Source of the DNA: Macrostomum lignano
Lineage: Eukaryota
Direction of reading: 5' to 3'
DNA: 64,000 nucleotides
Assembly (NCBI GenBank): GCA_002269645.1
Contig: NIVC01003161.1
Span: forward strand, 1 to 64,000
Positions 1 to 64,000 of this stretch are shown piece by piece. The notes under the pieces are model-generated. The model saw only the letters and a list, made by a program, of their open reading frames with translations. It had not been told where the DNA came from and did not search any database. The translations under genes and the position numbers were made by a program. Position 1 is the first letter of the stretch. The number at the start of each line of letters is the position of its first letter.

Positions 1-15
1 TGCCTAAGGCAAAGG

Positions 16-188
16 CAGTGGCGCAACCAGGTGGGGGGCGGGGGTCGCCACCTCTATAGGCGCGGAGACCCAAAAAATCAAAGAATCAGAGGGGGACCAA
101 GCGAATTTTCGCAAAACAGAGCCACCCCTCTCCCGGGACTTTACCCTCCAAAATCCGCCCCCTCATAAAATTTCTGGTTGCACTACTG
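16..188. mobile_element. Small MITE-like element with ~15-bp imperfect TIRs
   Basis: Left end CAGTGGCGCAACCAG (16-30); right end CTGGTTGCACTACTG (174-188), whose reverse complement matches 13/15. No TSD visible. Confidence 0.5.
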
Positions 189-639
189 AAAATTTATAAT
201 AAATTTATAATTATATTATATTTATATAAAATTTAATATTTAATTTTTAATTTTATTTTAATTTAATTTATATATTAATATATATAATATTTATATATAT
301 ATATATTAATAATTAAAAAGATATTTAATTTATCTGCACTTTCTTTGAAAATTAAATCTCATAAGAATAAAATATAAGCATAAAAGTCATGCTTAAATGT
401 CTTTTGCTGAGCAAAACTGTCACTCTATAATGATGGTATTAAATATTTACGCGTAGATGAACTTTGTTTTAGTTTTTAGTTACTCTTAAGACTAGAAAAA
501 AATTACCTGGGACTATATGAAGTATAACTTGTTTTCAACTAATTGTTTTACTTAAATGAATAAAAAATATATACACTGTAAAAGTTAGCTCATAACAGCA
601 ACAACTTAACAACAAATTATGCAGCTAGCAATCAAAGTC

Positions 640-1095
640 ACAGAGCAGGGTGCTTCAGATGGCGCGCCGCAGAGCCTGAGAGCGGACGAAGTCCGCCCCG
701 TTGGCAGTGTCGGGCGCCCTGGCGTCGCGTACGTAGGAGGCAGTCCACGTATCGACGGGTTTGGGCCTGACCCCGCCTGAGCAGGCCCTGCAGAGTGAGC
801 AACAGGACGTCCTGAACAGGTTTTGGCGTGTTGACAACCAGTCCGACGCTCAATGCCACCTTGACCAACCTGTCGATCTGGCGGGATGCCACCTTGAACG
901 GACGAGGACAGGAGGGCGAGTTCGTCGGCGTAGCCAAGCAAATAATAATAAGGCGCTTTTCGCCGTGGCGGCGACCGATGCGTCTGCGCAGCGCAGTAAG
1001 CCGTCGTTAGTCGAGGAGACTGCGGTCCGAAGCACCCAGTGGCAGCAGCACGAAGAGAAACGGCGCCAAAGTGTCGCCATGCAGAACTCCTGATG
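640..1095 (-). mobile_element. Degenerate non-LTR (RTE-like) reverse transcriptase fragment
   Basis: Frameshifted translation gives GVLHGDTLAPFLFVLL..WVLRTA, LGYADELALLSSSVQG and RQIDRLVKVALSVGLVVNTPK, matching the QGD and YADD motif regions of LINE RT. Confidence 0.8.
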
Positions 1096-1699
1096 AAGTG
1101 TCGAACTGATGATGATTTACATGTATGTAATCGCCCTACTAGTGAACCGTCTTCTCATGGGGGAAGGATCAGATCGTATGACTATGGATGGCTGCCAGCC
1201 GTCTATGACCAGACTATGACCGACAGATCGCCCTTCAGGTTGTCCCGCCCATGCATATTGATAACAATTTTTGGTAGTGCTATATTAGAGACGCGGTAAG
1301 GACCCAAATGTGCCCCATCGATAGCTAAGGTGCAAATATTGATCATCGGGTTATTGCATGACCCACTGGCTGCCACCACTCTGTGACCTGGCGAACCTGG
1401 ATCTACGGTATGACCAGACCTGGCGAGGCCGGAGCCCCGCCTGGGATGGGTATCAAGGGTTGGAGCTAGCGGCGAGCAGCATGCAGCCGAATAGCTATAA
1501 TAGGAATCTGCTTGGGCACAAATCGGGAACTCCGGGATCATACAGACGGATTTTTATCAGGGGATCCTTTTAAGGCTGTGATGACATACGGTTCAGATTG
1601 CAAAAAGTACATGTAGTGTATAGAGAAAACGTAGAACAGCTATACATGTACATCTAGTTTGGATTGATCAATGGGTTCGGGCCTGGCTCCTCATATGAA

Positions 1700-1990
1700 A
1701 GGTTTTCCTCTCCACATGGAGCACCAGACCGCTGATGTGATGAACCACTGCTGGCAGCGTGCGTCTGCGTCGTGGCATGTCAGGTCCGCTGATACGTCAG
1801 CAGACACAGTCAGCATCTCGGTCTTCAATATGCTGACAACGCTTGAACCCACCTCTTTCTGTGCTTTCAACAGACGAGAAAAAGAGGCTGAGGTCGCCAG
1901 CGTTGCCAAACAAGCTTAGGTGTTTTTTGCCGCTGTGGCGAATGATGCGTCTCCACAACAGATAAAAAAGCAGGAAGAAATCTCTCCATT
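1700..1990 (-). mobile_element. Second, more decayed RTE-like RT fragment
   Basis: RRIIRHSGKKHLSLFGNAGDLSLFFSSVES (decayed YADD region) and ILKTEMLTVSADVSADLTC parallel the fragment at 640-1095. Confidence 0.6.
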
Positions 1991-2447
1991 TCAGCATTCG
2001 AGGTGTGCCACGAAGCTCACAGATGTTCAATTGAAAAGATATTTTTGGTGTAAAGTCTACTCAGATGTTATATTGCAAAATGCTTTTAGTTTAATTTTAA
2101 AAAGATTTTCCTCGCTGTAGTATGCATTTGATTTTTTGTTTATTTATTTTCGTGGAACTGAACGTGGAACTGAAAATCCGGTCATATACACGTAGCACAT
2201 GTAAAATTATTACTGAACGTAATTTTTTAAATCATCAACTGCAAGACTGAATGGGTCGAAAAACGACAATCGTTATTTACCAGAAAGTGTAAATGAATCC
2301 ATGGTTCTATCTGCTATTTCCGTTTCAAATTGTATGTAAAATATAACTTAAGTTGTACCTGAAACTCAACGCATATCTTTCGCATTGTGGATTTTGCATA
2401 AGGAGTAAAAAGTGCTTGAAAATACTCTTGAGAATGATAATTGTTCA

Positions 2448-2565
2448 AAACCCCGAAAACCCGGTGGCCAAACCCGACCCGAACCGCGAACCCGGTACCC
2501 CTACCCGAACCCGAACCCGTACCAAAACCCGACCCGAAACCCGACCCGACCCCGAACCCCGAACA
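2448..2565. repeat. Cluster of ACCCGA/CCCGAA motifs, possibly a DNA-transposon subterminal region
   Basis: About ten irregularly spaced acccga(a/c) motifs; no TIR pair identified. Confidence 0.4.
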
Positions 2566-4229
2566 CCCCTATTCTTGGAGTAAGATTTGCTAATCCTGTT
2601 TCTAGTTTCTATAGGATCCCCTTGGCCAGCCCTCGAGCGGACCCATAGCTTTACTAGCCACATTGAGAATCGATATAAGGGAGAGAACTGTGAGAGGCAC
2701 AGCTCAATGGGCTTATGCTTCCCGGCTCTAACCCTGTGAATTGCAGACAGGAAACTGCAACAAGGAGAGGCGGTTACTGCAGCACAGGCAGGAGTGGCGG
2801 CAGGTGTGGCGGCTCTGTAAAATGCTTGAACAGCTAGCGAATTCCTATAACTATAAATGGGAGAAAGGAAAAATTATAGAAATTCCTAAGCGAGAAAAAA
2901 ATTAAAAACTGCCGACGCCGAATGAGCTGTGGAGCTGTGAGCGAGACAGTGACAGACTGAGCTGCCAAGTTGGAAACCCAATCCATTGTAAAAGCAGATT
3001 TTCTCTGTTGAGGGAAAAATGCAAAAAAAGGTTGTATCCAAAGTTTCATTTTGCACTTGGCGCTGTCCACTTTTCGCGTCTCAGTCGACAGCAGACACTT
3101 CAGAGTAACTAACGGAATTTTACATACACTTTAATACACAGCGACTTGTCAAAAACACAAGACAAGAGGAAGTATATTTTCACACAGAAGCATCCAACTT
3201 AGTGCATGTCTATGGACGAAACCCCCGAAGAAGCGTTTATAATTTGTCAAATTTTGCTTGTCACTTTTGTCACTTGTCGATTTGTCAAGTTGGAAATTTT
3301 GTCCGACATATGCTTTATGAAATAGGCCCCAGGCATGTACACTCTGTGCCTTGGCAGGTTGGCCCCTCATGGAGTCTAATTAATGTACATAAAACATCTA
3401 TAGAATTACACCGTAGATCACAAGGTCAGTCATCATGTAAATTCCAATTTAATAATAAGATTAATTATAGTTCAGGCCCGGGGTTCTGATAATTGGATAC
3501 TAAAAAATTATTTATGAGCCTACACAAATCGATAGGTAATTGATCATGCTGGCATGACTATCTATGGATAGGGTAAGGTAGTCAATAAAAAGCTTGCTAA
3601 TTGAATTTGGGCTCTACCCCTATCCCCAATATGATATTTCAGTATCATCACCTCTCTTAGAGAGAATTTCAGAATATCGTCATTAATTGCAGTTCCACAC
3701 ACACAGGAAACCCAGAAATTTAATGCTGCATCCCACAGTCTGGGACTCAGCCCACACTCTCTGGATTTTGAGCACTTTTTATACGAGTTCGAATACGCTT
3801 GGGAAAAATTTCCTCCTCAATTTTTTTAAGTAAAAAACTTTCTGCTATTAAACTTTTTGCTGGGCTATTGCGCACGCGAATCGAGGGTACAGGGAGTGAG
3901 CTAGCGATTTAAAATCCGGGGTCGCTGCACACCCTGTATAAGTAAACTGCTTCGAAAGAGAAATTCACATGTAGCCAGTATAAAGTTTTGTACAGACAAT
4001 GAGTCGTATTTAAAAAGTTTTTAAAGATTAAAATGCTTCAGTCTTTCAGAAGAAAGGCATTTTTCAAGTCGGCTCTTTAATCCCTTAAAGTCTGTTTTCT
4101 AGCCTAAGATCCCAGTATCAGCATCCCCTTTAAGCCTTGGCATTGCAGGATTTCACATTGATTGATGGCACCTTAGCAACTCCCCTTTAGTCATGACCGA
4201 AGCCTAACTCTCTCTCTCTCTCTCTGATG

Positions 4230-4505
4230 CTTGGTCTCTCAGCAATTCCCCCAGTAAGCCTTGGCATCTCCGCAAACCCCCCCGTGAGCCTAGACATCTC
4301 AGCAAACTCCCCCCCCGTGAGCCTTGGCATCTCAGCAAACTCCCCCCGTGAGCCTAGACATCTCAGCAAACTCCCCCCCCGTGAGCCTTGGCATCTCAGC
4401 AAACTCCCCCCGTGAGCCTTGGCATCTCAGCAAACCCCCCCGTGAGCCTAGGAATCTCAGCAACTCCCCCGTGAACCTTGACATCTCAGCAACTTCCCCC
4501 GTTAG
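4230..4505. repeat. ~31-33-bp minisatellite
   Basis: Unit gagccttggcatctcagcaaactc(c)ncgt repeated about 8 times. Confidence 0.9.
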
Positions 4506-4599
4506 CCTTGTTCGTTTTCCTTAAGTTTAAGAGTCAAAGTTCAGGGAAGGGGAATAAGTATGTCGGTGAGTAGGGGGCCAGAGTGTGTCTACCGCAACT

Positions 4600-5150
4600 A
4601 TCTACCCTACTACAAGTGTGTCTAGTAAGCAAATATTTACCCTACCACAAGTGTATCTACTACAGCAAATATCTACCCTACTACAAGTGTGTCTACTACA
4701 GCAACTATCTACCCTACTACAAGTGTGTCTACTACAGCAACTATCTACCCTACTACAAGTGTGTCTACTACAGCAACTATCTACCCTACTACAAGTGTGT
4801 CTACTACAGCAACTATCTACCCTACTACAAGTGTATCTACTACAGCAACTATCTACCCTACTACAAGTGTATCTACTACAGCAACTATCTACCCTACTAC
4901 AAGTGTATCTACTACAGCAACTATCTACCCTACTACAAGTGTATCTACTACAGCAACTATCTACCCTACTACAAGTGTATCTACTACAGCAACTATCTAC
5001 CCTACTACAAGTGTATCTACTACAGCAACTATCTACCCTACTACAAGTGTATCTACTACAGCAACTATCTACCCTACTACAAGTGTATCTACTACAGCAA
5101 CTATCTACCCTACTACAAGTGTATCTACTACAGCAACTATCTACCCTACT
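4600..5150. repeat. 36-bp minisatellite
   Basis: Unit acagcaactatctaccctactacaagtgt(a/g)tctact, about 15 copies; explains the periodic 12-aa ORFs. Confidence 0.95.
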
Positions 5151-5837
5151 AAACACCAAAGGCGATCTTAGCAAGCAGCAGTATCTCGAGTACTATCTCA
5201 TCTCCGGTACAGCGCCAGTCTCTCTAGTGTAGCACTTGCAACGCCAAGCAGCTAAGCAAATATTGCAGCATGGCTCCGCTCTTCTCTCGGGGCCCATGCA
5301 GTGCAATATATTCTACTAGAAGAAGCTGCGAGCTCTTATCTCGTCTGGGAACACGAACAGACGCTAGCAGATGGTAAGCCTGACAACCAGCCCTCCGTGT
5401 TGTATGTAGCAAATAATTAATCCCGAAAATCCCAACAGGTCTTAGACTCGCTCTTCTGCTGAGCAAATTTTGTCTCAATCTGAATGAATTTGACTGAAGT
5501 TGACATCGATTGAACAGTTGAAGAATATAGTTTGTCAGCTTTCTGCTTTCGCTTGCTATCATTCCCAGCTCACACTGGCAGCGTGTGTGTGCATATTCTT
5601 TACTTCAATTCCTGGCAAGACGCATAAAAGAAAGGCGTTCCATTTTTTGGATTCTTTCTTTTAGAAGCAGCTGCTTTCAGTCACTCTCTCTCTCTCTCTT
5701 CCTGTCTCTCCTTTTGTCTTGCTGCTTGTTGCATTCCCCAACAGCTAGTGTCACTGTAAACATATTGCTGCAGCTACTCCAGCCCCCCCCCCAGCGACGT
5801 GTGTGGCCCTCATAGTCAGCTGACTCAAATGCACACA

Positions 5838-5948
<111 letters not shown>

Positions 5949-6429
5949 GTGGGAGAATTTTCCTCCCCATTTAAGCGCTGCAAGCCGGGGTGAGAGTGAA
6001 TGGCTGCATTATTATTCCACCCATAGTTTTTCCTACTATCCCCATTCTCCCATTTCTTTACCATTCTTTCCCTCAAGCCATCCCACAGGGCAACTATTGC
6101 TGGATCGAACTGGATATTTGCTTCCCTTCTCCCCCAGTTTCCCTGTCCGGCAACACGTCCCCAATCGTGCAGTTTCCCCAGTTGGCCTGTATTGGCCCAG
6201 TTTGAGTCAGTTTGAGTCCAACCCGTTGAATATTTAAGCAGTGCTGGGGTCTGAAGTTAGCCGGAATGGTTGGGACAGAGCAACAATGAACTGGGGTGCT
6301 GCCTCGGATACTATCATAATAGGGAGGCTGCGATGACATTTTTGAGTCGGTTTTATAGAGCCAAGCTCTTAACTAGCTCTGTTTTGTTTAATAGTAAGAC
6401 AAAATATGCTTATTGTGATCAATGGTCCT

Positions 6430-6752
6430 AGGCTAGATATTGAGGAGAGTAGCATTGATAATGAGGGTTGTATGATAGATAATGAGGAGTGTAGGATAAA
6501 TAATGAGGACTGTAGGATAGATAATGAGGAATATAGGATAGATAATGAAGAGTGTAGGATAGATAATGAGGAGTGTAGGATAGATAATGAGGACTGTAGG
6601 ATAGATAAGGAGGAATATAGGATAGATAAGGAGGAATATAGGATAGATAGTGAGGAATATAGGATAGATAATGAAGATTGTAGGATAGATAATGAGGAAT
6701 ATAGGATAGACAATGAGTACTATATATAGGATAGATGATGAGGAGTGTAGGA
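6430..6752. repeat. 21-bp minisatellite
   Basis: Unit aggatagataatgagga(g/a/c)t(g/a)t. Confidence 0.9.
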
Positions 6753-7471
6753 TTCAGTTTTGTTCATAGAACATAAAACTTTAATAATCGATACTACTTT
6801 GCTAGAAAGCAAACTGATAACTTGAAATAAGGCCACTGTTTCAAGCCTGACATTCTGTTTACCAGACTTAATTAGAGCAGACAATTGAGTAGAAGAAAAT
6901 TTTCATCATTAAATCCAAGCAAAGCTGCTCAGTAAGCCTTGCTCTACTGCAGAGTTTCTCAGCTCTCTGTGGCCTGCAGTGAAAGTGAGACTAAATTATA
7001 ATACTTTTTTCACACTACAGCAATAATTGCAGCTTAGGTCATGGGTTGGGTGTGCCAATTTGCATGACTCAAACAGAGTTTTGAGTGATAGGTGGAATTG
7101 GCGCCGTATTATCAAATTTCTAGCACAGCCAACAACGGCTTAAGCTATAGCTATTCGAGACCAATATTGCTGCTTCCAGAGTTTTTTGTTATTGTTCTAC
7201 CCAGGAGCAGCACAGCTCTGCGCCTTGAGCAGAGCGCGTACTGCACTTTTATATTTCATGCTCCACTCGTGTTCACCCGATCAACATACTCGGACGCTGG
7301 TACGTCTAGCTGTATCGCTCCTCTCGGATACAAATAAGCATTTTCGATTTCTGATGCAAGTGTTTTTTATTCCCCAGCTACATCACGCATCAGTTCTTAA
7401 AAATTGAAGTATCACTTACGATACTTGTACCTAAAGTCACCAAATAGAATATTGAAATAATAGAATAGAAT

Positions 7472-7818
7472 ACAGAGTCACCTATTACATTACAGAGTCA
7501 CCAGTTACATTACATAGTCACCAATTACATTACAGAGTCACCAGTTACATTACAGAGTCACCAGTTACATTACAGAGTCACCAGTTACATTACAGAGTCA
7601 CCAGTTACATTACAGAGTCACCAGTTACATTACATAGTCACCAGTTACATTACAGAGTCACCAATTACAGTACAGAGTCACCAATTACAGTACAGAGTCA
7701 ACAATTATATTACAGAGTCACCAATTACATTACAGAGTCACCAATTACAGTACAGAGTCACCAATTTCATTACAGAGTCACCAGTTACATTACAGAGTCA
7801 CCAATTCCATTACAGAGA
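7472..7818. repeat. 20-bp minisatellite
   Basis: Unit cagagtcacca(g/a)ttacatta, about 17 copies. Confidence 0.95.
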
Positions 7819-8059
7819 TTTTGACACACATGCAAATCAAGACAGACTTAAATACAGTGCTGGGAATCGAAGCAAGGGGACTTGAGTACGAGAGACACTT
7901 CAAAGTAGCCTTATGTTTTAGATTGGAAGCATAATTTATCCACATATTTATTTGATAAAATGCAAAGTTCCTGTCACTGTCGACCAATGGTCCGCATAGG
8001 CCCGTGAAGCCTCTCTATCCGGCCCTCGGGTCCTTTGAAACTTCACACTAGCAATCCGG

Positions 8060-8490
8060 GGTTCGCGTCATTTCATCTTTCTTCTCGGTTCTCTCCTATC
8101 TCCTTTCTCCCCTCTCGTCTATTCTCTTTTCTCTCTCCTCTCTCTCTCTCTCTCACCTCTCCCATACTCTTTAATCTCTCCTCTACTCTCTCCTCTCTCT
8201 CCTCACCCCTCTCTCCTCTCTCCTCGGTCTTCTCATGTCTCCTCTCTCCTCTTTCCTCTCCTCTTATCTCTCCTCTCCTCTTCTCTCTCCTCTTCTCTCT
8301 CTCTCCTCTCCTCTCCTCTCCTTCCTCCTTTCTCCTCTCTCTTCTCATCTCTTTCATCTCCTCTCTTATCTCGTATCCTCTTCTCTCTTATCTCTTCTCT
8401 CATCGCAGCTCTCATCCGCATCGCGCCTTTCACATCACATCTCATCTCTTCTCATATACTGTATCCTCTTCTCTCTCCTCTATTTTCTCT
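8060..8490. repeat. CT-rich low-complexity tract
   Basis: Degenerate (CT)n/(CTCTC)n; the ORFs across it are low-complexity artefacts. Confidence 0.9.
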
Positions 8491-9037
8491 CGTGCGAAAT
8501 CGTCTATGGTGAAAACCCAGTCAGCGCTACGCAGAAAATCAAATCTTCAATTTTATAATTTGGGATTCAGAGTCCAGCTGGGGGAGATAACCGGGATTTC
8601 AGTGCCATCAAAACTGACAGTTTCATATTATAAAATATCCTATAAAACTGGTGTTTAAAATGAATTGCAACAGGACAGTCGTTTATTAATAGGATAGTTT
8701 AACGATTCAATCACCATATATAGCATTCGTCGCTAGTTTATTTAAGTATTTATTTAAAATTATTGATTATCATAAGACTTATTAAGTTAATTAGAGAGAA
8801 TGGAGATAATAAATTTCTAAGGTTTAGATTTGGTCAAAAAAGCAGTTCAAACACAGTGATGACAGCTTTGGATTAGAGGGCCCTGACAGATTGTGGTATA
8901 AATAATGATAATAGCAATAGCAATACATTAGATTCTAACAATGCAGTCAGCTTTTTTCAGATTATAAATATTTATAGTTTCAGTTTGCTCAAATAATATC
9001 CGGACGCAGCCTCATCAAGCCGTCAGTCAGTAGTTGC

Positions 9038-9499
9038 TCAGGCGTGGAAGATCTTCATCTTGGCAGCCATGTTGTTGAACTCGTCGAAGCTGATGGCGCC
9101 GTCTTTGTCGGTGTCAGCCTCGTTCAGCATCTGCTGCAGCTGCTCGTCGGAGAGGCCCTCCTTCAGGATGTCGTTCATGACAGCCCGGAGCTCCTGCAGG
9201 GAGATCACGCCGTCCTTGTTCTGGTCCAGCAGCTGGAAGATCTTCTCCTTCTCGGACTGGGGCCGGTGCCCGCCCTTGGACAGGAAGCTGTTCATCATGT
9301 TGACGAACTCGCCGAATTCCAGGGTGCCGTTCTCGTTCTTGTCGAACTCTTTGATGAGAGCTTCGGCCTCAACTCGGGTGATGGTGTGTCCGGCGGCGCG
9401 GATCAGGTTCACCAGCTCCTTGGCCTCGATGGTGCCATTGCCATTAGCATCGGCGCTGTCGAACACCTTCTTCAGAACTTGTTCGCTCTCGCTGGCCAT
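9038..9499 (-). CDS. Calmodulin-like 4-EF-hand protein, 153 aa, uninterrupted CDS
   Basis: Four canonical EF loops: DANGNGTIEAKE, DKNENGTLEFGE, DQNKDGVISLQE, DTDKDGAISFDE. Too divergent to be true calmodulin. Confidence 0.93.
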   Translation of the reverse strand: MASESEQVLKKVFDSADANGNGTIEAKELVNLIRAAGHTITRVEAEALIKEFDKNENGTLEFGEFVNMMNSFLSKGGHRPQSEKEKIFQLLDQNKDGVISLQELRAVMNDILKEGLSDEQLQQMLNEADTDKDGAISFDEFNNMAAKMKIFHA

Positions 9500-10314
9500 G
9501 GCTTGTTAATTTTCGAGTCTGCAATGGAGCTGGAAGGAAACCGACTGAAGGAATGGTTTGCAGCAGCAGCAAGGGGCTTGGCCTGTGGGGGCAGTTTTAT
9601 TCCCCCCTTCGCTGGATCGTTTGGCGGAGGGGGGAGGGGAGATTTGAGGGGCGCCAGACCTCGCGCTGAAGCTCATTGGCCTAAAGCAGTTGTCAGAGCC
9701 AGAGTTGAGTACTGAGCCAAGGAGATCCAGATTCAGCAATCTGGAGAGGAAGCTCTATTGCCTGGAGCGGATCGTGGGACTCTAAAATTACTAGGGCATG
9801 GTGTGTGCACGAAAAAATGATCCAGCGGTTTGTAGTGCGATTAAAGGAGCTTAAAAAGGGACCTGTTTATGCGCGAAACAGATTCTAACGTGGTCTGACT
9901 ACAGCTATTGGCTACTCAAATCATTGAACTCTCCGCTTTAAGGAAATGACAGAAGCATTTTTGTTGCAGGAACTAACATAGGGGATTAATACTCTGTCAG
10001 ACAGTAAACCCGTGCGAGCTAGAAGTCCTCCACTTCCGTATACTCGTAGCTATGCTTTAGACCAGTCTGCTCCCACAGATTAGCTGCTGTGCTCCGCACA
10101 ACCGTGCCTAAAGCCGAGCGCGAGTCCTGACTGCAGTGAACAAACAGTGGAGTTATAGTTTGCGTGCGAGTCCATGGACTGCTGCTGGATAATATCTGGA
10201 CAGCGAGCTAATGCAAATGCATATAGAGTCGATTAAAGTTATAGGGAGTCTCCAAGTGTCTTTAAAACCTTAGAACGCATTGCAGACATGAAGAATGCAA
10301 AATATGCAAAAATC

Positions 10315-10470
10315 GGGACCCAGAGACTCCCAGGTCTAATCTGGACTCAGAGACACCAAATGTCTAATCGGGACTCGAAGACTCCCAGGTCTAATCGGGA
10401 CTCAGAGACACCAAATGTCCAATCGGGACTCACAGACACCAAAAAGGTCTAATCTGGACTCAATCTCTAA
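10315..10470. repeat. ~28-bp degenerate tandem repeat
   Basis: atcgggactcagagacaccaaatgtcta-like unit, about 5 copies. Confidence 0.8.
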
Positions 10471-11039
10471 TCGGGGCTAAGTTAAATAGTATTTCAGTAT
10501 TTGGGGTTGATTAACATCCTTCCAGTCCAGACACTCGACTGCGGTAGTCTTCGGTTGCAACAGGCGGCGCCAGAAAAAAGCCGAATGCAAAGAGAGAAAA
10601 AAGAAGCAACAAAAACACTGCCCCGGCCTATCTCTGCTTTGGCTCTCGTTCGCTTTAATTTTCCAAAAAAACCTCCTCTCTGTGGTCCTCAGGCCATCTC
10701 CACGTTCGGCCTAGCTATCGATTCATGAATAATTAATAAGCTTTTTCCCCAAGCCTTTTTCCCTTCCTGAGGGCCGAGAAGCAGAGAGGAGCAAGATCAT
10801 ACATCGGCCTAGCAGAGATCAGGGATGCGGTGTCCCGGGAAGAGATATGGGCGCTGAGAGAGCAGCGAAAACCACAAAACCGGCGTGTACAACGAAAATC
10901 ACACTAAAATCACTCAATTAGAAAAATAATTGCAGGAGAAGGGCTGCGGGCTCCCCGGAGACATCGGGCCCACAACCAGCTCTGCACGAGGGAACGCACT
11001 CGTTGAACACGCTCACACAGGCTGTGCAGCGGTCCTGAC

Positions 11040-11240
11040 TGTTAAATCGGTCAGACATGTACACTCTCTAAGCCTTGGGGCTGGGCCCTCATGGGGTGTA
11101 GATCGCACGACAACCCATTGGACAATGTTTAGTGCACAGGCAAGCCTCAAATTAATGTATTGTAGCACCGCGCACAGATTCGAACCCAGGGGTCGTGACG
11201 AGAAAATCAGACGCGTTCATCGATCTGAGCTGCCTCTGCT
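11040..11240 (-). mobile_element. tRNA-derived SINE-like element
   Basis: Minus strand GGCAGCTCAGATCGAT (A-box-like)...GGGTTCGAATC (B box). The body motif catgtacactct..ccttgg..ggcccctcatgg recurs at ~3333-3375. Confidence 0.55.
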
Positions 11241-11574
11241 TCGAGACCTTGGCTAGGCCATAAAAATATAACTGAACCCGTAATAAAATACGAAATCGAT
11301 TGAAAAAAGCTTTCTGCATGAGCCCCCCCCCCTTCCAGGGAGCAGAGAGGAGAAGCAAGGTGATTGTAAAGATTGCTTTTGCAAGGAGCTTGTAAATTTG
11401 CTAGCAATTTTTCCCAGATATTTATGAGCAGAGTGCTTTGAGCTATAAGAAATTCTCAGGTTTTTACCAACTGCACCAAGTTTGATGCTGTCAACTGCCG
11501 CTGTTACAGACTGTATAGAGATTCTGTAGACATACCCGTGGAATTTAGGAGACTTTCAGTTTAGTGGTTGCCAT

Positions 11575-12012
11575 CCCTGTAGACATGCCTGTAGATATCC
11601 CTGCAGATATTTCTGTAGATAGCCCTGTAGATATCCCTGTAGATATCCCTGTAGATATCCCTGTAGACATCATGTAGATATCCCTGCAGATATTTCTGTA
11701 GATAGCCCTGTAGATATCCCTGTAGATATCCCTGTAGATATCCCTGTAGACATCATGTAGATATCCCTGCAGATATTTCTGTAGATAGCCCTGTAGATAT
11801 CCCTGTAGATATCCCTGTAGATATCCCTGCAGATATTTCTGTAGATAGCCCTGTAGATATCCCTGTAGATATCCCTGTAGATATCCCTGTAGACATCATG
11901 TAGATATCTTTGTAGATATCTCTGTAGATATATCTGTAGATATCTCTGTAGATATATCTGTAGATATCTCTGTAGATATATCTGTAGATATCTCTGTAGA
12001 TATATCTGTAGA
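11575..12012. repeat. 12-bp minisatellite
   Basis: Unit gtagatatccct and variants. Confidence 0.95.
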
Positions 12013-12466
12013 TGCTTTTATAGATGACTTTGCAAATGTCGATTTAGATTCTCTATGCTATATTTTTATACAGATTCCAACGAAGCTATTCGTATCCAGA
12101 TGACCTATAGATGCTATCTGGATATCCCAAGCTATAACTGATTCTCATAGATGTCTGCGCTCGCAAATGAGCACAAAAACTCCATCCATGCCTTTCCTAT
12201 GATAATTATAACTACTAAAATAGCTGGTTAAAATTTATTGTTTACATTGACAACATACAATTGGCACTGAGACTATCTGCGAGTGCGCAGCGCTGAGTCT
12301 GCTCAGATTTTATTGATACAGTGAGTATTCTGCCGTGTAGGCACAGACAAAATTCTGAAGCCCAAAGCAAACAAGTAATTCTGTTTTTGTATCAATACAA
12401 ACTCTAGTAACTGAGATTTGCTCCACAAAATTCTACAGAGTTATTTAATTAGTTTGTTTCTTATAG

Positions 12467-12541
<75 letters not shown>

Positions 12542-12572
12542 CTTAGTTAGTCAGTTAGTCAGTCAGTTAGTT
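12467..12572. repeat. (AGTT)n microsatellite
   Basis: Direct reading. Confidence 0.95.
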
Positions 12573-13614
12573 AACGCTGATTGTGGGACGGATGTCACCG
12601 AAGGGAGCTCACAACCCTCCAGCAGCCAGTCCTAGTCGCTACTCCAGATGCCTATAGTTCTAGTTCTCCATGTAACCTTTTGTCTAAAAGCAATCGTTTA
12701 AATTGGATAAGGTTGCTTCACGGCTGCGTCACTCTATTCTAAAAGTGAATTGATGGTTGAGTATAAGGCTGCAGCGCCCAAGAGACAGTGAAAGGGGTTG
12801 AAAATCCAATTTGGCTGATGGATTCCTCATTTCCTTCTGAAATAACTGCATAGACCATATGGAGCTGGCCCCTTTATCGTGTGACAACTCACGCCAGCTA
12901 TAGTCAACCAGCAGTCATTTTCACGGGAGTTTCGCGTTATTATGCGCGAGTTTATCAATCGTTGAAGTTGCACCCGACTGCAGATTTATAGAGTTCACTA
13001 CGAAGCCATCTCAAATCCATAATGAGGCTGCAGCTCAATCAAAGCGACATGACTATCTAATTGGCTAATTATCGAACACCCGGAATGCAGAATTCGACTT
13101 CGTAAAATTAGTTCCTAGAAAGATCTTCCTCTCATTTCTTCTGCGTCCAATCCTATTCCTATTCCTAATCAAATTCAGGTCATGTATGAGTGCCGACTAT
13201 TAAGCCCTCATTAATTTGTACATTATAAATGTACTTAAGGACTCGAGCTTCAGTCGACAGCTTGGCGTTGCCTAAAAGACTTTATTCTTTTGTCCGCCTT
13301 CCCACAACCAGGCCCATCGATCAAGACGTCTTCAAGTCCCATTCCAAATGCGAAGTTTTTGCAATTGTATAAGCTTATATTCTAAACTTCTTACAGCGGC
13401 TTAGCAGGCATGAGGTGCCCATTGGGAATGAAGATTGTCCTGCTAAGCAATGCAGATCCATTAGTCTGAAAAGAGGCGTGGAGAATGCACTGATGCCTGT
13501 ATACATATAAGCGTATGCTCATTGTTGCCAGCAAGACGTACAACTGCTTGTACTCTACCTCAACAACATGTATATCAACTCCAGATCCACTTCTGCTGTT
13601 TATTTTACCTCCAC

Positions 13615-13875
13615 TGCCTACTCTACCCTCGTTTGCCTAGCTAATCTACCCTCGTTTGCCTACTCTACCCTCGTTTGCCTACTCTACCCTCGTTTGCCTA
13701 GCTAATCTACCCTCGTTTGCCTACTCTACCCTCGTTTGCCTACTCTACCCTCGTTTGCCTAGCTAATCTACCCTCGTTTGCCTACTCTACCCTCGTTTGC
13801 CTAGCTAATCTACCCTCGTTTGCCTACTCTACCCTCGTTTGCCTACTCTACCCTCGTTTGCCTACTCTACCCCTG
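13615..13875. repeat. Compound 19/23-bp minisatellite
   Basis: tactctaccctcgtttgcc alternating with tagctaatctaccctcgtttgcc. Confidence 0.9.
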
Positions 13876-14905
13876 TTTTCGGCTACTCAACCTTGTTGCC
13901 TACTTTATCCCAACTGAAAACTCTATGTCAGATGCCTATTCTACTCCCGCTGCCGACTCTACCCCCACGCCAGGCAAAGTAGTAGGCCCGTTGCCTACTC
14001 TACCCCAGCTGCCGACTCTAAGCCAGCAGCCTATATACTCTACTACCGCTGCCTAATCTACTATTTTATATCGCTGCTTAACACTACCTTCACTGCGAAT
14101 AAATAGATACACATGTATTTAAAGTAGACGGGTTCAAAATGAAAGGCACACAAAAAGCATTATAAGCCTGAAATTTGAATTCACGCCAAAACCAGTAGCT
14201 ATATATAACGAATGTCCGTGCTTGAAAATTAATTATATATTTGTTTTTTTTAAACCGGATGCCCCCACCGTAGCGTGGCAACTAAAAGACGCATTCGCTA
14301 TCAATTTTATGACAAAACTTTTCTGTTCGTTACTTTGGTTTAAAGCGAAAAGCCATTATAAGAATATAATAAAATACATTATTTCTTATTCGCAAAGTAC
14401 GAGCTAGCTAATTTCTTCCCAAAGGCAAGAAGCAACTGTTGATGGGAAAACTAGAAATAATATTAATAATAAAACAGCATTACGATCAATTGATAAAAAA
14501 AATTGCAAAGCGAATTTTATGCAAATGATAGCTAAAGTACTGACACCGTTTGATAAAACAAACTAAACGGTTTTGTTTTAATTTTAATCACGAATCGAAG
14601 TGAACCGCTTTAAAATCTTCTTAATAATACATTTTCTAAAAAAATGAGATTCTAGATAAACAAATAACTGATTTATTAATTTGTTTTGTATATAAAGTAA
14701 ATCAAAACAACAGCCAAATACGGGAACAGAATGGGTTGTATACATAAATATTCCTAAAACTGTTTTTACTTTAAATGTCCAATTCAGCGCTGCTTTGTTG
14801 TAAAAATATATCTAAATAAATCATAACGATATTTTATCGGACTTTACTTGTATGCATAAAAGTACATCATATCAAATTATATTCTAGTGAACAGCATATA
14901 CATGT

Positions 14906-14948
14906 CAAGGACGACTAGGAACACTTCGTTATAGTCTAGTAGTCCTTG
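14906..14948. mobile_element. 43-bp micro-MITE of the CAAGGAC family with 8-bp TSD
   Basis: CAAGGACGACTAG...CTAGTAGTCCTTG (12/13 inverted match), flanked by ATACATGT at 14898-14905 and 14949-14956. Confidence 0.85.
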
Positions 14949-16368
14949 ATACATGTACAGTGTGTATAGTACAATAAGTGTAAAATACTGGGTAATTTAG
15001 ATTCCCTAATATTATTATTAGCACGAAGTACGCTCGTAATATAATAATTACTTGGTTTCATATACATATTGTTTACTATTAAACATCATATCACAGTGCA
15101 GAAATTTTTAAGGATTCATAACATTACATAAAACAACAAATACAACTTTGCTGAAAAATTTAGGAAGTGCCACGAATAAGAGAAAACAAATGATTTGGAC
15201 ACATGAAAAATAATGATTTGCCATTTTCGAAAGAACTAAAACTAAAATTTTATTCAAAATTCAGCAACAAAAGTATCCAGGTCGATACAGCGAATTTTCA
15301 ACGCATCACAAAGCCGGAAATTCCGGTATCATAGATTTGTTATAAATAGCGAAATAAGCCTTGAACCAACAACAGACTGCGCACAAACAACGAGGCAATT
15401 AATACAACAATCTAGTACTGATGGGTAAAATCGCCCTCTCCGATTTTACTATTGACAAAATTAACTACACGAAATCCGAGTCCAACTTTTTCCGGCTTTT
15501 TTGGTGTCTCTTTTTGGTTCACACGGACATTTTCGACAACGAGAGAGAAGCCCATTTAAACATAGAATAAGTTTTTTTAAACGACACTAATTATTACACC
15601 GAGTAAAGTGGGTTTTCTCCAATATTAAAAAAATACGTACCTGGTGCTTAATAAACTGCCGTTGCTGTGCAGGTGAGGTGGCCGCGGCTTTGAGAAACGA
15701 AACACCAATCGCGAACACAATAAAAACCTCGATTTGAGCGAACAGAAGCAGAGCAGCGCGAAGCAAAAAAAATTAAATTGCTTTGCTTTTCTCTAGTTTT
15801 ATCCGACACCAAAAATTAGAAAATGATAGTGCATGGCTCGTATGAAACCCAAAAGTTTTATGGTACGTGATAGTTAGAAATAAGAAAGAAATTACCGAGT
15901 GTGCTCTCTAATGAAAGCGACGCGTTTTAGATTGACATTCATTTTGCCCCTCCATTTTGCTTAAAAAGGCATTCCCTACGTTTTTATCAACGGATTTGAC
16001 ACCTAAACTGTGCAAATTTTACCATAAAATAGGTTGGGTAACTACACCATTCAGAATGATCTTACTAAGTAAGCTCAAAATTATATAGTAAGGAAAATAT
16101 TGAAAGGTTAAAAATAATAAATAAATTTCTATGAAAATAGTGAAAGAATAAAACAAGAATCAGTTTCTGCTCGGCTAGAAAAGTCGTTAAATTTTTCGAA
16201 ACTTCTCCACACTTCGTATCGTATTGAGCAAATTAATAAAATCATTAAACAAATGGAACTAGTTGACCCCAACTAAAGTCTAAAGATCCCCATTACAAAT
16301 ATATGGCTCGATGGCTTTTTGTCCATAAATAGGTATATTTGTCGCAAAAATATATGGATAGAATTAAT

Positions 16369-34302
<17,934 letters not shown>

Positions 34303-36221
34303 TTGAGCTCGAAAAAGGAATACAATAATTAGACTGCGACTTTGCTGTCAGATGCATGCAGTAGGTTTTTTAATTTATTAGTCAGGAAAATTTTAAGTTT
34401 GAGTAAAATTTTTGTCAGCTGATTGCTTATGAATTAGCAAGGACTCTAGTGTTTCAAATAGATATTTGAAACACTAGAGTATAATTTTTGGAATAAAACA
34501 GTTGAAAATTAATTTGTTCACATAAAATATTGTGTATATTGATTGATTGATAAGAGGCATTGGGCTGAACTCTTAGTATATATCTTAAATATAGTTTTTG
34601 TGTATATATAATTTAACTGAAAGGATAAGCTAACAATATGTATATGCGTTAATTTTTTAGGAATCTTTTTTAAAATATTGTGAGAAATTTAGTCCTAAAA
34701 TATAATTTTATTACGAACCATAATCAATAATGTATATTTTATTTAAATACAAAATGCACTAGATTGCAGGGGAAAAATAAAGAATGTTTGGCAAAAAATG
34801 AATGACAGAATAAAATTAAACTGGCTATTTAAATTTTTAGAAATTTTATCTACAGGCAAAACTATAGTTAAATAAATGATTATAATGTAAAATTTGTAAA
34901 ATTATTGCTTTTCTTGGCCTTCATTTTAAAAAAGTCAAAATCAGATAGTCTAATAGAAAGGTGTAATTATATCATTTCTCCTTTTATATAGCTTGGCCCG
35001 ATTTCTAAGTTTTGAATACAATAATTAACACCACCATCCACCAATTAACTCATTAACACTCTTGTCAGGACTGGTTTCTTTCATAATATAGTATTTCCAA
35101 TATACATTTGTATTATACAGTGATTTTATACTATAAAAATGAACCTGACGAGGGAGGAGTTTTGTAAGATTATGCTATTTTTTCGTTTTTTTAACCTACT
35201 GTACGCTCGTAGACGGAACATGCGGCACATGCAAATTCATTTCTAAGGACAAATTACAAGTTAAAAATGTAACATTTCTGGGCTACATAGCCGCCAAACA
35301 AATTTAAAAATAACTGTTTTAAAGTTTATTAAAAAACCGTTTTAAAAAAAGTTCTATAAATAAGGTTTAACTTCGATGGTATTTTAAAGCAACATTTTTT
35401 TCTAGGGCAAAACCGTTTTGTTTTATCTTAAAGTGAGCACGAAAAATGAAATAAGATTTTACGCGACTATTTTTACTACCGCGGCTCGTTACATTCTGAT
35501 TATGTAATTACAACAGTAGGCTTCCTAGCAGTAGTATGCACGTATGATCACGCATTAGTTAGTCCAGTGTACCTGTTTTAAACTACGGACTTACATGTAA
35601 ATAGAATTATTATTCACTTCATTTTCTATTTCTTACCCACGGTTATTTCATAAAAATCTCAGAAAAGGCTAATTGAAAACTTGTTCTTCTGGCCTTCACG
35701 GATGCAAATATAAAATTCACGTTTGCAGTCAGTCAGTCAGTTTTTAGGAGAGCAGATTCTGCAGCAATTGAATTTTTCACTTTGTTAATGCAAATTATGG
35801 ACAATTTCAAAAGCCTTTTATGATAAATGATTATGGGAAACTTGGAGACTTTCATCGATTGTTTTTTATTTAAATTTACCTATTTCATCTCAGGACTGAT
35901 AACTTACCTAACAAAAAAATCACTGTGCAATGCAATTTTTATGCATAAAATACACTGTACACAGTGTAAAGTGTATGGAATACACGTGCAAAATTTACAA
36001 ACAGATAACAATGTAGAGCTTCTCGACGAATTTTTCTATGAAGGCTTCTAAAATCTGTCAAAAGGGAAAATTAGCCATAAGTATTTAAGTCTTACTCATT
36101 GTATTTTACGATCGTATCGAAAGATAATTTACAAGAAGTATTTCCTTTGAAACGATAGTACGATTAATTGCTATAAAATTAATGCTAATAGTTTTTACGT
36201 CATAATCCAGCTAATTGACTG

Positions 36222-37325
36222 CTAAAAAGTATCGTCAATCCATGATGCCTCACACTCAGTAACAGTGGCCTGACCAATAGCAGTACTGTTGGCATCCATA
36301 ATTTCTTTACGCCTCAATGCAGCGGATCTAGAAGCGGTAAAAATTAAATCGCGATTCGCAAAGCGTCGCGACAGGCTATAACCGGTGTAGTCATGGAAAC
36401 GAACCCGGTGGCAATAGAGCGAATTAGACAAAGACGCAGACTGAGAAGACCCGGCTGCTCGAGGATCGCCTAGTCCGCAGCCCCGAAGCAGTTCGCATAG
36501 TCGCCAAGGCTTCAAACGCCGTCGTTTTCTTGACTTGCCGGTCCCCTTGTCCATTTCGGCTCCTGAGGAGCTGTCCTCCCTCAGGTCGTTGGTGCTATCG
36601 CATCTGCTACTGCTGCTACTGCTTCTGCTGCTACTCTTCCCTCGGTAGGCTTTGTTTCCACACGTACTTTCGACTACGGGCGTTTTTATACGCAATCTTG
36701 ATCGCCTTGGTGAGTGTCTACTATCTACTTCTGTCGTCTTGGTAGTGCGCGTCTTCGTAGAGTAGGCAGTACTGGCTGCAGGTCGGTCCTGGGGTCTCTC
36801 GCGCGACTTAAGTCGAGTTGGGTAGCGATGGCATAGGCTGGCGTACTCTAGCTGCGTTGAGACTCTCTACGCGTGGTTCGGTATGAGAACAGAATTTTTT
36901 TACATTTGAAACAATAAGCCAAGCGAAAAACTTTCCGTTGTTAGTTTTCCGAACTAAAATAACTTTTTTCTAAATGGAAACCTCATTAAAACAAACATAC
37001 ATGCACATACGCTCGCATCAAACCGTAAAAAATAAGTTTTAGCGTCCTTGGACAAAACGCATAGATTCTCTGTTGTTTTGTGATTCATAAAGCCGGATAG
37101 ATGTACGTCGTATTAGGAATAATGCGATTGCAGCTCAATGGCTGTAACCATTACATGTATATACAATAAATAAAACAAACATATTTCTTACATGCAGCGT
37201 GTAGGTTGGCAAAAGTGGAGGGAGTCTAACGTCAGTAAACCTGACATTGGGAGACCGAATCTCCGACATGACGTCGACTTACTGGACTAGTTTCTTTCAA
37301 ACTCCTAAAGCTGAGTATTTTCTGC
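36222..37325 (-). CDS. Two phase-compatible exons encoding a Ser/Arg-rich C-terminus; either the tail of the EGF/TSP1 gene or a separate 2-exon gene from ATG 37333
   Basis: Exon 37283-37325 has a strong GTAAGT donor. It joins in phase 0 to a 630-nt open exon 36222-36851 (acceptor caacgcag) ending WIDDTF*. Confidence 0.5.
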
Positions 37326-37691
37326 CTATCCATATAAATAAATTGGGGATGAAATGAACCACAGCTCAAGGCGACTGCCACAGTTTCGGGATAGGCAGAG
37401 ACGCAGCACTCATTCATTCATCAAGTTCCATCGCGCAGTTTGCGGAGACGTATTGTTACACTATGCGCGGGAAAAGGAAGTTGAGATGCTCTGCTCTTCT
37501 CTTGCTTTTCTTTCTTCTGCTGCAATGCAAATTCTGCATTGAGTCTGCTGTCTGAAATTTGGCAGGTCTGCGAGTGGCAGTCAATGGCAACCTTTGAGAG
37601 GGCTGTGCGATGGAGCTTTTCTCTGGCCAACATATGGGCCATTTAGGTCAGTGAAATACCGTTACTCAAAAAGCAATGTGCCGCCTAAAGG

Positions 37692-38278
<587 letters not shown>

Positions 38279-38702
38279 TGTGTAATGTATTAAATAATCG
38301 ATTTAATAGTCACTGATAATAGAGTAAATTCATTAAGTATAGAATTATTTCCTAACCGCAGGAATAATGATTTAACAGATTTGTTTTGAAATGTAGGATT
38401 TTAACAGCTATACTTCATAGTGTAATAAATTTTTTAGCTGCAGGTCGCGTGGTCATAGGCAGTGGTCGATCTTGTACCAAATTGAATGAGTTAGTTTGTG
38501 CTATGAGTGCAACAAGTAAAGAAACATATTTCTAGTAAAGAACAAAAAACCCTAGCAAAAACGGATCATGGAATTGAATTTTTCGTTAACAACGGAATTG
38601 AGGATGTAAGGACAAAATATTTCATTGAACAACTCAAGAGCTTGCGGTACAGATGTTCACGGATTCAACCAGAACAAACTGGAACGCACCAAGCACTAGC
38701 GC

Positions 38703-41700
38703 TCATCCCTGCTGATAAACGGACTCGAATGGCGGCCGCGGTCCGATATTGTAACCCCGATACCGGCAAAACAAAAACGTGGCTCCAACGCTCACGGCAG
38801 CCAGAACGCAGGCCAAAGTAGCCGACGAAAGCAGGAAATGCCCCCTCAGCCGGAAGCTCTTCGACACTGGCTGGTCGCCGCCGAGCCAACACGCAGCCGG
38901 ATCGCAATTCGTCCATCGCTGCGCTTCGCCAACGCAGAAGTCGTGCGGCGTAACGTTGCCCAGCACGCGTTTGTTGATGCAGCTGCGCAGCGAAATGGAA
39001 CGCCTGTTGCCGTTGGCGTTGCCGCACTCCGGCCGGCAGCGGTCCCACTGCGACCAGGGACTCCAAATGCCAGTCCATTGTGCGCAAGTTGGCCCGCTGT
39101 AGCCAGAGTTACATTTGCAACGACCTGAATAGCAAGCAGGCGTGGAAATGCACATATTTCCACCTAATGACCACCTAATGACCAGACACATCTAATGACC
39201 ACAGAGACACAGGCACCGAGTGCAAAGACACAGCTAATGACCGCAGAGACACAGGCACCGAGTGCAAAGACACACCTAATGACCGCAGAGACACAGACAC
39301 CGAGTGCAAAGACACACCTAATGACCACAGAGACACAGACACCGAGTGCAAAGACACACCTAATGACCACAGAGACACAGGCACCGAGTGCAAAGACACA
39401 GCTAATGACTGCAGAGACACAGGCACCGAGTGCAAAGACACACCTAATGACCGCAGAGACACAGGCACCGAGTGCAAAGACACACCTAATGACCACAGAG
39501 ACACAGGCACCGAGTGCAAAGACACAGCTAATGACCAGAGAGACACAGACACCGAGTACAAAGACACACCTAATGACCACAGAGACACAGACACCGAGTG
39601 CAAAGACACAGCTAATGACCACAGAGACACAGGCACCGAGTGCAAAGACACACCTAATGACCACAGAGACACAGGCACCGAGTGCAAAGACACAGCTAAT
39701 GACCGCAGAGACACAGGCACCGAGTGCAAAGACACACCTAATGACCACAGAGACACAGGCACCGAGTGCAAAGACACAGCTAATGACCGCAGAGACACAG
39801 GCACCGAGTGCAAAGACACAGCTAATGACCGCAGAGACACAGGCACCGAGTGCAAAGACACAGCTAATGACCACAGAGACACAGGCACCGAGTGCAAAGA
39901 CACACCTAATGACCACAGAGACACAGGCACCGAGTGCAAAGACACACCTAATGACCACAGAGACACAGGCACCGAGTGCAAAGACACACCTAATGACCAC
40001 AGAGACACAGGCACCGAGTGCAAAGACACACCTAATGACCACAGAGACACAGGCACCGAGTGCAAAGACACATCTAATGACCACAGAGATACAGGCCCCA
40101 AATGCAAAGACACATCTAATGACAACAGAGACACAGGCACCGAACACACATGAGCTCACCATAGAGACACTTCTATCAAGTCATTCATAAGTCAGAACTT
40201 TGCCTTCTACCCTAATAAACATAAAAAAACGCAATGAACTTGCTTAAATTTCCAATTTTCGACGAAATGAAATATCCATTGATGCAGTTCATTGACAGGC
40301 ACACGTTCCTATAGGCAGCGCAGTTATCGTAGGCTAGAGCTAGGTCCCGAGCTCGTTGAAACGAGCAGACGCACTCCCAATTGGGGATCGAGTTACTCAT
40401 TTTGCTCCTACGACAAGTTCCCAGGTCTGAAACATCAAGGAATGGATGAAAGCTTTCAGAAGAGATAGAATTCATGTCTCACTAGGATTCATAGTCAGAT
40501 AGGATTCGCGTCAGATCGTGCTTCTTCATGTACCGATGGAAGTTGTGTCAGCTTCTTCATGTACCGATGGAAGTTGTGTCAGCTTCTTCATGTACCGATG
40601 GAAGTTGCGTCAGCTTCTTCATGTACCGATGGAAGTTGTGTCAGCTTCTTCATGTACCGATGGAAGTTGTGTCCGCTTCTTCATGTACCGATGGAAGTTG
40701 TGTCCGCTTCTTCATGTACCGATGGAAGTTGTGTCAGCTTCTTCATGTACCGATGGAAGTTGCGTCAGCTTCTTCATGTACCGATGGAAGTTGTGTCCGC
40801 TTCTTCATGTACCGATGGAAGTTGTGTCAGCTTCTTCATGTACCGATGGAAGTTGTGTCAGCTTCTTCATGTACCGATGGAAGTTGTGTCCGCTTCTTCA
40901 TGTACCGATGGAAGTTGTGTCCGCTTCTTCATGTACCGATGGAAGTTGTGTCCGCTTCTTCATGTACCGATGGAAGTTGTGTCAGCTTCTTCATGTACCG
41001 ATGGAAGTTGTGTCCGCTTCTTCATGTACTGATGAATTGTGTCAGCTTCTTCATGTACCGATGGAAGTTGTGTCCGCTTCTTCATGTACCGATGGAAGTT
41101 GTGTCAGCTTCTTCATGTACTGATGATATTTGTGTCAGCTTCTTCATGTACCGATGGAAGTTGTGTCCGCTTCTTCATGTACTGATGATATTTGTGTCAG
41201 CTTCTTCATGTACTGATGGAAGTTGTGTCAGCTTCTTCATGTACTGATGATATTTGTGTCAGCTTCTTCATGTACCCTTCATGTACCGATGGAAGTTGTG
41301 TCAGCTTCTTCATGTACTGATGATATTTGTGTCAGCTTCTTCATGTACCGATGGAAGTTGTGTCAGCTTCTTCATGTACCGATGGAAGTTGTATCAGCTT
41401 CTTCATGTACCGATGAAAGTTGTGTCCGTTTATTTATGTCCCGATGGTCACATCACGTGCATCAAAGCCTAATAAAATCTGGCAAAGCAAATTTCACACG
41501 CACTTACCATCATACGTGGCGCATGCGAAGTTCCCTGACACCCTGTGCAACGGATGCCGATCGGTGCACGGATCCGCCTGGCAAAGCAAATTTCACACGC
41601 ACTTACCATCATACGATGCTGACACCCTGTGCAACGGATGCCGATCGGTGCACGGATCCGCCAGACGTTCTTAGCCTTCTTTACAGACGCAGATCGTCTC

Positions 41701-41949
41701 GGTTTCTCCTTCCGCCTCCGTGCCGTTCTTTCCAACTTTGGTCAGGCGACTCTCGCAGTACAGTGTGTATCGTGGCGAACAGGGATACTCAGAGGAGTCG
41801 CGCGGCCGGTTGCACAGCAGCTGGGGAACGCAATCGTGAGTGCTTCTCGACCAGTAGTGACCAGCCTTGCATACGCACTCGTATGAATCGGCCCACAAGC
41901 CTGACTGGCTGATTGTGCATCTGCTCGGGTGCAAGGTGGGATAAAGTGG

Positions 41950-42041
<92 letters not shown>

Positions 42042-45000
42042 TAGACAGACAGACAGATATACACTAAGACAGACAGACAGACAGTATGGCATAATTAGTC
42101 TCACTGTCCATTCTCGGAGTTCTTCACCCGCTTGCAGCGGGCATTGGCGCAAGGATCGGGGCAGAAGGCCTCCAAAAACCAACTGAACATGAGCGGCACA
42201 ATTTCGTCAGAAGCGTTAAACTTATTGGCCAACGAAGACAACCGGTGGGCCCAGTGGCAGGAGATAAAGCAGATGTGACCATTGTAAAATAGGTCCGATC
42301 GCAATTTACTGTCCGTCGGTACCCTTCTCGAGTAGATGTTGTGCCGAAAATAGTGCAGCAGTGAAGCTTTAAGCTGATCCTTCGGATGAAATCTGTGTTG
42401 TAAGAGGCGATAGAAAAAAGTAAAATTTCATACACTTTGACGCGTGTTACGTTTTCAGACTTTTGCATCGATAAACATCCGGTTCGAGTAAACAAGTAGA
42501 ACAGATATCCAATTAGATCCACTCTCCACTCTCGGATAGAGCAAACATCCGGTTAGAGCAAACATCCGGTTAGAGCAAACATCCAATTAGAGCAAACATC
42601 CGATTAGAGCAAACATCCGGTTAGAGCAAACATCCAATTAGAGCAAACATCCGATTAGAGCAAACATCCGGTTAGAGCAGATATCCAATTAGAGCAAACA
42701 TCTGGTTAGAGCAAACATCCAATTAGAGCAAACATCCGGTTAGAGCAGACATCCGGTTAGAGCAAACATCCAATTAGAGCAAACATCCGATTAAAGCAAA
42801 CATCCGGTTAGAGCAAACATCCGGTTAGAGCAAGCATCCGGTTAGAGCAAGCATCCGGTTAGAGCAAACATCCGATTAGAGCAAACATCCGGTTAGAGCA
42901 AACATCCGGTTAGAGCAAACATCCGGTTAGAGCAAACATCCGGTTAGAGCAAACATCCGGTTAGAGCAAACATCCGGTTAGAGCAAACATCCGATTAGAG
43001 CAAACATCCGGTTAGAGCAAACATCCAATTAGAGCAAACATCCGAGTAGAGCAAACATCCGGTTAGAGCAAACATCCAATTAGAGCAAACATCCGATTAG
43101 AGCAAACATCCGGTTAGAGCAGATATCCAATTAGAGCAAACATCCGGTTAGAGCAAACATCCGGTTAGACCAAACATCCGGTTAGAGCAAACATCCGGTT
43201 AGAGCAAACATCCGATTAGAGCAAACATCCGGTTAGAGCAAGCATCCGGTTAGAGCAAACATCCGGTTAAAGCAAGCATCCGGTTAGAGCAAACATCCGG
43301 TTAAAGCAAACATCTGGTTAGAGCAAACAAACCAAGTAAACAAAATATATAGGCACAAATGCAAAACTACTCACTGCGTCATCATATAGGAAGTCCAGTT
43401 AAGCTTGAACTGGATTGGATCCCGTCTAACGGTGACTTCACCGCCCCAACTTTTTAGGAAATCTTCCGCTAAATTGGCTAGCACGTTGAGTATGTAGTCA
43501 GGTATGTCGGGTTCCATTGAGCTTTTAACGAAATTCTGCACCACTTTGGTAATGCTCTTTCTGTAACTAAGCTGAGTGACCCGGATGGTTTCACGAGTGT
43601 AATTGCAAGCCCGATTAGTGATTTCCATGTACGGGTTTTGACGCAAATCTGGTAGATAGCATGCTCTGTTTACATCCAGCAGTTTCGTTACGCTGATATT
43701 TAATAGATCATAGAAGCGACCCATCTGGCTCATGTCCAGCTTGTACGGTCGCAAATTGGCGCTGACAAACTCCGGAGTGAAGCCCCCATATTGACTGGTT
43801 GGACAGGCGAATGACAGGTAGGCTGGCGGGATGCCACCCACCGGCTTTTGGCTCACTCGGCGATAAGCTTGGATGTCGAAAATTTTTAGAGGCTTGGTCG
43901 ACCTGAAAGCGGTTGGAATTAGGCGAATGAGGTTTGTTTTGTACTTTAGTCTTTAACTACTGCCATTTTTGTCACACCGCTGACGTTGCTTGTTGTGATA
44001 GACTCCGTTCTGTCCCACGTTCAATTAAGCGCGAGGGGCGCAGCCTTCCTTTTAAATAACCTTCTGCCCTACTAGCGCTCAGTAACTACAGTTTGTTCTT
44101 GTGCATGCGTGGTTGGTTGCAGAAATTTTCGATTCTACGTTCGCCTGGCATAACACATTAATGTCGATAAAAGCTTTACAAGACTCAGTCAGTGGAATCT
44201 TTTAGTGCTATATTTGAGCTCTAACGTATCTTCGGCCAAACGACGTCAAAGAAAATCAGCGTTGCAAACTATTAATTTAAAACAAATTTTACTCTCACCG
44301 AATTGCCAGAAAGAGCGCGTGCTGCGATCTGCAAGCTTGATTCAGCATGATTTCTTCCATTCCAATTGTAGTTCTGGTCAACAGGTTGGAAAACCTGCCG
44401 CAGACTGTCCAGTACTTCCAGGATATTAACTTATTGTACCAATCGACCTTTTTGTTCGCTGATTTGAATTGGTACCGCCTGCCAGAAGCTGAGGTAAACA
44501 GTGAGTCAGGTGTGCTTGTCATATCCGCCGCGGCTAACAGCTCAGCGCCTTCCAAGCCCTTCAAACCAAAGTCAGATTTTTCCAAGGTTTGTGGTTGTAC
44601 CAAAGCTTGCAGCTGGTCGTTTTTTCAGTAATCACCGTCTGCAGCTTCTTCGACTTCTCAGAAGAACGAAACGTCCTCGGATCGACGCTTTTGCCAACAA
44701 TGCACATGAATCCTTTGTTAAAGTAGCGACCGACTATCATAGTGAGCGTTCCTATTAGGTAGAGGTCAGATTTGGCGTAATCCTGGCATACAACGGAATC
44801 GTTAACCGACAATACCTGCCAGTCAAGAAGATAAACTGTAGAAACTCTAGTCTTTTTGCTGTAGTTGATTCGATCAAAATCTTTACGTTTCATGTCCCGC
44901 AATAAGGTTGGACTGATTGAACGAACGGAACGTGAGTGACTAGAGCTTGGTAGGGTAGTTCAATTATTATCCAATGGTAGCCTGCATCCACGGCCGAATA

Positions 45001-45570
45001 CTTTTTCTCGTGCGATGCGTAAGTATTGACGTCATCGTCCACGGCCATCTGCGGCCCGTACTGTAATAGCGACTCATCCGAGACGCTTGACATCCAGGCG
45101 CGTGTATTTAACAGAGGTACCTCCTCGTACTGGATGCCCGCATGGTCAATCTTTCGTTGATCTATTTTCTGTCGACAGGCTAGCGAGATGCAGGCCCGGG
45201 CAGTGTAGCCCATAGTGCTGCAACCCGAGCCATAGGCTATACGCTGAGGAGACGGCAACTCCTCGTACAGTAAATAGCACTTATGACAAACGCACTGGTT
45301 AGGATCGGACAGCGACAGAAAGTGCACGCTGACGCACCTCTTGTCGTAGGCGCACCAATTTAAGCGGTCTTGCAAGAATATACTATTGCAGTAGTGCTTG
45401 CCGGCTTTTGAGAGTCGTGTTTTCGTAAACGGCGTCTCCTGGCCTAGTCCGGGCATGCACGATAGCTGAATTAAGTCGCTGTGATCGCATGTGAAGATAT
45501 TGTTAGTTGTCTGTTTCGCTTGCAATAAAATAAGTGATTGTGCCGCTAAAAATGACCACAGTAAGAACAT
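38703..45570 (-). CDS. Type I membrane protein: signal peptide, Cys-rich and possible F5/8-like region, EGF-like repeats, TSP1, TM; contains frameshifts and a premature stop as assembled
   Basis: Exons 44299-45570 (two frameshifts), 43375-43902, 42105-42392, 41607-41920 (TAA at 41671), 40244-40426, 38703-39124; junction phases are consistent. SP MFLLWSFLAAQSLILL; EGF motifs YECVCKAGHYW, WECVCSF, CKCNSGYSGPTC; TSP1 WSPWSQWDRCRPEC; TM FLLSSATLACVLAAVSVGATFLFC. Confidence 0.8.
39165..40140. repeat. 42-bp intronic minisatellite
   Basis: Unit cacctaatgaccacagagacacaggcaccgagtgcaaagaca, about 23 copies. Confidence 0.95.
40518..41425. repeat. 31-bp intronic minisatellite
   Basis: Unit cttcttcatgtaccgatggaagttgtgtc(a/c)g. 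Confidence 0.95.
41952..42083. repeat. (CAGA)n intronic microsatellite
   Basis: Direct reading. Confidence 0.95.
42535..43327. repeat. 17-bp intronic minisatellite
   Basis: Unit tagagcaaacatcc(gg/aa/ga)t, about 46 copies. Confidence 0.95.
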
Positions 45571-45938
45571 GGTTTAATAGTATCAAGTCAACTTGGCTTA
45601 GCAAAGAAGTAAAAACTGATCTGTCGGGTCGTACAAACTTTCGCACCATAATAAATAGCCAGTGTCTCTGCTTTATAACCATAGACAACTCGGGACTCCG
45701 TATGTTAAGGCGGATACAAGTCACTCTTGCTGAGTCCAATAGGAATGAGCCATGTGTGCATGGTACCAAGAATTTCGACCATAGACATGTGTGGCTTGTA
45801 GCAAAAGCCTCACCTCCTTGGTGCAGATTGGCGCATAAAACTATAATACAAGTAATACAAAACTTTGCAAAGCTGCTGTACTTTTTGACTTTATAGAACT
45901 GTTCTACTCGTAGAATGCATACAAAGCTTTATATATTA

Positions 45939-46935
45939 TCTCTACATATAAAAATCAAAACTCTGTCTGTCTGTCTGTCTGTCTGTCTGTGGACAAATTA
46001 AAATTTCCTAAATTTGAGTCTTCCTACCTAAAAGTACAAAAAACTGCTCAAAATGCGCGATTTTTTCACTTAATCCTCCATAGCGCCGCTCCACTTCTAC
46101 CGATCCTCTTCAAATTTGACACAATCAATTTTCAACTATTTTGACACAATCGTGTAAAATTTCGAGTCTCAAAGTTAATCCTGAACGGCGCTGTGCACTT
46201 TTAAAGTTTGGCTGTTTTTTCAGCGAGACAGCCACCCCAACCTCCGCCCGCCTGCCTTTCTTTCTTTCTTGGATGAGGAAGATGGCAATCGATAAGACTA
46301 GCATAGTTGTCTGTGGTACAAAAAGCGATACGATGCAATCCTGATTCCTGAATTAGTCACACAAAATAGAATTTGTTACACTAAGTCCTATTTAAAGGCA
46401 CTTTAAAATTCAAATGCCCCCAAAGAAAAGCGCATTGGGTCGTTTCACTGCTGCAGCTAGACGATGGAGATCTACAAGGCAAAGCAATGCGGCTGAAGCA
46501 GGAACATCACATAGCACAGAGGAAGCAGACAACACAGGTAGCTCTGCCCAGGCCAGATCGAGTGCAAGTGCCTTAGGAGAACAAGCCCAGAAAAGAAGCC
46601 TTCGACCACCGACAAGATCATCGACATCAGCAGCCGGCGCCAGCACTTCCGATGGAACTGGAAGTACACAGGTTCCTCTCAGGGCTGCAAATTGGGAAGA
46701 AAGACGACGTGAACAAAATAGACAGCAAACAGCCGAGGCACGACGCAATGAAACGACTGTTCAGACTCAGCAACGACAGGAACGGGACAGAGATCAGACC
46801 GCAGAGGCACGACGCAATGAAACGACTGTCCAGACTCAGCAACGACAGGAGCGGGACAGAGATCAGACCGCAGAGGCACGACGCAATGAAACGACTGTCC
46901 AGACTCAGCAACGACAGGAGCGGGACAGAGATCAG
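45939..46935 (+). mobile_element. 5' portion of a Helitron-like element with truncated RepHel N-terminus
   Basis: Begins a|TCTCTACATATAAAAATC followed by (CTGT)n. ORF 46414 MPPKKSALGRFT... with three 19-aa RQERDRDQTAEARRNETTVQ repeats resembles Helitron N-termini. No Rep or helicase motifs and no clear 3' CTRR end. Confidence 0.6.
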
Positions 46936-47825
46936 TGTTTAGGTCTAGAAGAAAAGAACTAGAAGATTGATTTGCAAAGAAAGTTGGCAGAATAAAGCTT
47001 GGTACTTCTACTGTTAATTTGCAGTTTGAATACTAAAATGTTTTTTATCACTCCCCAAATATGTTATTGTTCCTTATCGGTTTTGCTGTTGTCCTGCATA
47101 TTCACTCTGCTTAGTTTCTCTAGAATAGCCTACTTAAACAGTACAATTACTTTTCTTTTTTTACTTAGTCTTAGACAGCAACTGCTGTACAGCTTCTTTT
47201 TTGTTATGCTTGAAAGCTACGTATTAATCCCATCTCCTTTACTTAAAAATATTCAGACAGATTCTATACTGTCCTAATGCTGTAAGCGTTTGTGTAGTCT
47301 TAGTTTCTATTCTGTTCTGCTGTATTCTATTCTAGAAATATACTTTTTAATACACATTTATATCAAGTTTCGTTCACACCTCTATCCAACTATTAACAAG
47401 TTTTGAGTATGACTTTGGATTTTAAAATACATGCAAAAATGGTTCCGGGGATTTGAATTCCCCAGGTTCAAAATCCGCGGGTTTCAACAGCTTGTGCTTA
47501 ATAAGACTGGTATTGCTAAGCTTTTTTGCTGAAGAAACCACGCAACAGTATTCCTTCTGCTTCCCTGCCTTATTAAGGAACCAATTCCAGTAAAACAAAA
47601 GGCCCTCCGCCATCGCTTCTCTGAAATATTCACCCAATTAAAGAGAAAATGCATCACTTCTGCTTGTTTAAAGAGCTGTTTTTTCAGAAAATTGGCTCCA
47701 CATTTTGCAGAATAGATTATTAGGAGTAGAATTGGTGTCTGTACAGCACTGGCGCGCTTGCATGTGCTCAAGATGTAGAGTGTTCTACCTCCCGTAAAAA
47801 GTAAAGTGTTAATCATAGAATGCTA

Positions 47826-49105
47826 TAAGTAAGTCAGCCAAAAGTTTCCGGAATTTTTTAGAATCGAACTTTTAGTTAATTTTTGTCTATGGAAAAGCTT
47901 AAAAGCAGCAACCATCTACTATGCTGTTGGCCAGCCTTATCATCACTCTTTAGCTTAACATTGCTCAGTTTCCCAGACCCTGCCTACTTAAGCCAGCAAG
48001 CGCATCCAATGGAACTGCCAAGAACTGAATGGCGAGCAATTCTGCTCAACCACTTTCATGCGGGACGCAACGCAGCAGAAGCACATCGCGAGTTGTTGCA
48101 GCTGATGGGCCCACATGCACCCTCCAAGTCGTCGGTGTACGACTGGTTCTCTTGCTTTGCTGAGGAGAACTATGAGCTGAAGGACAAGCCGAGGTCAGGC
48201 CGACCCCCTGCTGCTGATGGCGATGCCGTTCTCCAAGCCCTTGAGGACAATCCGGACTACAGCGTGCGCAAGCTGTCAGCCGCTACTGGGGTGTCCTATG
48301 GCACGGTCCGGCGGAGCCTGCATGCTGCAGACAAGGTGCCGAAGAAGCCAACTCTGGTGCCCCATGAGCTGACACCTCAGCAGCTGAGAGCCAGGGTGAA
48401 TGTGGCAACTTCGAATCTTCGCCAGGCCGGTTCGCCAAACTTTCTCAAGTCGATAATCGCTCAAGACGAGAAGTGGGTCTGCTATGAGAACCCAAGCACA
48501 TCAGCCGTCTGGGTCGATGCTTCTGAAGAACCACCCAGCTGCCCAATGCGGAACCCCCACTGCGGCAAGGAGCTGCTCTCTTTCTGGTTCTGTTCGTCTG
48601 GCCCTGTTTTCTGGGAGGTCATCCCGCATGGCATGGCTGTGAACGCGGAGGTGATCTGCAGCGAACTGGAGCAGGTCGCCCGTTTGCTGCGATCCGTGTG
48701 CCCGGGACACCGCGACAAGGTGCTCCTCTTCGACAATGCGCGGCCTCACAAAGCAAGACTCACCCAGGCCAAGCTGGCAAGCCTGGGCTTCAGTGTTTTG
48801 CCCCACCCACCATACTCGCCAGACCTCTCGCCATGCGACTACCATGTGTTCAGGTCTCTCCAGAGCTTTTGTGATGGACAGCGGTTCGCCAACAAGCAAC
48901 ATGTGGAGCAGGCAGTGCAGAAATGGATTGATTCAAAGCCTGCGAGCTTCTGGAGGGAGGGGATTGACGCATTGCCAGCAAGATGGGAGAGGGTCAAGGC
49001 CTTGAATGGCAACTACATCACATCGCTGTAAACTGTTTGTTCTTGACACTATTTGTTATAGTTTTAAAATGTTCAAATTCCGGAAACTTTTGGCTCACCC
49101 TAATA
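47826..49105 (+). mobile_element. Mariner (Tc1/mariner, D,D34D) DNA transposon, ~1.28 kb
   Basis: Perfect 21-bp inverted repeat AGCCAAAAGTTTCCGGAATTT (47836-47856 / 49075-49095). Right end reads TATTAGGGTGAGCC on the minus strand. Encloses a transposase ORF. Confidence 0.93.
48009..49031 (+). CDS. Intact mariner transposase, 340 aa
   Basis: ATG at 48009; HTH region, LVPHEL (WVPHEL-like), QDEKW, FDNARPH, YSPDLSPCDY with 34 residues between the 2nd and 3rd Asp; no stops. Confidence 0.93.
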   Translation: MELPRTEWRAILLNHFHAGRNAAEAHRELLQLMGPHAPSKSSVYDWFSCFAEENYELKDKPRSGRPPAADGDAVLQALEDNPDYSVRKLSAATGVSYGTVRRSLHAADKVPKKPTLVPHELTPQQLRARVNVATSNLRQAGSPNFLKSIIAQDEKWVCYENPSTSAVWVDASEEPPSCPMRNPHCGKELLSFWFCSSGPVFWEVIPHGMAVNAEVICSELEQVARLLRSVCPGHRDKVLLFDNARPHKARLTQAKLASLGFSVLPHPPYSPDLSPCDYHVFRSLQSFCDGQRFANKQHVEQAVQKWIDSKPASFWREGIDALPARWERVKALNGNYITSL

Positions 49106-49134
49106 AGTGCACGCATGCGCACCTAAACTTTAAG

Positions 49135-49290
49135 GATGATTCATGTTGCTATTTATGGCAGCAGAATGATTCATGTTGCTATTTATAGCAGCAGAATGAT
49201 TCATGTTACTATTTACAGCAGCAGAATGAGTCATGTTACTATTTATAACCACACGATGAATCATGTTACCCCTTATAGCGCAACACGTGA
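49135..49290. repeat. 29-bp tandem repeat
   Basis: atgattcatgtt(g/a)ctattta..gcagcaga, about 5 copies. Confidence 0.85.
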
Positions 49291-49719
49291 ATCATGTTAC
49301 TATTTTTGGCCCACAAAATCGTCTATAAATACAAGCGGTCCAAAGCGGTACCGGAGTCAACTCCCGACGACAGGAGAAGCTCCGAAGAGGTTGTCTTTAG
49401 GAAGACTCCCTAGCTCACCAGTCGAACGAAAGACTTGATCAAGTGTTGCGGTTAGCCTTTCTTATTTGCGCCAGTTGTTGTTGAGACGTCTCGCTCAAGT
49501 CTAGTGTGTCTTGAGTCTATTTGAGTCTGTTGAGACTCTTGAGTCTGTTTGGACTCCCTTGGCAGTAGTCGCCCCGAAGGACTACCCTAGTAGATCTTAG
49601 AGGAGCTACTAGAGATATCCGGAGCATTACCTAGAGTGCATCGAGGCACTACTAGAAGAAGAAGGCTTAATTGATACCGCTATTCGGCGCAGGGTACCCA
49701 TTGTTGATACGAGGCCTCT

Positions 49720-50248
49720 GGGGGGGTGTTTATCGAAACTCACGTAAGTTCTATGGTAAGTTAGATCGTAAGAAAGAAGTTTACGTGTAGCGTAAGTTTG
49801 CTCGTAAAACGCTTTCTCAAAACTCACTTAGACTTTGCGTGGCTTACGCTGTTCGTAAGTCGTATCTGAAACGAAAATTTGCATGTCTATGGTCATAAAT
49901 CTGTAAATATCTTTACTTAGTCTATCGTAAGTTGCTTTCGAGAAAGACCCACCTTCGATAAAGTTTAACTTGACTTGGCTTGACTAAAGCTTCACGTACT
50001 ATGCGATTAGTGCTTAAGTGCGTCTTACGACCCATACCGAGCAGTCGTAGGGTTAAGATCAACCTTACGAAAGACCATAGACATACGAACGTTTCGAGAA
50101 ACAGTCTTTTGCGCAAAGTTACGAACTCGTAAAGTTGCGATCGATCTTACGCATAGCTAACTTGCGAGCCCTTCGAGCAACCCGTAAGTGTAGCTTACCC
50201 AACTTACGTCTATGGTCGATCGTAAGTTGCTTTCGAGAAAGACCCCCT
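49720..50248. mobile_element. ~530-bp MITE-like element with G-rich imperfect TIRs (Harbinger-like termini)
   Basis: Left GGGGGGGTGTTTATCGAAA; right TTTCGAGAAAGACCCCC. Many internal CTTACG/CGTAAG motifs, and an internal copy of the right end at ~49925-49950. TSD not resolved. Confidence 0.55.
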
Positions 50249-50872
50249 GATTGGTCCTGACTGCAGATACCGGCCGGAAGTAACTTCATTGGAAATACAG
50301 TACAAGAAGCACCAGGACCAGAGAAGCGGATCCAAGACAGTGACCAGATCTACACGAGATCTACTGACGAGTTCCTAGCGAGAACTACTCAAGAAATTCA
50401 AATCCGGATTGAAGGTAATTAACTACCTTCATTTGATTACTGGGTTGCCTAGCAAAGAGCTAGAAGTGATTGTTCCTTGATTATCAAAGGACTGGTAGTA
50501 AGGAACACATCAAAGAGTCAGTGGAGTTGGCCGGATTGCGTCAGCACTCACAGCCTTCGATTTATTGATTTTATTGATTTATTTTTAGACCATATAAAAC
50601 AAAAGACTGTCTGAATCACTCATTTTAGTGAGCGCTGAAATGGAGGATATTTCACTCATTACAGAAGTCTTTTTCAACAGGGCCTCTAGTGTACTCGCTA
50701 ACATACGGTAAGAGAAGCAGAATTTCCAGCCAATAGAAAGCAGCAAAATTTACTGGCTAACGGGAGGCTAAACAACGCATTACAATATATATAGCTAACT
50801 GTAAGCACCATGACAAATTCTAATAGACTGCAAGCTACTGTCACTCGGAAATTGCTAACTCTTTTCCAGGCA

Positions 50873-51930
50873 ATGCCTCCAGGTAAAAGATAAAACTTCT
50901 TAACTGCACAGGGGCCCTTTTTAATCTACAGAAAGTATCAATTATCATTTTAGAAAATTGGATTTTCCTTGTCCTACAACTGCTGGGTTTTCTGACTGTC
51001 TGCCAGTGCAGGTCCGGAGACACCTGGACTCAGGTGCAGGTGCAGTGCCTGTCTGAGGCCGCCGCGATTTACCGAGCGCAGGCGAGCAGCGATGTGCACT
51101 GCTCTGTGATCGCGTCCAGCAAGCAGAAAGTCGGAATCATTTTGGCCCAGTTCGAGCCGGCCTCTCTCCGCTGCAGTCTCTTCCGCTACCAGTCCGTGTG
51201 TCGCGACCTTGTCTCTGGCGGTGCGAGCAGCGACTGCCGAGTGCTCATCCGATTTCCGATCAAATATCCGGCTCAGCTCAACCCGAAGCTCACAAACGTG
51301 TGGCTCGGAGACGACATGTCTGCATTTGAGAATGTCGTGTGCCAGGCTGACGAAGAGACCAACCGAATTTATCCGGTCGGAGTCCAGTGGACAGAGGAGG
51401 GCGCCGCGTTCGATGGGAGCAGCTCGTTTCTGGCCATGAACAAGAGCGACATCGGGTTCGGCACAGGCGTCACGGTGCTGCTCAGGATGAAGCGGCAGCC
51501 GCAGGTGCAGCCGCTGTTTGAGTTCCTGGACTGCGCCAACTTTGCCACAGGACCTTACTACCACCACATCTGGGAGTATTCCTCAGTATCAAGGTTCTAT
51601 GTCCTCTTCTACGATACTAATTCAGTACGTAACAGAATCATGTCGTCAGCCCTTCTTACCGCGAACGCCGGCGAGTGGATTGACCTCGGATTCACGTCGA
51701 CACCGACAACAGACTCTTATGGAATGTTTGTGAACGCCTCCTTCTTGCCGATGTCTGCCATCGATTTTCATACTGTAACTGCTTCTATTTCGGTGTCAAA
51801 GTTCTGCTTTCGGTTCGGCAAGCGGTACAATCATGCCACCCTATTCAAGGGCTCGGTCAAGGCCATCGCAATCGGCAACAGCTTCATGAACGAAACCGAG
51901 ATTCGAGACTTCTTTGCCGCCCTGCCGTGA
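50873..51930 (+). CDS. Secreted protein, 328 aa: signal peptide, Cys-rich (PAN/apple-like) N-domain, LamG/concanavalin-A-like domain (paralogue 1, intact)
   Basis: join(50873..50882,50954..51930): ATGCCTCCAG|gtaaaa...ttttag|AAAATTGG. SP WIFLVLQLLGFLTVCQC; LamG-like motifs GAAFDGSSSFL, TVLLRMK, GEWIDLGFT, FKGSVKAIAI. Confidence 0.8.
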
Positions 51931-52789
51931 GGAGCAGCTCAGCAACTGGTGGACTCGCTGCAGTTTAAACTGTGAACTCACGACGATTTTTAGGTTTCTA
52001 AGCTTACACTTAAGTCAATAGGTGTTACCTTTTTGCGTCTTAATTCATCTGATTTGTGCAGGAATAAATTTCTTAAGCAGTGTTTGAATTTCTATTGACT
52101 TTTTCCTGTCGCTGTCTCTGATTTCTTTACTCGATTTACGGATATTTACAGACATGACGTGCAAATTGTTTCTTCGGCTAAAGCAGTGACACCTAAAGTT
52201 TCTGTAGTAAAGATTCGATTAAAACTCTCTTCAAACGTTGTGGTTTTCTTCTTAGCAGTCGAAGTCTATACTGTTTTACTTAAAAATTATTATTAGGTAA
52301 TCTAGGCGTCCTTTGTCGTATCATATCCATATCAGATTCTGTTCGAATGTTTATTAAGAAAGAAAGTGCTTTACTCTTTCAAAGCTGTTTCTAACTCTTA
52401 ATCAGAGTTATACTTTAAAATTTTATTGCGATTAGATAGCAAATTTAATATAGAAATGTACGTAAGTATTTTAGTATTTGTCAATATACTTTTCAACAAC
52501 GTTCCATAACAATAGTCTTGCTTATTAACTATCAGATTAGGACAAAGACAATGAGAATTTGGATAGGTACAGAGAGTTACCCTAGCTTACCAAACCATGC
52601 AGATTTCTGGAAGCCGGCTCCGATTCAAATTTGAAAATAATATCCTGATACAAACTGGAAGACCGCCGCCACTTCTTCATGAACACTGGCTTGCTAGCGC
52701 GTCGCTTATCGCATATCGCATATCGAGGTATCGCATATCTCCGTCGAAATCTATCGACACCAGCAAAATGTATCGGCCGCTCAACGCCG

Positions 52790-54070
52790 TCTTGGATCTG
52801 GGAGGAATTCGTCGCTGGTGTCGCTGATGACGATCGCGTCCGCGCTCAATCAAAGTGCGCCAGGCTTGGTGGATTGACGTTTGCCTCCTTCAACGCCTGG
52901 AACGCTCGCTCGCTCGCTCGCATTCGGCTGTCTAATTTGAACTCGGCGTCCCTCATGAGCAGAAGCCTCTGAGGCGCCGTGACTTCGGCAAAGTTGGGCA
53001 CGGACCGCATCAGGTAGTTGGAGGATCCCAGAAACGCCTGCAGTTCATTCTTTTTTGCCTGTGCGTGCAGCTCCTTGAAGGCCTTAGTTTGAGACACTGA
53101 CAGTCGCATGCCGTCAGCCGAAAATACAAAGCCGAAGAACTCGATCTCGGTCCTCCGCAGCTGGCATTTGTCCATTGTTGGCCTTCAGGCCGACTTCTTC
53201 CAGTCGCTTCAACAGAGCGCAGAGCATTGAGTCGTGCTCGGCCTCCATTGCTCCGTAGAAGATAAAGTCATCCAAGATGTGCTCCACTCCGGGCAGGCCG
53301 GCTACCAGGTGGCTCAGCATCCTTCTAAGGCCGCTGGCGCTGACGCTAGGCCGAACGGCACTCGGAAGAATCGGTAAGCGCTAGGCCGAACGGCACCCGG
53401 AAGAATCGGTAAGCGCTGGGCCGAACGGCACTCGGAAGAATCGGTAAACGCTAGGCCGAACGGCACCCGGAAGAATCGGTAAGCGCTAGGCCGAACGGCA
53501 CCCGGAAGAATCGGTAAGCGCTGGGCCGAACGGCACCCGGAAGAATCGGTACAAGCTCTAGTGTGTTATGAATGTCCTCAGTTCATGTGATGACTCGTGG
53601 AGCTGCATCTGCATGTAGCCCGTCTTGTGGTCGATCTTGGAGAACACCTGACCGCCGGCTGTCTTGCTCATCACCGAGCATATCTCGTCCAGCTGAGGCA
53701 TCGGGCGCCGGTCGATTACGAGCGACTTGTTCAGCTCGCGAACGTCGATTCAGACTCAAATCTAGCCGTCCTTCTAGTTAGCGACCAACAAATTAGAAAT
53801 CCAAAGGCTGGAGTTCACTCGCTCGATGATGCCTACTACTTTCATACGGTGCAGCTCTTCACCGACTTGTTGCTGCTTTGCCAGAGGCAAGTGGCACAGT
53901 GGCTGCTGTACTAGCGGCACCGCCGCGTTGATCTTCGGTTGGTGTACCGCTCCTTTGCCCGATTGAGCCACTGAAGACCGCTGGGTACTCCTTTGCGATA
54001 TCGATGCTGGCAAATGAGGTGCAAATGACGAGTGAAGCATTCTGTGTAGAGAAGTTTAAGTGATTGACTT
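52790..54070 (-). mobile_element. Degenerate Ty3/Gypsy pol (RT) fragment
   Basis: EELHRMKVVGIIERV..W.SNL, FSKIDHKTGYMQM, YRFFRVPFGL, ILDDFIF (YxDD), KCQLRRTEIEFFGFVFS, ELQAFLGSSNY, with stops and frameshifts. LTRs not seen. Confidence 0.88.
53341..53549. repeat. 35-bp minisatellite inside the Gypsy RT
   Basis: Unit gcgctaggccgaacggcac(t/c)cggaagaatcggtaa, about 6 copies. Confidence 0.9.
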
Positions 54071-54229
54071 GAATTAGCAGCAATTGACTTCTTCAACTGG
54101 AACAGATTCTTTGAAACGAGGCAAAAGAACCGAAGAAAAATTTGCTGCTCACATAACTTTTGAGTCAGCCGTCAAGACTGGCAGCATCGCTCTACTCAGA
54201 AAGTCATACTTAATTACTGAGGGGGGGGG

Positions 54230-55440
54230 GGCAGGACGCCGCGATTAGGCCGTGAGGCCCCTATCGCAACCCCCAGCTAAAAACAGAAAGGCGTTAGCCT
54301 TGGGGCTGCACCCACCTTGCCAGCAGCAGAAGAGCTCGCGAGGGTGGCGTCCGCGATCTTCATCCGTCCAGAGTCCCGAACGAATGCGCGTAGGTCCCGG
54401 ATCCGGTCCGGAGTGGTGAGCTCGTTCAGCCCTAGCGGGCGACCGAGGTGACGTCTCCGCGCCTCGTTGAAGTGCGGGCAGAAAGTGAAGTGGTGCGTCG
54501 AGGTTTCCTCCTCTAAATCACAGAAGGGGCAGATAGGGGAGCAACCACTTTGTAGTGAAATATGTCTCTGGAAGAAGCCATGGCCAGAAATTACCATGCA
54601 CATCTCCATGAGGTCAGTTTTACTTAAGGAGATTAGATAGTCAAATACTTTCCGGTTTATGGCAGGCATTGCCGTTCGTGTTTGCCGACATTCGGAGCAG
54701 CTGTTCCAGTGCATCTGGTGTTGGTGGTTCAGCCATTCTTGATGGCGCGGTTGACTGATGACTTCGGAGAAGGTAACTTGACCGAGCGTTGCGCTCCATC
54801 CGGGATGCTACCCCGTTTGGTGAGTTGATCCACTAGCTCGTTGCCGAGGATGTTGCTGTAACCTGGTGTACAGATAACATTGATCCTGTTGAGAATCGCC
54901 ATGGTCTGCAAGCTTTTGAAGCAGTCTGAAACTGACTTGGTTGAGAGCTTGATGAAAGACAAGGCCTTAATAGCGGCCTGACTGTCAAAGTAAAAATTTA
55001 TGTCCAAGCTGCTGATGCCAGCTTTGTGCTAATGCTCAGCGCACTGTTTGATGGCCATAACTTCGGATTGAAAAACTGAGACATTCTCACCAAGATGAAG
55101 ACTCTCTTGTAAGATCGCCTCACCCTTGTGGAAAATGGCTATGCCCGCGCCAGCCAGGTCGTCACACAGGGATCCGTCAGTGAAGCAGTGAATGCCATGG
55201 CTTCTCCGGTTGATGCCCACGTTCATTGGGTGCATCCCTCGCGGCGGAAGGGTACACTTGAAGCCCTTCCTGAGAATGAGAGTGTGGGGTTTACAGTCCA
55301 TCTCGTCTAAATTGAGTTGGATGTGTTGAAGGTCGCAACGGATGTAATCCAGATGTGGGATGGGAGTCTTCTCAGGCATGAAGCCCGATGGGCTCAGAAA
55401 GTCATGGTGACGGGTCTGTTTGATGCTGTATGTGTTACTC
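54230..55440 (-). mobile_element. 5'-truncated non-LTR retrotransposon with RNase H and CCHC domain (R1/Loa-like)
   Basis: RNase H motifs [38 protein letters not shown]; C-terminal SGHG...[18 protein letters not shown]; frameshifted. Confidence 0.88.
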
Positions 55441-56524
55441 TCGGCCGGTTAATGATGCAAACGTCCTATCTCTGAATATGGTTTCTAAATGTCTTTTGTT
55501 CCTTCGCCTTTTGCTCCTAATTGCACTTCTTGCAGTGCTTTGCTTAACTACATGCATGTACGTCTTGTCTTAATAAACTATCGTACTGGTATTTTGTGGT
55601 CCCTGGTCTGGAGTCTTCTGCAACTCTTCTGTTGCTTTTTCATCGTTATATCTGCAATTTAGCGTAGATCAAAGCATTGCCGAGTGGGCCTAAGCCACGT
55701 TAATGATGCTTCGTAAAATAATACGCAATCTTGAGAAGATTCAAGTAAAAGCCATGTTGACAAGACATCGGAGACATTTAACTTTTCTATACGAAGATGA
55801 ATTCTTCATCAGAACTCTGCGTGGAATTTTTACTCCTTACTTTTGTCTATCTCTCCATCGCCACTTCTTCCAGCAGCGAATGATTCAGTGGAAAACCTTA
55901 GAACTCAACTTCTTTGCATTGTCTGCAAATCCAATTTAAAAATTCAAGCGAAACGGTGGATGAGAGGCCACTGCAAGCGGCTGCAGTCACGCAACTGAGA
56001 CGCCAGCATCAGGGGATAGGCTTGCTGTGTCTCATTAACGGTTTTCAGATCTGCCAAAACGCAGCTTCACTTGCTAAGGATGGGGCGTAGGCTGTATTGG
56101 CTGTTTTATTTGGAATTAATTGGCAAATGATTCTTCCAAACGCTGGAAGAAGTCTTGAAGCAGAGTTTCAGCCAGACCCATTTCGCTATTCACCTGCCGC
56201 TGAAGAATTTTTTCAGAGTTTTGGGGACAATGTCAGCCTCATTAAAAATGCATCCAGCTGATGAGGCGTAGTGGCAAGCAAAATTTGTTTAAATTGACAA
56301 TGGTAGCCCAAAGCAATGGGAAAGAAATGAAACACTTTTTTAGAGAGGTGCCTTACAATACTTCCATCAGGCGCGCAAGCACTCGACTATATACATGCAT
56401 GTGGGGCCGGCTCAGAGTCTGAGGGAAGTCAAACAGAGTCTAAAAGCCAGACGGACTGTGCAAAATTTCTGATTGAACATTGAAAAAAATCTAGCAATAC
56501 TGGACACCAAAAATTGACGTCAAA

Positions 56525-56992
56525 ATGTGTACAGGTAAGAAATAAGCACAAGCATCCTGTTTCATTCGAATCCATGATTTAAAAGTGTAATTTGACCGTC
56601 AAAACCTTCAGTTTCTTTTCTGCTTGCGTGGCTTGAGTTGATGGCTTTTATGACTGGCTGCCAGTGCAGAGCCGGAGACACCTGGACTCGCATGCAGGTG
56701 CAGTACCTGTCCGATGCTGCCGCATTCCGCATCTCCGAGGCGGTCAGCCACCAGCACTGCTGCATGCTGGCATCCAGCTCTGTCTTATCCGGCATTCTCA
56801 TTGCCCAGTTCGAGCCGGCCTCTCTCCACTGCAGTCTCTTCCGCTACCAGTCCGTGTGTCGCGACCTTGTCTCTGGCGGTGCGAGCAGCGACTGCCGAGT
56901 GCTCATCCGATTTCCGATCAAATATCCGGCTCAGCTCGACCCGAAGCTCACAAACGTGTGGCTCGGAGACGACATGTCTGCATTTGAGAATG
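56525..56992 (+). pseudogene. 3'-truncated LamG-family paralogue 2
   Basis: Micro-exon ATGTGTACAG|gtaaga (56525-56534) and exon from 56612, the same structure as paralogue 1. Homology stops at GDDMSAFEN (~56992). Confidence 0.8.
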
Positions 56993-57940
56993 CATTTGTC
57001 AAATTCGCTCATTCCTGCCCTCAAATCCATAGTCAGAACTATGTTGTTTCACGATTGGCCATAGACTAAAACAGCGGGCACGGAATCTGCCGTCTTGCCC
57101 GCGAAATCGTGAGACAACACCAGAAGTTCCAGTAGTACTTCGTATATATATAGTACCCTAAATTCTGCATATGGAAATTACGTAGCCATCATAAAAATTA
57201 ATGTGCAAATTATTGCACAAGTTAGCCTGACATAGCTCGTAATGTGTTTCTGCATTCTCAGAAATTACCTCGTAAGACGCTACGCACTCGAATTCGTGCA
57301 AATGTTCGTTGTGGCCTGGTTTTATTCGCTGTACATTACGTTAGCGAGATAAGAAGTTTTCAGTTTTTCACTCAAGTTCACAATATATCCACCTTCTGGA
57401 CTTCTGGATCTTTGAGCCTCTGGGACTAATCCATAGCCAGATTTATAAGTACCACCGGGCTAACACATGATAATCAAAACTGACCGAATTAAAAAAACGT
57501 TCGCAGAAAAAGACCCTATATAGAGTGCGGTGTTGGCACTAACCGTTTTTTTCCTAATATTGTGCTGATAGTGCAGGTGGGAAAAGCCAAGCTGCTCACC
57601 AAACCTGGTAGTTTAAGTGGTAGCTAATTACTAGCCTCAAGTACTCCAGCAATGCTCATTAGCTCATTTATCCTGAGAGTTGTCCCTAATTATTTCAATA
57701 TTTGACTATCGCTAAGAAAAGCTAATAGAAGAGGAGACGATGGATATAGGAAAGTCAGCGTGATATCTTTAAATACAGCAGTTTAGCCTTGTCAGAAATT
57801 CTGCATTTGAAGACATTAAATTATTATATATGAATTCCTACTCTTATTCATTCTTGCAGCATATTTTGGACATGAACTGCTGTCAGACAGTCAATAATAC
57901 CTTCACTTTTAAAATTTCAAAGGTTTTAATTTCATTTCAG

Positions 57941-58990
57941 ATTTTTTTATTTTATTGATACAACTGCTGTAGGGCTTTTTGAAATGCTGTCTGGGCAGGT
58001 CCGGAGACACCTGGACTCAGGTGCAGGTGCAGTGCCTGTCTGAGGCCGCCGCGATTTACCGAGCGCAGGCGAGCAGCGATGTGCACTGCTCTGTGATCGC
58101 GTCCAGCAAGCAGAAAGTCGGAATCATTTTGGCCCAGTTCGAGCCGGCCTCTCTCCGCTGCAGTCTCTTCCGCTACCAGTCCGTGTGTCGCGACCTTGTC
58201 TTTGGCGGTGCGAGCAGCGACTGCCGAGTGCTCATCCGATTTCCGATCAAATATCCGGCTCAGCTCAACCCGAAGCTCACAAACGTGTGGCTCGGAGACG
58301 ACATGTCTGCATTTGAGAATGTCGTGTGCCAGGCTGACGAAGAGACCAACCGAATTTATCCGGTCGGAGTCCAGTGGACAGAGGAGGGCGCCGCGTTCGA
58401 TGGGAGCAGCTCGTTTCTGGCCATGAACAAGAGCGACATCGGGTTCGGCACAGGCGTCACGGTGCTGCTCAGGATGAAGTGGCAGCTGCAGGTGCAGATC
58501 TTCTTCGATTTTCTAAACTGTGCTGACTTCGAAACCGGACCCTTCTACCACCGTATCTGGGAGTTCGCCGCTGCTTCTAAACTCCTTTTCGTGATCAAAA
58601 CCGAAGCCGGTGCCACTCCCACACGTTATCAATCCAAGGACCACTAGAAGTTGCCGAAAGACAACGGTCACTTCTAGTGGTCCTTGTATCAATCTTCGAC
58701 AACTCCGCGGACTTCGAACGCCAACGAGTGGGTGAACATCGGCTTCACATCGACTCTAGCGGCTGACTCGACTCCAGCGGAGCGTTCGTGAACGACGCCT
58801 CTTGCCGACAGCCTCCTTCAGCCTGATAGCTAATTCTAGCTATACTCTGCTGCCTCAGTTCTGCTTCAGATTTGGCAAGCGACTCAGTAATGACCGAATG
58901 TTCAAAGGCACAGTGAGGGCAATCGCCATGAGCGGGGCTTCATGTCCAAAAGCGAGATCCGCTAATTCTTCGCTGCTATTCATTGATTTA
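57941..58990 (+). pseudogene. Disrupted LamG-family paralogue 3
   Basis: Near-identical to paralogue 1 over 57995-58479, then diverged. TAG in the signal region, 52-bp TIR insertion, 5-bp duplication and further frameshifts. Confidence 0.82.
58635..58686. mobile_element. 52-bp micro-MITE of the CAAGGAC family with 17-bp perfect TIRs and 8-bp TSD
   Basis: CAAGGACCACTAGAAGT / ACTTCTAGTGGTCCTTG flanked by TATCAATC at 58627-58634 and 58687-58694. Confidence 0.92.
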
Positions 58991-59239
58991 AACTGTGTTA
59001 CATGTACAATCGCAATGTCAGCAATCATTATCTCTGTTTAACGTAATGGCAAGTAATGCGTGCCGGTGAACTCTGTTTGGCATCTGTGTAACTTCTATTC
59101 CATTCCACTAAACTGCACTGCACCAGTGTCAGAACAAATTTCTGCTTTGTACAAAAACTGTTATGGCTAGATGATGACTCTTCAGCAATATCTATAGAGA
59201 CTTTCAAAATCATTACGTGACTATATGACAGCTCATGCA

Positions 59240-59385
59240 CCCAAACCTCATGCAGCAGCCTCCAATTAATGCGAGAGTTAAGTGTCTTATTGCTCAAGGA
59301 CACAAATTGTTTTAGTGGGATGGGGAATCGAACCCACTTTCCTTTAAGTCGTGAGTCCGACGCTCTAATCACTAGGCTACACCCC
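59240..59385 (-). mobile_element. tRNA-derived SINE with CORE-like motif
   Basis: Minus strand GGGGTGTAGCCTAGTGATTAG (A box)...GGTTCGATTCCC (B box), followed by GTGTCCTTGAGCAATAAGACACTTAAC, which resembles CORE-type SINE domains. Confidence 0.7.
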
Positions 59386-61262
59386 TCCCCATCACAGTGA
59401 TTAAAACATCATGTCACATACAAAAAAGTGCATACGTATACGTAGTGTACAGCTGACAGTTAAACAGTTTTTCGGGTTAAAATAATTGGGCGCAGACCAT
59501 TAATGAACAGAGCATTTAGAAGGACACATCGCTAATAATGTTTGAGATTAAATTAAATGAAGTAAATATTTAAACTGAACTTCAAAAAATTCTTTATTTC
59601 AACTTTTTTTGTGAACTAGCTACTTGTTATACCGCAGGATGTTTTGGCGAAATTTCATAAATAAAGCATTCCAGGAAACAGACGTTTTGAAAATGTCAAA
59701 TGACAAAAACCTCTACTCTACTTACACTGTGATTAGCTTACTAGCGACGATTTTTAAAGAATTTTTTGATATAGCTTTGAACACTACATTCTAGTTCTAA
59801 AATTATATTAAACTACATAAACACCTCATTTTTAGTCATTTTGATGATAGTTTATGCTTTAATTTTTTATGATTGTTGATTATTTGATATTTCCACTGTT
59901 TTTTAGGCGTAGTAGTATATAGGAAGTAGCTGATATTTGTTTTGCTGAACTTAATCAGTTTAGAAAACTTTCTAGGCTTTTGATTTTAGCAAAGTATTTT
60001 ATAATAGCAATTTTAATAATGAAAATATTGACATTTGAAATTTGGCATTTGCAGCTTAAGAAATTTTTATTAACTTTAACTAAGTAAGTAGAGAAAAAGA
60101 CATTCTTTAACCTTTGGCTTTAGATTATTTTGTATATCTAATTTAGTATACTTTTAGTAGGCCCTAGCCTTATTTTAGTGCATGTTTTGTAGTAGTATTT
60201 TTATGTCTTATGCATAAAATTACATAATCTATTAAACAATGTTGATGAAATAAAAAAATAATTTAATCATGACATAGGTATCTCAGCTCCTAGAAAAGGT
60301 AGATGACTAGGTAAATGCATGTATAACTTCCTAAATTTTACCCAGCCAGTGCTACATAGTTATTTTTATTAAAGATATAGTATCTCTACAGTGTAGGCTA
60401 TCTTATAACTTAGTCAGTCTCTATAGTACAAAAGGTAGCCTTTATGCCGGAAAATTCTGGCATATTTTTGCTCTTGCTGACAATCTTGGCATGCACTTGG
60501 TGTATATAATTTTCAGGTCCAACATGAAGTGTACACAGTTGGCATACAAAACAATAGCCAAGTTCAGGGCTAATGTAATCTTGTAATTAAAGATCAACCA
60601 ACAAAAGCTCCTAATATTTAAATTTTACATTGGTCTAAAATTGAAAAAAAAACATGAATTTTCTTTCGAGCATATGCCTACCATGATCCAGTCCAGACTA
60701 TAGCCTAGTCTTAAGTCCTAGCTGTGCATCTGCAGTATAAATATTTTCTCTTTCTATTTTTTATCTTTAAATATGCCTTTTATAATATGATTGATTGGTT
60801 CTTTTGTTTAATTATATTTGTCTTATATATCCCATTTATAATTTTTTGGTACTTAGTTGATCAGTTTTGCAACATTACCCACCTTAGCTATCTTGTTACC
60901 CAACTAGGTTAGCTAGGTCAGCTAGGTATTCCACATATATATCTGGTTAGATGATTGCCAAAGTTTCTGCCATTAGGCATTAAGGCTTATTGCATTTCTG
61001 CTAAATTTTAAACAATATTTAGGCTTTCAAATTCTTATTAGCTAATGATAATCCAAACAAAATATCTTCCTTTAATAAGTTTTTTTGAATATTTTTAGAG
61101 AAAGTATATTTAAAACATCAAATATGAAAGAAAAAAGCATATTATTGTATGCCTTTTTACACCTTTGCTATAATAATTTGGTTGTATTTTTTATTTAAAA
61201 ACATGGCACAAAGCATCAGAATGGTTTCTTATCTTTAACTTGAGTGTCCATTCTTTCTTCAG

Positions 61263-61531
61263 AAGCATCAGAGCAAGCAGCAGAGCTCAGCAAGTGGCAA
61301 GAGAGCCACACCATTGGCTGAAGCCGATGCACATCTGCGAGAGAAGCGCTATGTCGAAGCCATGCTTGCTTACTCCATGCTGATTGACAGCCCAGATGGA
61401 CAGCAGTCAGGCTTTCTGCCTGACGCCTATGCTGGTGAGTCTGACAGGCTGGCATAACAGTGCTTGGTGAGCTTTTAATCAGTGGATCATATATATTTGG
61501 CTACTTCTTCCCTGGTAAATCTGGCTTTATA

Positions 61532-61588
<57 letters not shown>

Positions 61589-61589
61589 G

Positions 61590-61664
<75 letters not shown>

Positions 61665-61719
61665 GTGTCTGTGTGTCTGTTTGTCTGTCTGTCTGTGTCT
61701 GTCTGTCTGTCTGTCTGTG

Positions 61720-61758
<39 letters not shown>

Positions 61759-61787
61759 GTGTCTGTCTGTCTGTCTGTCTGTCTGTG

Positions 61788-61818
<31 letters not shown>

Positions 61819-61877
61819 GTGTCTGTGTGTCTGTTTGTCTGTCTGTCTGTGTCTGTCTGTCTGTCTGTCTGTCTGTG

Positions 61878-61966
<89 letters not shown>

Positions 61967-61981
61967 GTCTGTGTGTCTGTG

Positions 61982-62020
<39 letters not shown>

Positions 62021-62102
62021 TTGTCTGTCTGTTTGTCTGTCTGTCTGTTTGTCTGTCTGTCTATTTGTCTGTCTGTCTGTCTGTCTGTTTTAGTTTCTGT
62101 CA

Positions 62103-62144
<42 letters not shown>

Positions 62145-62160
62145 TTTAGTTTCTGTCAGT

Positions 62161-62208
<48 letters not shown>

Positions 62209-62775
62209 TTTAGTTTCTGTCAGTCTGTCTGTCTGTTTTAGTGTCTGTCAGTCTATCCACCTCCAATGGTCCCGCAGGCCGCAGCGAGTGCCTCCGCCAG
62301 CTGGAGCAGCTGTACCACAGTCTGGAAGACGCCGATCGGGTCTGCCTGCTGCGGCCCCGCTGGCCCCGCGGCCACGCTCTCCGTGGCGAGGCCCTGCTAG
62401 CCGGCGTCAGCCAGCCGAGGCTCTGGCAGCTTTTCGCGAAGCGGCCCGTCTCGATCCCGGCGACGAGCTGCTGCTCGATCGGGCGCGTCGTTCAGTGGAA
62501 GAGATTCGCAGCGAAGCGTCAGCAACCAGCCGGCTGATGAGGCGGTCAGTTCTGCTGGCTGCCGGAGTGGCGCTGCTGCTGGCTCTGCTGGATTTGGCGG
62601 CGCTGGAAGGCCGTCTGCACTCGCTGCTGCCAGCGTGGCTGTTATACAGCCTGGCCTACTGTCTGTCATTTTGCTGCTGTTTCGGCATTGGCTGGGCGTA
62701 CAGATGGCTGCTACGACAGCATAAGCGAGACCTGTTAAAAAAACCCATTGATTTGTTGGAGCACCTCAAGCAGAG

Positions 62776-62779
<4 letters not shown>
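61263..62779 (+). CDS. TPR-repeat protein with two C-terminal hydrophobic segments; 5' exon not found, one frameshift
   Basis: Exons 61263-61434 and 62278-62779 join in phase 1 (AYA-G-RSECL). TPR-like [45 protein letters not shown]. Needs +1 nt near 62403. Confidence 0.78.
61532..62250. repeat. (CTGT)n microsatellite filling the TPR-gene intron
   Basis: Direct reading. Confidence 0.97.
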
Positions 62780-62839
<60 letters not shown>

Positions 62840-62862
62840 GAGAGAGAGGGGGGGGGGAGGGA
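62779..62862. repeat. (AG)n / G-rich tract just after the TPR stop codon
   Basis: Direct reading. Confidence 0.9.
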
Positions 62863-62868
62863 GAGGAG

Positions 62869-63111
62869 CAAGGACCACTGTAGAAAATACGACGTAAAAC
62901 TCAAAGATTGTGCTACTTTTTTGGACTTCGATTTCGTGGAAAAAATAGACTGCAGAAGATAAGAAAAAAATCGTTCATATTAAATCACATAATCAATGAC
63001 TGCATTAATTTGATCAGGGGCAGTAAAGATCACATTTTTGCAGGAAATCGGCCTCGGAAAACACTACACGATCTTTGAGTTTTACGTTCTGTTACTCTAC
63101 AGTGGTCCTTG
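62869..63111. mobile_element. 243-bp MITE of the CAAGGAC family
   Basis: 16-bp perfect TIR CAAGGACCACTGTAGA, extended by the subterminal match ACGTAAAACTCAAAGAT(T/C)GTG. Flanks GAGAGGAG / AAGAAGAG match 6/8. Confidence 0.85.
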
Positions 63112-63821
63112 AAGAAGAGCTGAGAAAAGACGCAAACCTTTAACGGGTCGGATTGCTGCTATTATTGTGAAGTTTCAATGGACCCTAAGGCCGGATAAAG
63201 AGGCTTCGTGTGCTGGAGTTTGCCGTTAATTTGATGGACAAGCCGGAACAATCATGCGTTGGCATTTTTTAGACAATTGTTTCAATTTAAACTGATTTAT
63301 TCTGATTAATTTTTCGGCGCTGATTTGACTAACTTTAAAAAGAAGTGCTTTTTATTGTATTATGTTTTAGTTTCAACTTTACATGTAGCTTGATGACTCA
63401 GTCTTGCAATTTGTTTTCTTGTTTATTATGAATATATTAAACAAAATAATTTTTTGCCTAAATGAATAATATGATTGTAAGTTTTTAATATTTGATAGCT
63501 ACACATTTAATTTTTAGTAATATCGTCTTGTCTAAATTGTAATTAATTATACTAAATTATAAATTACAATTATGGACTTAAAGTGGGTTTTATCAAGAGA
63601 TTTTAGTATGACTAGCTAGTTACTAGATATGCCACTCTTAATTGAGGTTGTTAAAAACTAGACCATACTCTTATTTTCAGTAGTTGGTCAGTTTAAATTT
63701 AATGACGCAGTCTAAAATTTCCTCTCCTTCCTCGGTGGCTTGCAGCCTCCGCAGCATATGGGGTTAATAATGAACAGCACACATTTAACTCGATGTACAC
63801 CAGTGAACGCAAGTCCGTCGA

Positions 63822-64000
63822 AACTTAGCCTAGGCGGAGGGTCCAATCCGGCTCAGCCAATGAGAGAGCAGTAAGGAGAGATGTGAAAGTCAGAGGACGT
63901 AACTCAGCCTAGGCGGCAGGTCCAATCCAGCTCAGCCAATGAGAGAGCAGTAAGGAGAGATGTGAAAGTCAGACGGACGAAACTCAGCTTAGGCCAGGCC
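63822..64000. repeat. ~79-bp tandem repeat running off the window end
   Basis: Two full copies of aact(t/c)agcctaggcgg..gtccaatcc.gctcagccaatgagagagcagtaaggagagatgtgaaagtcaga.ggac plus the start of a third. Confidence 0.85.

What the first reader, a model, noticed from the sequence alone, without database searches (positions are those of the whole stretch)
14898..14956. Second micro-element of the same family: 43 bp, a different perfect 8-bp TSD and an unrelated spacer
Seen: ATACATGT-[CAAGGACGACTAG-GAACACTTCGTTATAGT-CTAGTAGTCCTTG]-ATACATGT, 44 kb from the 52-bp copy. It shares the ends CAAGGAC.ACTAG but has a different TSD and interior, so it is an independent insertion. Inference: either minimal elements are mobilised as such, or larger copies repeatedly collapse to their termini with filler DNA (abortive gap repair). 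Either way this suggests a dispersed class of hairpin-forming micro-MITEs that repeat finders with length cut-offs would miss.
Basis: partly seen in the sequence, partly recalled or inferred. Interest (0 to 1): 0.7.

Follow-up and report, generated by a model that had tools for sequence, protein, structure and literature searches.

The report
Tiny transposon remnant in flatworm DNA
A 43-base hairpin-shaped insertion in flatworm (Macrostomum lignano) DNA is a real, very small leftover of a cut-and-paste transposon: only the two ends of the element survive, around unrelated filler; this is an extreme case of a known kind of thing.

Summary
At 14898-14956 a 43-bp element (13-nt inverted ends, 12/13 complementary, 17-bp spacer) lies between two perfect copies of ATACATGT. 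The same ends (CAAGGACNACTAG) bound a 52-bp element at 58635-58686, which has a different perfect 8-bp duplication. A related 243-bp MITE at 62869-63111 shares the first 11 nt.

Chance does not explain this. The end motif occurs 4 times against 0.22 expected. End-plus-duplication configurations average 0.035 per simulated window.

The window is Macrostomum lignano DNA. The 8-bp duplication and CAAGG terminus fit hAT, but a P-like superfamily is not excluded. No matching transposase gene lies in the window.

The same ends also flank 30-52-bp hairpin elements with perfect 7-bp (once 8-bp) duplications at about 15 loci on ORF-poor (eukaryote-like) metagenome contigs. None of 33 matches in prokaryote genomes and viral contigs has one. 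Tiny elements of this type are therefore a recurrent class.

The likeliest origin is that a longer copy inserted here and later lost its interior through interrupted gap repair or end joining with filler. Movement as a 43-bp unit is not excluded. No more M. lignano DNA could be reached, so empty sites and copy number remain untested. Interest is moderate.

The parts
14898..14905 (.). left copy of the 8-bp target-site duplication ATACATGT
   Evidence: identical to 14949-14956; the match does not extend to a ninth base on either side
14906..14918 (+). left terminal inverted repeat CAAGGACGACTAG
   Evidence: 12/13 complementary to the right arm; same motif as the 52-bp copy
14919..14935 (.). 17-bp spacer GAACACTTCGTTATAGT with no detectable relation to the family or to nearby DNA (filler)
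   Evidence: best local alignments to the 52-bp and 243-bp members have p = 0.07-0.4; 9-mer matches elsewhere in the window are below chance expectation
14936..14948 (-). right terminal inverted repeat; read inward it is CAAGGACTACTAG
   Evidence: with the next base (CAAGGACTACTAGA) it is identical over 14 nt to the ends of metagenome group A elements
14949..14956 (.). right copy of the 8-bp target-site duplication ATACATGT
58627..58694 (.). sister element: 52-bp hairpin element 58635-58686 (arms 17 nt perfect, about 22 nt with 2 mismatches, 8-nt centre) between TATCAATC copies (58627-58634 and 58687-58694)
   Evidence: it lies inside ORF 57979-58647 and supplies that ORF's stop codon
62861..63119 (.). 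third family member: 243-bp MITE 62869-63111 with ends CAAGGACCACTGTAGA..., arms about 76 nt at 79% identity, flanks GAGAGGAG and AAGAAGAG (6/8 match)

Best explanation
The 43-bp sequence is what remains of a non-autonomous cut-and-paste (class II, TIR) transposon of an undescribed Macrostomum lignano family. The family has ends CAAGGAC-N-ACT(AG) and makes 8-bp target-site duplications. Shown: the element lies between a perfect 8-bp duplication, and it shares its 13-nt ends with two other elements in the window that have other duplications. It therefore results from its own integration event by a transposase that cuts the target with an 8-bp stagger. Inferred: a longer copy inserted at ATACATGT and then lost almost its whole interior at this site. 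There are two possible routes. In the first, the copy excised, and repair of the break copied from the sister chromatid stopped after only the ends had been copied; the ends were then joined with 17 bp of filler. In the second, the transposase cut inside the inverted repeats, as P transposase does 17 nt in, and the repeat-bearing donor ends were joined by end joining with filler. Both routes keep both duplication copies and only the terminal nucleotides. The superfamily is most likely hAT (8-bp duplication, CAAGG = YARNG); a P-like superfamily is the alternative. The element codes for nothing, lies in AT-rich DNA with no recognisable gene, and has no evident function apart from being able to fold as a hairpin.
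For: The anatomy is exact. The end motif occurs 4 times against 0.22 expected. TIR plus TSD configurations average 0.035 per simulated window, against two with the same ends in the real window. A third, 243-bp member has an 8-bp flank repeat matching 6/8. The spacer is unrelated to the family and to local DNA, as expected of filler. Neither the 43-bp nor the 52-bp interior recurs in the 64 kb. Position 8 of the end differs between the two arms here and in two external elements, L094 and L116, so the arms are two separately evolving ends, not a copied palindrome. hAT elements are defined by 8-bp TSDs and YARNG termini (PMC3014272). Maize Ds-l4 elements share only about 30 bp at either end with Ac and carry variable filler; like all Ds-related elements in that survey they have 8-bp TSDs, and none of the Ds-like elements tested moved with Ac (PMC3260210). 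P transposase cuts 17 nt inside the repeat (PMC7776569). In external group A, five loci have identical 18-nt arms and centres that differ only by small insertions or deletions. That fits junction diversity from repeated formation.
Against: No empty site, homeologous copy or longer parent with exactly these ends (…ACTAG…) was seen. No transposase of a 7-8-bp-TSD superfamily lies in the window (Pfam on 38 ORFs). Sizes cluster within external groups: group A spans 39-45 bp, and most of the CTCTATA group spans 47-52 bp with one of 30 bp. Open-ended gap repair does not predict this; a fixed-stagger footprint or spread of one small unit fits better. hAT excision as classically described leaves no repeat remnants (my knowledge), and the TSDs here do not fit the hAT target consensus nTnnnnAn (my knowledge). 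Most external relatives make 7-bp duplications, which is unusual for hAT.
Confidence: 0.55

Rival explanations
1. The 43-bp element is a mobile micro-MITE. A transposase that needs only the roughly 13-14-nt ends excised and reinserted it as a 43-bp unit, and the 52-bp copy is another such unit.
For: Both micro-elements have perfect TSDs and nearly perfect ends. External elements with the same ends form size-clustered groups that are homologous over their whole length at different loci: the CTCTATA group has 6 or more loci of mostly 47-52 bp sharing a CTG(G/C)nCAG centre, and group A has 5 loci of 39-45 bp. There is precedent: human Made1 is an 80-bp MITE made of two 37-bp repeats and 6 bp of interior (PMC1784062).
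Against: No second copy of either interior occurs in 64 kb. The 43-bp spacer is unrelated to the 52-bp interior, so at least two different units would be needed. hAT and P elements normally need subterminal transposase-binding sites beyond the TIR (my knowledge; PMC7776569 for the P element). Two ends 17 bp apart would be hard to bring together in one transposase complex (inference). In group A the arms are identical while only the centres vary, which fits junction diversity better than old diverged copies.
Confidence: 0.25
2. It is specifically an excision footprint of a P-like (THAP9-type) transposon. The transposase cuts one strand well inside the inverted repeat, so the donor site keeps both TSD copies plus a stretch of each repeat, and the ends are joined by end joining with filler.
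For: The family and its relatives make 7-bp and 8-bp duplications. The 8-bp length matches P elements (PMC7776569); 7-bp duplications in some P-superfamily members are my recollection. The P element's 17-nt staggered cut is documented. Zebrafish Pdre2 has 13-bp TIRs and 8-bp TSDs. In external group A about 18-22 nt is retained per side at every locus, as a fixed stagger would give.
Against: The CAAGG end does not resemble the P or Pdre2 ends (CATGATG from my knowledge; CATACCTG). The 52-bp copy keeps at least 22 nt per arm and the 43-bp copy only 13, so one stagger length does not explain both without trimming. No THAP or P-transposase ORF was found.
Confidence: 0.15
3. It is not a transposon product. 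It is a chance or repair-generated small palindrome that happens to be flanked by a direct repeat.
For: Short hairpins carrying CAAGGACNACT arise without transposition: 60 of 121 metagenome matches are simply longer palindromes, and none of the 33 prokaryote and viral matches has a TSD. ACATGT within the TSD is itself palindromic.
Against: Two elements with the same 13-nt ends, each with its own perfect 8-bp direct repeat, plus a 243-bp member, occur in 64 kb. Simulations give 0.035 such configurations per window with any ends.
Confidence: 0.03

Closest known systems
Maize Ds-like class 4 (Ds-l4) elements of the Ac/Ds (hAT) family (PMC3260210)
   Same: They share only the terminal repeat region with the autonomous element and carry variable, unrelated filler. 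They have 8-bp target-site duplications. None of the Ds-like elements tested moved with Ac. Together this reads as decayed or collapsed derivatives.
   Different: [quoted passage not shown] The element here is 43 bp with 13-nt ends and 17 bp of filler, it is from a flatworm, and its autonomous partner is unknown.
Human Made1 (MiHsmar1), the Hsmar1-derived MITE (PMC1784062)
   Same: A miniature element consisting essentially of the two terminal inverted repeats around a few bases, so it is a near-palindrome that folds as a hairpin. The 52-bp sister copy and external group A have this architecture.
   Different: Made1 is 80 bp, belongs to Tc1/mariner (TA duplication) and is a homogeneous high-copy family. 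The 43-bp element has an 8-bp duplication, an unrelated 17-bp spacer and no known identical copies.
P-element donor-site footprints and internally deleted P elements (PMC7776569; footprint literature from my knowledge: Staveley et al. 1995, Beall and Rio 1997)
   Same: 8-bp duplication retained on both sides with a stretch of each inverted repeat left between them. This arises from a long staggered cut and from incomplete repair.
   Different: The end sequence is unrelated (CAAGG... versus CATGATG...). No THAP9-like gene is linked. Retained arm lengths differ between the two M. lignano copies.
hAT-superfamily MITEs in general (PMC3014272)
   Same: 8-bp TSD, short TIR beginning with YARNG (CAAGG), no coding capacity. 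The 243-bp member is of ordinary MITE size.
   Different: 43 bp is well below the usual MITE size range (roughly 50-800 bp, my knowledge). The TSDs do not fit the hAT target consensus. External relatives with the same ends mostly make 7-bp duplications.

Membership tests
Non-autonomous class II (TIR) transposon derivative / MITE-like element | terminal inverted repeats at the exact element boundaries | tested here: met
   13-nt arms, 12/13 complementary
Non-autonomous class II (TIR) transposon derivative / MITE-like element | target-site duplication of fixed length directly flanking the ends, differing between copies | tested here: met
   ATACATGT here, TATCAATC at the 52-bp copy, and a 6/8 8-bp repeat at the 243-bp copy
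Non-autonomous class II (TIR) transposon derivative / MITE-like element | several copies sharing the ends, more than chance gives | tested here: met
   4 arms against 0.22 expected; three elements in 64 kb; simulation mean 0.035
Non-autonomous class II (TIR) transposon derivative / MITE-like element | presence/absence polymorphism (an empty site with a single copy of the target) | not testable with these tools
   no paralogous site in the window; no other M. lignano DNA reachable
MITE in the strict sense (homogeneous, amplified family) | many copies with the same interior at different sites | tested here: inconclusive
   no second copy of the 43-bp or 52-bp interior in 64 kb; the genome-wide count could not be made
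hAT superfamily | 8-bp target-site duplication | tested here: met
   definition from PMC3014272
hAT superfamily | terminal motif YARNG | tested here: met
   CAAGG (C=Y, A, A=R, G=N, G) at both ends of all three members (definition)
hAT superfamily | target consensus nTnnnnAn (my knowledge) | tested here: not met
   ATACATGT has T2 but G7; TATCAATC fits on neither strand; only three sites, so this is a weak test
hAT superfamily | autonomous copy with the same ends encoding a hAT transposase (BED, DDE, hAT dimerisation domain) | tested here: inconclusive
P superfamily | 7-8-bp target-site duplication | tested here: met
   8 bp in M. lignano; 7 bp in most external relatives; P and Pdre2 make 8 bp
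P superfamily | linked THAP9-type transposase, and cleavage inside the TIR | not testable with these tools
   no THAP or Tnp_P_element hit in the window ORFs; mapping cleavage sites needs experiments
Made1-type TIR-only palindromic MITE (Tc1/mariner) | TA target-site duplication and ends of a mariner element | tested here: not met
   the TSD is 8 bp and not TA; the mariner in the window has unrelated TIRs GTCAGCCAAAAGTTTCCGGAATTT

The most novel reading that the evidence does not exclude
CAAGGAC-N-ACT(AGA) marks the ends of a transposon lineage present in several animal or other eukaryote lineages. On this reading its transposase needs only about 14 terminal nucleotides, so hairpin elements of 30-60 bp are themselves the mobile units. 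They would be a cross-phylum class of 'micro-MITEs' below the size floor of current MITE finders, able to insert into exons, as the 52-bp copy has.
Probability: 0.15. Interest if true: 0.7.

Novelty: new variant of a known kind. Interest (0 to 1): 0.4.

Why it matters
If such 30-60-bp end-only elements are common, repeat annotation in repeat-rich genomes such as M. lignano misses a whole layer of transposon-derived insertions. Some of these sit in exons: the 52-bp sister copy supplies a stop codon to an ORF that UniProt models as a protein. Their arm lengths and junctions record how the transposase cuts and how the host repairs the break. A census could therefore show whether a long-stagger (P-like) cleavage mechanism operates in flatworms and other eukaryotes. 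For this single locus the consequence is small: it is an inert remnant in AT-rich DNA with no recognisable gene.

Tried and rejected
**Reaching more M. lignano DNA.**
- The UniProt protein P0002, which reads into the 52-bp copy, is not on record for any contig.
- The nearest ORF, 16372-16761(-), has no homologues.
- The mariner transposase ORF brought no M. lignano contigs; the best hit is 82% identical on a 1.4-kb JGI contig.
- Empty-site, homeologue and copy-number tests were therefore impossible.

**Empty site within the window.**
- Self-BLAST shows no second copy of the 14.9-kb locus.
- The paralogue of the 58-kb locus (50917-51577) ends 70 bp before the insertion point.

**Origin of the spacer.**
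- It has no significant similarity to the other members and none to local DNA.
- The AGGAACACT stretch inside the spacer resembles the end core AGGACCACT (8/9), but p is about 0.4, so I rejected it as evidence.

**RNA genes.** No Rfam family or tRNA occurs anywhere in the window.

**Transposase.** 38 ORFs were scanned against Pfam. Only a mariner transposase was found.

**Literature.**
- Searching the end sequence returns only unrelated primers.
- M. lignano genome and transposon papers do not describe DNA-transposon families.

**Source of the external contigs.**
- BLAST of all fetched loci against the window gives only low-complexity hits, so they are not close Macrostomum relatives.
- Their organisms were not identified.

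**Longer elements.** A search of all fetched loci for longer elements with the same ends found none.

Full report
**Observation.** The window reads ATACATGT | CAAGGACGACTAG | GAACACTTCGTTATAGT | CTAGTAGTCCTTG | ATACATGT at 14898-14956, exactly as reported.
- The two 13-nt arms are 12/13 complementary. The mismatch is at position 8 (G versus T).
- The flanking 8-mers are identical, and the match does not extend to a ninth base.
- The sister copy lies 43.7 kb away at 58635-58686. It is 52 bp long, with arms perfect for 17 nt and continuing to about 22 nt with two mismatches, and an 8-nt centre. Both flanks are TATCAATC.
- As single-stranded DNA the two elements fold as hairpins of -9.3 and -20.2 kcal/mol (z = -4.0 and -9.4).

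**Chance.** Chance does not produce this.
- CAAGGACNACTAG with at most 1 mismatch occurs four times, and these are the four arms. 0.22 are expected, and no shuffle in 100 reaches four.
- I scanned for any 10-nt inverted ends (at most 1 mismatch) immediately flanked by a perfect 8-bp direct repeat, element length 20-300.
- Outside a 16-bp satellite and an AT-rich low-complexity stretch, the real window gives these two elements plus one unrelated candidate at 55267-55378.
- 200 first-order Markov simulations average 0.035 per window.
- Two hits sharing the same ends cannot be coincidence.

**Organism and context.**
- ORF 57979-58647 is 99% identical to a UniProt protein of the flatworm Macrostomum lignano, so the window is M. 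lignano nuclear DNA.
- The window is full of satellites. It holds an apparently intact mariner element with TIRs at 47833-47856 and 49075-49098 and a transposase ORF at 47883-49028.
- The 43-bp element lies in a 33%-GC stretch.
- Nearby ORFs have no Pfam domain, and ORF 16372-16761(-), the nearest that looks coding, has no homologue.
- No Rfam family or tRNA is present. The element therefore sits in DNA with no recognisable gene.

**A third member.** Relaxing the motif to two mismatches shows a 243-bp MITE at 62869-63111.
- Its ends are CAAGGACCACTGTAGA....
- Its arms are about 76 nt at 79% identity.
- Its 8-bp flanks match at 6/8 (GAGAGGAG and AAGAAGAG), in GA-rich DNA.
- The family therefore has ordinary MITE-sized members and consistently makes 8-bp duplications in this genome.

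**The spacer.**
- The 17-bp interior has no significant similarity to the 52-bp or 243-bp members; the best local alignments have p = 0.07-0.4.
- Its 9-mers match the window less often than chance predicts: 3 against about 8.
- It behaves as filler of unknown origin.

- 60 of the 121 matches are simply longer palindromes, whose flanks are also inverted. The sampled palindrome-type contigs are ORF-dense, like prokaryote DNA.
- 22 hits, at 15 distinct flank pairs, have a direct flank repeat instead. It is a 7-bp repeat with at most one mismatch in all but one case, and a perfect 8-bp repeat in L094. Fourteen hits, at nine distinct loci, have a perfect 7-mer.
- Most of those contigs are ORF-poor: stop-free coverage is at or below 0.35 for 18 of the 27 contigs measured, although a few are ORF-dense, for example L116 (0.84) and L037 (0.82). 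Sampled palindrome-type contigs range from 0.6 to 1.0.
- By chance a perfect 7-bp flank match is expected 0.007 times in 121 hits.
- As a control, the same pattern in 596 Gb of prokaryote genomes gave 31 loci and in viral contigs 2 loci. None has a flank repeat.
- The search fixed positions 1-7 and 9-11 of the ends and the size range of 30-60 bp. The informative result is therefore the flank repeats and the type of contig, not the conservation of the ends.
- The right arm of the 43-bp element is nevertheless identical over 14 nt (CAAGGACTACTAGA) to the ends of one external group.
- Position 8 is free. It differs between the two arms of the same element here, in L094 and in L116.

**External group A.**
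- It comprises five loci of 39-45 bp.
- The structure is CAAGGACTACTAGATTAC-(3-9 nt)-GTAATCTAGTAGTCCTTG.
- The arms are identical across loci, apart from one substitution in one contig (L026).
- The centres differ only by small insertions or duplications.

**The CTCTATA group.** This second group has six or more loci, mostly 47-52 bp and one of 30 bp.

**Overall.** Tiny end-only hairpin elements with target duplications recur in eukaryote-like DNA. They are not peculiar to this window.

**Mechanism.**
- Shown: the element results from its own integration event by a transposase that staggers the target by 8 bp.
- Inferred: a longer copy inserted and was then reduced in place.
- One route is interrupted synthesis-dependent repair after excision, with the ends joined through filler.
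- The other is end joining of donor ends that keep part of each repeat, because the transposase cuts inside it.
- Precedent 1: maize Ds-l4 elements share only about 30 bp at either end with Ac, carry variable filler and have 8-bp duplications. None of the Ds-like elements tested responded to Ac (PMC3260210).
- Precedent 2: the P element has a 17-nt staggered cut (PMC7776569).
- The rival is that the 43-bp unit itself moves. It has a precedent in human Made1, an 80-bp element made of two 37-bp repeats and 6 bp of interior (PMC1784062). The size clustering within the external groups gives it some support.
- For collapse or footprint: the unique, unrelated spacer here; the lack of any repeated interior in 64 kb; the identical arms with variable centres in group A; and the usual need of hAT and P transposases for subterminal sites (my knowledge).
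- I put in-place reduction at 0.55, of which a specifically P-like footprint is a sub-case (0.15 as a separate statement). I put movement as a unit at 0.25, and a non-transposon origin at about 0.03.

**Superfamily.**
- An 8-bp duplication and a CAAGG terminus meet the two structural criteria of hAT (8-bp TSD, YARNG; PMC3014272).
- Against hAT: the duplicated 8-mers do not fit the hAT target consensus (my knowledge), and most external relatives make 7-bp duplications.
- The P superfamily also makes 8-bp duplications, and zebrafish Pdre2 has 13-bp TIRs. Its ends (CATACCTG...) do not resemble these.
- No transposase of either type lies in the window. The assignment stays open, and hAT-like is the better guess.

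**What could not be done.**
- No further M. lignano DNA was reachable.
- The window holds no paralogue of the 14.9-kb site.
- Empty sites, homeologous copies, the genome-wide copy number and the autonomous parent are all untested.
- One indirect point on the sister copy: a second M. lignano protein model (P0002, 99% identical but not identical to the window ORF) also ends ...TRYQSKDH. It reads into the same 52-bp insertion. A second, non-identical record of this gene (another genomic copy, allele or assembly version) therefore carries the same insertion.

**Verdict.** The feature is real, correctly described and transposon-derived. It is an extreme, 43-bp case of a known kind of object, a non-autonomous TIR element reduced to its ends with filler. 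It belongs to a family not described in the searchable literature. Whether the elements move as units remains open.

Noticed in passing
window 57979-58700: The 52-bp sister element sits inside a 222-aa ORF of a tandemly duplicated M. lignano gene family (paralogues at 50917-51577 and 56643-56992) and supplies its stop codon (TAG at 58645-58647). With the element and one TSD copy removed in silico, the frame runs on for about 29 more codons. Element plus TSD is 60 bp, so the frame is kept but a stop is introduced. UniProt model A0A1I8GAB7 (P0002) also ends ...TRYQSKDH, inside the element.
   Followed up: partly
window 62869-63111: A 243-bp MITE of the same family, with ends CAAGGACCACTGTAGA, arms about 76 nt at 79% identity and 8-bp flanks matching 6/8, inserted next to a GA-rich low-complexity tract.
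   Followed up: partly
window 55259-55386: An unrelated candidate micro-element: 112 bp (55267-55378) with ends TTCCTGAGAA and TTCTCAGGCA (9/10 complementary) between perfect TGAAGCCC copies. It is the only other non-satellite hit of the TIR plus TSD scan.
   Followed up: no
window 47833-49098: An apparently intact mariner-type element of about 1.27 kb: 24-nt TIRs (96% complementary) and a 382-aa ORF with Mos1 HTH and DDE domains. The closest database protein is 82% identical, on a 1.4-kb JGI metagenome contig.
   Followed up: partly
window 23163-29203, 30521-32005, 39184-40143, 40520-41447, 42473-43329, 18433-18888, 11902-12025: Large tandem-repeat (satellite) arrays occupy a substantial part of the window. 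One is about 6 kb with strong purine skew, and one is a 16-bp satellite. This fits the reported repeat richness of M. lignano.
   Followed up: no
metagenome loci L005, L010, L012, L013, L017 and about 40 others (contig series Ga0105053-55, Ga0209390, Ga0209491, Ga0335398): A highly repeated 52-bp perfect hairpin (CAAGGACAACTCCTGTCATGATCAAGCTTGATCATGACAGGAGTTGTCCTTG) is embedded in a longer palindrome (tatttatacc ... ggtataaata) on many contigs of related samples. Its flanks are inverted, not direct, so it is not this transposon type. Its nature is unknown.
   Followed up: no
L071 2145-2176, L002 109-142, L096 1029-1061: The same external locus (TSD AATTATC) appears in three samples with elements of 32, 34 and 33 bp that differ only by single-base length changes in the loop. 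The loop contains GATAATT, the reverse complement of the TSD. This may be coincidence in AT-rich DNA.
   Followed up: no

What the first reader, a model, noticed from the sequence alone, without database searches (positions are those of the whole stretch)
58627..58694. 52-bp micro-transposon with 17-bp perfect TIRs and 8-bp TSD inserted in a LamG-paralogue exon
Seen: TATCAATC-[CAAGGACCACTAGAAGT-18 nt-ACTTCTAGTGGTCCTTG]-TATCAATC. Removing the element and one TSD copy (60 nt) restores a frame reading TRYQSSTTPRTSNANEWVNIGFTST, which aligns with paralogue 1 NRIMSSALLTANAGEWIDLGFTST, so the empty site is effectively visible in the paralogue. The insert supplies the TAG that ends the ORF at 58647. 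Established: CAAGG termini with 8-bp TSDs fit both the hAT and P-element superfamily consensuses. Inference: an essentially TIR-only element, much smaller than usual MITEs, can land in genes and disrupt them.
Basis: partly seen in the sequence, partly recalled or inferred. Interest (0 to 1): 0.75.

Follow-up and report, generated by a model that had tools for sequence, protein, structure and literature searches.

The report
Tiny transposon remnant in flatworm pseudogene
A 52-base hairpin flanked by an 8-base duplication in a Macrostomum lignano gene copy is a real cut-and-paste transposon insertion from a family with at least two more members in the window, but it is not shown that so small a unit jumped by itself, and the gene copy is broken in other places too.

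Summary
The intact paralogue (copy A, 51034-51930) lacks these 60 bp.

New here:
- The window is Macrostomum lignano.
- The terminus CAAGGACNACT occurs six times, as three correctly oriented pairs: E1 (52 bp, the finding), E2 (43 bp, 14906-14948, perfect TSD ATACATGT) and E3 (243-bp MITE-like element, 62869-63111, 16-bp TIRs, 6/8 TSD).
- A fourth hairpin (58 bp) with the same terminus lies on an animal-derived metagenome contig.
- A UniProt M. lignano gene model ends in the same element-derived residues, so the insertion is not a local assembly error.

So this is a multi-copy transposon family with 8-bp TSDs. It is hAT-like by its termini, but the superfamily is unresolved.

Not supported:
- That the 52-bp unit is itself mobile. 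Every miniature has a different core, and no second copy of E1 was found.
- That it killed a working gene. Copy C has at least 3 further frameshifts and a nonsense codon.

My preferred reading is in-situ reduction of a longer element (excision footprint or internal deletion), at about 0.5. A mobile micro-MITE stands at about 0.35. The finding is a new member of a known kind, of moderate interest.

The parts
58627..58634 (.). E1 left target-site duplication, TATCAATC
   Evidence: identical 8/8 to 58687-58694
58635..58651 (+). E1 left terminal inverted repeat, CAAGGACCACTAGAAGT; it contains the in-frame TAG (58645-58647) that ends the copy C ORF
58652..58669 (.). E1 18-nt core, TGCCGAAAGACAACGGTC (a weak 4-bp stem plus an 8-nt loop in the hairpin fold). 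It is not templated from the flanks and does not resemble the interior of E2 or E3.
58670..58686 (-). E1 right terminal inverted repeat, the perfect reverse complement of the left one
58687..58694 (.). E1 right target-site duplication, TATCAATC
14898..14956 (.). E2: second miniature member. The element is 14906-14948 (43 bp), CAAGGACGACTAG...CTAGTAGTCCTTG (TIR 13 with 1 mismatch), flanked by a perfect 8-bp TSD ATACATGT (14898-14905 and 14949-14956), in AT-rich non-coding DNA.
62869..63111 (.). E3: 243-bp MITE-like member. It has perfect 16-bp TIRs CAAGGACCACTGTAGA, sub-terminal inverted repeats (62892-62944 against 63035-63087, 75%), and flanks GAGAGGAG / AAGAAGAG, a 6/8 degenerate TSD (local chance about 0.001).
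57979..58647 (+). Copy C of the host gene (ConA-like/LamG-type lectin domain family), with its ORF truncated by E1. The remainder, 58695 to about 59040, is homologous to copy A but split over three frames and carries a nonsense codon.
51034..51930 (+). Copy A: intact 298-aa paralogue, 100% identical to UniProt A0A1I8FXT3 over the shared part. The uninterrupted homologue of the insertion site is at 51628-51651.
56638..57069 (+). Copy B: truncated third paralogue. Its homology ends at about 56992, before the insertion-site region.

Best explanation
E1 is what remains of an insertion by a cut-and-paste DNA transposon family of Macrostomum lignano. The family makes 8-bp target-site duplications and has the terminus 5'-CAAGGACNACT(GT)AGA. 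The termini are hAT-like, but the superfamily is not established.

Shown:
- The insertion is real and non-random.
- It is flanked by a perfect 8-bp TSD.
- It is absent from the paralogue.
- The family has at least three members in 64 kb.

Inferred, and my preferred mechanism: a longer non-autonomous or autonomous member inserted into copy C of a lectin-domain gene. It was then reduced in place to its two 17-bp ends plus 18 bp. The reduction came either from transposase-mediated excision followed by imprecise end-joining, or from aborted gap repair or central deletion of a palindromic element. Both TSD copies survived. The remnant is probably immobile.

Its present effect is to place a TAG in frame and truncate the ORF of a gene copy that is decayed in other places as well.
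For: Real TE insertion:
- Exact anatomy.
- Precise 60-nt excess over copy A, with the frame restored on removal.
- Shuffle and bacterial-hairpin controls.
- An independent M. lignano gene model, A0A1I8GAB7, ends ...TRYQSKDH, the element-derived residues. It differs from window copy C elsewhere, so a second locus or assembly carries the insertion.

Family:
- Six exact hits to the 10-base terminal motif form three inverted pairs; about 0.1 is expected by chance.
- E2 has a different perfect 8-bp TSD. E3 has a 6/8 TSD, P about 0.001-0.004.
- L003:44-101 has the same terminus on animal DNA.

In-situ reduction rather than self-mobility:
- E1, E2 and L003 all have different lengths (52, 43, 58 bp) and unrelated cores, unlike an amplified master copy.
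- No other copy of E1 exists in the window at up to 3 mismatches.
- No protein among 5.8 billion, including the M. lignano UniProt proteome, contains E1's open-frame translation.
- P-type transposases cut 17 nt inside the TIR, so donor sites keep both TSDs plus up to 17 nt of each end. That is E1's architecture.
- From established knowledge, Ac/Ds, hobo, Tol2 and P all need sub-terminal sequences of about 100-250 bp for mobility.
- From established knowledge, ends 18 bp apart cannot be looped into one synaptic complex.
Against: - No longer element with E1's exact 17-bp TIR was seen, so the supposed parent is hypothetical.
- The 18-nt core shows no sign of being templated filler (P=0.38-0.64). 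It also shows no homology to E3's sub-terminal sequence (P>=0.6), so neither repair route is positively supported.
- L003's arms are 20 bp perfect, longer than a strict 17-nt P-type footprint allows.
- hAT-type excision removes the whole element, so hAT affiliation and a simple footprint are in tension.
- Two of the three members in the window are miniatures with intact TSDs, which is also what a mobile micro-family would give.
- The peptide test only sees copies inside annotated CDS in an open frame, so it excludes only a high copy number.
Confidence: 0.5

Rival explanations
1. Mobile micro-MITE. The family's transposase needs only the 13-20-bp TIR, so TIR-only hairpin units of 43-58 bp are themselves transposed. 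E1 arrived in copy C as a 52-bp unit.
For: - E1 and E2 have perfect 8-bp TSDs of different sequence.
- Three independent miniatures of similar design exist: almost the whole element is a hairpin with a 5-8-nt loop.
- Two of the three members in the window are miniatures.
- There is a precedent for a TIR-only MITE: MADE1, 80 bp, from Hsmar1 (my knowledge).
- 52+8 = 60 nt, and 4 of 6 frames are open, so such units would often be tolerated in exons.
Against: - No two miniatures share a core.
- No second E1 copy was found in the window or in any gene model.
- The superfamilies known to make 8-bp TSDs require sub-terminal sequences.
- Synapsis of ends 18 bp apart is sterically implausible (established knowledge, not tested here).
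Confidence: 0.35
2. Specifically a P-superfamily (THAP9-type) excision footprint. Staggered cleavage 17 nt inside each end left 17+17 nt, joined through 18 nt of filler. This is a sub-case of the best explanation, listed separately because it fixes the superfamily.
For: - E1's inverted repeat is exactly 17 nt and then stops.
- P elements give 8-bp TSDs and 17-nt 3' extensions.
- E3 has sub-terminal inverted repeats, as P and Pdre2 do.
- E2's arms are 17 nt or less.
Against: - P and Pdre2 termini begin CATG/CATAC, not CAAGG.
- E3's natural TIR is 16 bp, so 17 may simply be the family's TIR length.
- L003 has 20-bp perfect arms.
- The filler is not detectably templated.
- No THAP-type or any other matching transposase lies in the window.
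Confidence: 0.15
3. Not a transposon at all: a chance hairpin, an assembly or sequencing artefact, or a structured RNA gene.
For: - Hairpins can cause assembler fold-backs, as seen in L003.
- There are weak Rfam miRNA-hairpin matches.
Against: - Direct 8/8 flanking repeats are not what fold-back artefacts give; those give inverted flanks.
- Chance expectation is about 1e-6 or less per window.
- The same insertion is read in an independent gene model.
- Family members exist with other TSDs.
- The Rfam scores are 18-23 bits against gathering thresholds of 98-105.
Confidence: 0.02

Closest known systems
hAT-superfamily non-autonomous elements (Ac/Ds-type deletion derivatives, hAT MITEs such as Drosophila Mar)
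   Same: 8-bp TSD; short TIRs (13-20 bp); a terminus fitting the YARNG pattern (CAAGG). The family is heterogeneous and shares little beyond its termini, as described for Ds (abstract of PMC3260210).
   Different: No hAT transposase is linked to these ends. The TSDs do not follow nTnnnnAn. Known mobile Ds and hAT MITEs are about 100 bp or longer and keep sub-terminal transposase-binding repeats. hAT excision does not normally leave TIR remnants.
P-element excision footprints and internally deleted P / Pdre elements
   Same: 8-bp TSD retained on both sides; up to 17 nt of each TIR retained because of the 17-nt staggered cut; sub-terminal inverted repeats in the longer member E3.
   Different: The terminal sequence differs (CAAGG against CATG/CATAC). 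No THAP9-type gene was seen. The L003 arms are 20 bp. P-like elements have not been documented in M. lignano in the papers I could read.
MADE1 (80-bp Hsmar1-derived MITE of primates)
   Same: TIR-only architecture: two TIRs around a few bases, so nearly the whole element is a hairpin.
   Different: MADE1 is Tc1/mariner with a TA TSD, is 80 bp long, and exists as thousands of near-identical copies. Here the TSD is 8 bp, the size is 43-58 bp, and every copy seen has a different core. (MADE1 facts are from my own knowledge and were not checked here.)

Membership tests
Cut-and-paste (class II, TIR) transposon insertion | Terminal inverted repeats immediately flanked by a direct target-site duplication of fixed length | tested here: met
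   E1 has 17/17 TIR and 8/8 TSD. E2 has 12/13 TIR and 8/8 TSD. E3 has 16/16 TIR and 6/8 TSD.
Cut-and-paste (class II, TIR) transposon insertion | An empty site exists (the same sequence without the element and with one TSD copy) | tested here: inconclusive
   Only a diverged paralogue (copy A, 51628-51651) is available. It lacks the 60 nt and keeps the frame, but the site itself is only about 50% identical. No allelic empty site could be reached.
Cut-and-paste (class II, TIR) transposon insertion | Multiple copies with the same termini at unrelated loci | tested here: met
   Three pairs in the window, plus L003.
MITE (miniature inverted-repeat transposable element) | Small, non-coding, with TIRs and a TSD | tested here: met
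   43-243 bp with no coding capacity.
MITE (miniature inverted-repeat transposable element) | Many copies of the same element (homogeneous internal sequence), showing that the small form itself amplified | tested here: not met
   E1, E2, E3 and L003 share only 11-16 terminal bases. There is no second E1 in the window. Peptide probes for E1 and E3 find nothing in the protein collection. The genome itself could not be searched, so this is negative within limited reach.
hAT superfamily | 8-bp TSD | tested here: met
hAT superfamily | Terminal motif YARNG and short TIRs (consensus recalled from memory) | tested here: met
   All eight ends begin CAAGG. TIRs are 13-20 bp.
hAT superfamily | Target preference nTnnnnAn (recalled from memory) | tested here: not met
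   TATCAATC matches neither position. ATACATGT matches only the T at position 2. GAGAGGAG/AAGAAGAG matches only the A at position 7.
hAT superfamily | Autonomous copy encoding a transposase with BED zinc finger, RNase-H-like DDE and hAT dimerisation domains between the same TIRs | not testable with these tools
   There are no unpaired or long-range pairs of the terminal motif in the window. The only transposase ORF found is mariner-type.
P superfamily | 8-bp TSD and sub-terminal inverted repeats | tested here: met
   TSDs as above. E3 has sub-terminal inverted repeats at 62892-62944 and 63035-63087.
P superfamily | Terminal sequence like known P or Pdre ends (CATG.../CATAC...) | tested here: not met
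   CAAGGAC... against CATACCTGTCAAC for Pdre2 and CATGATG for Drosophila P (memory).
P superfamily | Footprints retain no more than 17 nt of each end | tested here: inconclusive
   E1 retains exactly 17 and E2 retains 13, but L003 retains 20 or more. The stagger length outside Drosophila is unknown.
P superfamily | THAP9-type transposase in autonomous copies | not testable with these tools
   Same reason as for hAT.
Laminin_G_3 / ConA-like lectin domain (host gene) | Significant match to the Pfam model or to solved structures of the fold | tested here: inconclusive
   Copy A scores E=0.041, 14.5 bits against a cutoff of 27.6, with nothing at full length. Relative P0008 scores E=1.2e-5, 25.9 bits. 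The family profile hits CBM40 modules 5fre/5fra at E=6e-4. The AF2 model is unusable, pLDDT 32.

The most novel reading that the evidence does not exclude
The 43-58-bp hairpins are themselves mobile. That would make them TIR-only elements smaller than any eukaryotic MITE I know of, moved in trans by an 8-bp-TSD transposase that needs nothing but 13-20 bp of terminal sequence. Ends that close together would perhaps have to be synapsed between two DNA molecules, or through an extruded hairpin. At 60 nt per insertion and with 4 of 6 frames open, they would often be tolerated in exons as 20-codon in-frame additions. Published repeat libraries that discard everything under 200 bp would never show them.
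Probability: 0.3. Interest if true: 0.65.

Novelty: new member of a known kind. Interest (0 to 1): 0.38.

Why it matters
This defines a DNA-transposon family of the regeneration model Macrostomum lignano that appears not to have been catalogued. The family has the terminus CAAGGACNACT and an 8-bp TSD. The published repeat library dropped elements under 200 bp, so members this small could not have been recorded there.

Two further members within 64 kb suggest thousands of copies in the 764-Mb assembly. This is an extrapolation.

If the miniatures are excision footprints, they record past transposase activity and could be used to date it and to map donor sites. If they are mobile, they set a new lower size limit for eukaryotic transposable DNA.

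For gene annotation, the element explains why at least one UniProt model (A0A1I8GAB7) ends where it does.

Tried and rejected
- Exact 17-mer in viral contigs gave one hit with no inverted partner, so it is chance.
- The 13+13 hairpin pattern in metagenomes gave two hits. L002 is a chance match inside a 66%-GC imperfect 330-bp inverted repeat. I first dismissed L003 too, then re-read it as a genuine 58-bp relative whose left flank is an assembler fold-back.
- Bacterial genomes gave 0 hits with the strict pattern and 31 background hairpins with the relaxed one. I used these as a negative control.
- The protein-to-contig index could not reach any M. lignano contig.
- Peptide probes from E1's four open frames and from E3's open frame found no hits.
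- Templated-filler test of the cores against the flanks was not significant.
- Cores against E3's sub-terminal sequence were not significant. A resemblance I thought I saw by eye between E2's and E3's right arms was not supported.
- Sensitive blastn and nhmmer searches with E3 against the window found no further copies.
- The flanks of E2 and E3 have no paralogous sites in the window.
- Pfam on ten large ORFs found only a mariner-type transposase.
- AlphaFold2 on copy A gave pLDDT 32 and was unusable, so I did not run a fold search.
- Rfam gave only sub-threshold miRNA-hairpin noise.
- A literature search for the terminal motif returned only unrelated primers. The three M. lignano papers I searched say nothing about hAT, P or MITE families.

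Full report
**1. The observation.**

| Coordinates | Sequence | Role |
|---|---|---|
| 58627-58634 | TATCAATC | left TSD |
| 58635-58651 | CAAGGACCACTAGAAGT | left TIR |
| 58652-58669 | TGCCGAAAGACAACGGTC | core |
| 58670-58686 | exact reverse complement of the left TIR | right TIR |
| 58687-58694 | TATCAATC | right TSD |

- The duplication is exactly 8 bp.
- As single-stranded DNA the 52 nt fold into a near-perfect hairpin: -20.2 kcal/mol, z = -9.4.
- A scan of the window for a perfect TIR of 12 or more with any TSD returns only this element outside microsatellite tracts.
- A relaxed scan returns two structures against a mean of 0.07 in shuffles.
- Hairpins with the same 10+10 terminal bases do occur as background in 596 Gb of bacterial DNA (31 hits) and in viral contigs (2 hits). 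None has an 8/8 flanking direct repeat, and the mode is 2/8.

The structure is therefore real and far beyond chance.

**2. The host.**

The three relatives returned by the first protein search for the flanking ORF are all Macrostomum lignano UniProt entries. One of them, A0A1I8FXT3, is 100% identical to the intact paralogue in the window. The window is therefore M. lignano.

The gene exists in three copies here:
- Copy A, 51034-51930: an intact 298-aa ORF.
- Copy B, about 56638-57069: truncated.
- Copy C, 57979-58647: carries the element.

On the 'LamG' label:
- Pfam gives nothing at full length.
- For the domain part of copy A, Laminin_G_3 scores E = 0.04.
- For a relative it scores E = 1.2e-5, just under the cutoff.
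- A family profile hits CBM40 lectin modules in the PDB at E = 6e-4.
- The AlphaFold model was unusable.

'ConA-like/LamG-type lectin domain' is therefore reasonable but weakly supported.

**3. The empty site and the damage.**

- Copy A lacks the 60 nt.
- Joining C's flanks with one TSD copy extends the homology by about 25 codons...TRYQSSTTPRTSNANEWVNIGFTST against ...NRIMSSALLTANAGEWIDLGFTST.
- The homologous position in A is 51628-51651.
- The TAG that ends C's ORF lies in the left TIR.

Copy C is broken in other places too. Its last 70 or so codons are spread over three frames, with changes near 58770, 58795-58802 and 58940, and they contain a nonsense codon. There is also a stop just upstream of the ORF. 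So the element truncates the ORF, but I cannot say it inactivated a working gene. Some of the frameshifts could be long-read assembly errors.

**4. Independent support for the insertion.**

UniProt A0A1I8GAB7 (249 aa) ends ...TPTRYQSKDH. Those are the residues read from the TSD and the first 13 nt of the element, up to its TAG.

It differs from window copy C at three residues, all C-to-T changes in the window, and in the N-terminal region. A second locus or assembly therefore carries the same insertion, which rules out a local assembly artefact.

**5. The family.**

This is the main new result. The terminus CAAGGACNACT occurs six times exactly in the window, as three correctly oriented pairs, where about 0.1 matches would be expected by chance.

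| Element | Location | Length | TIR | TSD |
|---|---|---|---|---|
| E1 | 58635-58686 | 52 bp | 17/17 | TATCAATC, 8/8 |
| E2 | 14906-14948 | 43 bp | 13 with 1 mismatch | ATACATGT, 8/8 |
| E3 | 62869-63111 | 243 bp | 16/16, CAAGGACCACTGTAGA | GAGAGGAG / AAGAAGAG, 6/8 |
| L003 hairpin | L003:44-101 | 58 bp | 20/20, CAAGGACCACTAGAAAATGT | cannot be assessed |

- E3 also has 75%-complementary sub-terminal inverted repeats. Its 6/8 flank match has a local chance of about 0.001.
- Metagenome contig L003 carries an RVT_1 fragment and a PHD finger, so it is animal DNA.
- L003's left flank is a perfect fold-back that runs to the first base of the contig. That is an assembler artefact, so no TSD can be read there.

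Two additional members in 64 kb extrapolate to the order of 10^4 copies in the 764-Mb assembly (size). This is an inference with a wide error.

**6. Which superfamily?**

- An 8-bp TSD, 13-20-bp TIRs and a CAAGG (YARNG-type) terminus point to hAT. The hAT target preference, recalled from memory, is not met.
- P elements also give 8-bp TSDs and have sub-terminal inverted repeats, but their termini begin CAT....
- No autonomous copy is in the window. There are no unpaired termini, and the only transposase ORF is mariner-type, at 47883-49031.

The superfamily is unresolved; I lean towards hAT-like.

**7. Did the 52-bp unit move as such?**

This is the crux, and I could not settle it because the M. 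lignano genome was out of reach.

Against self-mobility:
- The miniatures differ in length and have unrelated cores. Similarity stops after 11-16 terminal bases.
- No second E1 lies in the window.
- No protein among 5.8 billion contains E1's open-frame translation, nor E3's.
- From established knowledge, the characterised transposons with 8-bp TSDs need sub-terminal sequence.
- From established knowledge, ends 18 bp apart cannot be looped into one synaptic complex.

A ready alternative exists. P-type transposases cut 17 nt inside each TIR, so donor sites keep both TSDs plus up to 17 nt of each end. That is exactly E1's 17 + 18 + 17 layout. Aborted gap repair, or central deletion of a palindromic MITE such as E3, would give the same product.

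Against the remnant reading:
- The core is not detectably templated.
- It does not resemble E3's interior.
- L003's arms exceed 17 nt.
- E3's TIR of 16 bp suggests that 17 may simply be the family's TIR length.

I put in-situ reduction at about 0.5, a mobile micro-MITE at about 0.35, and other explanations at 0.15 or less.

**8. Comparison with what is known, and novelty.**

- The architecture resembles MADE1 (TIR-only, 80 bp, mariner-derived), P-element footprints and Ds-type deletion derivatives.
- It is a member of the general class of TIR transposon insertions.
- It fails the MITE criterion of homogeneous amplified copies, as far as I could test.
- It cannot be assigned to hAT or P.
- The published M. 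lignano repeat library discarded elements under 200 bp, and the three papers I searched mention no such family. The family therefore appears uncatalogued.

This is a new member of a known kind, with interest 0.38. The open possibility of true mobility at 43-58 bp would deserve about 0.65.

No step had to be referred. The host gene is a lectin-domain paralogue, not a toxin or effector, and no viral genome was involved.

Noticed in passing
window 47883-49031 (+): A 382-aa ORF with Mos1-type HTH_48 and Transposase_1 (mariner DDE) domains. This is a mariner-family transposase gene about 2 kb upstream of copy A. It is unrelated to the 8-bp-TSD family.
   Followed up: partly
window 57979-58560 vs UniProt A0A1I8GAB7: All three amino-acid differences between window copy C and the UniProt copy-C-type model (S>F, R>W, P>L) are C-to-T changes in the window. 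For the two where I compared the DNA (R>W, P>L), the C lies in a CpG in copy A. The 5' 540 bp of copies A and C are 94% identical while the 3' parts are strongly diverged, which suggests gene conversion or a mosaic origin.
   Followed up: partly
window 31001-33229: Long (AGAT)n tracts are followed about 1.5-2 kb downstream by the complementary (ATCT)n orientation. This gives inverted repeats of 135 nt or more and a very skewed composition (GC skew 0.55 at 30-32 kb).
   Followed up: no
window 61460-62241 (+): About 0.8 kb of a degenerate (CTGTCTGT...) microsatellite that is open in three frames (CLSVCLSV... pseudo-ORFs). GA- and G-rich low complexity follows immediately upstream of E3.
   Followed up: no
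L003 1-144: A perfect 144-bp palindrome ending exactly at the first base of the contig. The assembler folded back through the 58-bp hairpin element and copied the right flank in reverse. This is a caution for any hairpin-pattern search in metagenome assemblies.
   Followed up: yes
L008, L010, L014, L030, L032, L034 (Rhodocyclales, Sulfuritalea and Burkholderiaceae MAGs): A recurrent 42-nt hairpin, CAAGGACAACTTCCC(G/T/C)GGC-loop-GCC(C/A/G)GGGAAGTTGTCCTTG, with a conserved 19-20-bp stem, compensatory changes in the stem and variable loops. It may be a conserved bacterial structured element or a terminator. It is unrelated to the flatworm family.
   Followed up: no
P0001 (UniProt A0A1I8H4S8): This gene model contains the N-terminal 175-aa module of the family twice in tandem. 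P0005 fuses the domain to a clathrin heavy chain and P0015 fuses it to a P450. The UniProt names of the family members (COIA1, MAM, DOMON, UBC core) are mutually inconsistent. These look like annotation artefacts in a repeat-rich assembly.
   Followed up: no
window 40528-41247 (+): A 239-aa ORF with a weak, sub-threshold Teneurin EGF-type cysteine-repeat match and several spurious low-complexity hits. It may be an exon of an EGF-repeat gene.
   Followed up: no
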